Positions 1-64,000 of a DNA stretch of 64,000 nucleotides are shown one piece after another. Both the position numbers and the translations under genes were made by a program. Location of the stretch: NCBI GenBank assembly GCA_041744215.1, contig JBGTLG010000004.1, forward strand, positions 32,001 to 96,000, in the 5' to 3' direction. This DNA is from Fimbriimonadales bacterium. Lineage in GTDB: Bacteria; Armatimonadota; Fimbriimonadia; Fimbriimonadales; ATM1. The first letter of the stretch is position 1. Each line of letters begins with the position of its first letter. The notes beneath the pieces were generated by a model. The model was given only the letters and a program-made list of their open reading frames with translations, did not search any database and was not told the DNA's origin.

Positions 1-773
1 CGCTACGATCGCTTGGAGTCGTTTCGCGCTTGCAATCGAATCCCATCGGGCGAGATGAGGCAGGAGATACCGTCCTCAAGTTAATGGAGGATCATCGTCT
101 CGATCCTCCATTGATCGTCCATGGTTACATGACGCCTGTGACGGACATTTTCGTTACACCCGATGGTGAGCGCACCATGGTCGGCGCGGGCTTTGCCACA
201 ATGGATCGATCCGACATTGCACTACCGGATGTTCGTGATGCATCGTGGTTGACGGCAGAGCCAAACATGCCGAACGCCTCTCGACGGGCTGTTGAGCACG
301 CACAAAGCGCCGGCATCAAGACATACCTGATGGACTTCTACGCCACCGAACACGACACAATCGTTTCCAGATGTGACGTTTGGCAGTCGAGCACGGACTG
401 GGTCGGCCAGCGTGGAGACACGGAGGAGAACCTTCGATGGGTCGAGGAACACGCACGGCGCTTCGGATGCGCGACCATCGTCACCGACGGGCCCCGCGGT
501 TTGTTTGCGGCATCTAAGGATTTTGGCGCACGTGCGTTTCCGGCCCTAGTTGCGCCCGCTGTCGTCGACACGACGGGTGCTGGCGACGTTTTTCGCGCAG
601 GTGTACTTGCTGCATTGGCAGACGGCCTACCACTTGCGAGGGCACTGCTTTTTGGGTCGGCTGCCTCTGCTTGCGCGATTGGCACCTTGGGAGCTACAAA
701 CGGACTGCCGACGAGAGAGATTGTCGATGCTCTCATGAAGCAGAACGAGTTGCTAGTGCGCGCGTATGATTAG
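1..773 (+). CDS. PfkB/ribokinase-family carbohydrate kinase (5'-truncated by window edge)
   Basis: PfkB signature VVDTTGAGDVFRAG; D-GERT-M motif; frame is open back to the window start. Confidence 0.9.
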   Translation, partial: LRSLGVVSRLQSNPIGRDEAGDTVLKLMEDHRLDPPLIVHGYMTPVTDIFVTPDGERTMVGAGFATMDRSDIALPDVRDASWLTAEPNMPNASRRAVEHAQSAGIKTYLMDFYATEHDTIVSRCDVWQSSTDWVGQRGDTEENLRWVEEHARRFGCATIVTDGPRGLFAASKDFGARAFPALVAPAVVDTTGAGDVFRAGVLAALADGLPLARALLFGSAASACAIGTLGATNGLPTREIVDALMKQNELLVRAYD

Positions 774-1689
774 GCCTATCGCGATTAAGCCAGGTAATTT
801 GGTTGCCTTTGTCGCTCCAGCATCACCGAGTGAATTGAGCAAGATCGAATACGCGATCTCGCTGTTCGAGTCGAGGGGATATCGCGTCACTTTGGGCAAG
901 TGTTGTCTTGCTCCGACCGGCGGTACAACTTGGAGCGATTCTGTGCGTGCAGCTGAGTTGATCGATGCCTGGATGGATGTTGGTGTCCGCGCGGTCATCT
1001 GTGTTCGCGGAGGTTACGGTTCGGCGAGGTTGCTGAATCATCTTGACTTTGATCGTATGGTCGAGGAGCCGAAGGTTTTCGCGGGCTTTAGTGACATCAC
1101 GGCGCTTCATATCGCCCTGAATAGGCGCGGGCTTGTGACGTTCCACTCTCCAATGCCAGCGACGCTGAGTTCGGATACTCCCAGTTGGGTCGTGGATTCT
1201 CTGTTTGACAGTCTCGAAGGGCGTACGCCGAGCGTCCAACACCTCAATGGGTGTGAGACGATTTCACCAGGGGTTGCAACAGGTCGGTTGGTTGGAGGCT
1301 GCCTTCGATTAATCTGCGACTCTCTCGGGACACCTGACGAAATCGACACCTCGGGCAAGATTCTCTTGGTGGAGGATGTCGACGAGGAGCCCCACCGCGT
1401 TGACGCTATGTTTACGCATTTGCTGAATGCCGGGAAGCTTCAGCAAGTCGCAGGAATTGTCGTTGGTGGATTTTCTGGAACGGATGAGAAACGAAATCAG
1501 AAGAGTGATGGTCCAACTTGGCGAGAGATTGTACGTGAGCGACTCAATGGAATCCGGAAACCGTCCATAATGGACTTTCCAATTGGACATAGAGCGGAGA
1601 ATGCGACGTACCCCCTTGGGGCCAGCGTAAGGTTGGATGCGAAAGTAGGAAAAGTAGAATGTTTGGAGCCAGGGGCAAGATCGGACTAA
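766..1689 (+). CDS. ldcA: LD-carboxypeptidase (peptidase S66 family)
   Basis: VAPAS, RGGYG, nucleophile GFSDIT, LLVED, IGH motifs; overlaps upstream stop. Confidence 0.9.
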   Translation: MIRPIAIKPGNLVAFVAPASPSELSKIEYAISLFESRGYRVTLGKCCLAPTGGTTWSDSVRAAELIDAWMDVGVRAVICVRGGYGSARLLNHLDFDRMVEEPKVFAGFSDITALHIALNRRGLVTFHSPMPATLSSDTPSWVVDSLFDSLEGRTPSVQHLNGCETISPGVATGRLVGGCLRLICDSLGTPDEIDTSGKILLVEDVDEEPHRVDAMFTHLLNAGKLQQVAGIVVGGFSGTDEKRNQKSDGPTWREIVRERLNGIRKPSIMDFPIGHRAENATYPLGASVRLDAKVGKVECLEPGARSD

Positions 1690-3089
1690 AACTGACGACG
1701 TTAAGCATCGTCGGCTTCCTCTGTCTTGTTGCCCAAGGCGGAGCGAGCGGCTCTGTAGTTTCATGGACGAAGGAGCTACTCGGAGACGTCTCTTACCGAA
1801 GCGAGGTCCGCCTTGGCCTACCGATGGACGTTCACGTGGTTCGGTTCCGATATCCAGCGAGCGGCGTGAGGCTCGAAACCAAACTTGCAGGGGGAACTGT
1901 GCTGGCTGCTAACAATGTGACGACACGGGCTCGAGTATCGCAAATGGCGCGCGAGCGCGGCGCATTCCTTGCGGTCAACGCAGACTACTTCGCCCCGAGC
2001 GGAGACCCTCTCGGACTGTTCATTCAAGACGGCCAATTGATTAGTGAGCCGTTTCGGACACGATCCGCGTTCGGATGGAGTGAAACCAACACCTTTATCG
2101 ATCGACCGACCTGGACAGCTTCATTGGAAGCACCAAATGGAGTGAAGCTTCCGATTCATGCGGTTAATCGTGTCGCAGGCGCAAACGAGATCGTGCTGTT
2201 TTCGGAGATCGGAAGCACTGCGGTTGCTTCCGCAAACGCAATGATGTTCGTCTTTGAGACAAGCGCTTCGCCGATTCCAGATGGAACCGCCACCGCAGTT
2301 TTCAAGCACGTCACGCCTGACGTCCGATCGATGCCTGTCAAAAAGGGCCAGTGGATCGTTGCTGCGACAGGATCATTTCAATTGCGCCTACTGGCAGGGA
2401 TTCAGCAGAACACCGCATACCAGTTCAAGTTTAATCTGTCGGGCTCTGCCGACTGGGCAAAGGCGAGGTTTGCGGTTGGCGGTGGGCCAAGACTCATTCG
2501 CAATGGACGCGTGTCGGTTGAGTACTTGGAAGAGTCATTCGATAACAACTTTGCGCTCAAGCGACACCCTCGCACAGCGATCGGAATTGCAGATAACGGG
2601 GACGTCGTCATCGTGGTCATCGACGGGCGCTCAAGATTCTCGACTGGCGCGACACTGAACGAACTCGCGTGGATTATGCGGGGCTTAGGATGCGTCGAGG
2701 CGCTGAATCTCGACGGTGGCGGCAGCTCCACATTGTATGTCGGCGGCGCGATCCTAAATCGGCCCAGCGACGGCCAGGAGCGCCCTGTTGCAAACGCTCT
2801 GCTACTGTTCGTTCCTCCTTCGTCTGTATCGACGCTGGGGCTCAGAATCAGCGCGCCCGCGGCCGAGGTTTTCGAGGGGGAGTCTATACCTCTCAAAGCG
2901 CTCGCTCCCGACGGTTCCGAAGTTGCTCCCAATTCAGTGGTGTGGGTCGCAGAGTCTCCTAATGTGCGCGTGACCCAAGATGGGGTCCTCCTGGCGATCA
3001 AGGAAGGTAAAGCACGGGTGCGGGCGATCAACCAGGGGACGTCGACGTTCGCTGAGGTCACAGTCGTCGCCAAAAAACCGAGCCAGTAA
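1659..3089 (+). CDS. Secreted phosphodiester glycosidase (NAGPA-like) with C-terminal Ig-like (Big_2-type) domain
   Basis: AVNADYF, GGGPRLI, HPRTAIG, IDGR, ALNLDGGGSS motifs; hydrophobic N-terminus; exact start uncertain. Confidence 0.85.
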   Translation: MFGARGKIGLKLTTLSIVGFLCLVAQGGASGSVVSWTKELLGDVSYRSEVRLGLPMDVHVVRFRYPASGVRLETKLAGGTVLAANNVTTRARVSQMARERGAFLAVNADYFAPSGDPLGLFIQDGQLISEPFRTRSAFGWSETNTFIDRPTWTASLEAPNGVKLPIHAVNRVAGANEIVLFSEIGSTAVASANAMMFVFETSASPIPDGTATAVFKHVTPDVRSMPVKKGQWIVAATGSFQLRLLAGIQQNTAYQFKFNLSGSADWAKARFAVGGGPRLIRNGRVSVEYLEESFDNNFALKRHPRTAIGIADNGDVVIVVIDGRSRFSTGATLNELAWIMRGLGCVEALNLDGGGSSTLYVGGAILNRPSDGQERPVANALLLFVPPSSVSTLGLRISAPAAEVFEGESIPLKALAPDGSEVAPNSVVWVAESPNVRVTQDGVLLAIKEGKARVRAINQGTSTFAEVTVVAKKPSQ

Positions 3090-3156
3090 CGGGAACTCCC
3101 GCGCCGGATGCTCACGTATCTTCACACGAACTCACACAAAGTGCCTGCCTGCACTT

Positions 3157-3189
3157 GGGGGTCTCGCGATAGGTGGGACCCCCTTTTTT
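3157..3189 (+). terminator. Rho-independent terminator
   Basis: GGGGGTCTCGC-GATAG-GTGGGACCCCC stem (with G:U pairs) followed by T6. Confidence 0.8.
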
Positions 3190-3238
3190 CGTGTTTAGTC
3201 TGCGGCAGTTGCCTCCGTTGGGCAAAGATTAAGTGTGA

Positions 3239-4456
3239 ATGGCCCTCTTTTTGGCGGTCGCCTGGGCTGCCGCTGCTAACCTGATTGCCTTCGGCTTCGG
3301 CGCATTGGCGCGCCGCGCCGCAACGCGCCAAGATGCAGGGGCATCCTACTCGGCTGTTCGCAAGCTGATCAAGCTGTCCTCTATTGTCAACCTCTTTGTC
3401 GCAACCGCCGCTGCAGTTGGAGTTGCATTCCTGGTTGTTCCCACCACGTCTTTTTCAGCGCGTCTCATAGCTGCGGGACTCGCTTTCATGGCTGGTGCAG
3501 TGGCAGGGGAGTGGCTTATCGGTCATCGTATGTATCGCCCTTATGAGACCGTCCGGCCAGACCAGCTCACGTCACGGGCTTTTCGATTTCGATTGATCGC
3601 GACTGCTTTATCAATCGCGTTGCCGATTGGGGTCACGATGATCTTGATCGGGTCGATTGGAGACTTAGCACATACTGATGTAGGACAGCGCGGATCGACC
3701 GCGAACGCGATTGCATTTGTGCTCGCCCTGATGCTCTGGGTTGTCCAATGGAGCGCGATCAAGCTTGTCCTTCTGCCAGGTCGACCTGCCGACTTCCCAA
3801 TGCCAGACTGGGAGGAGGACGTAAAACGGCTTGCAGAGAGAATGGGAACCCGGCTGACCGACTTGCTTATACTTCGAACGGGCAGGTCGAGGATTGCGGG
3901 AGCGTATGCGCTGGGAGGTGGACGAATCGCGATAACGGATGACCTTTTGGCTGCGCTCTCAAAGGAAGAGTTCATGGCGGTCATGGCTCATGAGCTAAAG
4001 CACTTTACACAGCGACGAAAGACGACGCTATTTGCGTGTGCGTTCGTCGTCGGCGCGGGCGGTGCAGCAGCGCTGTCTGTGTGGGCCGCATCGGCTGGAG
4101 TGATTCCGATGCTCGCCGCGACGAGTATTGCCACTCTTTCTGCGCTAGTGCCGCTGTGGCGACTGACCAAACTGAGGGCCCTTCATGAAGATGAGGCTGA
4201 CTTGGCTGCCATCGAACAGATTGGCGCGATGCCGCTTATGTGTGCTCTCGCGAAAACTTATGCTGTGAATGGCCGGCTAGGAGATTCGACGACTGGGTCG
4301 ATCCATCGAGGGTTGCGGAATCGACTAAGTCTCTTGGCGGCTAGAGGACGCATTCCTGCCTCGGCTGTCGCCGACGCGGTCAGCTCAGGTGAAACATTCG
4401 ACCTGGCGGGAGCGCAGGTATCCTTTTCAAGCCAATGGAAAGGAACCTCGCCTTAG
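3239..4456 (+). CDS. Membrane zinc metalloprotease, M48 (HtpX/Ste24-like)
   Basis: Multiple TM segments, AVMAHELKH (HExxH), downstream E-x-EAD ligand motif. Confidence 0.8.
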   Translation: MALFLAVAWAAAANLIAFGFGALARRAATRQDAGASYSAVRKLIKLSSIVNLFVATAAAVGVAFLVVPTTSFSARLIAAGLAFMAGAVAGEWLIGHRMYRPYETVRPDQLTSRAFRFRLIATALSIALPIGVTMILIGSIGDLAHTDVGQRGSTANAIAFVLALMLWVVQWSAIKLVLLPGRPADFPMPDWEEDVKRLAERMGTRLTDLLILRTGRSRIAGAYALGGGRIAITDDLLAALSKEEFMAVMAHELKHFTQRRKTTLFACAFVVGAGGAAALSVWAASAGVIPMLAATSIATLSALVPLWRLTKLRALHEDEADLAAIEQIGAMPLMCALAKTYAVNGRLGDSTTGSIHRGLRNRLSLLAARGRIPASAVADAVSSGETFDLAGAQVSFSSQWKGTSP

Positions 4457-5388
4457 AATTCGTTCGAGTCACAGAAGCCGCAGCGCTCGCGTGCGCAAAA
4501 TGGGTTGGAAAGGGGGATCGGCATGCCGCTGACCAGGCGGCGTGCGACTCAATGCGCAGAACGCTCAATTCCATGGAGGTGAGCGGTGTCATCGTCATCG
4601 GTGAGGGCGAACGCGACGAGGCTCCGATGCTGTACATTGGCGAGGAGCTTGGCGCCGGAGGACAAGCTGTTGAAATCGCCGTTGATCCGCTCGAAGGCAC
4701 AAATCTCTGCGCGAATGGACTTCCGAATGCGATTAGCGTCATCGCAGCGGCAGGCGGCGGAGGAAAGCTTATGCACGCGCCCGACTGCTATATGGACAAG
4801 CTAGTTGTTGGCGAAGCTGCCAAAGGCGCAATCGACATTGATCTTCCTCCTGCGGTGAATCTTCGTTCAATCGCAAAGTGCCTGGGGAAAAGCGTGGATG
4901 AGCTAATGGTGGGGATCCTTGATCGACCGAGGCACGAAAAACTCATCAACGAGGTTCGCGCAGCTGGTGCCCGCATTCATCTGGTTAGCGACGGAGACAT
5001 AACGCTTGCGCTTGCAGCGATCGAAGAAGAGACTGGCATCGATGCACTTATGGGCATTGGCGGAGCGCCTGAAGGTGTAATCACCGCCGCGGCGATACGG
5101 TGTTATGGAGGCGACATGCGCGCACGGCTCGTGTTTAGGAACGATGAGGAGAGGCATCGCGCAGGAAAGATGGGTAACGGCGAGTTGGATCGAGTGCTTA
5201 CTGTTGACGATATGGCCGTTGGGAACGTGATGTTCGCCGCTACCGGCATAACATCTGGAGACTTCTTGAAGGGAGTGCGCTTCACGGCGGATGGCGCAAT
5301 CACGGAGTCAATCGTGATGCGGGCGGTAAGCGGAACGGTCAGGCGAGTCCAAACCCGCCATCGGTTTGAGGGCAGCCCAAACTACTGA
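4435..5388 (+). CDS. glpX: Class II fructose-1,6-bisphosphatase
   Basis: VRVTEAAA, VIGEGERDEAPMLYIGE, AVDPLEGT, GIGGAPEGV motifs. Confidence 0.96.
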   Translation: MERNLALEFVRVTEAAALACAKWVGKGDRHAADQAACDSMRRTLNSMEVSGVIVIGEGERDEAPMLYIGEELGAGGQAVEIAVDPLEGTNLCANGLPNAISVIAAAGGGGKLMHAPDCYMDKLVVGEAAKGAIDIDLPPAVNLRSIAKCLGKSVDELMVGILDRPRHEKLINEVRAAGARIHLVSDGDITLALAAIEEETGIDALMGIGGAPEGVITAAAIRCYGGDMRARLVFRNDEERHRAGKMGNGELDRVLTVDDMAVGNVMFAATGITSGDFLKGVRFTADGAITESIVMRAVSGTVRRVQTRHRFEGSPNY

Positions 5389-5498
5389 GCCACCGAAAAG
5401 TCGAGAGTTTTCTCTTTTTGTGGTTGGCAGATTCGAAATCTCGTGTTATAAAGAAGGGATGACGTCCAGTCAAAAGGCTGGCGTCGGAGGTGTAAACC

Positions 5499-6641
5499 GT
5501 GAATCTAAGGCATTTGGCCGCCGCAATGGTGGCCCTTTTCTGTGTGAGTTCGGCCGTGGGACAGGCAGACGCGAAGGATACAGTCCTCGTGAAGTTCCGA
5601 ACCGAGGCTTGGGGCGCAGGTTTGCTCCACGCTAGGGTGATAGGAGCAGTACCGGTGCAAAGGGTGACGGCGCTTCAAGTCGAAGTTCTCAAAACCCCTC
5701 CGGGCATGTCTGTTGAGCAAACTGTGAAGCAGTTCTCTGCACTCTCATCAGTTGAGTACGCGGAGCCAAACTTCACCTACCATAGGATGGTAGTTCCCAA
5801 TGACCAGCACTATGGCGTGCAGTGGGCGCTTCCGAAGATCAGCGCTCCTTCGGCGTGGGACATCACCACTGGCTCGACAACGATTCGTGTTGCAGTCCTG
5901 GACACAGGTTACGACACGTCCCATCCTGACTTGTACCCTCAGGTCGTTGCTGCAAAAGACTTCACGATTCTGAACGGGAGCCCGAATACTGTCCAAGATG
6001 GGCATGGTCACGGGACGCACGTTGCGGGAACCGTTGCTGCGATTACGAACAACAGTATCGGAGTCGCGTCAATTGGCTGGAACACGAAGTTGATGATCGG
6101 CAAGGTGCTAGGCGATAACGGCAGCGGTTACCTGTCGGAAATCGCCAACGGGATCACCTGGGCTGCCGATAGCGGCGCAAAGGTGATCAACATGAGCCTT
6201 GGTGGGTCGAGTGGCTCAACGACGCTCCAAAACGCAGTGAACTATGCTTGGAACAAGGGCTGCGTGCTTGTCGCGGCAGCAGGAAACGCAGGAAACACAC
6301 GGGCTACGTACCCTGCGTACTACTCTAACTGCATTGCAGTCGCGGCGACGACGTCGAGTGACTCCCGAGCGAGCTTCAGCACGTTCGGCAGCTGGGTTGA
6401 CTGTGCGGCACCTGGTGTTGATATCGCCAGTACCTATCGAGGTGGAGGCTACGCATACATGAGCGGAACGTCGATGGCTGCGCCACACGTTGCTGGGTTA
6501 GCTGGTTTGGTTTGGGCAACATCGCACGGAACGAACAATACAAACGTGCGGTCGCGAGTCGAGACCACCGGCGATCCTGTAAGTAGCGGGTTTCGGCAGT
6601 TCCCGACCAAGCGTATCAATGCGCGAAAAGCCGTTCAGTAG
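5499..6641 (+). CDS. Secreted subtilisin/thermitase-like serine protease (S8)
   Basis: Catalytic triad motifs VLDTG, HGTHVAG, SGTSMAAPHVAG; signal peptide; GGAGG RBS before GTG. Confidence 0.95.
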   Translation: MNLRHLAAAMVALFCVSSAVGQADAKDTVLVKFRTEAWGAGLLHARVIGAVPVQRVTALQVEVLKTPPGMSVEQTVKQFSALSSVEYAEPNFTYHRMVVPNDQHYGVQWALPKISAPSAWDITTGSTTIRVAVLDTGYDTSHPDLYPQVVAAKDFTILNGSPNTVQDGHGHGTHVAGTVAAITNNSIGVASIGWNTKLMIGKVLGDNGSGYLSEIANGITWAADSGAKVINMSLGGSSGSTTLQNAVNYAWNKGCVLVAAAGNAGNTRATYPAYYSNCIAVAATTSSDSRASFSTFGSWVDCAAPGVDIASTYRGGGYAYMSGTSMAAPHVAGLAGLVWATSHGTNNTNVRSRVETTGDPVSSGFRQFPTKRINARKAVQ

Positions 6642-6648
6642 ACGAGTA

Positions 6649-6679
6649 AAACGCGGTCGCTATCTTAGCGACCGCGTTT
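6649..6679. terminator. Likely bidirectional terminator between convergent S8 protease and araH
   Basis: Perfect 14-bp stem AAACGCGGTCGCTA / TAGCGACCGCGTTT with 3-nt loop. Confidence 0.75.
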
Positions 6680-6702
6680 CAGATTTTGAAACAGAAAACA
6701 AA

Positions 6703-7653
6703 TCAGCTCGTTTTGCGTCGTAGGATTGCACGGTGCTTTAGGCGATCCAGAGTAACCGCAAGGAGCAACACGGTTCCAGTTATCACTAACTTCCAAAAGG
6801 CAGGAATGTTCAGCAATCCCATCGCGTTTTCTAAAACACCCATGATGAGTACGCCGACGATGACGCCCGTGATCGTTCCAATGCCGCCAGTCAATGACAC
6901 TCCCCCGAGTACACAAGCGGATATAACCTGAAGCTCGAGTCCAAGGCCAGCTGTCGGTTGGCCACTTGTGACTCGCGAGGCCAAAATCACGCCCGCAAAA
7001 GCGGCGACCGCACCTTGGAGCGTGAAGATAATCATCTTCGTTCTTGATACGGCGATCCCTGCCAGGCGTGCGGCCTCGGGACTCCCGCCAACAGCAAGAG
7101 TGTTTCTGCCAAAGATAGTCCTATTGAGAAGCAGTCCAAAGATCACGAAGCACGCCAACATAATCCACACCGGCGACGGTAATCCGAACCACACCGATTG
7201 TCCGAGCGCAACGAACCCTTCATCCGAGATACCGATCGACGATCCTTCGGAAGCAAGTTGCGCGGACCCGCGCACAATCTGCATCGTGGCAAGCGTCGTT
7301 ATCAGCGCATTGATTCCAACTTTTGCAATGAAGAAGCCATTGACTAGCCCGACCAGCGCCCCGGCAGCCATCGGGATGAGCACGGCATATGCGACGCTGC
7401 CGGTTTGGGTGATTACGATCGCCGCTAAAACTCCCCCAAGAGCGACCGTCGACCCGACTGACAGATCGAAATCGCCGCCCGCGAGGCAAAACAGCATCGT
7501 ACATGCGACCATCCCTACGACTGAAACAGAAACCAAGATCGTCCGGATGTTGATTGCTGTAGCAAAGTTTTCCACACTCGCGGACAGCACCAGCACGAAC
7601 GCAACAAACACAACGAGCATGCCTGTCGTCTCCCAAAGCTGGCGAGGGGTCAC
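6703..7653 (-). CDS. araH: L-arabinose ABC transporter permease
   Basis: MLFCLAGGDFDLSVGS, INALITTLATMQIVRG, ELQVISACVLGGVSL motifs typical of AraH. Confidence 0.9.
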   Translation of the reverse strand: MTPRQLWETTGMLVVFVAFVLVLSASVENFATAINIRTILVSVSVVGMVACTMLFCLAGGDFDLSVGSTVALGGVLAAIVITQTGSVAYAVLIPMAAGALVGLVNGFFIAKVGINALITTLATMQIVRGSAQLASEGSSIGISDEGFVALGQSVWFGLPSPVWIMLACFVIFGLLLNRTIFGRNTLAVGGSPEAARLAGIAVSRTKMIIFTLQGAVAAFAGVILASRVTSGQPTAGLGLELQVISACVLGGVSLTGGIGTITGVIVGVLIMGVLENAMGLLNIPAFWKLVITGTVLLLAVTLDRLKHRAILRRKTS

Positions 7654-9164
7654 GCTATCTCATCCTCCGAATCGCCTGCGGGCAACGCAGCCTTCATGAG
7701 TAACTCTTGTGTTGCCTCGCTTCGATCGAACTGCGCAACTATGCGACCCTCTCTCATTACAAGGACGCGATCACAAACGCCGAGCACTTCTGGCAACTCA
7801 CTTGACACCAGGAGAACGCCCACACCGCTCTCAGCAAGATCGAAAATCACGTCGTAAATCTCTCGCTTCGCCCCAACATCGATTCCCCGCGTCGGTTCAT
7901 CAAGCAGCATGATACGGACGTTTTCGCTTAACCAACGACCTAAAACCACCTTCTGCTGATTCCCACCTGAAAGTAGTCCCACAGGCTGATCAATTGAAGG
8001 CGTGCGAACCCTCAATCGGTCGACCTGTGCTTGCGCGTTCTTTCTTTCCCACCGCTCATTAATGATGAACCCCAAGTTAGCATGCTTCCGCCGAGCGCTC
8101 AAGTTCTCATTCTCTTTCACAGACCTTAGGACCAAGATCCCTTCGTCTTTCCTGTCTTCGGGACACAATGCGATCCCTGCTCGTATCGCATCCGCGGTGC
8201 TCCGCAATTGGCGCGTCGAACCATCGACAAGAACCGTTCCGGATTTCGCTCGCGATGCGCCGCAGATGCCCTTCATCAACTCCGTTCTTCCCGCTCCTAC
8301 AAGCCCAAAAACGCCAACAATCTCACCTGAGCGAACCGTAAGCGACGCTGGAGACGAAAGTCCCGGGGCCACCAATTCCATAACTTGCAGTGCGACGCCT
8401 CGGCGTTCCCGCTCTCGAAAGCCGTAGATATCGTCGATCTCTCGGCCGACCATAAACCTCACAACATCCCGCGGCGAATGGTCCGATAGTTTGTCGGTCG
8501 TCAGGACGTGCTCCCCGTCTCGTAACACCGTGATGGAGTCGCATAGAGAGAAAACCTCACCCATTCGGTGGCTCACATACAAAATCACCTTGTCCCTGCG
8601 CTTCAACTCTTGAATGATTGCGAAGAGTCGGGCAACTTCGCGTGCGCTTAAGCTGCTGGTGGGCTCGTCGAATGCGAAAACCCTAGCGTCGTGTGATAGC
8701 GCTTTTGCGATCTCGACCATCTGCCGTTGCGCGAGTGGCAGCGTGCCAACCTTCGCACGAGGATCAACTTGAATGCCGACTTCTGACAGTTTGGCAGCTG
8801 TATTGTCGAACATCTCTGCAGGTTTCGTCCAGCCGAAGCGATTCGGAAGATGTCCAAGGAAGACGTTTTCAGCAACCGACAACTCTGGAACCAGATGGAG
8901 TTCTTGATAGATTACGGAAACACCAAGCCGGATCGCGGCAATCGGCGATGCGAACGACATGGCGTCGTTCCCAATGATGAGGCTCCCGGAGTCGGGTCGG
9001 CAGGCTCCACTCAAAATCTTTAAGAGGGTGCTTTTTCCCGCGCCATTCTCGCCTACGAGCGCGTGGACCGACCCTCTGTTAACTCCAAACGTAACATCAT
9101 TCAGCGCCTGCACGCCAGGAAAGCCCTTCGAGACCGACTCAAACCGAAGAAACTCGCCACTCAT
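7650..9164 (-). CDS. araG: L-arabinose ABC transporter ATP-binding protein
   Basis: Tandem sugar ABC domains: GENGAGKST, FDEPTSSLS, LSGGNQQK; lies between araF and araH. Confidence 0.9.
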   Translation of the reverse strand: MSGEFLRFESVSKGFPGVQALNDVTFGVNRGSVHALVGENGAGKSTLLKILSGACRPDSGSLIIGNDAMSFASPIAAIRLGVSVIYQELHLVPELSVAENVFLGHLPNRFGWTKPAEMFDNTAAKLSEVGIQVDPRAKVGTLPLAQRQMVEIAKALSHDARVFAFDEPTSSLSAREVARLFAIIQELKRRDKVILYVSHRMGEVFSLCDSITVLRDGEHVLTTDKLSDHSPRDVVRFMVGREIDDIYGFRERERRGVALQVMELVAPGLSSPASLTVRSGEIVGVFGLVGAGRTELMKGICGASRAKSGTVLVDGSTRQLRSTADAIRAGIALCPEDRKDEGILVLRSVKENENLSARRKHANLGFIINERWERKNAQAQVDRLRVRTPSIDQPVGLLSGGNQQKVVLGRWLSENVRIMLLDEPTRGIDVGAKREIYDVIFDLAESGVGVLLVSSELPEVLGVCDRVLVMREGRIVAQFDRSEATQELLMKAALPAGDSEDEIA

Positions 9165-9184
9165 ATTGTAATCGGTGGGAGATC

Positions 9185-9212
9185 GCAGCCGCGGAGGTTT
9201 TTCCGCGGCTGC
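9185..9212. other. Intercistronic hairpin between araF and araG (probable mRNA-stabilising or attenuating stem)
   Basis: Perfect 11-bp stem GCAGCCGCGGA / TCCGCGGCTGC with 6-nt loop; no clear U tract on the minus strand. Confidence 0.55.
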
Positions 9213-9258
9213 CCAACCTGTCCGGGAATCTTGCGCATGCCCTCCCGGTCGGCCAACT

Positions 9259-10272
9259 TTAGAGCAACCCCTCCTTGGCCATCAGGTCTTCAAAGTTCTC
9301 CCTCGTAATCAAGATGCCGCTAGTCCATGTTTCTTTGGGCGGTTCTGTGCCTTCGGTAATCCACTTGTACATCATGACTGCCGTGTCGTAACCATGCTTG
9401 CGCGGACTCAGTAGAACAGAGGCGAAAAAGCCGGTCGGATTGGGCTTCTTAAAATCGTCTACTCCGCTCGTGCCGTTGATCCCAACACCGATCACGTCGG
9501 TTGCGGCTAACCCCCGCGACTCTGTGGCCCGGACAAATCCTAACACACCATCATCGTTGGAACTGAATGCAATCCACTTTTTGACGGCTGGATACCGCGT
9601 AAGCGCGACGCTCGCAGCTTCGACCGCTGTTTCAATGTTATGCGGTGATTTCCACGGAGTCTTATGAATCCTGTCAATCGGAAAACCGTTTGCTGAGAGC
9701 ACCTCGATCGCCCCTTCGATGCGTTCCCTTGCTGTCTGTAACTCATCGACGGTTAGCGCCATGGCACCGACTTCAGCCATGCTCCATCCTCGGCTCTTCA
9801 TTTCGTCGATCAGTGCTTGACCAACCATCCTTCCAATGTCGCGCGCAGAGATCCCAAGATGATGAACGCTGGTTAGCGGTCCATCCGGCCCTTCGAGCCG
9901 GTCATCGACCGTCAAGAGCTTCATCCCGTACTCGTTCGCTTTAGATACGATCAGCGGCCCGAGCTTCGGATCAGGCGTGCAGATGATCAATCCCTGAGCC
10001 CCTTGCGATGCCAGATTGTCGATAGCGGAGATCACCTTCTCTCCGTCTTTGGCTTCAAGCTCGATCAGTTGAAAGCCGTGCTCTTTCGCAGCTTCGCGGG
10101 CAAACTTCCATTCAGTCTGGAACCACGGCTCTTGGGCGAGTTTGACGACGAAGCCGACCTTGACCTTTTTCCCATCGGGAGTAGTCGCTGCTGGAGCGTC
10201 GGACTTGCCACCGCATCCCGCCGCGACTAAGCTCGCCAGGGTAAGGCTGAGTAGAGGGAGAAAGTGCTTCAT
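9259..10272 (-). CDS. araF: L-arabinose ABC transporter substrate-binding lipoprotein
   Basis: GFVVKLAQEPWFQTEW, ICTPDPKLGP, GVGING motifs; lipobox LVAAG-C; start reset to MKHFL (ATG 10272). Confidence 0.9.
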   Translation of the reverse strand: MKHFLPLLSLTLASLVAAGCGGKSDAPAATTPDGKKVKVGFVVKLAQEPWFQTEWKFAREAAKEHGFQLIELEAKDGEKVISAIDNLASQGAQGLIICTPDPKLGPLIVSKANEYGMKLLTVDDRLEGPDGPLTSVHHLGISARDIGRMVGQALIDEMKSRGWSMAEVGAMALTVDELQTARERIEGAIEVLSANGFPIDRIHKTPWKSPHNIETAVEAASVALTRYPAVKKWIAFSSNDDGVLGFVRATESRGLAATDVIGVGINGTSGVDDFKKPNPTGFFASVLLSPRKHGYDTAVMMYKWITEGTEPPKETWTSGILITRENFEDLMAKEGLL

Positions 10273-10590
10273 AGTTCCCGGGCAGTTTACATGGTAGCGG
10301 CAGATGGTGCCCCGCCTCTGAAGCCTGTCACAGACGCGCTGGCCTCGCGAAGCGAGGTCAAGAACTCGGTTGACGGCGACTTGAGGTTTCGGGGAGTGGG
10401 GAAGATTAGTGAAGGCCGATCGCGCGAGGAACATTTTCGACCGGAACAGAGACGCAGCTAGTCACCTTTGCGCCATACGCACGTGTTCGTTCAGCGAAGC
10501 AGGGGGCGATCTCGGAGGCGGCGGGAGGAAAGGCGGTCTCCTTTGCCGAACTGAACGCCTTGCGGCCGATGCCGCGAAAGGTCAAGAAAG

Positions 10591-10989
10591 ATGTTCAAAG
10601 AGTTCAAAGAGTTCGCCGTCAAGGGCAATATGCTCGATTTGGCAATAGGTCTCGTTCTCGGCGCGGCCTTCGGCGCAGTGGTGAACTCCCTTGTCGGTGA
10701 TATCTTCACACCTCTCATTGGTCTGATCACCGGGGGTGTGGACTTCAAAGCTCTTGCTATCACGTTGAAAGCTTCGGATGGAGACAATCCACCCCTGCTA
10801 TTGAACTACGGGTCCTTTCTTCAGTTTGTCTTGAACTTTCTCATCGTCGCCCTCGCGCTCTTCTTTGTAATCAAGACTATCAACAGGCTGCGAAGAGCAA
10901 AGGAGCCGGAGCCGGTTCCTGAACCAGAGCCGCCGCGTGAGGAGATTCTGCTCGAAGAGATACGCGACATCTTGAAATCACGCACATGA
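10591..10989 (+). CDS. mscL: Large-conductance mechanosensitive channel
   Basis: MFKEFKEFAVKGNMLDLAIG, NYGSF, LLEEIRDIL. Confidence 0.97.
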   Translation: MFKEFKEFAVKGNMLDLAIGLVLGAAFGAVVNSLVGDIFTPLIGLITGGVDFKALAITLKASDGDNPPLLLNYGSFLQFVLNFLIVALALFFVIKTINRLRRAKEPEPVPEPEPPREEILLEEIRDILKSRT

Positions 10990-11008
10990 TGCGCGCACAC
11001 TCAGTTCC

Positions 11009-12571
11009 ATGCTATCGGTTCTGGTCTTACTTGCGATGAACGAGTTGCCGTATGAAATCCTGTCAATCATTCCGCAGCCTGTCGCTGTAACACAGAGCCC
11101 AGGCGAGTTTGTTCTGAACGAACACACGACAGTGTCCGTCGCCACCGAGTTCGAGGGCGTCGCTGACCTGCTTGACAAGTATCTAAAGCCAGCGACTGGA
11201 TTGCCGTTTGCACGAAAGGTCGGGGATGCGAACGCCATAAGTATCAACCGCGATCGGGATTTACCATCCGAGGGGTACGAGCTTGTCGTCTCGGAGCAGG
11301 GAATATCAATAGAGGCGAGTGACGCGGCAGGTGCTTTCTACGCCTTGCAATCTCTTCGTCAGCTCTTGTCCCCGAACATCTATCGCTCCACGAAGCAAGA
11401 GGGCGTTTGGAACATTCCTTGTGTGTCGATTCGTGACTACCCACGCTTTTCTTGGCGTGGATCTCACCTTGACGTCGCTCGGCACTTTATGCCAAAGACC
11501 TTTGTTCTTCGGTACCTAGACCTGCTCGCTTTGCATAAGCTGAACGTGCTGCACTTGCACCTCACGGATGATCAAGGTTGGCGAATAGAGATAAGGAAGT
11601 ATCCGAAGCTTACGGAAGTCGGCGCGGTTCGCAAAGATACGATGCTGTCTTATGACCCGAAAACATACGAAGGAAAGCCGCATGGTGGCTTTTATACGCA
11701 AGAGGAGATTCGCGAAATCGTCGCTTACGCAGCGGAGCGATTCATAACCGTTGTCCCAGAGATTGAAATGCCTGGACATGCGCAAGCAGCGATTGCTGCA
11801 TATCCAGAGTTGGGCAACACGGACAAGCAACTGGAGGTAGCCGTCGATTGGGGCGTGCATGAGAACGTCTTCAATGTGGAAGACTCTACTATTCGCTTCT
11901 TGCAGGTAGTGCTTGACGAGGTGCTGGAGTTGTTTCCGAGTCGATTCATTCATATCGGTGGCGACGAGTGTCCAAAGGCTCAGTGGCAGAAGAGTGAACG
12001 TGCACAAGTTCGCATGAAACAGTTAGGTCTGAACAATGAATATGAACTCCAGAGCTGGTTCATCCGGCAGATGGACGAGTACCTAACAAGGAAGGAACGT
12101 CGCTTGATCGGCTGGTCGGAAATCTTGGAGGGCGGCCTTGCGCCCTCTGCGGCGCTAATGGTCTGGTTAGGGGATGATGGGGCGATGCAGGCTGTCTCGT
12201 CTGGCCACAATGTCGTGATGGCTCAAACGACGCACACCTACTTCGATTACTATCAGGCGGAGGAGAAGGAAAAAGAACCTCATGCAATCGGGGGGTTTTT
12301 GCCTCTCTCGAAGGTCTATGAGTACGAGCCGATCCTCAAGCAGATGACGCAGGAACAGTCGAAACACGTGCTTGGTGTTCAGTTCCAGGTCTGGACAGAG
12401 TACATTCGAGATCCGATGCAAGTCGAGTACATGGTTTTTCCACGTGCTTGCGCGCTCGCTGAAGTGGCTTGGTCGACCAGTGAGTCGAAAAACTATCAGC
12501 AATTCTTGGAACGTCTCGAAACTCATCTGTTGCGCTTGGATGCCCTCGAAGTCAGCCACCGCCGAAACTAA
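11009..12571 (+). CDS. Beta-N-acetylhexosaminidase (GH20)
   Basis: DYPRFSWRG, LDVARHF, HLTDDQGWR, EIEMPGH, HIGGDE catalytic motif. Confidence 0.95.
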   Translation: MLSVLVLLAMNELPYEILSIIPQPVAVTQSPGEFVLNEHTTVSVATEFEGVADLLDKYLKPATGLPFARKVGDANAISINRDRDLPSEGYELVVSEQGISIEASDAAGAFYALQSLRQLLSPNIYRSTKQEGVWNIPCVSIRDYPRFSWRGSHLDVARHFMPKTFVLRYLDLLALHKLNVLHLHLTDDQGWRIEIRKYPKLTEVGAVRKDTMLSYDPKTYEGKPHGGFYTQEEIREIVAYAAERFITVVPEIEMPGHAQAAIAAYPELGNTDKQLEVAVDWGVHENVFNVEDSTIRFLQVVLDEVLELFPSRFIHIGGDECPKAQWQKSERAQVRMKQLGLNNEYELQSWFIRQMDEYLTRKERRLIGWSEILEGGLAPSAALMVWLGDDGAMQAVSSGHNVVMAQTTHTYFDYYQAEEKEKEPHAIGGFLPLSKVYEYEPILKQMTQEQSKHVLGVQFQVWTEYIRDPMQVEYMVFPRACALAEVAWSTSESKNYQQFLERLETHLLRLDALEVSHRRN

Positions 12572-12792
12572 TGGTCCGGCGCGTGGAAAACCGAGACGCC
12601 TGCGATTCGCGGCATGTAGTGCTTGTCGAGGATCCGAATCTCGATGCTAGTCGCGGTGGTGCTGGGGAGTCGCCACTCTGGCACGGCATCCTCCTCCAAA
12701 GACTCGCGCTTGAAACTGCTCGATTGCGGGGCCTTGACCCGGATGCGCCGCCAAACCTAACAAAGATCACAAAGACCTTATAACCAAACAAC

Positions 12793-12816
12793 GAAGCCGC
12801 CTGGAAAGGCGGCTTC
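12793..12816 (-). terminator. Terminator downstream of tRNA-fMet
   Basis: Perfect 10-bp stem GAAGCCGCCT / AGGCGGCTTC, followed by a T-rich stretch on the minus strand. Confidence 0.7.
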
Positions 12817-12824
12817 AATCAAAT

Positions 12825-12901
<77 letters not shown>

Positions 12902-12922
12902 GCGTGGAGCGCAAATTATACC

Positions 12923-13594
12923 TTAGACGCTGGCGATTCGGTGCGCAGTAGGTGCGACGCCGTGAATCGCCCGGTATGCGCGGTAAAAGCTGCTGGAGTC
13001 TGCATAGCCAACTCGGTGGCACACCTCTTTTACGCTGAGGCTCGTTGTTTCGAACAGCTTTCTCGCCACATTCAATCGGTACTCGGTGACATATCGCTTG
13101 AACGGCATGCCCACGATCTCGCGAAACAGATATCGAAAATGAGACCGACTCAAGCACATCTCATTCGCGACCTTCTCGTCACTCAGGTTCTCGCCAAATC
13201 TCAGGGAAACGATCGTCTTTGCTTTCTCGACCATCTGAATTGCCATGCGATTGGCGTTCGGCCGGGCGCACATGGTTGCATGCAACAGGTAGCGAGTAGC
13301 GACGGCGATCATTTCCGCAGAAGTGCTTGAGTTGGTGGCGTCAAATGCGGCATCCGCTATCGTGCGCTCCACTTCTGGAGGTGCGCCTATCTCCATCGTT
13401 GAGAGAACGAGGATGGAGATGAGTGAAACAAATCGTGCACGAGCCATCACGAGATCGGCTTCGGCGATTACAGTCAAATCGGACAAGAATTGTCGAAGAT
13501 ATGCCTCCAACTCAACTCGCTGCCCGAGCCGCACCATAGCGTTGATTTCGCTATAGCTAACTTCACCGCTGGGCTCATATCGAGTTTTGGCCAT
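12923..13594 (-). CDS. AraC-family transcriptional regulator
   Basis: C-terminal double HTH (LSRSHFRYLFREIVG ... VCHRVGYADSSSFYRAYR ... P). Confidence 0.9.
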   Translation of the reverse strand: MAKTRYEPSGEVSYSEINAMVRLGQRVELEAYLRQFLSDLTVIAEADLVMARARFVSLISILVLSTMEIGAPPEVERTIADAAFDATNSSTSAEMIAVATRYLLHATMCARPNANRMAIQMVEKAKTIVSLRFGENLSDEKVANEMCLSRSHFRYLFREIVGMPFKRYVTEYRLNVARKLFETTSLSVKEVCHRVGYADSSSFYRAYRAIHGVAPTAHRIASV

Positions 13595-13642
13595 TTCCGC
13601 CTCTATTCTGACATCCTTCTGCCATCGAACGCGGGACAGTTG

Positions 13643-15064
13643 TCATGTGCGGCGGGTGAGCCGGGCACGAGGGGACGTCATCTCGTCCAATGCGAATCGG
13701 ACGCCCTCGCGCCCAAAGCCCGAATCTCCCTCTCCTCCATACGGCATGCCGTCGAACCGCAGGCTGGGAGACTCGTTTACGATCACACCGCCAAACTGCA
13801 GGCGCGCAAACGCTCGATCCACGAGTTCTTCATCACGGGTGAATATGGACGCTTGCAATCGATATCTTCCTTCATTGAGTTTCTCGAACAGCTTCTCGGA
13901 GCTGTCAAATGGTACGACGTTGAGAACGGGCCCGAAGACCTCCTCCGTGAAAAGTTCATCAGTTTCGTCGACTCCTTCCAGCAGCGTGGGCGGAATCAAG
14001 AGAGGGTGCGCCTCGGCAGGCGCCTCCGCAACGATGCGCCCCTTCGCTGCTTTAATGCGCGACAGCACCCGGTCGCGCGCCTTTGCGTCGATCATCGGTC
14101 CGCAAATCGTCTCCGGTAATGAAGGATCCCCCGCGGCGCAAGCGCGAGTTGCCTTGACAAGCAATGACAACGTCTTATCAAAAACGGAACGATGCAAGAA
14201 TACGTTCTGCGCGGAGATGCAAACTTGCCCTGCATAACCATAGCCGCTGATCGTCGTCCGAGAAACGGCAAGTTCCAGGTCAGCATCATTACAAATGATA
14301 ACTGGAGCGTTACCGCCGAGTTCCAACGTAACCCTCTTCTGAGGAACCATCCCCTTAAGCATCCATCCGACCTCGGGGCTGCCAGTGAAACTGAGCATGC
14401 GGATGCGATCGTCGACGAGCGCCTTCTGAGCTTGTTCGTTTGAGAGATGCAGCACACTCAAGCTGCCAGGCTGAACTCCGGACTCAACAAGCAGTTCGCC
14501 GAGCGCAAGCGTAGTGAGAGGCGCGAGCGGGCTGACCTTCATGACAATCGGACAGCCTGCGACAATCGCGGGCGCCAGCTTGTGTGCTGCGAGGTTGAGA
14601 GGCCAGTTATAGGGCACAAAACCCAGGGTCGGGCCGACACCAAATCGCTGCCATGCCCCCGTGAAACTCTCTCCGCGAGGATCATACGAAAAGTCGAGGT
14701 CATGAGCAACCATCTCATCGCCCGCCTCGGAAGCCAGCCAGAAAGTGCGTTGCATTCGTTCGACTTCACTAGTCGCAAACTGTCTCGGCTTTCCTGTTTC
14801 ATCGATCAGCAATTCGATGAGGGCGTCCTTGCGCTGATTAATCAGCTCAGCGGCGAGCGCGCAAACCGTTACCCGCTCGTTGAGGGGCATCGGCGATCGC
14901 CACGCACCGTCCGCGAGAGCGATTGCGGTCTCGAGATTGTGATCGGATGCGACCGACATAGAATCGATAGTTTCGCTTCTCCACGGTGATTCCGACAGTA
15001 TCCAATCTTTGGAAACTACCGGTTTACCGCCGACGATCATAGGTTTCGGTTGCACTTTGAACAT
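13643..15064 (-). CDS. Aldehyde dehydrogenase family protein
   Basis: PYNWPLNL, SFTGS, LELGGNAP, GQVCIS catalytic Cys, EEVFGP, PYGG...SGFGREG. Confidence 0.95.
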   Translation of the reverse strand: MFKVQPKPMIVGGKPVVSKDWILSESPWRSETIDSMSVASDHNLETAIALADGAWRSPMPLNERVTVCALAAELINQRKDALIELLIDETGKPRQFATSEVERMQRTFWLASEAGDEMVAHDLDFSYDPRGESFTGAWQRFGVGPTLGFVPYNWPLNLAAHKLAPAIVAGCPIVMKVSPLAPLTTLALGELLVESGVQPGSLSVLHLSNEQAQKALVDDRIRMLSFTGSPEVGWMLKGMVPQKRVTLELGGNAPVIICNDADLELAVSRTTISGYGYAGQVCISAQNVFLHRSVFDKTLSLLVKATRACAAGDPSLPETICGPMIDAKARDRVLSRIKAAKGRIVAEAPAEAHPLLIPPTLLEGVDETDELFTEEVFGPVLNVVPFDSSEKLFEKLNEGRYRLQASIFTRDEELVDRAFARLQFGGVIVNESPSLRFDGMPYGGEGDSGFGREGVRFALDEMTSPRARLTRRT

Positions 15065-15101
15065 TTTGCACCACGCGCTGGCTGGTACACTTTGTGGCCG
15101 T

Positions 15102-15179
15102 CGGGGCGTAGCGCAGCCTGGTTAGCGCGCCTGCTTTGGGAGCAGGAGGTCGCGAGTTCGAATCTCGCCGCCCCGACCA
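15102..15179 (+). tRNA. tRNA-Pro (UGG)
   Basis: 78-nt cloverleaf CGGGGCG...CGCCCCG-A-CCA, anticodon TGG, TTCGAAT T-loop. Confidence 0.97.
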
Positions 15180-15196
15180 GTTCCATAATGTCATCT

Positions 15197-15796
15197 ATGG
15201 AACAAAGAGTCCTCCGCCTTGAGCGGGCAGTAATGACCCAGCGCCTGCTTTTGCTCGCTGCCATCGCCTTGATCGCAATCCTCGGCTTTCGCCAAAGCCC
15301 CGGCGAAATCAAGACAACCTCGCTCCAAATTGTCAACAAACAAGGCAAGCCTGCTGCGCTGTTCTACGGCACGGAAGAAGGCTTCGGGGGCTACCTGTAC
15401 GGCCGAGCGGTCGAAGGCGCGGACTATCAACCTGCGATCAAACTGGAAGGGAGTCGAGTAGGAGGACAGATCGATCTTTTCGATGAAAACGGACGACAAG
15501 TGATTGAGGTGACGCGGGGCACAGACGGTGGCGCAATCACGATTTTCAACAATAAAACGAATCGTCCGGTCGCAAGTGTCTACGCCGATCGTGACGATGG
15601 TGCGAGGATCGAGTTGAACGCAACCGACGGCTCAGAGAGACTCTTTCTTCAAAGCGACCTGATCGGCGCAGGCATGAAGATGATCCTTCCCCGCGGCATT
15701 CCTGCACTAAGTCTTTACTCCTCGCTCGACGGCGGCTACCTGGCTCTGTACGACGAGAAGGGCAACACGGTGCAGCGACTGCCTAAGAGCGACTGA
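15197..15796 (+). CDS. Hypothetical membrane-anchored protein with beta-strand repeats
   Basis: Short coiled-coil-like N-terminus, one TM segment, then repeated G-x-I-x-L-x-D-xx-G units; start reset downstream of the tRNA. Confidence 0.7.
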   Translation: MEQRVLRLERAVMTQRLLLLAAIALIAILGFRQSPGEIKTTSLQIVNKQGKPAALFYGTEEGFGGYLYGRAVEGADYQPAIKLEGSRVGGQIDLFDENGRQVIEVTRGTDGGAITIFNNKTNRPVASVYADRDDGARIELNATDGSERLFLQSDLIGAGMKMILPRGIPALSLYSSLDGGYLALYDEKGNTVQRLPKSD

Positions 15797-15804
15797 CGTG
15801 AAAG

Positions 15805-17490
15805 TTAGCGTCTCTCCATACTCTCAACCAACCGTTCGACAGCCTCGACGCCGGCATCTTCAAATGGCATAAAAACAAAGTTCGCACCTCGGTCGATGAG
15901 CCACTGCTTGTCGACGTCGTTGTGTGCGGTTACGGCTATGTTGCGTCGGTAGCTGTTCGATCGCAACGCGTGAACGAGCGATGCGCCGATATCTCTGTCC
16001 GGCACAGTGCTGACTATCCACTTGGCGGATGCCAATGGCAGGCTCGCAGCGAACTCCGCGTCGGTGGCATCGCCATATCTTACGGGAAAGCCATTTGCGG
16101 CGCAGGTTCGAATCGCAATTGGATCGAAGTCGATTCCGAGCCCCTCAAAACCCTTCTCCTTTAGTCCCCGCAGGATAGTTCTTCCAAACCTGCCAACGCC
16201 AAAAACTAAAACGTCTGGACGGACTGCTGATTCGACATCCTGTCGATCCTCGCGGTGGACGACGTTCCGCTCGAAGATCCGCAAATACGGCGATAGCTTC
16301 TCGTACAGAAAGTGTGAATACATGATCATGTAAGTTGATAGGCCTATCGTCGTGAGGCCCACCAGCGTGACGAGACCAACGTGATCATTTGTCACGTGCC
16401 CAATCGCCAGTCCGAGTGCGATCATGATGAGCGAGAATTCGCTGATTTGCGCAACCGTCAATCCGGCCAGGAATCCAGTTCGTTTTCGGTAGCCCATCGC
16501 ACCCATGATGATCATTACAATAAGCGGATTTCCTATCAGCACAAACGCGGACAGAGTTATTGCGGCTGGAACTTGAGCTCCCAGTTGTCCAAGCTGAAGC
16601 TGAGACCCCAAGTCGACAAAGAAGAACAGCAGCAAAAAATCGCGAACGCTGACGAGCCTCGACGCGACTGCCTCGCGATATGGAGTTGAGGCGATCGACA
16701 CACCCGCCAGAAAGGCACCAACTTCTTTACTGAATCCAAGGAGGTCGCCCGCCGCGCCGAGCGCGAACGCCCAAGCGATTGAAAACAGAACTAGCAGCTC
16801 CGGCGACTTCGCGATTACCTGCATCAGTTGCGGAAGCCCAATTCGCATCAGCAGCGAAACCAGGCCGAGAAACCCAAGGCCTTTTGCCAAGACTAGCCCA
16901 AACTCGGCGGTTGCGTTGCGATCGGCATCGCCTGTGCCAAGTGCAGCCAAGAAAATCATTGCCAGCACGACAACGATGTCTTGAACGATCAAGAAGCCCA
17001 CCGCGATCCGCCCGTGGAGCGAGTCGAGTTCTCGCTTGTCCGACAGCAGCTTGACAATGATGATCGTACTGGAAAATGTGAGCGCGACAGCAATGTAGAT
17101 AGCGGGGATCTGTTCGACACCCATCCCGATTAAGATCAGGTACCCAATGATCGAAGTAAAAGCAACTTGCCCCAACCCAGTCGCGAGAGACACCGGACCT
17201 AACGTCCTAATGAGGTGGACATCCAGCTTCAACCCGACCACAAAGAGAAGTATCGCAATCCCCATCTCGGAGAGTAACTTCATTTCGTGACCCTTTGCGT
17301 CCTGGCCCAATCCTTGCGTCTCGCCGACCAGGCCAAGCACCGAGGGTCCAGCAACTATCCCCACTGCGATGAAGATCACAATCAGGGGCTGTCGCAGCAG
17401 GAGGCCGATCGCCCCAAAGGTCGCTGCCAAAAGCACGAGAGCGGCGAACGTATGGAACGCGGTCTGCTGGAAGAACTCCACGGTCGGCAC
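15805..17490 (-). CDS. CPA2/Kef-type cation:proton antiporter with C-terminal TrkA_N (KTN) domain
   Basis: LLFVVGL, FSSTIIIVKLL, LIVQDI, AQISEFS motifs; C-terminal GVGRFG and YGDAT. Confidence 0.92.
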   Translation of the reverse strand: MPTVEFFQQTAFHTFAALVLLAATFGAIGLLLRQPLIVIFIAVGIVAGPSVLGLVGETQGLGQDAKGHEMKLLSEMGIAILLFVVGLKLDVHLIRTLGPVSLATGLGQVAFTSIIGYLILIGMGVEQIPAIYIAVALTFSSTIIIVKLLSDKRELDSLHGRIAVGFLIVQDIVVVLAMIFLAALGTGDADRNATAEFGLVLAKGLGFLGLVSLLMRIGLPQLMQVIAKSPELLVLFSIAWAFALGAAGDLLGFSKEVGAFLAGVSIASTPYREAVASRLVSVRDFLLLFFFVDLGSQLQLGQLGAQVPAAITLSAFVLIGNPLIVMIIMGAMGYRKRTGFLAGLTVAQISEFSLIMIALGLAIGHVTNDHVGLVTLVGLTTIGLSTYMIMYSHFLYEKLSPYLRIFERNVVHREDRQDVESAVRPDVLVFGVGRFGRTILRGLKEKGFEGLGIDFDPIAIRTCAANGFPVRYGDATDAEFAASLPLASAKWIVSTVPDRDIGASLVHALRSNSYRRNIAVTAHNDVDKQWLIDRGANFVFMPFEDAGVEAVERLVESMERR

Positions 17491-17621
17491 GGTGACGCGG
17501 TTATAGCATCGAATCTGTTGTGCCTTCTATCGGGGGATCCTCCAGGAAGTGTGGAAAAGACGTGGAAATGAGGTGGGGGACGGGTGGGAAGCAGATTTTT
17601 TGAAAATTGTCCTTGCTTCCC

Positions 17622-17650
17622 TTGACACGCGAGATATTGTGTGGCACACT
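17622..17650 (+). promoter_or_regulatory. Sigma70-type promoter of nrdR-nrdJ
   Basis: TTGACA (17622-27), 17-nt spacer, extended -10 TG-n-CACACT (17642-50). Confidence 0.65.
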
Positions 17651-17673
17651 ATAGCAGTACCCAGATATGGGTA
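17627..17673. promoter_or_regulatory. Tandem NrdR boxes
   Basis: ACGCGAGATATTGTGT (17627-42) and TACCCAGATATGGGTA (17658-73) resemble acaCwAtATaTwGtgt; starts 31 bp apart, typical tandem spacing; upstream of nrdR-nrdJ. Confidence 0.85.
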
Positions 17674-17707
17674 CGCCCCCCTTCCCAGGAAGGGATAGGA
17701 ACCCCGA

Positions 17708-18205
17708 ATGAAGTGCCCCTGTTGCGGCTACCCCGAAGATAAGGTCATCGACTCTCGATCGGCTAGGGACGGGGCCGCCATCCGCCGCCGAAGAGAATGC
17801 CTAAAGTGCGGCTACAGGTACACAACGTTCGAAGAGGTTGAGCAAAGACGCCTGATCGTCGTCAAGAAGGATGGCCGGCGCGAGCCGTTCCAAAGGGCGA
17901 AGATTCTCTCCAGCATGGAGATAGCGTGCCGCAAGCGTCCAGTTCCCACAGCAATCTTAGCCGCTGCCTCGGAGGATGTCGAGAGGCGGCTGATCGAGAT
18001 GCCTGAAGACGAGTTCTCGAGCGTAGAAATCGGTGAGCTGATCCTTGAGCGACTTGGCGACATTGATCCGGTGGCCTACATCCGTTTTGCAAGTGTTTAT
18101 CGCGAATTCGACGATCCGGAAGAGTTTAGGGAATTCGTCGCTGCGCTCAAGCGCAGACGAAAACCTACCCGTGCTCGTGGCGTGCCGGAACCTATCGCGA
18201 AATAG
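17708..18205 (+). CDS. nrdR: Transcriptional repressor NrdR
   Basis: MKCPCC...KVIDSR...IRRRRECLKCGYRYTTFE Zn ribbon, ATP cone, VAYIRFASVY. Confidence 0.98.
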   Translation: MKCPCCGYPEDKVIDSRSARDGAAIRRRRECLKCGYRYTTFEEVEQRRLIVVKKDGRREPFQRAKILSSMEIACRKRPVPTAILAAASEDVERRLIEMPEDEFSSVEIGELILERLGDIDPVAYIRFASVYREFDDPEEFREFVAALKRRRKPTRARGVPEPIAK

Positions 18206-18263
18206 CAAAGGAAGAAACTGCGCAAAGGGCGATAGCCCCAACACTCCAGGGAGGACAAGGTAA

Positions 18264-21200
18264 ATGAAAATCAATCGACGGTTCACGAAGTCTGGCAGCG
18301 ATGCTTACGAGGGCATCGAGTTTGTCTCACGCAAATCGGAGATCCGAAACACGGATGGGTCCAGCGTGTTCTCGATGGAAGACATCATGGTGCCCACGGG
18401 ATGGTCGCAAGTTGCGACAGACATCCTTGCACAGAAGTACTTCAGAAAAGCAGGTGTTCCACAGGAGGACGGGTCGACCGGATCAGAACGAGATTCCCGG
18501 CAGGTTTTCAATCGCCTTGCAGGCTGCTGGCGGTTCTGGGGCGAGAAGCACGGCTACTTCGACACGGAAGCGGACGCCCAGGCGTTTTGCGACGAACTAT
18601 GCAACATGATGGCTCGCCAAATGGCTGCTCCTAACAGCCCGCAGTGGTTCAACACTGGACTTCACTATGCTTATGGGATCACCGGACCGGCGCAGGGGCA
18701 CTATTACGTCGACCCGGAGACCGGCGAAGTCAAAAAGAGCGAAAACGCGTACGAGCGACCGCAGCCCCACGCGTGCTTCATTCTTTCCGTCAAAGACGAT
18801 CTCGTAGGGCAAGGCGGTATCATGGACCTTTGGACGCGTGAGGCTCGCATCTTCAAATATGGGAGCGGCGTTGGGACAAATTTCTCGAGTCTCCGAGGTG
18901 AAGGTGAATCGCTAAGTGGCGGAGGAAAGTCGAGCGGGCTGATGTCGTTCCTGCGTGTCGGCGACAGGAGCGCGGGGGCGGTTAAGTCTGGCGGCACGAC
19001 TCGGCGCGCCGCGAAGATGGTCTGTCTCGATGTCGATCATCCAGATATCGAAGACTTTATAGATTGGAAAGTGATAGAAGAGCAAAAGGTCGCGTCGCTG
19101 GTGGCGGGATCAAAGCTCTGCAACCTTCACCTAAACGCAATAATCAAGGCATGCCATGGGTGGCGAAACGAAGATGAGAGGTTCGACGCCAGGAAAAACG
19201 ACGAACTGCGAGTCGCGATCGCTGCGGCGAAAGGAGCAGAGGTTCCACTCAATTACATTCAGAGAGTTATTCAACTTGCTGAGCAAGGCTACAAAGGCAT
19301 CGAGTTTCCCATCTACGATAGCGATTGGAACTCTGAAGCCTATCTCACTGTCAGCGGACAGAACTCGAACAACTCCATTCGAGTTTCGAATGACTTTCTC
19401 AAGACTGTCGAAGCAGGCGGCGATTGGAATCTCACTAATCGCACAACCGGCGAAGTGGCAAAGAAAGTAAGCGCTAAAGAGATTTGGGATTCGATTTGTT
19501 TCTCCGCATGGTCGTGTGCCGATCCAGGTCTGCAATACGATACTACAATAAACGAGTGGCACACTTGTCCGGAAGGAGGGAAGATCAACGCTAGCAACCC
19601 CTGCAGCGAGTATATGTTCCTCGATGACACTGCCTGCAATCTAGCGAGCCTCAATCTTTGCTCATTCTATGATCCGACCACGCAAACGTTTGATGTCGAA
19701 AGCTACAAGCACGCAATCCACCTCTGGACAATCGTTCTTGAGATCAGCGTGCTTATGGCACAGTTTCCCAGCAAGGAGATTGCACAGCTCTCATACGACT
19801 ATCGAACGCTTGGGCTGGGATATGCAAATCTCGGCGCGCTGCTCATGCAGATGGGCATACCTTACGACAGCCCTCAGGGCAACGCGATCACGGGCTGTCT
19901 GACCGCGATTCTTGGGGGCGAATCGTACGCGACGTCTTCCGAGCTCGCACGAGAAATCGGCCCGTTCCCTCGGTATCACAAGAATCGTGACCATATGTTG
20001 CGAGTGATTCGGAATCACCGGCGCGCAGCATACAATACTGGCCCGAACGAATACGAAGGCCTCAGTACGGCGCCAATGGGAATCGACCCCGACGAGGCAC
20101 CGACAGAGATGCTCAAAGCCGCACGCGTAGCGTGGGATCGCGCGCTTGAACTCGGCGAAGCACACGGATATCGGAATGCGCAAGTTACGGTGCTCGCGCC
20201 GACAGGAACGATCGGTTTGATCATGGACTGTGACACGACCGGGATCGAGCCTGACTTTGCCCTCGTAAAGTTCAAGAAACTTGCGGGTGGTGGCTACTTC
20301 AAAATCATCAACCAGTCCGTGCCGATAGCACTTGAACGGCTGGGCTACAACATGGAGCAAGTCGAAGACATCATCAGCTATTGCATGGGCTCAGGAACTC
20401 TCCTCGGATCTCCGACGATCACACACGATGACCTCAAACAACGGGGATTCGATGATGAAGCGATTGATAGGCTCGAGAAAGCGCTGGCATCCTCATTCGA
20501 AATCAACTTCGCCTTCAATCACTATGTCCTTGGGCGTGACTTCTGCATTGACAAACTCGGCCTATCAGCTGAGCAAATTGATGACTGGAGCTTCAATCTG
20601 CTCCTTGCGCTCGGGTTCTCACAGGACGACATTGATGAGGCGAACAACTACGTCTGCGGGACCATGACCGTCGAAGGTGCACCACACCTTCGCCTCGAGC
20701 ACTACTCCATTTTTGACTGCGCAAACAAGTGCGGCAAGATCGGAAAAAGATACATCACATATGAAGGACACATCCGAGCGATGGCGGCCGCACAGCCATT
20801 CATTAGTGGTGCGATTAGCAAGACCATCAATCTGCCGAGCAACGCGCTCGTTGATGATATTGCGAAGGCCTATGTGCTGAGTTGGAAGCTTGGGCTAAAA
20901 GCGAACGCACTGTATCGCGATGGCTCAAAGCTGAGCCAGCCCCTAAACAGCGCGCTTGACGATGCGGCGGCAGCGATCATGGAAATCGACTCGACCTTGT
21001 CTCTGCCCGCGCAGCACGCGCAGAAACTTGTGTACCGTTACATTGCCAAGCGGCGGTTGCTGCCTGCTCGTCGTCGCGGCTACACCCAGAAGGCGAGAGT
21101 TGGCGGACACAAAGTCTATTTGAGGACCGGAGAGTACGAAGACGGATCGCTCGGCGAAATCTTTGTCGACATGCATCGTGAAGGAGCAGCATTCAGAAGC

Positions 21201-21755
21201 CTTATGAATTGCTTCGCGATCTCAATCTCCCTAGGCTTGCAATACGGTGTGCCGCTCGAAGAGTTCGTCGATGCATTTTGTTTCACTCGATTTGAGCCCA
21301 ACGGAATGGTCGGCGGCAACGATCACATCAAGATGGCTACGTCCGTGATCGACTACATCTTCCGAGAACTTGCTGTAACGTACCTCGGTCGCGCCGACTT
21401 CATGCACGTTTCGCCGGAAGACCTGAGAAGTGACACGATCGGGAAACCGCAGCAGGAGGCCGACTTCACCGAGGAAGTGATTGTTGACGAGAACCACGGA
21501 GATCGCCCAGTACCAGGGCAAACAACCGAGAACCACGAGGGTGCGGGATTCAGACCGGATCGCCCTAATGGGCACGCTCTCTCGGAGCCAATTCGTGTGG
21601 CATCTGGAGGGGCCGAAATCGAGGCGAAGATTCGACAGGCGCGCCTTCAGGGTTATGAGGGTGATCCCTGTAACGAGTGCGGCCAATTCACGCTCGTTAG
21701 AAATGGCACATGCCTGAAGTGCCAGTCTTGTGGCGCTACGAGCGGATGCTCCTAA
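18264..21755 (+). CDS. nrdJ: Class II (adenosylcobalamin-dependent) ribonucleotide reductase
   Basis: [36 protein letters not shown] motifs; C-terminal TSCPD-like domain and CxxC...CxxC. Confidence 0.97.
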
Positions 21756-21771
21756 CAAAGATAAGGCGAAA

Positions 21772-21796
21772 GCCCAGTATTTTTACTGGGCCTTTT
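21772..21796 (+). terminator. Rho-independent terminator after nrdJ
   Basis: GCCCAGTA-TTTT-TACTGGGC followed by CTTTT. Confidence 0.65.
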
Positions 21797-21846
21797 GGCC
21801 GTCGTCTTGCCGTATCGTAGATACGCATAGGAGAGTGCATATCTAA

Positions 21847-23064
21847 ATGAGACAGGTCTTGCGTTTTTCGCTGGGCTCGGTAGCCCTCGCCCTTTGCTTT
21901 ATCCCGCGGGCGATCGTCCCTGACCTTCCAACGTCTAACTGGCCCTACGCCGGTCAGTTTGGGACAGCCACCCAGAAGTGGTCAGGCGTTGCGATTGGTG
22001 ATAGATGGGTACTGACCGCCCGTCACGTCGCGTTTATGGGTGACACTGAAGGCCGATTTGTGATGGACGGTGGTCCCGAGTACGCGAGCATTAGAGTCTA
22101 CAGGCACCCAACCGACGATCTTGCTGTCATCGAGTTTCCTAACCCTCTTCCCGGCTGGTACCCAATCTACACCGGATCGTCGGAGATCGGTATGGTCGGC
22201 GAAGTCATCGGTTACGGCATAACGGGAGAAATCGTAGGAGGAGAGTACCAGTACACTGGCAACGGCGGAACAAAACGGGCCGGCAGAAACCGCCTTTCAC
22301 TCTCACAGTTTGTTCAGTTTACTGAAATCCAGGGAGTGTTTCTGATATGCGATTTTGACGGAAGTGGTCGTGACACCTTCGGTGACGGCGGACCTGTTAT
22401 GAATGAGTGCACGCTTGGAAGCGGAGACTCGGGCGGACCTACGCTCGTCAACGATGGCGGAGTCTGGAAAGTTGCTGGAGTTCATAGCTGGGTGGGGAAC
22501 GTTACAGGCGGACCAACTGCGCCCAGGCATGGCTCTGTCTTCGGCGACATTCAGGTGTCAAATTACGCGGCGTGGATCAATTCGATTGTCCCCCAGCGCG
22601 TAACGCCGACTATCTTGAATGTGAATCCGGGCATCATTGTTGGCGGTGATGTCGGATCGCTCGCATTCAGCGACAACGTTCGCGTCCGAATCCGAGAGGT
22701 GCCGCCGCTCGCGCTCGGTGCGCCTTCGGTGCGCGCCGTCATTGACGGAGTGTCACCGATCCTCGCACCGGGCACTCTGACGTTTCGCATCGAGACCTCT
22801 ACGTCGGCTGTTCCCGCTTCGAGTTTGTTGCAACGCATAGAGATGCGGAACTTTCAAACAGGAGTCTGGGAATTGGTGGATCAACGGTCAACCACATCCG
22901 GCGACAATATGATCGTGATCACTCCGGCAGGCTCAGCTTCGAGGTTCGTGGAGCCTATCACTGGAGTTGTTCGCTCACGGGCATCCTGGTTCGACCCAGG
23001 CACGTTGTTTAGTTTCGGTTGGGAGGTGCGGATTGACATGGCCATTTGGGAGGTTCTGCCTTGA
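21847..23064 (+). CDS. Secreted trypsin-like serine protease with conserved C-terminal domain
   Basis: WVLTARH, DLAV, GDSGGP catalytic motifs; signal peptide; C-terminal 154 aa homologous to the next gene. Confidence 0.85.
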   Translation: MRQVLRFSLGSVALALCFIPRAIVPDLPTSNWPYAGQFGTATQKWSGVAIGDRWVLTARHVAFMGDTEGRFVMDGGPEYASIRVYRHPTDDLAVIEFPNPLPGWYPIYTGSSEIGMVGEVIGYGITGEIVGGEYQYTGNGGTKRAGRNRLSLSQFVQFTEIQGVFLICDFDGSGRDTFGDGGPVMNECTLGSGDSGGPTLVNDGGVWKVAGVHSWVGNVTGGPTAPRHGSVFGDIQVSNYAAWINSIVPQRVTPTILNVNPGIIVGGDVGSLAFSDNVRVRIREVPPLALGAPSVRAVIDGVSPILAPGTLTFRIETSTSAVPASSLLQRIEMRNFQTGVWELVDQRSTTSGDNMIVITPAGSASRFVEPITGVVRSRASWFDPGTLFSFGWEVRIDMAIWEVLP

Positions 23065-23186
23065 GCCTCCTCGCAATCATGCCGGAAACCCTCGGTCCAA
23101 CGAGATTCGAAGACATCAGTATCACATAATGAACAACAGTTGATGCCGAGATTGGTCAACAACCAATCTGATAAAGGAGAACAAAA

Positions 23187-24248
23187 GTGAAGGTTTGTAG
23201 AATTCGATGGGCAGTCTTGGTGGCAGCATCTCTCGTGGCGGCGCTGGCCTCTGCGGTGACGCTCGGACAGGTTGATGACTTCCAAGACGGGACGCTCATG
23301 TTCTGGGGCGGCGGAGCGGCGTTGACGAACGTAGCGAATGGCGGGCCGAATGGCGCGGGCGACCGCTTCCTCCAGATTCAGTCAAATGGGGGCAGTGGAC
23401 CAGGGAGCCGACTCGCGACGTTGAACACGAACCAATGGTCGGGTGACTACATCGCAGCAGGTGTACAGGCGGTGGAAATGCACCTCAACAACTTCTCCGC
23501 ACAGGATCTTCACATGCGCATTGTCGTTTTTGGTCCAGGTTTGGCGACTCAGTGGACCTCAGCGCAGGCGGTTGTTCTGCCCGCTGGATCTGGTTGGAGA
23601 AGGGTAACGTTTCTTCTTACTCAAAGCGCATTGACACGAGTGTCAGGCACCGACAGTTACACGACATGCCTGAGTAACGCCTCCCAGCTGATGATTCGCC
23701 ACAATGTCAACGCTTCTTCCGGCGGAGACCCAATCGCCGCGACGATGGGCATGGACAACGTAACCGCTGTCGTAGGACCAACTCTGCTTCCTAATGTTTT
23801 CCAGATACTGACCGGTGTCCCTCAGTCCGGAAACGTGCAGTCACTTTGGTTCCAGGACACGGATCGACTGGTTGTGCGCGAGGCTCCTCCGATTGCTCTT
23901 GGCTTACCATCGGTAGACATTCGCATCGACGGAACATCGCTTCTTACAACTGTAAGCGGGATGAGCCTCCGCGTCGTCACATCGACCAGCGCGGTCCCTG
24001 CGGCTGCGACAACGCAGGTCGTTCAAATGCGTAACTTCTCGGCTAGCATCTGGGAAACGGTCGACACGCGTGCTGGGACCGGTAGTGACAACGCGATTGT
24101 CATCACCCCCACTGGGGACCCGAATCGGTTCATCCAAAGTGGCACGAGATTGGTTCAGGTTCGAATCCGCTGGTTCGACCCCGGCACTCTGTTCACTTTT
24201 GGGTGGGTCGGACGCATTAACCAAGTCAACTGGCTGACCACGCCGTAG
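23187..24248 (+). CDS. Secreted protein of unknown function with the same C-terminal domain
   Basis: Signal peptide (ALASA), AAGGAGA RBS, beta-rich N-domain, shared C-terminal domain. Confidence 0.8.
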   Translation: MKVCRIRWAVLVAASLVAALASAVTLGQVDDFQDGTLMFWGGGAALTNVANGGPNGAGDRFLQIQSNGGSGPGSRLATLNTNQWSGDYIAAGVQAVEMHLNNFSAQDLHMRIVVFGPGLATQWTSAQAVVLPAGSGWRRVTFLLTQSALTRVSGTDSYTTCLSNASQLMIRHNVNASSGGDPIAATMGMDNVTAVVGPTLLPNVFQILTGVPQSGNVQSLWFQDTDRLVVREAPPIALGLPSVDIRIDGTSLLTTVSGMSLRVVTSTSAVPAAATTQVVQMRNFSASIWETVDTRAGTGSDNAIVITPTGDPNRFIQSGTRLVQVRIRWFDPGTLFTFGWVGRINQVNWLTTP

Positions 24249-24349
24249 TTGAGGGAGCAAGGTGCGACGCCTCATCCCACACGCTGTGGTATGGGGCGAA
24301 CCGCCTATTGGAAACCGATCGCGACCTTGAAGGGGTAGTTTACGCGGAC

Positions 24350-26044
24350 ATGGCCCAGGAAGGTGGCGAAGGATCCCCACAACTCGACGCAGCGCGGATG
24401 CTGGAGTTCGCGTCGTACGTGCGCGATTTGCCCACCGCCGCCGAGCAAGACCCTAGGGACCTCGCGAAGAGATTTGGGCTCCCAGAGGAACTCGTCCGGG
24501 AGTCCCTGCGAGTCGCGAGCAAGCGGGAAAGGCGAACGGAGAGGCAGCCCTCCGGAAGAACGAGGCGGAGCGTGCGATCCGCGATGTCGCGCTTCTGCAG
24601 CTTTCTCTATGCGAGGCCAGTCGTCAACTCAGCTTTTTTGGGCGTGTTCGCGTCGGTTGCCTCGGATGTCAGTTCGCGGCTGGATCAGGTAGCCGCAAAC
24701 ATCCTCCTCGCTTGCGCCTTCACGCTCGCTGGCGGGCTGCTCCTGTTGGTCAACGGCCTGCGTGGGCAGGCTCGTTACGCGGTGCTCACATCGTTCGCTT
24801 CAGTCGGCTGTTGGATGGGAGGCAGCATTCTGTTTAGGGTTCTCGATGGGCGATCGATGAGCTTGCTTCAAACGCTGTGGCTATCCGCCGTGGTTCTCTT
24901 CCTTACCGCCCTGCTTGCAATGTTTCTCAGTCTTGCTGCGATGCTCGGAGCATTCATCAAGATTCGGCGCGAAGCAAGCCATGAGGAGAAGCAGGACCGC
25001 CTTCAATTGCTCCAGCGGATCTTCTACCTGCAAGAGCAGCTTTCCGCTGCCCCAGCCTCGCGATGGCATCGTTCTAGGTGGGACTGGGTCGAGTCCGCGC
25101 GGAACCGGTGGCCCTGGATTGCACTCGCAGCGGGATTTGGCGTTGGCTTTATTCTTCTGCTTGAGAGAGTGACATTGGGATTGCCTACTATCGACGAAGC
25201 TCCTCAAACAGTCGCCTTTTTCGGCGTCGCAAACTTCTTACTCATCGCAATTGTTGTCCCATCCATTGGCTTTATCTCGGGCACGCTTTCACGCGGATTA
25301 GCGTCCGGCGTTCTATTCGCCGTGACAAAGTCGCTGTTTGATGTCATCGCAAACGGAGTCCCACAATCCTCCGCACTCTGGACGGAGTTGGTAATCACGT
25401 CCGCATGGTTTGTCCTCATTGCAGGTATTGGCGGCGTGGCAGGAACAATCGAGGAGCGGGGCCAACGATCACGGCGTCTTGCAGCAGCGGACCAAACAAC
25501 AATTCTCAGCGAGATTATCCGGCTCCAGCAGTTATTGCAGACGGGCTCGGCCGAAATCTTCGTAATGTTTGCCGATGTCGTCAAAAGCACACAAATCAAG
25601 GCTGGCAAAGATCCGCTCAAGATAGAAGCATCATTTCGCGCCTTCCACGACTTCATTGGTCGTACGGTGCGCCAGCACGGTGGGTCGATACACAGCGTTT
25701 CTGGAGACGGCGCAGTCGCAAAGTTTAGCGTCGCCGCAGACATCTTAGCTGCGGCACGCGCTGTCCAACGGGACATCGACGGATTCAACACAGCCGCAAA
25801 TCGCCTCGACCTGCCGTTTCGAGTCCGAATCGGATTGCATTGTGGCGAAGTCCATGGAGAATTGGATCAAGTCGTGTTCACCAATGTCGTCGACATCGCG
25901 GCGCACATCGAAAAGTACGCGCCGCCGGGGGGGATTGTAGTTACAGACAACCTGAAGGAACAGCTTCCGAATGAGCGCTTCGCCCAACTCGAGGAGGCAG
26001 TCGACGGGCATAGCGTTTACCTCGTTCTCGACCTTGGCCCTTAG
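24350..26044 (+). CDS. Multi-pass membrane protein with C-terminal class III nucleotide cyclase domain
   Basis: MFADVVKST, SGDG, FRVRIGLHCGEV motifs; several TM helices; start taken at ATG 24350. Confidence 0.85.
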   Translation: MAQEGGEGSPQLDAARMLEFASYVRDLPTAAEQDPRDLAKRFGLPEELVRESLRVASKRERRTERQPSGRTRRSVRSAMSRFCSFLYARPVVNSAFLGVFASVASDVSSRLDQVAANILLACAFTLAGGLLLLVNGLRGQARYAVLTSFASVGCWMGGSILFRVLDGRSMSLLQTLWLSAVVLFLTALLAMFLSLAAMLGAFIKIRREASHEEKQDRLQLLQRIFYLQEQLSAAPASRWHRSRWDWVESARNRWPWIALAAGFGVGFILLLERVTLGLPTIDEAPQTVAFFGVANFLLIAIVVPSIGFISGTLSRGLASGVLFAVTKSLFDVIANGVPQSSALWTELVITSAWFVLIAGIGGVAGTIEERGQRSRRLAAADQTTILSEIIRLQQLLQTGSAEIFVMFADVVKSTQIKAGKDPLKIEASFRAFHDFIGRTVRQHGGSIHSVSGDGAVAKFSVAADILAAARAVQRDIDGFNTAANRLDLPFRVRIGLHCGEVHGELDQVVFTNVVDIAAHIEKYAPPGGIVVTDNLKEQLPNERFAQLEEAVDGHSVYLVLDLGP

Positions 26045-26065
26045 GTCGCGGTAACCTATCGCCTC

Positions 26066-27166
26066 ATGACATTGAACGGAGTGGACGCGGTCGACCTCGT
26101 TCTAGTCGGCGTCGGACTTGTCGCCCCTATACTCGTGGCGGCCGGCATCGCTGGCTGGCTAAAGAGTCTCGCGAGAAGGGCGTCCCAGGTTTCTGGAGTC
26201 GCTCCGGCAGAGACGATTGCCTCAATCTTCAGGTGGCCCGTCGTTTTCGCGGGCGTGCTTGCTGGGCTATACCTCTCATCGCTCTGGGCACGTGAACTTT
26301 CAGTCGAGCTCCTTCGAAATCGAAACTGGCCGCTCTTCGAGCGGTGGCTGATCGCCGCGGCAGTACTTCTCGCGTTCTACGTGGGCTACCGCCTTGCAGT
26401 GTCTGCGTTTCGCTTCGCCGCGCGCAGAGCCAATCGTGACCCGCGCGATTTCTTCTTCATCAGCAAACTTACAGCTGCGGTAATCAGTGCGATCGCCGCA
26501 GTGACTGCGCTCAATCTCTTGGGCGTTAACATCGGCCCAGTCCTGGCCTCATTGGGAGTAGCCGGAATCGCCGTGGCGTTAGCCCTCCAAGACACCCTCG
26601 GCAACTACTTTGCATCACTCTCCATTACCGTTGATAAGGCGCTCAAGCCGGGCGATTACATACGGCTCGAATCAGGACACGAGGGATTTGTCGAGGCGGT
26701 CGGATGGCGAACCACGCGGATCAGGCCGTATGGAGAGACGATGCTCATCGTTCCAAACTCCAAACTGACGTCGTCTATCGTCACTAACTTCTACCTTCCA
26801 GAGAATTCAGTGCGAGTCTACATCGATTTTGGAGTCGGTTACGAAGAGAACTTGGAGGAAGTGGAAGAAGTGCTGATCGAGACGGCCAAAGAAACGATTC
26901 ACCGAGTGCCGGGCGCGGACACGGAGTTTGAGCCCATCGTCCGATTCAAGGAGTTCGCAGACTCGAACATTGCTGGAACGCTGACCTTGCGCGCGAGCGA
27001 CTTCGAAATGAGCTTTCGTTTGAAGCACGAGTGTATAAAGGCGATACACAGGAAGTTTGCAGAGAAGGGAATTGCAATCAACTACCCGGTGCGGCAGATC
27101 GTTCCTATGGTAGTCGACACCGGGCCAAAATATCCGCCGCCAGACGTACCTCGGGACGTCATCTGA
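26066..27166 (+). CDS. mscS: Small-conductance mechanosensitive channel family protein
   Basis: LASLGVAGIAVALALQDTLGN, GDYI, GWRTTRIR, IVPNSKL motifs. Confidence 0.92.
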   Translation: MTLNGVDAVDLVLVGVGLVAPILVAAGIAGWLKSLARRASQVSGVAPAETIASIFRWPVVFAGVLAGLYLSSLWARELSVELLRNRNWPLFERWLIAAAVLLAFYVGYRLAVSAFRFAARRANRDPRDFFFISKLTAAVISAIAAVTALNLLGVNIGPVLASLGVAGIAVALALQDTLGNYFASLSITVDKALKPGDYIRLESGHEGFVEAVGWRTTRIRPYGETMLIVPNSKLTSSIVTNFYLPENSVRVYIDFGVGYEENLEEVEEVLIETAKETIHRVPGADTEFEPIVRFKEFADSNIAGTLTLRASDFEMSFRLKHECIKAIHRKFAEKGIAINYPVRQIVPMVVDTGPKYPPPDVPRDVI

Positions 27167-27171
27167 ACGAC

Positions 27172-27924
27172 ATGATCAAACCAGACTGGCAATACGCAAT
27201 GGTCATTGGCGCGTCAAGTGGCGTCGGTGAGCAGATAGCGCGGCAGCTCGCCGCGACGGGGTGTAGAGTGGCGCTCGTTGCTCGGCGAGAAGATCGGGTG
27301 AGGAAGATCTCAATGGACATAAATGGACCTTCACTCCACCTCGCCGTTCCGTTTGCACACGATGTGCTTGACTTTACCAACGCCTCGACTCATTTCGATC
27401 ATGTTGTGCAGGACTTGGGTGGCCTTGATATAGTTTTCTATGCTGCAGGTGTCATGCGGCGGGTGGGCCCGACCGAATACGACATTGAGAAAGATCAGAC
27501 CATTGTGGAAACGAATCTCATCGGCGCCATGGCGTGGCTTAATCCGGCTGCAAAACGGTTTGAGCGCGCGAAAGCGGGAGTTATTGTTGGGATTGGTTCC
27601 GTTTCCGGCGACAGAGGTCGCCGAGGGAACCCGGCGTATGCCGCAAGCAAGGCTGGCCTGGAGTGCTATCTGGAATCCTTGCGCAATCGACTTGCCCAGT
27701 TGGGAGTGAGCGTCGTCACCGTAAAGCCCGGACCGATCCTCACGGAGATGACTGCTGCGCTCGGAAAGCAGCCAATGATGATCCCTGCAGAGCGAGCCGC
27801 TGAACTGATCATCAAGGCTGCAAAGAAGTCAAACAAAACAGTGTACGTGCCAGGCAGGTGGTGGCTAGTCTCAAGAATTCTAAGAGCAATCCCTTCAGTT
27901 TTATTCAGGAGACTGCGGATTTGA
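27172..27924 (+). CDS. Short-chain dehydrogenase/reductase, DprE2-like
   Basis: IGASSGVG, SVSGDRGRRGNPAYAASK (YxxxK), VKPGP; adjacent to DprE1-like gene. Confidence 0.85.
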   Translation: MIKPDWQYAMVIGASSGVGEQIARQLAATGCRVALVARREDRVRKISMDINGPSLHLAVPFAHDVLDFTNASTHFDHVVQDLGGLDIVFYAAGVMRRVGPTEYDIEKDQTIVETNLIGAMAWLNPAAKRFERAKAGVIVGIGSVSGDRGRRGNPAYAASKAGLECYLESLRNRLAQLGVSVVTVKPGPILTEMTAALGKQPMMIPAERAAELIIKAAKKSNKTVYVPGRWWLVSRILRAIPSVLFRRLRI

Positions 27925-29390
27925 AACCGCCCACTCAGCGTCTCGAGCGCGTCGAGGCGTGGGGTATGTCCTCCAGTAGCGTCGCGTATCTTTATAAGCC
28001 CTCGTCAGTCGATGGGATTCTTGAAGCCTTCGCTGAGGCGCGAAGCTTGGGAAAGACCATCGCGCTTAAGGGCGCAGGCAACAGCTACGGGGATGCCTTT
28101 CAAAACGCCGAAAACGTCGTGATCGACCTCTCTCGCATGACGAGAGTCCTCAAATATGACCCCGTTGAAGGGCTGATCACTTGCGAGCCAGGCGCAACGA
28201 TTAGGGATATCTGGAGATATGTGATCGGTGATGGTTGGTGGCCGCCAGTCGTGAGCGGAACAAGCCATGTGACGATCGGAGGTGCCTTGGCTGCGAACAT
28301 CCATGGCAAAAACAACGTTCATGCCGGACCGATTGGAGAACATGTTGTTTCCTTTGACCTCTTGCTTCCCTCGGGCCAAGTTGTCCATTGTGATCCGCTT
28401 ACCGAGCCCGAACTGTTCTACTCAGTCATGGGATCATTTGGCCTCTTAGGCGTTATCGTTTCAGCGACGTTGCGACTGAAGAGAGTTCACTCAGGTCAGT
28501 TAAACGTCGAAGCGATCGCGGTGAAATCGCTCACGTCAGCGTTTGAGGTCTTCGAATCTCGAGCGGACCGTCATGATTACATCGTCGGGTGGATCGATGC
28601 ATTTGCCTCGGGAAGTAGGTGCGGCCGTGGCCTGATTCATGTTGCAGACTACGCCGAAGAGGGGGAAGATCCACATCCTGAGGAATCACTACGTGTCGAG
28701 GCGCAACAATTGCCGGATACCTTCGGCGGTTGGCTCGCGCGGTCAAAGCTTTGGAGGATCATGAGGCCGTTCGTACGTCCGAGTGGAATGCGGCTTGTAA
28801 ACTATGCGAAATGCGTGGGAGCGAAGCGCGAGCATGGCAAGCAGTATAAGCAATCATTGGTTGCATTCAATTTCCTTCTCGATTCCGCGCCAAATTGGAA
28901 GTGGAGTTACCGACCCGGCGCGCTCATCCAGTACCAATCATTCATCCCCAAGGAAAATGCGTCTGTGGCGTTCGAGCGTATCATCACTCTATCTCAGGAT
29001 CGGGGCCTTGTTCCTTACCTCGCTGTGATGAAGCGGCATCGAAGTGACAGTTTTCTGCTGAGCCATGCGGTTGATGGGTACTCGCTCGCGCTCGACTTCC
29101 ACGTTACGCGCAAGAATCAAGAGAGGGTGAAGGAACTGACACGCGCCCTCGATGATATCGTCCTCGCAAATCAAGGCAAGTTCTACTTCGCAAAAGACAG
29201 CACTCTTATTCAGGGGGGAGCTAAGCTCTTTCTCGGGGAAGATCTCGTCGATAGGTTTACAGCCCTTAAAAAGCGGCTCGATCCCGAAGCTATCCTTCAG
29301 ACCGAACTCTCTAAGCGTGTGTTTGGTGAGTTCGAATCTGCAGCCGCACAGCTTTCGCCAGACGATGAGAACGCGGAACCGATGCGCTGA
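27921..29390 (+). CDS. FAD-binding oxidoreductase, DprE1-like (decaprenylphosphoryl-ribose oxidase family)
   Basis: GAGNSYGD, PVVSGT..VTIGGALAANIHGKN, QYQ, SLALDF, YFAKDS; TTG start overlaps upstream TGA. Confidence 0.85.
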   Translation: MKPPTQRLERVEAWGMSSSSVAYLYKPSSVDGILEAFAEARSLGKTIALKGAGNSYGDAFQNAENVVIDLSRMTRVLKYDPVEGLITCEPGATIRDIWRYVIGDGWWPPVVSGTSHVTIGGALAANIHGKNNVHAGPIGEHVVSFDLLLPSGQVVHCDPLTEPELFYSVMGSFGLLGVIVSATLRLKRVHSGQLNVEAIAVKSLTSAFEVFESRADRHDYIVGWIDAFASGSRCGRGLIHVADYAEEGEDPHPEESLRVEAQQLPDTFGGWLARSKLWRIMRPFVRPSGMRLVNYAKCVGAKREHGKQYKQSLVAFNFLLDSAPNWKWSYRPGALIQYQSFIPKENASVAFERIITLSQDRGLVPYLAVMKRHRSDSFLLSHAVDGYSLALDFHVTRKNQERVKELTRALDDIVLANQGKFYFAKDSTLIQGGAKLFLGEDLVDRFTALKKRLDPEAILQTELSKRVFGEFESAAAQLSPDDENAEPMR

Positions 29391-29409
29391 ATCGTGTCAA
29401 AATCGTGGA

Positions 29410-30267
29410 GTGAGTACAGATGGCGCGGCAAAGTACATTGAGTACCCGATAAGGTCCGACAAGCTCTCGATGCGGGCTGAGATAGGTGAACAAATTGCCT
29501 GCGTTCAGTCAGATTTCCAATTGATCGAGATTTTCGAAACTCCTGCTTTCGGCCGCATGCTGTTTCTCGATAAGCACGTCCAACTCGCTGAGTTAGACGA
29601 ACGTGCATACCACGAATCACTCGTTCATGTGCCGATGCTGAATATCAGGAACCCCAAACGCGCGCTCATCATTGGCGGTGGAGATGGCGGGGTGCTTCGC
29701 GAAGTCCTACGACACTCAAGCGTCGAACGCGTCGACATCGTTGAGATTGATCCGGAAGTCATCGAAGTCTGCCGGAGGCAGTTGCCGTTTCTCAACGCCG
29801 GAGTCTTCGAGGATTCAAGAGTACAACTCACAATTGGCGACGCCTTCGATTTTGTCCAATCCCCGAGAGAGTCGTACGATCTAATCGTCGTTGACTGCAC
29901 TGATGTGTATGAAGAAGAGAATGGCGCCCTCAGCGAGCAGTTGTTCACCGAATCATTTTATCGGCGACTGCTCGAAATGACATCCCAGGAGGGATTCGTC
30001 GTCACACAAGCCGACAATTTTGTCTTTTGCCCTTACTCGCTTGACGCAATCCGAAAGAGCTTCGCGAAGGTGTTTCCAAAAACGGGCGATTACTTTGCAG
30101 TGGTGCCCTCGTTCGGCGGATTCTCAGCGTTCTGTTGGGGAAGCAAGGATCCTGTGGTACGTCCGCGGTGGACGGACTTGCGAGCAGACCCCGGCGAATT
30201 GTCTTACCTTGGCAGCGAAGCGTATGACTTCGGGCAATCAAAGCTTACCTTTGTCGATATCAAGTAG
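29410..30267 (+). CDS. speE: Spermidine synthase (polyamine aminopropyltransferase)
   Basis: SDFQ, DERAYHESLVH, LIIGGGDGG, VEIDPEV, YDLIVVDCTD; start approximate. Confidence 0.88.
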   Translation: MSTDGAAKYIEYPIRSDKLSMRAEIGEQIACVQSDFQLIEIFETPAFGRMLFLDKHVQLAELDERAYHESLVHVPMLNIRNPKRALIIGGGDGGVLREVLRHSSVERVDIVEIDPEVIEVCRRQLPFLNAGVFEDSRVQLTIGDAFDFVQSPRESYDLIVVDCTDVYEEENGALSEQLFTESFYRRLLEMTSQEGFVVTQADNFVFCPYSLDAIRKSFAKVFPKTGDYFAVVPSFGGFSAFCWGSKDPVVRPRWTDLRADPGELSYLGSEAYDFGQSKLTFVDIK

Positions 30268-30441
30268 CTGCGGAACCACATCGGCAGGAGAGGATTGACG
30301 AGCGGTCTGCTCTGCAGTGGTTGGTGTTTGGGCACAAGCCTCGGGAGAAGTGTGCCCAAACAAGCACAAGAAGATAAAACCCGGTCGAACCTCCATCGCT
30401 CCGTATTCGTCAGAACGGTGAATCCTAAGGGGAATCGCGCT

Positions 30442-31254
30442 ATGTTCGAAACACGGCAGTATCGTGGCTTTACTGTAATTGAGTTGCTGGTGGTGGTCGC
30501 GATCATCGCGATTTTGGCCGCGATACTGTTTCCGGTCCTCAAGCAGGCGAGGGATGTTGCGAAGCGGACTGCCTGTATGAGCAACATGCACCAAATCGCA
30601 ACGGCGATGCGCCTTTACCTCATTGACACGGACGAGAAGTGGTTCCCGTGCAGCTACTACGAGGAGGCTGGACCTGAGTTTGCTCCCCAAAAGGTTTGGC
30701 TGGGTTACGACAACAACAACGGGCCGCTCGTAGAAGGATTCTATGGTCGATCGAATGCCAGTGCACAGAACCGGCCGCGCCCGGGAATCATAGAACCCTA
30801 CATCAATAGCCTTGAGATAAAAAGGTGTCCTGCGATGCCGAACTCGTGGCAGACTTCCTATGCGCTCAATTGGTTCAGCACGATCTGGCCAAGTGCATAC
30901 TATGCAACGAATCCAGCAGCGGAGGGGAAAGAGTTTGGGCCGGCTTCAAAAACCGTCCTGACTGCGTCCGACGGCAGCATGGTCGGTGAAGGTGCGATGG
31001 ACTCTGAGATAGAAGAGCCATCCATGACGGTCGTCCTTTGGGAACACGATGCGCGTGCCCCAGTGTGCAACTGGCTACAGGGCTACGACTGGTTCGAAGC
31101 GCCGCCAGACGATCCCACGCTTCGAGGACACTTTCACTTTTTGCACCACAGCGGCACAAACACGATCTGGGCGGACACCCACGCCAAATGGATGCAATAC
31201 CGGCAACTACGCCGCCCAATGTTCTCGGTGTACAAGCACATCTACCCGGACTGA
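30442..31254 (+). CDS. Prepilin-type N-terminal cleavage/methylation domain protein (DUF1559-like)
   Basis: GFTVIELLVVVAIIAILAAILFPV..QAR..A...C.SN; C-terminal H-X9-D(T) motif. Confidence 0.9.
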   Translation: MFETRQYRGFTVIELLVVVAIIAILAAILFPVLKQARDVAKRTACMSNMHQIATAMRLYLIDTDEKWFPCSYYEEAGPEFAPQKVWLGYDNNNGPLVEGFYGRSNASAQNRPRPGIIEPYINSLEIKRCPAMPNSWQTSYALNWFSTIWPSAYYATNPAAEGKEFGPASKTVLTASDGSMVGEGAMDSEIEEPSMTVVLWEHDARAPVCNWLQGYDWFEAPPDDPTLRGHFHFLHHSGTNTIWADTHAKWMQYRQLRRPMFSVYKHIYPD

Positions 31255-31257
31255 TAA

Positions 31258-31875
31258 TCAGTTGATCTGACCAAACAGCGGAACACTAAGTAACTGAGCG
31301 TAGAGTTTAGCGTTTGCTACGAAGTCGCCCTGGCTCGAGTCCAGCGCGCCATAACTCGCTGAAGAATGCAGGTGCTCGACGACTGGCGGATAACGACTCG
31401 CATCTTTCCACCAAAGCCGAAGAACGTACACATACCCAAAGCCGACTCCCGCTGGGACCGAACCTGGAGGAGACCACGTCCCTCTCGCAGTCTTGGATAA
31501 CGCGGGTAACAATCCCGTGTACCTCTCGAGGCCGAGGCAATTGACTTCGTCCATTGTTCCCGTTCGAGACTGCGAAATCATTCCGTGACGAAATCGGTGG
31601 AAGTAAGTTCGCTTTCGCAAATCAAATCGAAGGTACTGAAATCGCAGATACGCCCAAACGCCGGCTCCCAGAAACATCGGCCCAAAGAAGAGGTGCCAAT
31701 AGGGCATACCTGTATCAGGAATTCCAAAGAAGATGTCGCTTCCGCCGCTCACAATCATCGCGATACCGACACAAACAGCGGCATAAGCTCCATAAACCTC
31801 CAGCGAGCGTTGGCGGAAGGTGAGGACCGTGCGCTCGCGATTAAGATGAGCCCTGAGAGGATTCTCCATCTGCAT
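31258..31875 (-). CDS. Hypothetical membrane protein (two TM helices plus soluble domain)
   Basis: 205-aa ORF filling the gap, two hydrophobic segments, AGGT RBS-like sequence upstream. Confidence 0.6.
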   Translation of the reverse strand: MQMENPLRAHLNRERTVLTFRQRSLEVYGAYAAVCVGIAMIVSGGSDIFFGIPDTGMPYWHLFFGPMFLGAGVWAYLRFQYLRFDLRKRTYFHRFRHGMISQSRTGTMDEVNCLGLERYTGLLPALSKTARGTWSPPGSVPAGVGFGYVYVLRLWWKDASRYPPVVEHLHSSASYGALDSSQGDFVANAKLYAQLLSVPLFGQIN

Positions 31876-31884
31876 GGCGCTACC

Positions 31885-32961
31885 TCATATCGAAGCGACC
31901 AAGCTTTCCATCTCCGCGCAGTGGTCCTCCATAGATTTCAACAAGGCGAACTGAGCGCGTGTCCGTTGCAGGTTTTGCGCCGGAAATGCTTGCCGATAGT
32001 ATACGTCCCCATTGAGATAGTCCGTGAGAAAGCGGATCCCCTGTTCATACGTGATTACCATGCCAGACGATACCAATAGTTCGCGCTCACTCGTCAGGAG
32101 ACGATCTGCCATCTGAGAGAGGTAGCCCTCTGCCAAAGCCTTGAATAGATCAAGTCGCACGTTGACGAGACTCAAGTCCCGTTCGTCCTCGTCTCTTCCG
32201 GTGGTCATTGATCTCATCATATCTCCCACGTCATAAAGGGAGGTCCCAGGCATGACTGTGTCTAAGTCGACGACACACAATGCCTCGTGCGTTTCAGAAT
32301 CAAACAGGATGTTGCTGATCTTAGCGTCGTTATGTGCAATCCGAACCGGTAGCGGCGGACCTGCGTTCACCAACCACTCTGCGAGGGGCTGACGAGACAT
32401 CGCAAACGAGATCTCCGGCGCACACTCGCTCGCTCGACGGAACGCGTCGCCTGCAACCGCTTCTTCGAAAAGCTGAAACCTTGATGGCGTGTCATGAAAA
32501 CCAGGAATCGTCTCGTTGAGCAAGTGAGGGGGCAAATCTGCGAGCATCGCCTGAAATCGCCCGAACGCAGCCCCAGCGGTTCGCGCTTCGTGTGGCCCTT
32601 CGACCGCCCGATGGATGTAAGTGCCGTCGATGAACCAGTACATCCTCCAAAAAGTATCCTCGCGCTCATAGCAAAACCCGCCGGCTGCCGTAGGTATCAG
32701 TCTCAGTACCCGTCGCTCTCGCTCGGACTCACACTTGGCAGAGAGATGATCGAGCACGCGCTCAATGTTCTCCATAAGCCTTACTGGATCCCGGAAGATA
32801 GCGGTGTTTATGCGCTGAAGCAAGTACTGCCCACCATCCTCTGTGAGCACGCGATAAGAGTCGTTAATGTGTCCCGCTGCAACTTGCTCGGCCGAATGGA
32901 TCCGGGAGTCAAGCAGGAAGTGTGAGGCGACGTGGGAGGGGTCCAGTTGCGAGCGAAGCAA
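31885..32961 (-). CDS. APH/choline-kinase-like phosphotransferase (N-acetylhexosamine 1-kinase-like group)
   Basis: GHINDSY, LQRIN, HNDAKISNILFD, VVDLDTVMPG, RFLTDYLNGD; TTG start chosen 8 nt after TAAACT. Confidence 0.85.
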   Translation of the reverse strand: MLRSQLDPSHVASHFLLDSRIHSAEQVAAGHINDSYRVLTEDGGQYLLQRINTAIFRDPVRLMENIERVLDHLSAKCESERERRVLRLIPTAAGGFCYEREDTFWRMYWFIDGTYIHRAVEGPHEARTAGAAFGRFQAMLADLPPHLLNETIPGFHDTPSRFQLFEEAVAGDAFRRASECAPEISFAMSRQPLAEWLVNAGPPLPVRIAHNDAKISNILFDSETHEALCVVDLDTVMPGTSLYDVGDMMRSMTTGRDEDERDLSLVNVRLDLFKALAEGYLSQMADRLLTSERELLVSSGMVITYEQGIRFLTDYLNGDVYYRQAFPAQNLQRTRAQFALLKSMEDHCAEMESLVASI

Positions 32962-33017
32962 GACAGAGTAGTTTAGCTCAAGCAGGAACCACACGCCCGC
33001 ATGACGAACCGAAGCAT

Positions 33018-34460
33018 ATGCCCGAGAACGAGCCACCGCAGAAGAATGAGAGTGAACGGCGTCCTCTCATCGAGAGTCCACCTATTGAAACCTCTCATGA
33101 GTTGGAGGTGCCTGGCGGTTTACTGAAGTACAAGGCCACCGTAGGCATGATGCCCCTCAAAACCGAGTACGGGGATCACCAGGCCAACGTTTTCTATACT
33201 GCCTACACGAAGGTTGGCGCGCGCAGTTCACGTCCACTGATGTTCAGTTTCAATGGCGGACCTGGCAGTTCGTCCGTGTGGCTCCACCTCGGTGCGCTCG
33301 GGCCAAAGAGGGCGAAGATGGAGAACGACGGAACGCTGCCGCCCCCACCTTACAAGCTGGTTGATAATCCGCATACCTGGTTGCGCCACACGGACCTCGT
33401 CTGTATAGATCCCGTCGGTACTGGTTACAGCCGCGCTGCAAACAAGGAGATAGGCAAGAGATTCTGGGGAGTCAAAGGTGACATTGAGAGTGTCGGCGAA
33501 GTCATCCGATTGTATCTGACTCGCAACAAGCGCTGGAGTTCGCCCCTGTTCTTAGTTGGCGAAAGCTACGGAACGACGAGAGCCGCTGGCCTTGCTGGAC
33601 ATCTGATTGAAAAGGGAATCTCTTTCAATGGAATTCTGCTCGTCTCCTCAATTCTCAACTTCCAAACCGCCAGATTTAATAAAGGCAACGACTTGCCCTA
33701 TGTGCTGTTCCTGCCGACCTACTGCGCCACAGCATGGTTCCACAAGAAAGCCGGAACTAAGACACCTCTTCCAAAGTTTCTAAAGGAATGTGAGGCATTC
33801 GCAATAGGCGAATATGCCACTGCCCTTGCCCAAGGCGATAACTTGCGATCTGCGCAGCGAACCGAGACCATCAAGAAGTTGGCTTACTTCACCGGCCTCA
33901 GCGAGACCTTTTTGGACAACTGCAATCTTCGAATCGTAATCATGGACTTTTGCAAAGAGCTGCTGCGTGATAGGAAGCTAACCGTGGGACGGCTGGACTC
34001 CCGCTTCATGGGAATCGAAGAATTCGCTACAGGGCAGACGCCTGACCACGACCCGAGCATGACCGCGATTCGGCCTCCATATACCGCTGCGTTTAATCAA
34101 TACGTTCGAGAAAAGCTGAGATATGAGACGGACCTTGAGTACAACATCCTCGGTGGTGGGATTGAAGAGCCCTGGGATTGGGGGTCGGCAGGCGAGGGCC
34201 ACCCCGACACCAGCGAGGCGTTGAGAGAAGCGTTTGCGAAGAACCCCCACATGAAACTCTTCGTGGCGAGCGGATTCTACGATCTTGCAACTCCCTACTT
34301 TGCGACCGAATACACCTTGTCACACCTCGGACTCGACGCCTCGCTAAAGAAGAATGTTAGCGTTGAATACTATCCAGCAGGGCACATGATGTACATTGAC
34401 ACCAAATGTCTTCAAGCGCTCGCAGGGCATGTGGAGTCGTTCATAAAGGAATCAGTCTAA
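33018..34460 (+). CDS. Serine carboxypeptidase, S10 family
   Basis: FNGGPGSSS, IDPVGTGYS, GESYG nucleophile, YDLATP, GHMMY. Confidence 0.93.
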   Translation: MPENEPPQKNESERRPLIESPPIETSHELEVPGGLLKYKATVGMMPLKTEYGDHQANVFYTAYTKVGARSSRPLMFSFNGGPGSSSVWLHLGALGPKRAKMENDGTLPPPPYKLVDNPHTWLRHTDLVCIDPVGTGYSRAANKEIGKRFWGVKGDIESVGEVIRLYLTRNKRWSSPLFLVGESYGTTRAAGLAGHLIEKGISFNGILLVSSILNFQTARFNKGNDLPYVLFLPTYCATAWFHKKAGTKTPLPKFLKECEAFAIGEYATALAQGDNLRSAQRTETIKKLAYFTGLSETFLDNCNLRIVIMDFCKELLRDRKLTVGRLDSRFMGIEEFATGQTPDHDPSMTAIRPPYTAAFNQYVREKLRYETDLEYNILGGGIEEPWDWGSAGEGHPDTSEALREAFAKNPHMKLFVASGFYDLATPYFATEYTLSHLGLDASLKKNVSVEYYPAGHMMYIDTKCLQALAGHVESFIKESV

Positions 34461-34526
34461 GCTAACAAACAGTGTGCTAGTACTTGTGCCTGTGTGAATC
34501 GAGATTCCAAGTGGTATTGCCCCAGT

Positions 34527-34682
34527 ATGAAATGCTGGGCATTGGCCATCCTCGTGGCACTAGCGCTCTCGATTGTCGGTTGCGGCGACGACCCGTTCGA
34601 GCATCGTTCCACTCGAGACGAAGCCGAACAAACCGAGCACAGCATGCTCAAGGGCGTTGGGCGAAAAATCGACGGCGATTAG
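34527..34682 (+). CDS. Small putative lipoprotein (51 aa)
   Basis: MKCWALAILVALALSIVG-C signal with lipobox; followed by a strong hairpin. Confidence 0.55.
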   Translation: MKCWALAILVALALSIVGCGDDPFEHRSTRDEAEQTEHSMLKGVGRKIDGD

Positions 34683-34713
34683 TCCCAGTCCCATCGAATT
34701 GTCGAAGCATGTT

Positions 34714-34748
34714 AAAGCCCACGAGACCGCGCAGGTCTCGTGGGCTTT
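34714..34748. terminator. Likely bidirectional terminator
   Basis: Perfect 15-bp stem AAAGCCCACGAGACC / GGTCTCGTGGGCTTT between convergent ORFs. Confidence 0.75.
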
Positions 34749-34768
34749 GGACATTCTGATAACAGGGC

Positions 34769-35032
34769 TTAGCCTTCCGCAGGCGGTGCCTCGTCGGCCT
34801 TCTTCTTCGTAGTCTTCTTGGCAGGGGCCTTTTTGGCAGTCGTGGCCTTCTTCGCGGTCGCAGCCTTCTTCGGAGCGGCTTTCGGCTTCTCTGCGGGTGA
34901 CCCCGCTCCAGCGGCTGCGGGTGCTTTCTTGACCTTTGATTTCGAGGAGGATTTTGCTTCCTTGATCGCTGCCTTGATCACTTTCTCTTTTCGGCTTCGC
35001 CGTCGGCGGATTTCCTTGTTTCTAATTCGCAT
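34769..35032 (-). CDS. Small basic protein with Arg-rich N-terminus and Lys/Ala-rich histone H1-like tail
   Basis: MRIRNKEIRRRRSRKEK; repeated KKA/PAKK units; GAGGG RBS upstream. Confidence 0.75.
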   Translation of the reverse strand: MRIRNKEIRRRRSRKEKVIKAAIKEAKSSSKSKVKKAPAAAGAGSPAEKPKAAPKKAATAKKATTAKKAPAKKTTKKKADEAPPAEG

Positions 35033-35150
35033 AGAGTTGGTTCCCTCGTGGGCCGGATGCGATGTTACCTCGGAGAGGGCAGCGGGCGGGTATCATGCGG
35101 CGGCGTGGTTAGTTGCCGCGCTTTTTAGTGTCAAGGACACAACTTCCAAT

Positions 35151-36311
35151 ATGGCAAAGACATACGCAATTCTTGGCTCCGGCATGCAAGGCACCGCAGT
35201 TGCCTACGACTTGGCTCGCTATGGAGACGCAGCTCGAATTCTGATGGGTGACCGAGACCTGGAGCAAGCGCGCAAGAGTTCGTCCCGTGTTAATGCACTC
35301 GTAGGTGCCGCCATCTGCGAACCACACGCCGTTGACGCGCTCAACGAATCCGAGCTGGCAGAGTTCTTCTCTCCTGTCGACGTCGCGGCGTCGTGTGTTC
35401 CATATTGGATGCACCCGAAAATCGTTCCTGTCGCCATAAAGACCTTAACCAACATGATCGACATGGGCGGCGACACAGAAGTCACTCTCGAGTCAATGCG
35501 ATACGACGAAGCGGCGAAGGCGGCCGGAGTGAGCATCATTCCCGACACGGGGCTCGCGCCCGGATTGGTGAACAGCCTCGCTACGCACCTCATGTCAAAG
35601 CTAGATGAGGTGGAGGAAGTTCGCATGTATTGCGGTGGGCTTCCTCAGAACCCTAAGCCGCCGTTCAACTACAAGCTTGTCTTTAACATCGAGGGCCTTG
35701 TAGCCGAGTACACAGACGACGCTTACGCAATCCGAGACGGAAAGCTGGCAAGACCAGAAACTCTCGCCGACCTCGAAGAGATCGAATGGCCGGAACTGGG
35801 CAAGATGGAAGCATTTGTTACGAGCGGTGGAACGAGTACCGCACCACACACATTCCTAGGCAAGGTGCGCACCTATGAATACAAAACAATCCGATTCCCT
35901 GGGCACTGTGCGCTTATGCGTGTCTTTATGGACTTTGGCTTTTGGTCCCAAGAACCTGTCGAGGTCGACGGAGGCTCTGTGCGCCCGCGAGATCTGTTTC
36001 ACAAGATAATGAGCGAAGCGCTGCATGATCCGACCGACAAAGACCAGATCCTGGTGAGAGCTACCGCCTCCGGAACGAAGTCTGGTCAACCAAAGAAGTA
36101 TCAAATCGACATCTGGGACAAACAGGATGAGGGAACTGGGTTCAGCGCTATGGAGCGAATGACAGGATTCCCTTCATCGATCAACATGATCGAAATCGCG
36201 AAAGGGAATGTCGGGCCCGGAGTGATCCCTTACGAACTCGCAGTCCCTGGGACGGTCGTAGTCGAAGAACTTGCCAAACGTGGAATCGGAATCAGTGAGT
36301 CAGCTTCCTAA
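35151..36311 (+). CDS. Saccharopine dehydrogenase / lysine 6-dehydrogenase family protein
   Basis: ILGSGMQG Rossmann fold, DTGLAPG, CGGLP..P.PPFNYK, YKTIRFPGH, SAMERMTG; start at ATG 35151. Confidence 0.88.
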   Translation: MAKTYAILGSGMQGTAVAYDLARYGDAARILMGDRDLEQARKSSSRVNALVGAAICEPHAVDALNESELAEFFSPVDVAASCVPYWMHPKIVPVAIKTLTNMIDMGGDTEVTLESMRYDEAAKAAGVSIIPDTGLAPGLVNSLATHLMSKLDEVEEVRMYCGGLPQNPKPPFNYKLVFNIEGLVAEYTDDAYAIRDGKLARPETLADLEEIEWPELGKMEAFVTSGGTSTAPHTFLGKVRTYEYKTIRFPGHCALMRVFMDFGFWSQEPVEVDGGSVRPRDLFHKIMSEALHDPTDKDQILVRATASGTKSGQPKKYQIDIWDKQDEGTGFSAMERMTGFPSSINMIEIAKGNVGPGVIPYELAVPGTVVVEELAKRGIGISESAS

Positions 36312-36367
36312 TCGAAAGCCGCCCCCCCCGAACTCATTCAGGAAACCGTATAACAACACGACGAATC

Positions 36368-36409
36368 TGTTACGCGATTCGACCTTCGAGTGCGTCGAAT
36401 CGCGTAACA
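36368..36409. terminator. Long inverted repeat between convergent genes (probable terminator)
   Basis: Perfect 16-bp arms TGTTACGCGATTCGAC / GTCGAATCGCGTAACA with 10-nt loop; followed by TTT only on the minus strand side. Confidence 0.55.
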
Positions 36410-36428
36410 AAACACATTCAATGGGGAG

Positions 36429-36956
36429 TTACTTGTTTTCCTTCTCGTACGCGCCTTCTATGAGCGTAACCCAAGAATCCCCTGTCTGGGTCTCGAGCAC
36501 AAACCCGACTTTTCCATCGGACCGCTTTTCGTACGTTGCTCGATAAACGAGTTCTCCCATACCTGGCATGGGTGCCGGCTTGCTCGTTCCTACCAATTTC
36601 CCGTTCGTGAAATCGCCGGTGAACTCAAGTGGGAACGCTGACATTTGGTCGTACCACCAGAAAGCCCACTTCTTCTTCTCCGTGTCATACGTCAGCAGAA
36701 GAAGTCCCCCCATTGCCGAACCCATCATGTCGTAGGTCTGGTGCGAAACGACATACCGTCCGCCGACACCCATCGTCGTCTTCGCTTTCGAGGTGCTCTT
36801 CACGGGCTGTTCGCCGAAAGTAAATGTCATCTCGCCCTTCCAGTCGCCCAGCAACCAAGCCATCTCCTTCATTTCGGCAGGCGGAGTCATGTCCATCTCT
36901 TGCGCCGCAGCAGCGCCCATGCACCCGGCAACCGCCATACAAACAATCCACTTCAT
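36429..36956 (-). CDS. Secreted DUF1579-like protein
   Basis: Signal peptide, LLGDWKG, GGRY, YD..KKKW..WW.D pattern; GGAGGAAAGG RBS. Confidence 0.7.
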   Translation of the reverse strand: MKWIVCMAVAGCMGAAAAQEMDMTPPAEMKEMAWLLGDWKGEMTFTFGEQPVKSTSKAKTTMGVGGRYVVSHQTYDMMGSAMGGLLLLTYDTEKKKWAFWWYDQMSAFPLEFTGDFTNGKLVGTSKPAPMPGMGELVYRATYEKRSDGKVGFVLETQTGDSWVTLIEGAYEKENK

Positions 36957-37049
36957 GTCCTTTCCTCCTGTTTCCCCATTGCTTTTGGGGAACACATGTA
37001 TACCTGTTTTTGCAGGAGTCGGCTCAAGCACTCTGTGCGAAGTGCTGGT

Positions 37050-37067
37050 CTGTGAAAATCGTCACAA
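37050..37067. promoter_or_regulatory. Rex-type (or CRP/FNR-type) operator upstream of nuoG
   Basis: CTGTGAA-AATC-GTCACAA matches TTGTGAA-N4-TTCACAA at 12/14; also a perfect TGTGA-N6-TCACA. Confidence 0.65.
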
Positions 37068-37131
37068 TCTGAGCCTCCGATAGGGTAGAACACGTCCCTA
37101 ACATCGGGGCCGTCCGGCACCGAATTTCCGC

Positions 37132-39267
37132 ATGGCTGCAACAGCGAACGATCCGCAAACGGTGATGCTCACCATAAACGACGTCGAGATTGAGGTGCCC
37201 AAAGGGGAGCTCATCGTCGAGTCGGTCAAACGCATCGGCCTCGAGATACCCATTTTTTGCTACCACTCCCGATTGAAGCCGGTCGGTATGTGCCGCATGT
37301 GCCTCGTAGATGTCGGCTTCAAGCAGCCCGATGGTTCCGTCCGGATGATGCCAAAGCCGCAGGCAGGCTGCACCCTCCCCGCGGACAACGACATGGTCGT
37401 CTACACCGATACCGAAAACGTGAGGAAGGATCGGAAAGGCGTCTTGGAGTTTCTACTCATCAACCATCCTCTTGATTGCCCGATCTGCGACCGTGGCGGC
37501 GAGTGCCCGCTTCAAAACAACACAATCTTCTATGGCCCTTCCACCACGAGGTATGTCGAAATCAAACGCCACTTGCCTAAGGCATTTCCTCTCAGCAAGT
37601 ACGTGACACTTGACCTGGAGCGATGCATCCAGTGCGGCCGTTGTGTAAGATTCACCGAAGAGATTAGCGGTGACTCGCAACTTGCGTTCAGATTTCGGGG
37701 TGCGATGATGCAGCCGAGTACTTTCGAACTGACGGATTTCGAAAGCCGATTCAGCGGAAACGTGATAGAGATTTGTCCGGTAGGAGCCTTAACTTCGTCC
37801 GAATACCGATTTCGGGCGAGGCCTTGGGACCTCCAGACGAAGCCTTCGATCTGCACCGAGTGCTCCAACGGTTGCAACACATGGTTCGATTACCGGGTCT
37901 CGTCACTCGTCCGAATCAACGGACGCACAAATGAGGCGGTGAACGAGGAGTGGACGTGTGATAAGGGTAAGTTCGGGCAGCAGTATTTAGACTCGCCGGA
38001 TCGACTCACGGAAGTCTTTGTCCGTGATCAAAACAAGTTGGTGTCATCGGATTGGGCAGCCGCATTCCGTGGGATCTCCGACGCGTTCCAAGCTGCCGGT
38101 TCCAATTCCGCAGCGCTCGTTGGAGGCAAGGCGTCCAATGAGGACATCTTCATGCTCAAGCGGCTCTTTAAGGAAGTGTTTGGGTCGGACAACATCGATC
38201 ATCGCTGGCGAAAGCACAATCCAAAAGTAGATGCTCTCACTCGCGTGACTACTCCGATCGCGAGTTTTGAAAGCGAGCCTGTTATCTTTGTCTTTGGAAA
38301 CAATCTCGCTGAAGAGCAGCCGATTCTTTTTCTCAGAATTCGAAAGGCTTGGTCCAACCAAGATGCGAAAGTGGTTGTCGCGTGCCACGAGCCGTGCGAA
38401 GCCGATAACTTCGCTCATGTATCGCTTCGCTACAAACGTGGCACCGAGGCGGTACTTGTCGGAGCGATTCACAATGCGATCACGGGTACGGGTGGCGTGG
38501 ATGCAGTCGAAGCCGCAAAGATAACTGGCGTTGGCGAAGAGGCAATACGCCGAGCAGCCGAGGCGATGAAGAGCGGATTCGCGCTCGCTGCAAGTCGCTC
38601 GCTATATGACCTTCCAAACGGCGAACATGTCGTTGGCGCGCTAAACAACCTAACAATCGCAACGAACACTTCGAGTAAGTTCAATCTATTCGCGACATCC
38701 GCCAACGAACAAGGCGCACGGGAGATAGGATTTCTGCCGGAGAGCGGTGGGTTGAACACCCAAGAGATACTCGAAGCATGCGCAGCAGGCAAGGTCAAGG
38801 CACTCTGGCTCTTAGAATGCGACCCGATCCTGCAGTATCACGACAAAGATCTCGTCGAGCGAGCGCTCGAAGGCGTGGAGTTCCTTGTCGTTCAAAATCA
38901 CATGCGATCAGAGTGCGCCCAGTTTGCAAGCGTTCTGCTCCCCGCCTGCGCATTCAGTGAGAAGGAGGGGACCTACACGAACCTCGAAAGGCGAGTTCAG
39001 TTGGTCAAAGCGATCATCGCGCCAAAGGGAACCGCCAAGCCAGCGTGGATGGCGTTTGGTGAATTGCTGCTAAGGCTCCAGGGCACCCCACCTCCGTTCC
39101 ATGTACACGAGATACTCAGTCAACTCGTTGAAACACTGCCAGCTTTCCACCCAGTCGATTATCCAAACCTCAAGGGCGAGGGTGTGCTACTAGGCCCAGT
39201 GCCGCCCGCCGAACCGCGAATGGTAGATGTCGAATACACTGCCGTGGAGGTATCCCCAGCCACGTAA
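37132..39267 (+). CDS. nuoG: NADH-quinone oxidoreductase subunit G
   Basis: FCYH..CRMC (N1b), HPLDCPICD..GEC (N5), CIQCGRC...CPVGAL (N4), CTECSNGC...C (N7). Confidence 0.96.
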   Translation: MAATANDPQTVMLTINDVEIEVPKGELIVESVKRIGLEIPIFCYHSRLKPVGMCRMCLVDVGFKQPDGSVRMMPKPQAGCTLPADNDMVVYTDTENVRKDRKGVLEFLLINHPLDCPICDRGGECPLQNNTIFYGPSTTRYVEIKRHLPKAFPLSKYVTLDLERCIQCGRCVRFTEEISGDSQLAFRFRGAMMQPSTFELTDFESRFSGNVIEICPVGALTSSEYRFRARPWDLQTKPSICTECSNGCNTWFDYRVSSLVRINGRTNEAVNEEWTCDKGKFGQQYLDSPDRLTEVFVRDQNKLVSSDWAAAFRGISDAFQAAGSNSAALVGGKASNEDIFMLKRLFKEVFGSDNIDHRWRKHNPKVDALTRVTTPIASFESEPVIFVFGNNLAEEQPILFLRIRKAWSNQDAKVVVACHEPCEADNFAHVSLRYKRGTEAVLVGAIHNAITGTGGVDAVEAAKITGVGEEAIRRAAEAMKSGFALAASRSLYDLPNGEHVVGALNNLTIATNTSSKFNLFATSANEQGAREIGFLPESGGLNTQEILEACAAGKVKALWLLECDPILQYHDKDLVERALEGVEFLVVQNHMRSECAQFASVLLPACAFSEKEGTYTNLERRVQLVKAIIAPKGTAKPAWMAFGELLLRLQGTPPPFHVHEILSQLVETLPAFHPVDYPNLKGEGVLLGPVPPAEPRMVDVEYTAVEVSPAT

Positions 39268-39290
39268 CAGCGTCAGGACCTCAAGAGGAC

Positions 39291-40568
39291 ATGCAAACGA
39301 CGACGATTCTTGCCCAGGCTAGCGAGATAAGCGGCGAAGACACCGTATGGTGGGCGCTGCTTCGCATTGGCATTATCGTCGGGTTCCTACTAGCCGTCGT
39401 GCCGGGCATCATTTGGTGGGAAAGGCGCTTGCTGTCCTGGTTCCAAGATCGCATCGGCCCGAATCGCGTCGGACTCTTCGGATTCCTGCAACCCATCGCA
39501 GATGGAATCAAGCTGTTTCTAAAAGAAGAGGTAGTGCCGGATAAAGTTGACAGACTGATTTACATGATTGCGCCCGCGGTTGCGCTCTTTCCAGCTTTCG
39601 TCATACTCGCGACGACCCCGTGGGGCCCAAACACGTTGCTCACTCCAATTGCGGACGTCGACATCGGCATCTTGTGGGTTCTCGCGATCTCGTCGCTCGG
39701 AGTGTACGGCGTCGTGCTCGGCGGCTGGGCATCGAACAACAAGTATTCGCTACTTGGTGGACTTCGCAGTGCGGCGCAACTCGTCAGCTATGAACTCGCG
39801 ATGGGAGTAGCTCTTTACAGCGTCGCGCTTCCCTCCGGTTCATTGAGATTGACAGAAATGGTACAGCGACAGTTCGAGCCTCTCTACGGTATTGAGTGGC
39901 TGCAAAGCTGGTTTATTCTCACTCCATTCGGACTGATTGCGGGCATCATCTTCTTTATCTGCATGGTCGCCGAAACAAACCGCGCGCCGTTCGATCTTCC
40001 AGAAGCGGAATCCGAGCTCATCGCTGGATTCCATACTGAGTACTCGTCGATGAAATTCGCAGTGTTCTTCATGGGCGAATACGCGACGATGCTCGCTTTT
40101 TCCGCGATTTTCGCAGTCTTGTTCTTCGGAGGATGGAGCCCCGTTCCTCTCAACCTTGAGTACCTCGCAAACCTCGCTGCAAACAATGGAATGGGATGGC
40201 TGTCATCTGCATTAACTTTCCTTCTCAACCCATGGCTCGCCCCTGTGTGGTTCCTCGGCAAGACGACTCTCTTCCTAACATTCTTTATCTGGATTCGTGC
40301 CACTCTCCCGAGACTTCGTTATGACCAGCTGATGGCAGTAGGATGGAAGTATCTGTTGCCGATCGCCGCACTCAACTTCGTCGTCGTCGCGATTTGGATG
40401 ATGTATGGATGGCCCGCGATGTTCGCAGCCTTCGGACTCCTCATTCTTGTCTACGCGATGTACGTGGCAGTAGTCAGAATGCCGAGGGCGAAAAAGTTTG
40501 GTCCAACACTCACTCTTCTCGACATCCCCGCAAACACCGACCAAACAATTGAGGTGACCAAGTCATGA
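39291..40568 (+). CDS. nuoH: NADH-quinone oxidoreductase subunit H
   Basis: ERR...QDRIGPNRVG, LQPIADGIKL, AETNRAPFDLPEAESEL, LPRLRYDQLM. Confidence 0.97.
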   Translation: MQTTTILAQASEISGEDTVWWALLRIGIIVGFLLAVVPGIIWWERRLLSWFQDRIGPNRVGLFGFLQPIADGIKLFLKEEVVPDKVDRLIYMIAPAVALFPAFVILATTPWGPNTLLTPIADVDIGILWVLAISSLGVYGVVLGGWASNNKYSLLGGLRSAAQLVSYELAMGVALYSVALPSGSLRLTEMVQRQFEPLYGIEWLQSWFILTPFGLIAGIIFFICMVAETNRAPFDLPEAESELIAGFHTEYSSMKFAVFFMGEYATMLAFSAIFAVLFFGGWSPVPLNLEYLANLAANNGMGWLSSALTFLLNPWLAPVWFLGKTTLFLTFFIWIRATLPRLRYDQLMAVGWKYLLPIAALNFVVVAIWMMYGWPAMFAAFGLLILVYAMYVAVVRMPRAKKFGPTLTLLDIPANTDQTIEVTKS

Positions 40569-41068
40569 ACGTGGAAACGGTCGCGTTCATGATTCTTGCG
40601 CTTCTCGCAGTCGTTTCGGCTGTAGGAGTGATCGCATTCAAAAGCCCTGTGCGGAGCGCTATCTGCCTGGCGGGCAACTTCTTCATCCTCGGCGTTCTCT
40701 ACTTCATGATGAACTACGATCTGATCGGAATAAGCCAAATCTTGGTTTATACAGGGCTCATCATGATGCTCTTTCTGTTCGTCATTCTCTTGCTAAACCT
40801 CAGTGCGCCGCAAATGCTCCAAGAAAAGAGCTATATCAGATGGTGGGGAGCGTTCGCAGTCGCTGGAGCTCTCGGTATCGTCGTCTTCTCCCAAGTCGTA
40901 ATGCCGCTTGAATGGGCGCTCAGCCCGACGTCGAATCCCGAACTCGGAACAACAAAGTCCGTCGGCACCGCGCTCTTTTCAAACTACGTGTACGCGTTTG
41001 AAATCTGTAGCATTCTCTTGCTCGTCGGAATCGTGGGCTCAATACTGCTCGCAAAGAGGAGAGGGTGA
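40565..41068 (+). CDS. nuoJ: NADH-quinone oxidoreductase subunit J
   Basis: QILVYTG.IM.LFLFVI.LL, LFSNY.YAFE..SILLL; ATGA overlap with nuoH. Confidence 0.93.
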   Translation: MNVETVAFMILALLAVVSAVGVIAFKSPVRSAICLAGNFFILGVLYFMMNYDLIGISQILVYTGLIMMLFLFVILLLNLSAPQMLQEKSYIRWWGAFAVAGALGIVVFSQVVMPLEWALSPTSNPELGTTKSVGTALFSNYVYAFEICSILLLVGIVGSILLAKRRG

Positions 41069-41412
41069 TGGAAGGCATACCTTTGATGGGGTTCCTCGCC
41101 CTCGGCGCGGTGATGTTTCTTATCGGTGCCGTCGGTGTGACGATGAAGCGAAACCCGATCGTCATCTTCATGTGCATCGAACTAATGCTCAACGCCGCAA
41201 ATCTGACATTCCTCGCTTTTGCTCGCTATCACGAAACGCCGCTGCTCGGCATGATTTCGAGAGAGAACACGGTTATGAACGGACAGATGGCTGTGGTGTT
41301 CGTAATGGCCGTCGCCGCGGCCGAAGTCGCGATCGGGCTTGGAATCATCATGGCCATCTTCAGGACAAAAGACTCGATCGATATCGATGAAATGAACATT
41401 TTGAGAGGATGA
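41068..41412 (+). CDS. nuoK: NADH-quinone oxidoreductase subunit K
   Basis: RN.IVIFMCIELMLNAAN, AVAAAEVAIGL. Confidence 0.95.
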   Translation: MEGIPLMGFLALGAVMFLIGAVGVTMKRNPIVIFMCIELMLNAANLTFLAFARYHETPLLGMISRENTVMNGQMAVVFVMAVAAAEVAIGLGIIMAIFRTKDSIDIDEMNILRG

Positions 41413-41440
41413 AGAAACTGCAATCCAAACGGAGGGTGCA

Positions 41441-43642
41441 ATGCCTGAACTGATGGATCCGTCGATGCCGGCGGGTCTCAATCTCGTTTGGATGATCTTG
41501 CTGTTGCCGCTCGCAGGATTCCTGTTCCAAGCGGCATTCGGCAGGATCATCGAACGCGCATTCGGTCCAGCTCTTGGCCGAAGAATTCTCGGGTTTATGG
41601 CAGTCATTCCGATCGCTGTGGCGTTTGTGATCGGGTGCATACTCGTTACGCACATCGCTAATCAACCCTCGGACGCGCGCGTCGCAATCAGCACCTGGTT
41701 CGACTGGATTAACCTCCAGTCAATCCATATTCCTTTCGAGTTGCGCGTAGATCCACTCTCTCTCACGATGGTGCTGATCATCACGGGCATTGGTGCACTG
41801 ATTCATCTTTATGCCACAGGTTACATGGCTGCAGACAAGGACTATCCGCGGTTCTTCACTTATCTAAACCTCTTCATCGCATTCATGTTGATGCTCGTTC
41901 TGGGCAACAACCTCGCGCTTGTATTCATAGGCTGGGAAGGCGTTGGACTTTGCTCCTACCTGCTCATTGGGTTCTGGTACGAAGACATTGAGAACGCGAA
42001 GGCGGCGAACAAAGCGTTCATCGTGAACAGAATCGGCGACTGGGGCATGGCTCTTGGCATGTTTCTTATCGCCGTCGTGTTCGCTTCGAGCCAAAATCTG
42101 CTCGGTGGCGAAACGCGCTATCTCAGTTTCGACGTGATTCTCCCTCTCGCGCAGCAAGTTGTGGGCGAGTGGGGCGGCGCAGTCGTTTGGGCGATTCCGC
42201 TACTGCTGTTCATCGGAGCAGTAGGCAAGTCCGCGCAGTTTCCTCTGTACCTCTGGCTGCCCGATGCGATGGCGGGCCCGACTCCCGTCTCCGCGCTCAT
42301 TCACGCGGCGACGATGGTCACGGCTGGAGTCTATCTCGTCACGCGATGTCACGTTTTCTTCGAGATGTCCGCTTTCGCGATGGGAACGGTCGCCGTCATA
42401 GGCTGCTTCACTGCGATTTTCGCTGCGACGATCGCGTGGGGACAATACGACATCAAGAAAGTGCTCGCCTACTCGACTGTTTCGCAACTCGGATTTATGT
42501 TTCTCGCATGCGGAGTCGGTGCCTTCTCCACAGGAATGTTCCATGTCACGACCCATGCGTTCTTCAAAGCACTCCTCTTCCTTGGTGCGGGCGCGGTGAT
42601 TTACGCAATGGCACACAACCAGGACTTGCGAAACTATGGTGGGCTGCGGAAGTACATGAAGATCACGTACTTCTCAATGCTCATGGGGTGGCTCGCAATC
42701 TGCGGAATCCCAATCTGGGCAGGTTTTTGGAGCAAAGACGACATTCTCGGAAAAGTCTTTGCCAGCAACGATTATTGGCATGCACAAGGGTGGGCGATCA
42801 ATCCTGTCGTCCTTTGGGCGATAGGCCTTGTGACCGCAGTCCTCACCGCGGCCTACATGACGCGAATGTTTTGGCTCACATTTTTCAGCGGGGAAGAGCG
42901 ATGGAGGAACTTGCCGGACCCGCAGCACACGCATCGTCCTCATCACGTCCATGCGCACACCGCCCATCATGATGAAGACCCCGATGAACATGGTTTTTTC
43001 CTCGAAACAGTCGAAGAAGAGGGCCACCACGACCATCACGACCTCGGACCCACACACGAACCGAGAGAGGTCAAACCGTCAATGTGGTTCCCGCTCGTCG
43101 TCCTCGCTGCGCTTTCAACCGTCGGAGGACTGATCCTATCAGGAGGCTATCCTGTAACTGAGGTCTTCGGTGTCCATACGACCAATCTGTTCAAAGAATG
43201 GAATGCTGTTTCCGCACAGCCATCTGTATTGCCTTCGAAGGAGCTGTTCCAAGTCTCGCACTCGACCGAGGCAGTTCTTATCCTACTCTCGATCGCCGCT
43301 GGCCTGGCTGGCATTTTGTGGAATCGTGCTCGGTACAAGAAAGGTGTGCCAAAGAACGAAGACACGAAGCTCCGACGTTTCGCAGGTTCGCAGTGGGGTT
43401 ACGACAATGCAATGTATCAGGCGTTTGTCAACGCCGGCGGCAAACTCTCGGAAGCGTCCTATAAGCTGTTCGACAAGGGGATCATCGATACGCTCCTCGT
43501 CAATGGAGTGCCGTGGTTGGTCGCATCGACTGGAAAGCTCTTCCGTAAGACGCAGTCTGGGTATGCCAGGTCTTACGCGATGGCGATTCTCATCGGCGCG
43601 CTTGCAATCGCGTCCTACATCTTCTACTCGGTTTCAAGGTAA
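41441..43642 (+). CDS. nuoL: NADH-quinone oxidoreductase subunit L
   Basis: GWEGVGLCSYLLIGFW, GKSAQFPL..WLPDAMAGPTPVSALIHAATMV, THAFFKALLFL. Confidence 0.97.
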   Translation: MPELMDPSMPAGLNLVWMILLLPLAGFLFQAAFGRIIERAFGPALGRRILGFMAVIPIAVAFVIGCILVTHIANQPSDARVAISTWFDWINLQSIHIPFELRVDPLSLTMVLIITGIGALIHLYATGYMAADKDYPRFFTYLNLFIAFMLMLVLGNNLALVFIGWEGVGLCSYLLIGFWYEDIENAKAANKAFIVNRIGDWGMALGMFLIAVVFASSQNLLGGETRYLSFDVILPLAQQVVGEWGGAVVWAIPLLLFIGAVGKSAQFPLYLWLPDAMAGPTPVSALIHAATMVTAGVYLVTRCHVFFEMSAFAMGTVAVIGCFTAIFAATIAWGQYDIKKVLAYSTVSQLGFMFLACGVGAFSTGMFHVTTHAFFKALLFLGAGAVIYAMAHNQDLRNYGGLRKYMKITYFSMLMGWLAICGIPIWAGFWSKDDILGKVFASNDYWHAQGWAINPVVLWAIGLVTAVLTAAYMTRMFWLTFFSGEERWRNLPDPQHTHRPHHVHAHTAHHDEDPDEHGFFLETVEEEGHHDHHDLGPTHEPREVKPSMWFPLVVLAALSTVGGLILSGGYPVTEVFGVHTTNLFKEWNAVSAQPSVLPSKELFQVSHSTEAVLILLSIAAGLAGILWNRARYKKGVPKNEDTKLRRFAGSQWGYDNAMYQAFVNAGGKLSEASYKLFDKGIIDTLLVNGVPWLVASTGKLFRKTQSGYARSYAMAILIGALAIASYIFYSVSR

Positions 43643-43645
43643 TAC

Positions 43646-45343
43646 ATGAATACACTCGCGCAGACGACTACACAAGGCATGGGGCTTTTGAGCCTTATGA
43701 TCTTCATCCCGCTCATTGGAGCGGGAGTCCTCGCGCTGATCCCTCGCGAGTATGCGTCGTGGCATCGCTACCTTGCGCTTCTCTGCTCCTTCGTCGCGTT
43801 CCTAGTTTCCGTATCCACCTGGTACTTCTTTAGTGGGAACACTTACCACTTCCAGTTTGTCGAGTCGATCCCATGGATCCAATCTCTTGGAATAACTTAC
43901 AAACTTGGAATCGACGGAATCAGTCTTTGGCTGATCCTGCTGACCACGTTCATTACCGTGATTTCAATCTGGTTCAGCTTTTATGTGAAAGAGCGAGCCA
44001 AAGACTTTATGATTGCGTTGCTGGTGCTGGAAACCGCGATGCTCGGAGTGTTTTGCGCACTTGATCTGATCCTGTTTTATGTCTTCTTCGAGGCGACCCT
44101 CGTCCCAATGTACATCCTTATTGCTGTCTGGGGTGGCAAGAACCGTCAGTACGCATCAGTCAAATTCTTCCTCTACACGTTCCTCGGGTCCATTTTCATG
44201 CTCGTGGCCATCATCGCGATGCGGTTTATGGCTGGGTCGTTCGACCTGATCGTCCTGCAAGACCTCGCGAGCCGCGGCGAACTTGCCGTTGACAATGTGC
44301 AGATGTGGCTGTTTGCGGCCTTCGCATTGGCGTTCGCGGTGAAAGTCCCAATGTTTCCCGTGCATACGTGGCTGCCAGACGCGCACACCGAGGCGCCAAC
44401 TGCCGGCTCAATCATTCTCGCCGCAGTCATGCTGAAGATGGGAGCTTATGGCTTCCTTCGTTTCTGCCTCCCTCTGTTCCCAGAAGCGACGATACAGGCA
44501 GCGCCATTCATGATGGGGCTCGCGGTAGTCGGCATCATTTACGGAGCAATCATGGCTGCCGTGCAAACAGACTGGAAGCGGCTCGTCGCTTACTCGTCGG
44601 TGAGTCACCTGGGCTTTGTCATGCTTGGGATCTTCGCGCTGAATCACAATGGACTGACAGGCGGCGTGCTTCAATCAATCAACCACGGGATAAGCACTGG
44701 CGCATTGTTCCTCATGGTCGGAATGATCTACGAAAGAACGCACACGCGACTGTTCAAAGACTACAGCGGCCTCAAACGGCAAATGCCAATGTTCGCGATG
44801 CTTTTTCTGATTATCATGCTCAGCTCCGTCGGACTTCCGAGCATGAACGGATTCATTGGGGAATTCCTGACACTGCTCGGAGCATTCCAAGCTGGCTTCG
44901 AGGGCGCAGTGCCAATGTGGATGCCAATCGCCGCTGGCGCGGGAGTCGTACTCGCTGCGGTCTACCTGCTGTGGATGTTTCAGAGAGTCTTCTACGGACC
45001 AAATGATAAGCCTGTGATAAAGAGACTTCGCGACATCAAGCCCTGGGAACAAGCATCAGTTTGGCTACTCGTCGTTTTCGTGTTCTGGGCAGGACTCTAT
45101 CCGACTTTCTTTACGCAAAAGATGGAAGCGAGCATCAACGCGGTGAGACATCAAACCTTGTTGCCGCAGGGTGAGCGACCGACATGGGCGGACAAGAGTA
45201 TCGACATCAATGGCAACGGCGACATTGTTGAGGCTCTCGAACGGGACTCCGAGGATCTGGGAACCTGGACACAAGGGCGAGTGCTTGTGCAGAACAACCA
45301 CTACCTCCAAAAGGGTGAGGCTCGGGCGGTGGCAGTTCGATGA
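43646..45343 (+). CDS. nuoM: NADH-quinone oxidoreductase subunit M
   Basis: GIDGISL, FYVFFE, KVPMFPVHTWLPDAHTEAPTAGS, LVAYSSVSHLG. Confidence 0.97.
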   Translation: MNTLAQTTTQGMGLLSLMIFIPLIGAGVLALIPREYASWHRYLALLCSFVAFLVSVSTWYFFSGNTYHFQFVESIPWIQSLGITYKLGIDGISLWLILLTTFITVISIWFSFYVKERAKDFMIALLVLETAMLGVFCALDLILFYVFFEATLVPMYILIAVWGGKNRQYASVKFFLYTFLGSIFMLVAIIAMRFMAGSFDLIVLQDLASRGELAVDNVQMWLFAAFALAFAVKVPMFPVHTWLPDAHTEAPTAGSIILAAVMLKMGAYGFLRFCLPLFPEATIQAAPFMMGLAVVGIIYGAIMAAVQTDWKRLVAYSSVSHLGFVMLGIFALNHNGLTGGVLQSINHGISTGALFLMVGMIYERTHTRLFKDYSGLKRQMPMFAMLFLIIMLSSVGLPSMNGFIGEFLTLLGAFQAGFEGAVPMWMPIAAGAGVVLAAVYLLWMFQRVFYGPNDKPVIKRLRDIKPWEQASVWLLVVFVFWAGLYPTFFTQKMEASINAVRHQTLLPQGERPTWADKSIDINGNGDIVEALERDSEDLGTWTQGRVLVQNNHYLQKGEARAVAVR

Positions 45344-46104
45344 ATTGTCGCGAGAGATTGACGGCCGCTGGCAGAGGAGGCCAGACAGACCGTGCGCCCT
45401 GGTTTGCTTGGTTTCCTAACGCCTCCTACCTCAATCTTTTATCATTCGCTCGTGAATACAAGCCCGACGCAATTGTCACCTCATCACACGACGATGCAAC
45501 ATCCTTCCTTGATGAGCTCGGAAGCGACGGACCGGCAGTACTCTTCGAAGTGGTGAACCCCTACGGACTCGCGCTCGTCGACGACCTCGATCTAAACGCG
45601 ATGATCCAAGCAGACCCGTATGAAGGCCATGTGCTGCATGCGAAGTATTCGACAGTGATCGCTGAAACGCTCGAGTGGGCGATGGATGCAGGGTGCGATG
45701 GAGTCTTCTACCGCCTCCTCGGCGCCGCACCGCAGTGGTCGACGCCGATGCAGTACGGTGGACATCACCTCGGGCGCGATCGTGATCTGCTCGACTCTGT
45801 GAATGAGGCGCGATTTAACGTTGTCTATGTCGATGGCGGACCTGGCGTCTATCTCGACTTCGTTAGCGATCTCCCAGCATCGGCTTTTGCCTGGGACGAA
45901 GCCGAAAGCGGAATCTCGCCGAGCGAGGTCCGCGAGCTGCGGATGGGAACGATCGCTTGCGGATTGTTCGGTGATAAAAAGAAGCTTTGGAAAGACTTCG
46001 ATGCAACCGGTTTGGTTTTCTTTGCGAGATCAACGTTCGATGCCGACTTTGAACAAATCGCTCTCGAGTGCAATCAGCTGAGGAGTCACGCGCCGCATGA
46101 ATAG
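45340..46104 (+). CDS. Hypothetical protein with uroporphyrinogen decarboxylase (URO-D/MtaA)-like fold, within the nuo operon
   Basis: N-terminal MNCRERL.AA.RG...DRAP typical of the URO-D superfamily; GCDGVFY; overlaps both nuoM and nuoN. Confidence 0.7.
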   Translation: MNCRERLTAAGRGGQTDRAPWFAWFPNASYLNLLSFAREYKPDAIVTSSHDDATSFLDELGSDGPAVLFEVVNPYGLALVDDLDLNAMIQADPYEGHVLHAKYSTVIAETLEWAMDAGCDGVFYRLLGAAPQWSTPMQYGGHHLGRDRDLLDSVNEARFNVVYVDGGPGVYLDFVSDLPASAFAWDEAESGISPSEVRELRMGTIACGLFGDKKKLWKDFDATGLVFFARSTFDADFEQIALECNQLRSHAPHE

Positions 46105-47611
46105 CGCAATTGTCCAACCCGCGCCGATTCCATGGGATGCCTTGCTGCCTCTCATCGTCGTTGCCTCCACAGGCCTGCTTGCAATGATCATCGAGATGAT
46201 CTGGCCCCGTCGCAGCAATGACTTGATCGTATGGGTTTGCATTGCGGGACTTGCCGCAGCGGCTGGCACGGTTGTCTGGCATTGGCACCTGCCCCCAATC
46301 GAATCATTCGGCCTTCGCTTCGACAACGCGGAAGGTTCGCTTGGTGGTGGTCTTTTCATCCATGATCGGTTCGCACAGATCATTCAGCTTACGTTGATAG
46401 CGACCGCGTTCCTGACCGTCCTGTTTAGCGAGGGCTATCTGCGCGAAAAGAGGCTTGCGTTTGGCGAGTTTTATCCGCTCGTCATGTGGGCCACGATGGG
46501 TGGGATTATCATGGCAACGTCGAGGGACTTGCTAATTGTCTTCCTGGGATTAGAAACACTCTCGATCGCCCTCTACGTTCTTGCTGGCCTTAGCCAGAAG
46601 GAGAAGCGATCGCAAGAGTCTGCGCTCAAGTACTTCTTGCTCGGTGCTTTCGCTTCGGGCTTTATGCTGTACGGCATCGCATTGATCTACGGCGCTACCG
46701 GGACTACCCATGTGGAAGGAATAAGTGCGCTCTTTGCGCTTAACCTGCCGAATCCAACCGCAGTCAACATCGCGTATGCAGGGTTCGGCCTTATTCTCGT
46801 CGGGTTCGCCTTCAAGGTGGCGCTGGTTCCGTTCCACATGTGGACCCCCGATGTGTATCAGGGCGCGCCGACTGTTGTAACGGGATTCATGGCCGTGGCG
46901 TCGAAGGTCGCGGCGTTCGCCGCATTGGTTAGGTTCCTCGACGCGTCCATGCCGCTCAGTGCTGTCTGGATTCCCATTCTTACCGTCCTCGCGGTCGTCA
47001 CGATGACAGTAGGAAATCTAATCGCGATCGCGCAAAAAGATGCGAAGCGCATTCTCGCGTATTCGAGCATCGCACAAGCAGGATACATTCTTGTCGGCAT
47101 AATCGCATGGGCGAAGGCAAGCTCTCTACCTGACGTGTCCGTCGGCTTCCATGCCGTCATCTATTATCTGATCGCGTATAGCTTTACGACCATCGGAGCG
47201 TTCGCTGTGTTGTCCGTTGCGGCGCAGAAAGGTAAAGAGGGAACGCTCGTCGAAGACTTGAATGGCATGTGGCGCCGCGCGCCGTTCCCTGCTGCAATGA
47301 TGATCATCTTCATGGCTTCGCTTGCAGGAATTCCAATCACCGGCGGATTTTTCGGCAAGCTATTCATCTTCCAAGACGCGGTTCAAACCGGAATGTTGTG
47401 GCTCGCACTCGTTCTCGCCGTGAACTCGGTAATCAGCGTCGCTTACTACTTGCGAATTGTCCAGGCAACACTCAAAGATCCCGACGTTCACCCGACAAAG
47501 TTTGGGGCCGTCAACGTTGGACTTTTCGCGGCTTGCTTTGTGTGCGCGCTGGGCGTATTCGGAATCGCGGTGTTCGCGGATCCGCTGCTTCGCTGGATTA
47601 GCGGTGGGTAG
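46097..47611 (+). CDS. nuoN: NADH-quinone oxidoreductase subunit N
   Basis: ESALKYFLLG, FKVALVPFHMWTPDVYQGAP, KRILAYSSIAQAGY, SLAGIP. Confidence 0.97.
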   Translation: MNSAIVQPAPIPWDALLPLIVVASTGLLAMIIEMIWPRRSNDLIVWVCIAGLAAAAGTVVWHWHLPPIESFGLRFDNAEGSLGGGLFIHDRFAQIIQLTLIATAFLTVLFSEGYLREKRLAFGEFYPLVMWATMGGIIMATSRDLLIVFLGLETLSIALYVLAGLSQKEKRSQESALKYFLLGAFASGFMLYGIALIYGATGTTHVEGISALFALNLPNPTAVNIAYAGFGLILVGFAFKVALVPFHMWTPDVYQGAPTVVTGFMAVASKVAAFAALVRFLDASMPLSAVWIPILTVLAVVTMTVGNLIAIAQKDAKRILAYSSIAQAGYILVGIIAWAKASSLPDVSVGFHAVIYYLIAYSFTTIGAFAVLSVAAQKGKEGTLVEDLNGMWRRAPFPAAMMIIFMASLAGIPITGGFFGKLFIFQDAVQTGMLWLALVLAVNSVISVAYYLRIVQATLKDPDVHPTKFGAVNVGLFAACFVCALGVFGIAVFADPLLRWISGG

Positions 47612-47632
47612 CTCAATCTGGCCCGCAAAGAT

Positions 47633-48400
47633 CTAGTAGAACCAAGCGGCAAGAAAGTAGTTGGTAATGTAAATCAAAACCATACTGATCACAACCGCAT
47701 TCGTGGTGGCCCGCCCCACTCCGACTGCACCGCCAGTCGTTCGAAGTCCTTGTTGGCAGGCTACAATCGCGATAATCAAACCAAAAAACGCCGTCTTCAA
47801 AACCCCGCCTGCGAAGTCCCAAGGTTCCGTAAAGACCTGAAGCGAGCGGATGAACTGCGACGTAGGAATTCCGTGCCCTGATGCGACGAGCATCGCGCCG
47901 GTCGTCGCGCAGTAAGTTCCAACCAGCGCAAGCACAGGCAGCATGGTTAATCCTGCTACGACACGAGGAATCAAAAGGTAAGAAAACGGATTCACGGCAA
48001 GCGCGCGCAGCGCATCGATCTGCTCGGTAACTGCCATCGTTCCGATCTGGGCGGCCATCGCACTGCCACACCTCGCAGCAACCATGATCCCCGCGATGAC
48101 AGGCGCGAGTTCCCGACCGACCGTCAGCCCGATAACGCCGCCCATCAATTCGCCTGCCCCCGACCGCTGGAGCAAAGGCGAGAGATACAGCGAAAGCACT
48201 GCCCCAGACGCGAAGGTGGTCATTGCGACGATCGGAACGCTGCTAACGCCGACGAAAGCCATCTGCCCCAGCGTCTCCCCCACCTCGAAAGGTCGCCGGA
48301 ACAACCGCTTGCAGGTCTCCCAGAGAAGGATAGTAACCTCGCCGACGAACACAATAGGCGGCAACAGCCAACTGTGCGCCCTCTTCGCCGGCCGAGACAT
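47633..48400 (-). CDS. mlaE: MlaE-family ABC transporter permease
   Basis: RELAPV...AAR.GSAMAAQIGTM..TEQIDAL, GGAVGVGRATT.AVV. Confidence 0.9.
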   Translation of the reverse strand: MSRPAKRAHSWLLPPIVFVGEVTILLWETCKRLFRRPFEVGETLGQMAFVGVSSVPIVAMTTFASGAVLSLYLSPLLQRSGAGELMGGVIGLTVGRELAPVIAGIMVAARCGSAMAAQIGTMAVTEQIDALRALAVNPFSYLLIPRVVAGLTMLPVLALVGTYCATTGAMLVASGHGIPTSQFIRSLQVFTEPWDFAGGVLKTAFFGLIIAIVACQQGLRTTGGAVGVGRATTNAVVISMVLIYITNYFLAAWFY

Positions 48401-48440
48401 GAAGGCAGTATATCCCCCCTAAAGCCGGTATATTCCAAGC

Positions 48441-50129
48441 ATGCGCCGCCTGCCAGTCATCGTTTCCATCGCCGCTCTCAGCGCATTCGCCGCGAGTCAG
48501 ACAGCGCCGTGGCCAACGACCAAGGCCGAGTCGACCAACTTTGAGCAAACTTCGACCTACCGAGATGTAATCGAGTTCATTGAAGAGCTGCAGCGTCTAG
48601 GCGCGCCTTATCAACTGGAATACATCGGCGAGAGTGAAAAGGGAAAGAGAATTCCGATGGTGGTCGTGGCGAACGGCCTCGTGGCAAACCCCTCGGATGC
48701 AAGGCGGAGCGGGAAGGCGATCGTATACATCCAAGCCAACATCCATGGCGGCGAGGTCGAAGGGAAGGAAGCGAGCCTTCGACTGATGCGCGAAATCGCC
48801 ATCATGCTGGACGCCCGAAAAAAGGGGAGATCACTATCAGAAGCAGAACAGCGTCTTGCGGAGATACTGCAAGGCACGATCTTGCTCTTCTGTCCGATTT
48901 ACAACATCGATGGTAATGACGACTTCGGCGACGGAATCAGGAATCGCGGATCGCAGGACGGACCTGCCACAGTCGGAACTCGTGCGAACGGGCAGGGTTT
49001 TGATCTCAATCGCGATTGCATCAAAGCACAGTCCCACGAGATGCAGGCTGTTCTTCGGAACATCTACACAACGTGGGACCCCGACGTCATCATGGATCTG
49101 CACACGACGAACGGCACTCGCCATGGCTACCAACTGACGTACTCACCGCCTTTATCGCCCATCACGGATCCCGGCATCCTCAGCTACTCGCGAGACGTGC
49201 TTCTCCCGCAAGTGCGGGCCTCGGTGAGAGACGAGTCCGGCCTCCAACTCTTCGACTACGGCAACGTCTCCAGGCGCGGAGAAATTCGAAGATGGGATAC
49301 GTTCGGCGTGGAAGCTCGCTATGTCACAACGTACGCAGGACTTAGAAACCGTATTGGAATTCTTAGTGAAGCGACAAGCTACTCGCCTTTCAGGGAGCGC
49401 GAGCTCGCAACGCACAGCTTTGTACTCTCGATTCTCACTCATATCGCTCGCGACTCTCGCAGAGTCGTAGAGCTGACACGCGCTGCAGACGAGCGAACAA
49501 CTCGAATGGGAGTGGACGCGAAATCGGGACAGGCAGTAGAGCTTGGTGTCCGATTCGAGATGGCGAGCCGCGGCACCGAAGAGGTCATTCTTGAAGTGGC
49601 GCAACCGGCCGTGGCGGTTGCAAGAAACAAAGCACCGAAAGAGCTTGAAAGTGTCTCGATGGAGATCTTTGATCGATTTCGACCGACCCGAACATCGAAG
49701 CTGCCGGGAGGGTACCTCCTGTCTTCCGGCAGCGGTGATGCAATCGCGGTTCTCCTCAAGCATGGAGTCACTGTTGAGCGCGTGACTGATAACGCAGTTG
49801 TCCCTGTCGAACGCTTCGCAGTAGCGGAAGCGGTCGTTTCTACACAGCCCTTCCAAGGGAGACTCTTAACGCGGCTGGAAGGCGAATTCCAAAAAGCCGA
49901 CCTGCACATCGAGCGAGGCTGGTACTACGTGGATACTGCACAGCCCTTGGGTGTGCTCGCTTTCTACCTTCTCGAGCCGGAGGGCCTTGACGGTCTGATC
50001 GCTTGGGGGTTCATACCTCCGCCAGAGCCGAACTCCATCGCTCCAATCTACAAGATGTTTGCACCCATCAGCGTTGCCCGCGAGCGGGTCAACAGCGTGC
50101 AGGAAACAGCGAGCCAAGCCGTCGAATAG
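48441..50129 (+). CDS. Secreted zinc carboxypeptidase (M14 family)
   Basis: IHGGEVEGKE (HxxE), NIDGN, DLNRD, MDLHTTNG. Confidence 0.9.
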   Translation: MRRLPVIVSIAALSAFAASQTAPWPTTKAESTNFEQTSTYRDVIEFIEELQRLGAPYQLEYIGESEKGKRIPMVVVANGLVANPSDARRSGKAIVYIQANIHGGEVEGKEASLRLMREIAIMLDARKKGRSLSEAEQRLAEILQGTILLFCPIYNIDGNDDFGDGIRNRGSQDGPATVGTRANGQGFDLNRDCIKAQSHEMQAVLRNIYTTWDPDVIMDLHTTNGTRHGYQLTYSPPLSPITDPGILSYSRDVLLPQVRASVRDESGLQLFDYGNVSRRGEIRRWDTFGVEARYVTTYAGLRNRIGILSEATSYSPFRERELATHSFVLSILTHIARDSRRVVELTRAADERTTRMGVDAKSGQAVELGVRFEMASRGTEEVILEVAQPAVAVARNKAPKELESVSMEIFDRFRPTRTSKLPGGYLLSSGSGDAIAVLLKHGVTVERVTDNAVVPVERFAVAEAVVSTQPFQGRLLTRLEGEFQKADLHIERGWYYVDTAQPLGVLAFYLLEPEGLDGLIAWGFIPPPEPNSIAPIYKMFAPISVARERVNSVQETASQAVE

Positions 50130-50141
50130 GGAAGACTGACA

Positions 50142-52004
50142 ATGAAAGCCCGAATCATCCCCGTCCTGTTGCTGGTCGTTGGCGGGTCGGCCGCATTCTC
50201 TCAAGCGTTCGACGTCGCCGCGAGTTATGTCAAGCAGGAGACCTATATCACCATGCGAGACGGCGTCCGTCTGTTCACGTCGATTTACACGCCGAAGGAC
50301 CAGTCGCAACGTTACCCATTCATGATGATGCGAACTCCCTATAGTGTTAGGCCATACGGGGCTGCGCACCGCAACGCTGTCGGGCCATCAAACGAATTCG
50401 CTCGATCCGGATACATTTTCGTCTACCAGGATGTGAGGGGACGGTACATGTCAGAAGGCGACTTCAAGTGGATGACGCCGTACATTCCAAACAAGAGTAG
50501 TAATCAAGTCGACGAGACGACCGATACGTACGACACCATCGAGTGGCTTATCAAAAACGTTCCTAACAACAACGGCAGGGTTGGGCAATGGGGAATATCG
50601 TTCCCGGGATTTTATACGGCAGCTGGAATGATTGACGCGCACCCTGCGCTCAGAGCATCCTCTCCTCAGGCCCCAATGTGCGATAACTGGCTCGGAGACG
50701 ACATGCACCACAACGGAGCGTTCTTTCTCCCCCACGCGATGAACTTCATCTCCGGGTTTGGGAAGAAACGTGAAGGCCCAACACAAGATTACGGGCCGAG
50801 AGTTTTTCAACACGGCACTAACGACGGATACAAGTTCTTCCTAGAGATGGGGCCGATACGCAACGCCAACACGAAGTACAACATGAACCAGATCGAGTTG
50901 TGGCAGGAATGGACAAACAACGGCGATTACAATGAGTATTGGCAAGCGCAGAACGTCCCACAGCACATGAAAAACATTCGTCACGCGGTGCTGGTCGTGG
51001 GTGGTTGGTTCGATGCTGAAGACCTCTACGGGCCACTCGCCTTGTACAAGTCCATTGATAACCTGAATCCAGGACACAAAGCTCACCTCGTCATGGGGCC
51101 GTGGTATCACGGAACTTGGGCGTCACAGGCTGGAGACTCCCTCCACGACATACTGTTCGTGGAGAAAACCGGAGAATACTTCCGCGACAACCTGCAGTTT
51201 CCTTTCTTTGAGTTCTATCTGAAAGATCGCGGCGCGTTTAACGCGCCAAAGCTCACCCTATTCAACACCGGCGCGAATCGCTGGCTGACATTCGAGCAGT
51301 TTCCGCCGGATGACGCGCGGGAGTACACGCTCTACCTAGGATCAGGCGGGAGGCTTACCCAAAGTCAACCGGGAGAAGTTACAGCGATCGACTTCGATGA
51401 ATACGAAAACGACCCAGCGAACCCAGTTCCATTTACAGCAACGACCTCCACAGGTATGCCTCGACAGTACTTGCTGGAGGATCAGCGCTTCGCGAAAGAC
51501 AGAAATGACATCTTGCGTTTTCAAACCGAAGCCCTCGACCAGGACGTCACGCTCGGTGGGCCTGTCGAGGTGTCGCTATGGGTCGCCACCAGCGGCACAG
51601 ATGCCGATTACATCGCAAAACTGATCGATGTCTATCCGGAGAGCGCGCCAAACAACTCGCCACGTGGCCCGGAGATTCAGATGGGCGGATATCAGATGCT
51701 TGTTCGAGGCGAACCCATGCGAGCCAAGTACCGGCACAGTTGGTCGCACCCGTCGCCATTGACACCTCACCAGCCGACCCTCGTCAGATTCACGATGCCT
51801 GATATTCTGCATACTTTCAAACGGGGACATCGAATCATGGTGCATGTGCAATCCTCCTGGTTCCCGCTCATCGACCGGAATCCGCAAACGTTTACTGACA
51901 TCTTCAAGTGTGGAGAAGATGCGTTTCAAAAGGCGGAGCACCGAGTCTTTTTCTCGCGGCATATGCCCTCTCGACTCTCAGTTCGCTGGATCCAAACGAG
52001 ATGA
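50142..52004 (+). CDS. CocE/NonD-family hydrolase (alpha-amino acid ester hydrolase / glutaryl-7-ACA acylase-like)
   Basis: MRDGVRL, RTPY, QDVRGRY.SEG, GISF.G nucleophile elbow, GWFDAED, GPWYHG. Confidence 0.92.
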   Translation: MKARIIPVLLLVVGGSAAFSQAFDVAASYVKQETYITMRDGVRLFTSIYTPKDQSQRYPFMMMRTPYSVRPYGAAHRNAVGPSNEFARSGYIFVYQDVRGRYMSEGDFKWMTPYIPNKSSNQVDETTDTYDTIEWLIKNVPNNNGRVGQWGISFPGFYTAAGMIDAHPALRASSPQAPMCDNWLGDDMHHNGAFFLPHAMNFISGFGKKREGPTQDYGPRVFQHGTNDGYKFFLEMGPIRNANTKYNMNQIELWQEWTNNGDYNEYWQAQNVPQHMKNIRHAVLVVGGWFDAEDLYGPLALYKSIDNLNPGHKAHLVMGPWYHGTWASQAGDSLHDILFVEKTGEYFRDNLQFPFFEFYLKDRGAFNAPKLTLFNTGANRWLTFEQFPPDDAREYTLYLGSGGRLTQSQPGEVTAIDFDEYENDPANPVPFTATTSTGMPRQYLLEDQRFAKDRNDILRFQTEALDQDVTLGGPVEVSLWVATSGTDADYIAKLIDVYPESAPNNSPRGPEIQMGGYQMLVRGEPMRAKYRHSWSHPSPLTPHQPTLVRFTMPDILHTFKRGHRIMVHVQSSWFPLIDRNPQTFTDIFKCGEDAFQKAEHRVFFSRHMPSRLSVRWIQTR

Positions 52005-52381
52005 ATGAGAAACCGAAGATTGGCGTCGTAGGGTGGGTCGACATAAGCTCGAACAATTGCTCAGAACTTCGTGACTTCTACTCCAAAGTCGTTGGATGGC
52101 AAGCCGAAGCGGTCGATTGTGGGGAGTTCGACGATTTCAATATGATTCCGCCCGGCGCGAGCGAGCCCGCGGCTGGCGTTTGCCACAAAACAGCCATTAC
52201 GCCGGACACCCCGCCCGTCTGGATGGTCTACTTCACGGTCGAGAATCTCGCCCAAAGCCTCGAAGCGGTCGAGTCGAACGGCGGGAAAGTCCTAACGGAG
52301 AATCGTGCGTACGGGTCGGGCGCCTACGCGTTCATCCGCGATCCCGCTGGCGCGGTCTGTGCCTTGTTCCAGCCTGAATAG
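52001..52381 (+). CDS. VOC/glyoxalase family protein
   Basis: WVDI, FYSKVVGW, WMVYFTV, IRDPAGA; ATGA overlap with upstream gene. Confidence 0.85.
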   Translation: MNEKPKIGVVGWVDISSNNCSELRDFYSKVVGWQAEAVDCGEFDDFNMIPPGASEPAAGVCHKTAITPDTPPVWMVYFTVENLAQSLEAVESNGGKVLTENRAYGSGAYAFIRDPAGAVCALFQPE

Positions 52382-52397
52382 GTATATAGTGACCTTG

Positions 52398-52775
52398 ATG
52401 GTCAAACTGATTTGCATATCTACACTCCTTGCGTCGCTGCTATCGCTCTCGGTGCTTGCCGCAGGTTGCCAAAAGCCGGAGGCGAGCGGCGTGGAAGTCA
52501 AACTGACGACGGATCCCGATCCGCCCAAGGCTGGGACCATAAAGATCATCCTAACCGTGAAGAGAAACGGGGAGCACTTTCCTATGGCTAACCCTGACAT
52601 TCTCCTCACCGATGTTCTTCGGGCTGGATTAGACCGAGACGTCAAACTGACCCAGAAAGACGGTCAGTGGTTTGGGTTGGCAAATGTGACGCGCGGGCGC
52701 TGGAGGGCAGAAGTCATGTACTACGATCATGATCGCCGTGATCTGCGCAAGTATTTCACCCTCAACGTGGAGTAA
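52398..52775 (+). CDS. Putative lipoprotein (YtkA/FixH-like Ig fold)
   Basis: Lipobox LAAG-C; TDPDPPKAG...G.W pattern. Confidence 0.6.
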   Translation: MVKLICISTLLASLLSLSVLAAGCQKPEASGVEVKLTTDPDPPKAGTIKIILTVKRNGEHFPMANPDILLTDVLRAGLDRDVKLTQKDGQWFGLANVTRGRWRAEVMYYDHDRRDLRKYFTLNVE

Positions 52776-52825
52776 AAACGGCTAGCTGCACGTGCTCGGA
52801 TTATAAGAAGCAGCGAACCAGTCAA

Positions 52826-54472
52826 ATGAGTTATTCGCTCGGCCTCGACTTTGGGACCAACAGTGTGCGCGCACTCATCGTCGACTGCGCAAGCGGCGAC
52901 GAAGTCGGGACTGGCGTTGGCAAGTACCCTTCCGGAACTGAAGGAATCCTTCTTAGTGCAAACGAACCGTTGCTGGCGCGCCAAAACCCTTTGGATTATC
53001 CCGCTGCGCTTCGAATCGCAATTGATAAGGCTCTGAAAGATGCAGATGAACATGACTCGTCGTTCAGCAGAGCAAGCATCATAGGAATAGGAGTCGATAC
53101 GACAGCCTCTTCCCCGATACCGATAGACAGCAATGGCAATCCGCTCGCTATGCAGCCTAGATTCGCAGACAACCTCGCAGCGAAATGCTGGCTATGGAAG
53201 GATCACACGGCGCATGCTGAAGCAGACGAGATCAATCGATTGGCGAAGGAGCAAGGCCGACCATATCTCGAAAAGTGCGGGGGAACCTATTCCTCAGAAT
53301 GGTTTTGGTCCAAGATATTGCGATGTGCTCGCACAGATCAGGAAGTTTTCGCTGCAGCAGACAGCTGGATCGAACTCCAAGACTACATCCCGGCGTGGCT
53401 GACACAAGCGTGTGAGCCACAGCGCGGAATCTGCGCCGCCGGACACAAAGCGATGTACGACGAGTCATGGGGCGGATGGCCTGCAGAGGAGTTTCTTCAC
53501 GAACTTGATCCGCGACTCGCAAAGATGAGGCGTAAGTTTCTAAGAGCCGAGCCGTCTAGCACAAACGCGGGGACTTTGAGTCAAGAGGTCGGTCTGCCTA
53601 TCGGAATTCCCGTCGCAATAGGGCTCATTGACGCTCACGCCGGCGCAGTAGGTAGCGGAGTGCGCCCGGGTGTACTCGTAAAGATAATGGGCACCAGCAC
53701 TTGCGACATACTCGTCGGAGACGAAGCTACGCCAAACATCCCCGGAGTTAGCGGCGTCGCTCAGAGTTCTGTTATTCCTGGCATCGTCGGAATCGAAGCC
53801 GGGCAGGCTGCGGTCGGAGATCTCTTCCAGTGGTTTGCAAGCCAGGTCGCAGAAAAGAGTCAATCCGACTTGAGTGAGTTGGCCGCGCGCCTCCGTCCCG
53901 GGCAAAGCGGACTGATCGCACTCGATTGGAACAATGGAAACCGAAATCCGCTCGGTGACTCGCAACTGGTTGGCCTGATGGTTGGACAAACGTTGCACAC
54001 CACTCATGCAGAAATGTACCGCGCGCTGATCGAGGCGACCGCGTTTGGTTCGCGAATGACAATGGAACGCGTCTCGCACTACGGCGTCCCTATTGAAGAG
54101 GTGATCGTGTGTGGAGGAGTCGCGGAAAAAAGCCAGCTCACGATGCAAACCTATGCGGACATTTGCAATCGGAGAATGAAAGTTAGCCGATCATCTCAAA
54201 CCTGCGCGCTCGGTGCTGCGATCTTCGGCGCAGTCGTTGGAGGTGCACACGACTCGACGATCGACGCCATAAAAGCAATGACGGGCGTCCGGGAACAAGT
54301 ATATGAACCAAACCCCAAAGCCGTCGTGGTTTACAATGAATTGTACGAACTCTACGTTGATCTTCTAAACGCGTTCGGAGGGCAGGCGCAGCGCACAGAA
54401 CTCGGAAGCCTGATGAAAAAGCTGATTCGAATTCGAGAAAGGGCTACACTGCCGGCCTCCGAGGTACCATAG
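52826..54472 (+). CDS. araB: Ribulokinase
   Basis: GLDFGTNSVRA, LWKDHTA, YSSEWFWSK, CAAGHKA, GIEAGQ.AVGD, LDW.NGNR. Confidence 0.93.
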   Translation: MSYSLGLDFGTNSVRALIVDCASGDEVGTGVGKYPSGTEGILLSANEPLLARQNPLDYPAALRIAIDKALKDADEHDSSFSRASIIGIGVDTTASSPIPIDSNGNPLAMQPRFADNLAAKCWLWKDHTAHAEADEINRLAKEQGRPYLEKCGGTYSSEWFWSKILRCARTDQEVFAAADSWIELQDYIPAWLTQACEPQRGICAAGHKAMYDESWGGWPAEEFLHELDPRLAKMRRKFLRAEPSSTNAGTLSQEVGLPIGIPVAIGLIDAHAGAVGSGVRPGVLVKIMGTSTCDILVGDEATPNIPGVSGVAQSSVIPGIVGIEAGQAAVGDLFQWFASQVAEKSQSDLSELAARLRPGQSGLIALDWNNGNRNPLGDSQLVGLMVGQTLHTTHAEMYRALIEATAFGSRMTMERVSHYGVPIEEVIVCGGVAEKSQLTMQTYADICNRRMKVSRSSQTCALGAAIFGAVVGGAHDSTIDAIKAMTGVREQVYEPNPKAVVVYNELYELYVDLLNAFGGQAQRTELGSLMKKLIRIRERATLPASEVP

Positions 54473-54480
54473 CGCGGCCC

Positions 54481-54565
54481 GGGCGAGTGGCGGAACTGGT
54501 AGACGCGCTGGATTTAGGTTCCAGTCCTGCAAGGGGTGAGGGTTCGAGTCCCTCCTTGCCCACCA
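54481..54565 (+). tRNA. tRNA-Leu (UAG)
   Basis: 85-nt cloverleaf with long variable arm, anticodon TAG, encoded CCA. Confidence 0.96.
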
Positions 54566-54571
54566 CAGACC

Positions 54572-55087
54572 ATGCAGCCGTTCCAGATTTCTGGAGTCAC
54601 GATCAGAGAACTTGAGCCAACTGACTCGATCGAAGAACTCACCGCCCTGCTCCACCTCGCCTACGCACCGCTGGCAGATATGGGGCTCAAATTTTGGGCC
54701 ACACACCAGCTTCCAGTCGACACGAGGGACCGATGCAGCAACGGCTTTACTCTAGTCGGAGAACTCGACAAAGCGCTCGTGGCGACGGTCACCTTCTACG
54801 GTCGCTCCGAAACCTCAGGTTCGCCGTGGCTGAACAGCCCCGACGTCGCATCGTTCGGTCAGTTCGCCGTGCATCCAAATCTGCAGGGCCTTGGAATAGG
54901 CTCGCGGCTGATACAAGAGTGTGAGAGGCTCGCGAAGGTGAATCAGTCGAATCATCTTGCTCTTGACACCTCCGAGAATGCGGTCCACCTGATCGACTAC
55001 TACCGAGCTCGAGGTTTCCGCTTCGTTGAGCACGTGAGGTGGGATTCAGTCAACTACCGTAGTGTCGTCATGAGTAAACAACTGTGA
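54572..55087 (+). CDS. GNAT-family N-acetyltransferase
   Basis: FAVHPNLQGLGIGSRL acetyl-CoA motif, LDTSE, YY...GF. Confidence 0.88.
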   Translation: MQPFQISGVTIRELEPTDSIEELTALLHLAYAPLADMGLKFWATHQLPVDTRDRCSNGFTLVGELDKALVATVTFYGRSETSGSPWLNSPDVASFGQFAVHPNLQGLGIGSRLIQECERLAKVNQSNHLALDTSENAVHLIDYYRARGFRFVEHVRWDSVNYRSVVMSKQL

Positions 55088-55201
55088 ATCGTGCCTCAGC
55101 CAACCTGCAATAATGAGCAGAGTTCACCAATCAGTAAGTACCGGCTTAGGCCGCTACGCCTGCCTTGCAACCCACTCTATATGCCTACCGTAGACGCGTC
55201 A

Positions 55202-57178
55202 ATGCGACCTCTTGCCATAGCCCTAATCATGATCGTTTGCGGCGTCGCCGTGGCGCAGAACCCAGTCATTGAGGCCCGCCAGTTCTCGTCTCCGCCCACC
55301 ATCGACGGAGTCGTCGACGAGCAAGAATGGGAGGAGGCGACCAGGGTCGAAGGATTCACCTTGATCGCAAATGGGTCGCCCGAGCCGCATCGAACTCGCG
55401 CCTGGATAGGATACGACACACAGAACATTTACATAGCATATATCTGTGAAGATCCAAATCCAACACTTCTTCGAGCAACAGAGTATCGAAGAGGTGCAAA
55501 CTTGTCAGGAGACGATCGAGTCATTTTTGTCATTAACGCTTTCGCGACGCAACGCGGCGACGACATGAGCGAATTTGAAGTGTCGGCCGGCGGAGGCTCT
55601 AGGTCGTCCATTGCAGGCGGGAGAGCTGCCAAGCGAGAGTGGCAAGGCGACTGGATCGCCAAGGCGAGAATCACAGATAGCGGGTATGAAGTTGAGGCTA
55701 GCATCCCTTGGGCAATCTTGCCGCTCCCAGGTGCTGGCGTACGGAACATCGACGTAAATCTCGGTCGCTTCTACCAGCGCCAGCAACTGATCGCCGCTTA
55801 CTCAAACATTGGCCCTGAGGAAAGAAGCGACCGTCACGCGGTCTGGCTAGGCGTTAACGTCCCGCAAGTAGCACAGGCAGGCGCGTTGCAAGCACTTCCA
55901 TACCAGGTGCTTGGTTACGATGACGAAGGAGGTTCTGTAGTCTTCAATACGGGCGTTGACATGAGATACCGTGTGAATCCTCAGCTTACGGTGCTCTCAT
56001 CAATAAACCCAGATTTTCAGAATCTCGAGAATGCTGTGCTCAACCTTGAATTCTCGCGCTTCGAGCGCCTTGCGGATGAGCGCAGGCCGTTTTTCGTCGA
56101 GGGAGGTGACTTCTTTAGAATGGGCGGTAGCGCGCGTCCTTTTGCGTCGCAGCGAATCGGCCCGTTTGACGTCGGCGGAAAGGTGTTTGGTAAGATAACC
56201 GACGATAGCGTCATCGGCGCACTGACAACGATTCAATTCGGCGAAGCCGTGAACGCCGCAGTTCGCTACCGAAAGACTTTCGATCAACGGTCCCACGTCA
56301 CGGTTGGATGGGTGTATAGCGACCGCGAGGGAGAAGGAATCACAAACCATGCTGCAAACACCGAGCTGATGATAGACGGTGAAAGGTGGGGCGTAGGTGT
56401 AATCCACGCGATAACGGAAGACTCAGACGTCGGCGCTGGTAAGCGAACGGACGTCGACGTGTTCTATCACGATGGAGCAGTGAGCGGCAGTTTTGGGTGG
56501 CAGCAGATCAGCCCGAACTACCTCCCACGCATCGGCTTCGCGCCAAGGCGCGGCCTCAAAGGATGGCAGGGAAGGCTGGAATATGAAAAGGCATTCACCT
56601 CGGGAGGCATCGTCGATGCCTCTGCGAGTGTTTCCTTCTTTGACTCCGACCATTGGGATGGAAGCGGCGTCTACTTTGATAATCGGTCGGTGAACGCCGG
56701 AATCAATCTTCGCAATGGTCTTAGTGTCAATGCCGGAACCGGCGTGTCAAACTTTAAGGGCTCGATCGATAAGATCACATGGATCTGGACCGAATACCCC
56801 AGCAACGATCCTTACCAATCGCTCGGCGTCGGTTCAGTTTTCGGATCCGTAGGCGGCGATCGGTACCTTCGGTATGACTTCTTCGGAAGATATCGCTTTC
56901 CGTTCAAACTCTCTGTCTTTGCCAGCCTCGGATTCGAGGCACTCGCAAGTGAAAACAATCACCTGCATATCATCGGAACCAGCTTTGAGCTATCCGAGTT
57001 TCAATCAATCGCCGGTCGAATGGTCATGCGGGACTCGAAGGTGAACTGGTATCTCTCGTATCGACAATCGGGCAACTTCGGTGCTGAGTACTACGTCATC
57101 ATCGGCGACCCCAATGCACCAACGTTTCAGAAGCGAGTCGTTCTGAAGGCGGTCTTTCCGTTTGAGATTCGCTGGTAA
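55202..57178 (+). CDS. Secreted/outer-membrane protein with CBM9-like N-domain and DUF5916-like beta-barrel
   Basis: PPTIDG..DE.EW, YEVE.SIPW, INPDF, E.RPFF.EG motifs; aromatic C-terminus; start uncertain (55180 or 55202). Confidence 0.75.
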   Translation: MRPLAIALIMIVCGVAVAQNPVIEARQFSSPPTIDGVVDEQEWEEATRVEGFTLIANGSPEPHRTRAWIGYDTQNIYIAYICEDPNPTLLRATEYRRGANLSGDDRVIFVINAFATQRGDDMSEFEVSAGGGSRSSIAGGRAAKREWQGDWIAKARITDSGYEVEASIPWAILPLPGAGVRNIDVNLGRFYQRQQLIAAYSNIGPEERSDRHAVWLGVNVPQVAQAGALQALPYQVLGYDDEGGSVVFNTGVDMRYRVNPQLTVLSSINPDFQNLENAVLNLEFSRFERLADERRPFFVEGGDFFRMGGSARPFASQRIGPFDVGGKVFGKITDDSVIGALTTIQFGEAVNAAVRYRKTFDQRSHVTVGWVYSDREGEGITNHAANTELMIDGERWGVGVIHAITEDSDVGAGKRTDVDVFYHDGAVSGSFGWQQISPNYLPRIGFAPRRGLKGWQGRLEYEKAFTSGGIVDASASVSFFDSDHWDGSGVYFDNRSVNAGINLRNGLSVNAGTGVSNFKGSIDKITWIWTEYPSNDPYQSLGVGSVFGSVGGDRYLRYDFFGRYRFPFKLSVFASLGFEALASENNHLHIIGTSFELSEFQSIAGRMVMRDSKVNWYLSYRQSGNFGAEYYVIIGDPNAPTFQKRVVLKAVFPFEIRW

Positions 57179-57199
57179 CCGAATGGGTACGATTCTCAA

Positions 57200-57520
57200 A
57201 TGACTTTCCAAACGACGAACTGCGTAGCGCTTGGCGTGCCGGATGTAGTCGAAGGCGCAACCTTTTACGAGCGCGTCCTCGGCTTCGTAAAGCTTGGACA
57301 GGGCGACGACTGGATCGAACTCCAATCTGGCGCGCTACGACTTTTCATTACGAAGAATGATGGGACGACACCGACATTCGATCTCTCAGTATCCGATGTT
57401 GCCGAAGCGTCCAAGCATCTGATCGAGAACGGGTTTGAAAGGTTAGGCGAGAGCAACGGCGAAGTCTATCTGCGGGACCCCTATGGGAACGCTTTCGCAG
57501 TATCAAAACGGTCTGTGTAA
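57200..57520 (+). CDS. VOC/glyoxalase family protein
   Basis: ATFYERVLGF, YLRDPYGN. Confidence 0.8.
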   Translation: MTFQTTNCVALGVPDVVEGATFYERVLGFVKLGQGDDWIELQSGALRLFITKNDGTTPTFDLSVSDVAEASKHLIENGFERLGESNGEVYLRDPYGNAFAVSKRSV

Positions 57521-57521
57521 C

Positions 57522-57938
57522 TCACTCGCGCCGCTTTGCTGCGCGCGGTCCAAACCACTTTAGGTTGTCTTCCGGCGCGAGTTCCGATTCGAATGCGCGC
57601 ACTAACTCCATGGCTTCTGATTCAAAGTGATACGACCCATCGATCTCCCCTTGCCAGATCGTCTCGATCACCCACGAAGGCACGGGCAAAAACACGATCC
57701 GCTCTGGCGCCTCAACGCGGACACTCAAGACGGTCGCAGTCGAATGCTGTTCCGAAAAGATGAACTCGAATCGCGCAGCGTCTGGCTCATAGACCGTAGT
57801 GCCGATCTGCGGTGTGCCCTTGCCAAATCCTTCGAGTAAGACGCTCTCGCTGAATTCACCTTCGGACGGAGGGCGTTGATCCGACAGCGATTTGAAAATC
57901 GCGAGCTTCTTCATGGCCGACCATTCATTAAGGGTCAT
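57522..57938 (-). CDS. Hypothetical protein
   Basis: ORF whose ATG overlaps the upstream TGA (TGATG coupling); no recognised motif. Confidence 0.6.
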   Translation of the reverse strand: MTLNEWSAMKKLAIFKSLSDQRPPSEGEFSESVLLEGFGKGTPQIGTTVYEPDAARFEFIFSEQHSTATVLSVRVEAPERIVFLPVPSWVIETIWQGEIDGSYHFESEAMELVRAFESELAPEDNLKWFGPRAAKRRE

Positions 57939-58615
57939 CACAATCCGCCCCGAAGAAACGCGACCGTCCGCTTCCACGCGTCTTCTGCCGCAGCAGCGTC
58001 ATAGACTTCCACTCTCTCGCTATTGCAGAAGGCGTGGCCGACACCTGGATAGATGTGGAAGTGATGCTCTTTGCCTTTTGAATCAAGGTCATCGCTCAAA
58101 GCCTTGACAACTTCCGGAGTTGTCATATGATCTTGCTCCGCGAATAGACCGAGTATCGGGGCCTCCAGCCTCTCGAACGGAGGGTGGACGTTCGGATGGA
58201 TTCCATAAAAGTTGACGCAAGCGCCGATCTTCGGATTGGTCGCGGCAGCATACATCGAGAGTTGCCCACCCATACAAAAGCCCACGACCCCAACCCGCTC
58301 ACCAGAAGTTGCATCGTCGTTCAGCAGCCGATCGACTGCCCGGCTTAAAATCTCCTCAGTATTGGCGATATCGAGCGCCATCATCAGCGTTCCGGCTTCG
58401 TCAGGCTCCGTCGTGCTTTCGCCCTCATAAAGGTCAGGGGCGAGGGCCGTAAACCCCTCCTCTGCAAATCGGTCCACAACATCCTTGATGTGCCCGACCA
58501 ATCCCCACCACTCCTGGAGAACGATGACCCCCGGCCCCGTGCCCTGCGCCGATCGAGCGATGTAACCCTGAAAAGTCTTCCCATTGCTGGGAAACGAAAC
58601 CATCTCGCCTTTCAT
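57938..58615 (-). CDS. Dienelactone hydrolase family protein
   Basis: QEWWGL, APDLY, GFCMGG nucleophile, YPGVGHAF. Confidence 0.93.
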   Translation of the reverse strand: MKGEMVSFPSNGKTFQGYIARSAQGTGPGVIVLQEWWGLVGHIKDVVDRFAEEGFTALAPDLYEGESTTEPDEAGTLMMALDIANTEEILSRAVDRLLNDDATSGERVGVVGFCMGGQLSMYAAATNPKIGACVNFYGIHPNVHPPFERLEAPILGLFAEQDHMTTPEVVKALSDDLDSKGKEHHFHIYPGVGHAFCNSERVEVYDAAAAEDAWKRTVAFLRGGL

Positions 58616-58635
58616 GCTCAGATTATACGGCCACT

Positions 58636-58672
58636 AAAAAGAGAGGTGGGGCCGGTGGGCGATTCCGGCCCC
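58636..58672 (-). terminator. Intrinsic terminator of candidate sRNA
   Basis: Minus strand GGGGCCGG-N9-CCGGCCCC then ACCTCTCTTTTT. Confidence 0.6.
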
Positions 58673-58772
58673 TGGTGGTTGCACCCACCGCCTGAGGGCG
58701 TGGCAGTGGTGCAGTTGTGGGCGAGGGCATGGGAGAGGAAGTTTCGCGTTTCCTACAAGGCCTTCTACCCAC
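58636..58772 (-). ncRNA. Candidate sigma54-dependent small RNA
   Basis: Lies between a -24/-12 promoter and an intrinsic terminator; folds into three hairpins; no ORF with an RBS. Confidence 0.45.
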
Positions 58773-58782
58773 CCTCTATCCG

Positions 58783-58799
58783 AGCAAGAACCGTACCAA
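58783..58799 (-). promoter_or_regulatory. Sigma54 (-24/-12) promoter
   Basis: Minus strand TTGGTACGGTTCTTGCT matches YTGGYACG-N4-TTGCW with exact GG-N10-GC spacing. Confidence 0.7.
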
Positions 58800-58984
58800 T
58801 ACCGGTCGCCCGCTCAATCCGGGCTTTTTGCTATGTTCGAATTGCGTGCAATCCCGCAATGTCGCGAGATCCGATCGCCCCTTAACATCCCGTTAGCACT
58901 CCCCTGACACAATGGCGAAACCTAACCTGAGTGCTAAACTGGGCTGCACAATTCAAGCCCAATCGGGCACTCGGAGGAACACAC

Positions 58985-60106
58985 TTGGGCACAGCCTATA
59001 CACCTGGATTAACAGTCAGCGAAGACCAAATCGTCAGCAAGATCCGCCGCCTGCCGTTGAAAGGGCAGGTCCTGGTTCAAGAAGGCGACTCCGTCAACCC
59101 CGACACGCCGGTCGCGCGAACAGAGCTTCCAGGGATGCTCCAAACCGTAAAGGTAGCCGAAAAGTTGGGCGTCGAAACCAAGGAGGTCCACGGTCTGCTG
59201 AAGGTGTCGATCGGCGACAAGGTTAAGGTCGGCGACGTACTCGCTGAGTCGAAGGGGCTCTTTGGGCTGTTCAAAGGTACGGCCACGTCAGATTACGAAG
59301 GGACGGTTGAGGCGCTCTCAGAGGTGACCGGTAACCTGCTCGTTCGTGAAGCGCCGATTCCCGTCGAGATAACCGCCTACCTCACCGGAAAAGTCACCGA
59401 CATTTTGCCCGAAGAGGGCGCAATCATCGAGACAAGGGGAGCAATTGTCCAAGGCATCTTTGGTATCGGCGGAGAACGCTTCGGTGAGATCAGAGTCGCA
59501 GTAAACAACGCGGCTGAAACACTTGACAAACACCACATCAGGCCAGAAGATGCTGGGAAGATTCTTATAGGTGGAAGCGGCGTCACGCTGGAAGCAGTGA
59601 AGGAAGCCGAAAAAGTCGGAGTCGTCGGCTTGGTGGCTGGAGCCGTCAGAGATGTAGACATTACTACCTACCTCGGCTACGACATTGGCGTGGCCATAAC
59701 TGGCCAAGAGCAGATTCCATTGACGGTCATCGCCACCGAAGGCTTTGGCAATCTTGCAATGGCGGGCCGAACTTTCGAACTCTTCAACTCCATATCGGGC
59801 AGGAAAGCCAGCATAAACGGGGCAACGCAAATCCGAGCGGGAGTTATCCGCCCTGAGGTCATCGTTCCCAACGAACACGCGCCGTCCGGCACGCCGAAAG
59901 TGGATAGCGCGACGAGTCTTGATAAGGGCACACCGATTCGTGTGATCCGCGAACCCTACTTCGGTCAGCTCGGAGAAGTCGTAGAATTGCCGCCGGAGCT
60001 TCAAGTTGTTGAATCCGGCACAGAAGTTCGAGTTCTGAAGGCGAAACTCGCAGACGGAACTGTCGTAACAGTCCCACGCGCAAACGTAGAAATAATCGCA
60101 ACCTGA
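58985..60106 (+). CDS. Conserved hypothetical protein with lipoyl/biotinyl-like hairpin repeats and KOW-like C-terminus
   Basis: AYTPGL...RRLPLKG.VLV.EGD.V; second KVGD.LA repeat; C-terminal IREPYFG...VPRANVE; GGAGGA RBS before TTG 58985. Confidence 0.75.
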   Translation: MGTAYTPGLTVSEDQIVSKIRRLPLKGQVLVQEGDSVNPDTPVARTELPGMLQTVKVAEKLGVETKEVHGLLKVSIGDKVKVGDVLAESKGLFGLFKGTATSDYEGTVEALSEVTGNLLVREAPIPVEITAYLTGKVTDILPEEGAIIETRGAIVQGIFGIGGERFGEIRVAVNNAAETLDKHHIRPEDAGKILIGGSGVTLEAVKEAEKVGVVGLVAGAVRDVDITTYLGYDIGVAITGQEQIPLTVIATEGFGNLAMAGRTFELFNSISGRKASINGATQIRAGVIRPEVIVPNEHAPSGTPKVDSATSLDKGTPIRVIREPYFGQLGEVVELPPELQVVESGTEVRVLKAKLADGTVVTVPRANVEIIAT

Positions 60107-60116
60107 CGGAGAACAG

Positions 60117-60785
60117 ATGAAGATACTGATAGTTGAAGACGAACCCAGCCTGCTGGAAACCATCGCCAGACAACTGTCAAAAGACGGCCACACCGTGGTC
60201 ACCAGCCAAACTGCCGAAGATGCCATTAAGCAGTTTCGGCTCCAACGACCAGATCTCATTGTCCTCGATGTGATGTTGCCTGGCAGAAGCGGCTTCGAAC
60301 TGTCCCGAGTGATCCGCGAGGAAAGCAAAGTGGCGATCCTCTTCCTATCTGCGAGGGCGAGTGAAAGCGATCGGCTGCAAGGATTTGAGGTCGGTGGCGA
60401 CGACTACCTGACCAAGCCGTTCAATCTAGCCGAACTTTCAGCAAGGGTTCGCGCAATTCTGCGTCGATCGATCCCTGCATCAGACGCAAAGCCAATCAGC
60501 GTCGGCTCCCTGAAAGTCGATCCAGACCGACACGAAGCTTGGGTGCGAGAAAGTCGACTGGAGTTAAAGCCGAAGGAGTTCGCCCTTCTCTATTTCCTGG
60601 CTTCAAATCCAGGGAAGGTGTTTACCCGAGACGCGCTCCTCGACCGAGTCTGGGGACCCGACGCATACGTAACTCCGCGCACAATCGACGTCCATGTCAG
60701 TTGGCTGCGTAAACAAATCGAAGCGGGCAATGGTGAATCTCCTCGAATCGTAACTGTGCGCGGAATCGGCTATAAATTCGTTTAA
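60117..60785 (+). CDS. OmpR/PhoB-family response regulator
   Basis: IVEDE, VLDVMLP (phospho-Asp), YLTKPF, winged HTH with TVRGIGY. Confidence 0.95.
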   Translation: MKILIVEDEPSLLETIARQLSKDGHTVVTSQTAEDAIKQFRLQRPDLIVLDVMLPGRSGFELSRVIREESKVAILFLSARASESDRLQGFEVGGDDYLTKPFNLAELSARVRAILRRSIPASDAKPISVGSLKVDPDRHEAWVRESRLELKPKEFALLYFLASNPGKVFTRDALLDRVWGPDAYVTPRTIDVHVSWLRKQIEAGNGESPRIVTVRGIGYKFV

Positions 60786-60837
60786 CCGCTTGCTCGTATG
60801 CCCAAATAAGGCTCACTGCAAAATGACGCTATTGCGG

Positions 60838-61344
60838 TCACATTCCGAAATTTAGGTTGGCCATATCGATGTCCCCGAAACTCTCCACAAGCCACTTCTC
60901 TTCCGGAATCACAAACAGCCGTCGGTGAACCTCTTTCCTGAATCGGATCTCGACCGGACCATTGAATGAAAACGGAAACGGAGAGCCCACCGCAGCATTG
61001 ACATGTGCCGTCACAATGCCGGTCTCGCCGCGAACTTCTGGCCGTAAATCGGTTATCTCTAATCTCTCAATCTGCGCTTGACGAATCCAGCGGCTGAACT
61101 CTGCAAGCTGATTTGACGCAGCCTCGTCGTACGGGGCTGGCAACCGAAAACTGCGCGACATATGTTCAAGAACTCCGCCGGCTTGCCCTTTCAAACTTGC
61201 CTCGCGCATCTCCAAAACTGCGGCGTGCATTTGCTCAGTAGGATCCGGCTTCATAGCAACCTGAATCACGTTGACAATTAGAATCACGACGATCCCGAAA
61301 ATCACAAAGCCAACGGCATAACCCCAAGTTGGAATCTGCTTCAT
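60838..61344 (-). CDS. Hypothetical membrane-anchored protein (possible NTF2-like fold)
   Basis: N-terminal TM helix; ATGA overlap with ribF. Confidence 0.65.
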   Translation of the reverse strand: MKQIPTWGYAVGFVIFGIVVILIVNVIQVAMKPDPTEQMHAAVLEMREASLKGQAGGVLEHMSRSFRLPAPYDEAASNQLAEFSRWIRQAQIERLEITDLRPEVRGETGIVTAHVNAAVGSPFPFSFNGPVEIRFRKEVHRRLFVIPEEKWLVESFGDIDMANLNFGM

Positions 61345-62261
61345 CGGACAACACCTAGCTTCTGCTTGATCATCTCAACATCTCGATGCATCTGCTCGAC
61401 CAGCGCCTCAACCGAGTCGAAGCGCACTTCGTCACGAACGCGCTCCGTGAATGAAAGCGTCACATCGCAACCATATATCTCAACGTCTGGAAAGTCAATA
61501 AGGTGCGCCTCGATAGCAAATCCTGCGCCCTCCACCGTTGGCCGATCCCCAACGGAGATTGCAGCTTTGAACTCGCCAAGCTCAGTTTTTGCCCAGCCAG
61601 CGTAAATGCCGTGGGCAGGAAGAATCTGATCCGACACAGGAGCAAGATTGATCGTAGGCATACCCAGCTGTCGCGCCAAGCCATTCCCGCGAACTACGAC
61701 CCCGGCAAGGACAAACGAGGCACCCAGCAGGGAGTCTGCGGTACCGACGTCGCCGTTCCGAATCGCATTCCGAATCTCCGTCGAACTCACCCTTCTTCCG
61801 TTGTGCTCAATCGGCGACAGTATCTCCGTCGGTATCCGAGCGCGCAAAAACTCTACGTCGCCGCCGCGATCCCTGCCAAATGCGAAGTCGTGCCCGACAA
61901 ACACCGACGCCGCACGCAGCTTTGCCTTCAGAACATCGCTAACGAAACTCTCTGCGTCGATCACAGCAAACTCGCGATCGAATCTTGCCACCACCAAAAC
62001 ATCCACCCCGCAACCCTCGATCTTCGCCAACTTCGCAGACAGCGGCAACACGGTCTTGGGCGCAGACTCTGGCCGCAACACAGACATCGGGTGGCGATCA
62101 AAGGTAAGGGCAACGCATGGCCGACCACTCTCACGAGCGTCCAGCGTCGATGCTCGAATCAGCGCCTGATGACCCAGATGAACGCCGTCAAAAACTCCGA
62201 TGCAAACAGTCGATTCCCTCCATCCAGCGGAAAGAGACTCAAGCCCGAAGACGGTAAGCAT
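61341..62261 (-). CDS. ribF: Bifunctional riboflavin kinase / FAD synthetase
   Basis: IGVFDGVHLGHQ, TFDRHP, VGHDF.FG, VSSTEIR, G.PT.N, IEAH. Confidence 0.96.
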   Translation of the reverse strand: MLTVFGLESLSAGWRESTVCIGVFDGVHLGHQALIRASTLDARESGRPCVALTFDRHPMSVLRPESAPKTVLPLSAKLAKIEGCGVDVLVVARFDREFAVIDAESFVSDVLKAKLRAASVFVGHDFAFGRDRGGDVEFLRARIPTEILSPIEHNGRRVSSTEIRNAIRNGDVGTADSLLGASFVLAGVVVRGNGLARQLGMPTINLAPVSDQILPAHGIYAGWAKTELGEFKAAISVGDRPTVEGAGFAIEAHLIDFPDVEIYGCDVTLSFTERVRDEVRFDSVEALVEQMHRDVEMIKQKLGVVR

Positions 62262-62273
62262 GCGATCGAAAGT

Positions 62274-64000
62274 CTACCTTCGTGCGGCGGCTTTGCGAGC
62301 CCGAGCGGCCTTCCCGTTGCTGCTCGGCAAGGCCGACAACACAGCTTTCAAAAACTGCCCCGTAAAACTCTTAGAGCATGCCGCAACGGACTCTGGCGGC
62401 CCGGCGACAACGACCTCGCCACCGCGATCTCCCCCGTCCGGTCCCAGATCAACAATCCAATCCGCGGTCTTGATGACGTCCATGTTGTGCTCAATGACAA
62501 CAACAGTATTCCCCTGGTCTACCAATCGATGCAACACACCAAGCAGTTTCCGGATGTCTTCGAAATGCAACCCCGTCGTCGGCTCATCCAGAATGTAAAG
62601 CGTTGCGCCGGTAGATCGCTTGCTCAGTTCTGCCGCCAGCTTGATGCGCTGCGCCTCTCCACCAGAAAGAGTGGTTGCGGGCTGTCCCATTCGGATGTAT
62701 CCAAGCCCAACGTCTTCCAACGTTTGCAGTTTGCGATGGATCTTCGGAATCGCGGAAAAAAACTCGAGCGCTTCCGATAGCGTCATGTCCAAAACTTCGC
62801 TGATGTTCTTGCCTTTGTAGCGAATCTCCAAACTCTCTCGATTGTATCGCTTCCCCTTGCACACTTCGCAAGGAACATATACGTCGGGCAAAAACACCAT
62901 CTCAATCTTGATGATCCCATCGCCCTTGCACGCCTCGCAACGTCCCCCCTTTACGTTGAAAGAAAACCGCCCAGCCTTGTACCCACGCATCTTGGCATCA
63001 GGCGTCATCGCGAACAAATCGCGAATCATGTCGAAAGTTCCGGTATACGTTGCAGGGTTGCTCCTCGGCGTCCTGCCAATCGGCGACTGATCGATGTCGA
63101 TCACCTTATCGATCTCATCCATTCCACGAATCTTCTTGTGCGGCTGCCAAACTCCGCGCGTCCCGTGAATCTCATACATCAATCGCGGAAACAGCGTGTC
63201 TTGAATCAATGTCGATTTCCCAGACCCAGAAACACCTGTGATGCAAACAAACATCCCAAGCGGAATCTCAACGTCGATGCCCTTCAAGTTGTTTCCGCTC
63301 GCGCCTTCCACCACCAACTTCCGACCGTCGCCGACGCGTCTCTCGTTTGGCGGCAAAACAACCTTCTTCCCGGTCAAATACTGTGCTGTCAAAGAGCCCG
63401 ATTTCAAAAACTGCGCGTAAGTGCCCTGTGCGACCACCTCGCCCCCATGCTCACCTGCGCCGGGCCCCAAGTCGATCACCCAATCCGAAGCGCGCATGGT
63501 CTCCTCATCGTGTTCGACGACAATCACAGTGTTTCCCAAATCGCGCAATCGCAAAAGCGTTTGAATCAATCGCGCATTGTCTCGCTGATGCAGTCCGATG
63601 CTTGGCTCGTCGAGAATGTAAAGAACTCCCATCAGCCCCGAACCAATCTGCGTCGCAAGCCGGATCCGTTGCGCTTCGCCGCCAGCCAGCGTCCGCGCAT
63701 TCCTGCTCAATGTCAAGTATCCCAATCCGACATCGCGCAAAAAACCCAGCCGAGATGCGATCTCCTTAACCGCGCGCTCAGCGATCTTTCGCTGCCGCGA
63801 CGTCAACCGCTTCGGCAAAGTCTCAAAAAACTGGGAGGCCTCCTCGATGTTCATCTCGGATACATGCGAAATGTTCTTGTCAGCCAAAGTCACAGCGAGC
63901 GTCGCATCCTTTAGCCGCGCACCCTTGCATCGCGGGCAAGGATTTGTCGACATGTATTGCTCCAAGTCCTGCTTGACCCACTCGCTCTCCGTCGAGCGAT
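62274..64000 (-). CDS. uvrA: Excinuclease ABC subunit A (5'-truncated by window edge)
   Basis: [50 protein letters not shown] zinc finger; frame open to window end. Confidence 0.98.

Follow-up and report, generated by a model that had tools for sequence, protein, structure and literature searches.

What is a gene for a soluble protein doing between nuoM and nuoN, among the membrane-arm genes of respiratory complex I? The arrangement occurs in the window, by which we mean the whole stretch of 64,000 nucleotides of Fimbriimonadales DNA that was analysed. The gene, here termed X, belongs to a partial nuo operon with the order nuoG-H-J-K-L-M-X-N, and a convergent mlaE adjoins the 3' side of nuoN. 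The features of the locus are as follows.

37132..39267, forward strand: nuoG, the first gene of the partial nuo operon
39291..40568, forward strand: nuoH
40565..41068, forward strand: nuoJ, in ATGA overlap with nuoH; nuoI is absent between nuoH and nuoJ
41065..41412, forward strand: nuoK
41441..43642, forward strand: nuoL (733 residues)
43646..45343, forward strand: nuoM (565 residues; TIGR01972, E = 2.7e-177), with some 60 hydrophilic residues that carry its C-terminus past the end of the TIGR01972 model
45340..45343, forward strand: ATGA overlap, combining the ATG of X with the TGA of nuoM
45340..46104, forward strand: gene X, 254 residues, encoding an acidic soluble protein with a predicted URO-D/MtaA-fold (β/α)8 barrel in which, by alignment, the catalytic residues of the two enzyme classes are missing
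46080..46085, forward strand: GAGGAG, a Shine-Dalgarno-like motif for nuoN, inside the codons for L-R-S near the C-terminus of X
46097..46104, forward strand: 8-nucleotide overlap of X and nuoN, with the nuoN ATG within the last codons of X (ATGAATAG) and the TAG stop of X ending at 46104
46097..47611, forward strand: nuoN, the last gene of the operon (504 residues; TIGR01770, E = 2.7e-122)

The first-pass annotation had described X as a soluble open reading frame of 254 residues that shares four nucleotides with the nuoM stop and eight with the nuoN start, and both coordinates and hydropathy agree with this description. The protein, whose N-terminus reads CRERLTAAGRGGQTDRAP, is without a membrane segment, its highest Kyte-Doolittle mean over 19 residues being 1.03, and has a pI of 4.54 and a net charge of -20; lacking a signal peptide as well as a membrane segment, it is probably cytoplasmic. 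X is a real gene and not a chance reading frame: 180 homologues match it at E≤1e-3, pN is 0.163 and pS 0.705 in the comparison with the closest locus, and its G+C content (0.559) is like that of the window (0.552). X is thus under purifying selection; the same comparison gives pN/pS values of 0.055/0.707 for nuoM and 0.121/0.703 for nuoN. [quoted passage not shown]

The AlphaFold2 model of X (pLDDT 95.9, pTM 0.92) is a compact (β/α)8 barrel with eight strands, and a short form of the protein from Fimbriimonas ginsengisoli is modelled with a pLDDT of 95.6. For both the long and the short form, the top Foldseek matches in the PDB are 4ay7 and 4ay8 (TMq 0.72-0.76; E = 4.5e-8 and 2.7e-6), the former deposited as a methylcobalamin:coenzyme M methyltransferase; UroD entries reach a TMq of 0.75, and generic barrels score about 0.5 or below. 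In these models, URO-D/MtaA enzymes are therefore the nearest solved structures to the barrel, which is the feature by which a member of the URO-D superfamily would be recognised. At the level of sequence the relationship is visible mainly in relatives of X. While X itself matches no family in Pfam (E≤1) or NCBIfam, 17 of 27 relatives match PF01208 (URO-D) at E≤1, with a best value of 5.2e-8 and with all matches confined to profile positions of about 139-286 out of 346; five of the eight relatives examined score 26.8-32.7 bits on this model (gathering score 23.9), over profile positions of about 139-280 only. Weak matches were also found to TIGR01463 (7/27 relatives, best E = 0.0094) and PRK06252 (6/27, best E = 3e-4), neither of which is matched by X, and a single relative matches the hemE model TIGR01464 (E = 0.25). 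In an Atlas search, 29 of 30 feature matches were URO-D clusters, and hhalign places columns 76-177 of the X family on residues 167-270 of HemE. Sequence searches of the PDB, with the family profile at cut-offs of E≤1 and of E≤10 as well as with the single sequence P0009, returned chance matches at E≥0.79 and no URO-D protein. In a further profile search at E≤10, the best 120 of 298 matches all belong to the same short family, giving no bridge to canonical URO-D proteins. The origin in the URO-D/MtaA superfamily that had been proposed from the N-terminus of X is nonetheless supported, by the predicted fold, by the profile matches of relatives and by the Atlas search, with the one correction that X itself matches no URO-D profile.

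The X proteins among the matches listed are 171-256 residues long. Across 27 sequences with 32-74% identity we observed 18 invariant columns, grouped after strands β3-β6, and the strongly conserved polar or aromatic residues are Y124, Y139, D147, Y171, D173, D177 and W185. The zinc site of MtaA/CmuA enzymes consists of a His-x-Cys motif plus a distal cysteine. In the X family no alignment column exceeds 53% for Cys or His (43 sequences) and neither residue occurs among the invariant or near-invariant columns; the family thus has no MtaA-type zinc site. The loss of the H-x-C site had been read from VVYVDG (residues 161-166) standing in place of ILHICG, and the alignment bears this out indirectly: the segment is strand β5 by strand equivalence with HemE, where it is aligned with TLFTKG of the E. 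coli protein, and it is variable in the family. As for the residues characteristic of HemE, MAFFT sets AWFPNA of X against MRQAGR of E. coli HemE, whose arginines we take to be N-terminal substrate-binding residues, and the family consensus has no conserved arginine there. The FSD aspartate of E. coli HemE, equivalent to the catalytic Asp86 at the end of strand β2 in the human enzyme, is a serine in X (S48-S49-H50); the position is variable across the 27 sequences, being Asp or Glu in several short forms and Gly, Val, Pro or Lys in others, in a register that was fixed by visual inspection, from the D-A with which strand β2 begins in both proteins, and that differs from the MAFFT alignment of this strand. 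At the C-terminal histidine (NLGHG), VFFARS of X lies against VFNLGHG, and the segment is missing from the short forms. Judged from these alignments, the X family has lost the residues on which catalysis depends in the two known enzyme classes.

It may be asked whether X has remained an enzyme, or a module that binds a small molecule, and has acquired a new specificity, with chemistry tied to complex I. Its ligand could be a quinone, a lipid, a tetrapyrrole or a corrinoid, and the chemistry could even be driven by an antiporter-like subunit, as with CupA on NdhF3. The invariant polar and aromatic residues lie at the C-terminal ends of β3-β6, the canonical active-site face of a TIM barrel, and may just as well indicate that an active site has been kept, which speaks for an enzyme; the strong constraint indicated by pN/pS agrees with this, and CupA/CupS offer a precedent for a soluble catalytic module that is encoded next to the genes of antiporter-like subunits and lies on their cytoplasmic face (PMC6981117). 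We nevertheless consider this explanation rather unlikely, given that the known catalytic sets of the superfamily are all missing, with no conserved Cys or His and with the HemE arginine motif, aspartate and C-terminal histidine absent, that the barrel is some 100-140 residues shorter than those of the superfamily enzymes, the short form lacking helices α1 and α7, and that the data name no candidate substrate.

We surveyed the nuoM-nuoN interval in a set of 80 species-level loci, kept from 91 relatives found, of which 75 are named Armatimonadota, mostly Fimbriimonadales. NuoM lies directly 5' of X in all 73 loci that have upstream DNA, and nuoN directly 3' in 77 of 79; the linkage to nuoN is not absolute, since the two exceptions (L012 and L052) have no nuoN downstream. 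Across the syntenic loci the identity of NuoM spans 35-91%. Stop and start codons overlap at 66 of 73 nuoM/X junctions (-4 in 60, -1 in 6), and X and nuoN overlap at 64 of 77, most commonly by 8 nucleotides (n=31). Motifs resembling a Shine-Dalgarno sequence precede X in 57/73 loci and nuoN in 43/75, compared with 65 of 1160 random nuoM positions (6%). None of the 80 loci kept has an X homologue in a context other than nuo. X is thus present and syntenic in relatives. Absence, loss of synteny or a predominance of unrelated contexts, which the first-pass annotation had named as counting against its proposal, was not observed among these loci, and the translational coupling that the annotation had proposed on both sides is upheld by overlaps kept across the 80-species set. 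The conserved order and overlaps amount to conserved encoding and co-expression with core subunits, as would be looked for in a complex I accessory protein.

Operon co-membership is by itself no proof of a common complex, and unrelated genes do occur in operons. X could be a hitchhiker that arrived in the operon once, was kept merely for suitable expression at this site and has nothing to do with complex I, serving for example a cofactor or tetrapyrrole side pathway. It matches no complex I family model and evolves faster than the Nuo proteins (mean Kimura distance 0.98, compared with 0.41-0.68), as might be expected of such a gene. A passenger sits less easily with a position that is constant over loci so divergent in NuoM, with start/stop overlaps maintained at both junctions, with a nuoN Shine-Dalgarno motif that lies within the coding sequence of X, and with the want of any other context among the loci kept; we judge this explanation unlikely. 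Least probable, and in our view very doubtful, is that X, far from being a passive subunit, is docked at the cytoplasmic side of NuoM, NuoN or NuoL as an active catalytic or ligand-gated unit, with a chemical reaction or the binding of a ligand in the barrel coupled to proton translocation. If true, the CupA principle would have arisen independently a second time, now in the respiratory complex I of a heterotroph and from a URO-D-type barrel that had gained a new active site.

For X as an accessory protein of the membrane arm, we propose the following course. A miniaturised TIM barrel, descended from the URO-D/MtaA enzyme superfamily, appears to have been fixed in the operon (nuoG-H-J-K-L-M-X-N) ever since the ancestor shared by Fimbriimonadales-type Armatimonadota, and would have been recruited there for the membrane arm. 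Its synthesis would be kept in step with that of NuoM and NuoN through termination-reinitiation, and the product would either be a supernumerary subunit or assist the assembly of the antiporter-like subunits. The conserved face at the C-terminal ends of β3-β6 would be a docking or ligand-binding surface; we infer the docking role, and the uniform acidity of the family (medians over 43 sequences: pI 4.61, net charge -15) would suit contact with the cytoplasmic loops of membrane subunits, which carry positive charge. That X associates physically with complex I is suggested by the structure of the operon.

Several places in the membrane subunits were considered as marks of such docking. The C-terminal tail of NuoM and a His-rich loop of NuoL were rejected as docking sites for X, because both would face the periplasm, given the 14- and 16-helix topology established for NuoM and NuoL, whereas a signal peptide is lacking from X. 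Compared with solved NuoN/ND2 chains, NuoN has no large insertion at which docking might be expected, and among proteins of 446-2000 residues none was seen in which X is joined to a Nuo subunit, which is weak evidence. Mirror-tree covariation of X with NuoH, J, K, L, M and N over 39 taxa gave r values of 0.12-0.62 (NuoM 0.12, NuoN 0.50, NuoL 0.58, NuoJ 0.62), to be read with the X distances near saturation.

[quoted passage not shown] Its place in the operon appears to have been fixed for as long as an order-level lineage has existed, and it appears to be translated together with NuoM and NuoN. The known accessory proteins of bacterial complex I are few, and to our knowledge none is encoded between core membrane-arm genes or built on a URO-D/MtaA barrel. 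If X is an accessory protein, an enzyme fold would have been recruited into complex I in bacteria too, as happened in mitochondria with NDUFA9 and NDUFA10, and Fimbriimonas ginsengisoli, a cultured aerobe with an X orthologue (P0053), would be a tractable system for learning what such additions do. The family is also a compact, confidently modelled and catalytically remodelled branch of the URO-D superfamily, of about 215-255 residues, that current family models overlook or misname as 'uroporphyrinogen decarboxylase family protein'.

Among known proteins, the best structural match for the long and short forms of X is provided by the MtaA/CmuA-type methylcobamide:coenzyme M methyltransferases, represented by the M. 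mazei structures 4ay7/4ay8, and the N-terminal motif R-x-L-x-A-x-x-G-x-x-x-D-R-x-P is common to both. These enzymes have about 340 residues, whereas the X forms, with 210-256, are shorter and without the conserved zinc His/Cys, and X is encoded inside nuo and not beside corrinoid proteins. HemE/UroD (PF01208; TIGR01464) shares the barrel fold and a similar N-terminal helix motif, and its central β4-β6 can be aligned with the X family, both in the Pfam matches (profile positions of about 162-271) and by hhalign. The full-length protein has about 340-360 residues, however, making X some 100 residues shorter, and the MRQAGR motif, FSD aspartate and NLGHG histidine of E. coli HemE are all lacking from X.

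Turning to complex I itself, Nqo15 of T. thermophilus is one bacterial supernumerary subunit, and subunits of this kind, as far as is known, attach to the peripheral arm or to the junction of the arms and are for the most part not encoded between core membrane-arm genes. Other lineage-restricted additions to the 14-subunit core are the NDUFS4, NDUFS6 and NDUFA12 homologues of P. denitrificans and an A9-like protein of M. smegmatis (PMC12361115). Such subunits resemble X in their lineage-restricted occurrence, but none is known to have a URO-D fold. In cyanobacteria, the genes for CupA/CupS (ChpY) stand in an operon with ndhF3/ndhD3. The proteins lie on the cytoplasmic face of NdhF3 in NDH-1MS, and CupA, a zinc protein with CO2-hydration chemistry, is described as all-helical (PMC6981117), whereas X is a predicted TIM barrel without conserved metal ligands. 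We found no homology of X to CupA/ChpY, X matching no Pfam family at E≤1. NDUFA10 is a globular accessory subunit with a nucleoside-kinase fold on the matrix (N) side of ND2, the homologue of NuoN, and has been proposed to be a ligand sensor (PMC8762328). It differs from X in having an unrelated fold and in being a eukaryotic protein encoded in the nucleus, and structures have shown its membership of the complex, where that of X is inferred. As a protein of an enzyme family recruited in a single lineage, NDUFA10 of metazoan complex I is nevertheless the closest functional analogy to X as an accessory protein.

On the + strand of the window lies part of a nuo operon, in the order nuoG-H-J-K-L-M-X-N, where X denotes the 254-codon ORF between nuoM and nuoN.

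Genes of the nuo operon in the window
37132-39267, + strand, nuoG
39291-40568, + strand, nuoH
40565-41068, + strand, nuoJ
41065-41412, + strand, nuoK
41441-43642, + strand, nuoL
43646-45343, + strand, nuoM
45340-46104, + strand, X, ORF between nuoM and nuoN
46097-47611, + strand, nuoN

The start codon of X (ATG) shares the sequence ATGA with the nuoM stop, and the nuoN ATG overlaps the 3' end of X, 8 nt back from the end of the X TAG. The X protein contains no hydrophobic segment (highest 19-residue Kyte-Doolittle mean, 1.03) and is acidic (pI 4.54, net charge -20); the string VVYVDG occupies residues 161-166. The coordinates of X, both overlaps and the VVYVDG string had been reported in the first-pass annotation, and all were reproduced on the window sequence. 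The nuo cluster (37132-47611) is split: its first gene is nuoG, which follows a divergent DUF1579 gene, and neither nuoA-F nor nuoI was found within the 64-kb window. nuoH and nuoJ overlap by ATGA with no nuoI between them, and the related loci likewise leave no space for nuoI at this place.

X is a real gene under constraint. A word-indexed search returned 180 homologues at E ≤ 1e-3, of 171-256 aa among the best 120 matches listed, and an exhaustive search of 1.84 billion representatives returned 211 clusters at the same threshold, all of 256 aa or less among the best 150 listed. Relative to the closest locus (74% identity in X), pN and pS were 0.163 and 0.705 for X, 0.055 and 0.707 for nuoM, and 0.121 and 0.703 for nuoN, ratios that are only rough because synonymous sites are saturated; the G+C content of X is close to that of its surroundings. 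The family falls into two length classes (alignments A1, A3 and A4). The long form (254-256 aa), found in the window, in four related loci (L001-L004) and in a few metagenome proteins, has an additional helix after β1 and a longer β7-β8 region, and the short form (about 205-232 aa) is commoner, its model lacking helices α1 and α7. In the databases the Fimbriimonas ginsengisoli orthologue is named 'uroporphyrinogen decarboxylase family protein', and most other members among the matches listed are 'hypothetical protein'.

X itself matches no Pfam or NCBIfam model at E ≤ 1, and a plain sequence search of the PDB found no relatives of the family. The Pfam URO-D profile (PF01208) was matched at E ≤ 1 by 17 of 27 aligned family members (best E 5.2e-8), and its gathering score was passed by five of eight members checked singly; every match is confined to the central part of the profile, about positions 139-286 of 346. 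Weak NCBIfam matches were to MtaA/CmuA (7/27), methylcobalamin:CoM methyltransferase (6/27) and hemE (1/27). The AlphaFold2 model of X, built from a 27-sequence alignment (pLDDT 95.9, pTM 0.92), has eight strands with flanking helices, and that of the 220-aa F. ginsengisoli orthologue (pLDDT 95.6, pTM 0.92) has eight strands with α1 and α7 missing. For both models, Foldseek ranked a Methanosarcina mazei methyltransferase first in the PDB (4ay7/4ay8; the former deposited as methylcobalamin:coenzyme M methyltransferase), followed by UroD, with TMq values of 0.56-0.76, and generic TIM barrels came lower, at about 0.5 or less. An Atlas feature search gave URO-D clusters as 29 of its 30 matches. 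The origin in the URO-D superfamily proposed in the first-pass annotation is thus upheld, because the model fold matches and relatives of X match the profiles, and not through a match of X's own.

We set E. coli HemE against the family by hhalign, which placed family columns 76-177 on HemE residues 167-270 (E 0.0063), and by MAFFT --add. The two share an N-terminal helix motif, DRYLRALLRQPVDVTPVW in E. coli HemE and CRERLTAAGRGGQTDRAPWF in X. In the MAFFT alignment AWFPNA of X lies opposite MRQAGR of HemE; VFFARS lies opposite VFNLGHG, a segment that the short forms lack. Strand β2, which MAFFT places differently, was registered by eye on a common D-A start and the model secondary structure, and in this register the position opposite the aspartate of HemE FSD shows no conservation. 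In strand β5, VVYVDG aligns with HemE TLFTKG; we take this to be the strand that bears H-x-C in MtaA-type enzymes. The absence of H-x-C from X, noted at first pass, was borne out across the family: no Cys or His column exceeds 53% of sequences among 43 members, and neither residue is among the invariant or nearly invariant columns. Judged from these alignments, X is neither HemE nor MtaA, because the family does not conserve the residues of both that we presume to be catalytic (MRQAGR, FSD, NLGHG and H-x-C). Invariant in 27 sequences are P74, P93, D120, G121, G128, A129, P136, M137, Y139, G140, G141, D147, Y171, D173, F174, D177, P179 and W185, most of them at or after the C-terminal ends of strands β3-β6 in the model; these ends form the functional face of TIM barrels. 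This conserved polar face would suit an enzyme that has kept an activity, or a module that binds a ligand, in either case linked to complex I, but every known catalytic set has been lost and the barrel is shrunken, and we consider that explanation unlikely.

In a scan of relatives, one genome per GTDB species, 91 carried X and 80 loci were retained, with deposited names Fimbriimonad (53), Armatimonadota/Armatimonadetes (15), 'Chthonomonas sp.' MAGs (7), 'bacterium' (3) and 'archaeon' MAGs (2). Using tblastn with the Nuo proteins of the window, we found nuoM adjoining X upstream in all 73 loci with upstream DNA, the other seven beginning at a contig edge, and nuoN adjoining it downstream in 77 of 79, one further locus (L070) ending inside X. 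The two exceptions, both MAG loci (L012, 6624-12548; L052, 6609-12570), keep nuoM-X and have unrelated ORFs downstream and no nuoN, an arrangement that may be genuine or may stem from a chimeric assembly. No homologue lay outside the nuo context among the 80 loci, so the link to the nuo operon proposed at first pass stands in this comparison. The two loci deposited as archaeal (L039 and L044; Methanoregulaceae archaeon and uncultured archaeon) carry a full Fimbriimonadales-type nuoH-J-K-L-M-X-N block, with 50-57% identity to the window in most genes, 64-65% in NuoK and 32-38% in X; they are likely mis-binned, because their nuo genes resemble those of the other loci.

Junctions were scored with the candidate start codon nearest to each, a choice that favours overlaps; despite this bias, the start codon at exactly -4 (4-nt overlap) at 60 of 73 nuoM/X junctions is far from chance, and six more overlap by 1 nt. 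X and nuoN overlap in 64 of 77 loci, by 8 nt (31), 11 nt (11), 4 nt (11), 14 nt (4), 1 nt (3), 17 nt (2), 10 nt (1) or 102 nt (1); 11 others have gaps of 0-12 nt, and in two no start codon was found. A Shine-Dalgarno-like motif lies 5-18 nt upstream of X in 57/73 loci and upstream of nuoN in 43/75; random nuoM positions gave 65/1160. In the window the nuoN motif, GAGGAG (46080-46085), falls inside the X codons for L-R-S, residues that the long-form proteins conserve. That X is a hitchhiker with a function unrelated to complex I, as its faster evolution might suggest, is more doubtful still, given its invariant position and its coupling on both sides.

Directly before the helix MWFPLVVL, NuoL has a His/Asp/Glu-rich insert (42923-43096, residues ~495-552) that contains PQHTHRPHHVHAHTAHHDEDPDEHGFFLETVEEEGHHDHHDLGPTHEP and presumably, by the known topology, would face the periplasm. 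Such an insert occurs in at least 45 of 63 related loci whose NuoL match spans the region, with 6-22 His among those 45 listed and a HGFFYT-D/E-EE core conserved in many; the loop may bind metal or collect protons. Past the end of the TIGR01972 model, NuoM continues for about 60 hydrophilic residues at its C-terminus (45152-45340, residues ~503-565), a tail that we take to be probably periplasmic by the known topology; in 43 orthologues R511, P512 (invariant) and W514 are conserved, with the consensus NPxGxRPxWxD. Elsewhere in the window, an NrdR gene (17708-18205) is followed by a class II (B12-dependent) ribonucleotide reductase of 1163 aa (18264-21755), whose barrel domain is matched in two stretches and which has a TSCPD domain.

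We found no description of X in the literature on Fimbriimonas/Armatimonadetes, nuo/complex I, uroporphyrinogen decarboxylase or accessory subunits, whose supplements might list the gene. The F. ginsengisoli genome paper reports a whole set of complex I genes, its main text containing neither 'nuo' nor 'uroporphyrinogen' (PMC4072686); the main text of an HMM survey of complex I has neither 'Armatimonad' nor 'uroporphyrinogen' (PMC12361115), and a term look-up in that of the phylogenomic survey of Spero et al. gave no match (PMC4453560).

The X barrel is soluble, acidic and remodelled in its catalytic residues, and throughout an order-level lineage its production has kept pace with that of NuoM and NuoN. 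Because of this, the most economical reading, to which we give an even chance, is that X serves the membrane arm as an accessory protein in the cytoplasm, either built in as a supernumerary subunit or acting as an assembly factor. On this reading X would be an enzyme-fold protein recruited to complex I, with putative physical binding to it. Known systems offer comparisons: NDUFA10, of the nucleoside-kinase family, sits on the matrix side of ND2 and is proposed to have turned nucleotide sensor (PMC8762328); the CupA/CupS module lies on the cytoplasmic face of NdhF3 (PMC6981117); and complex I accessory subunits are known in M. smegmatis and P. denitrificans (PMC12361115).
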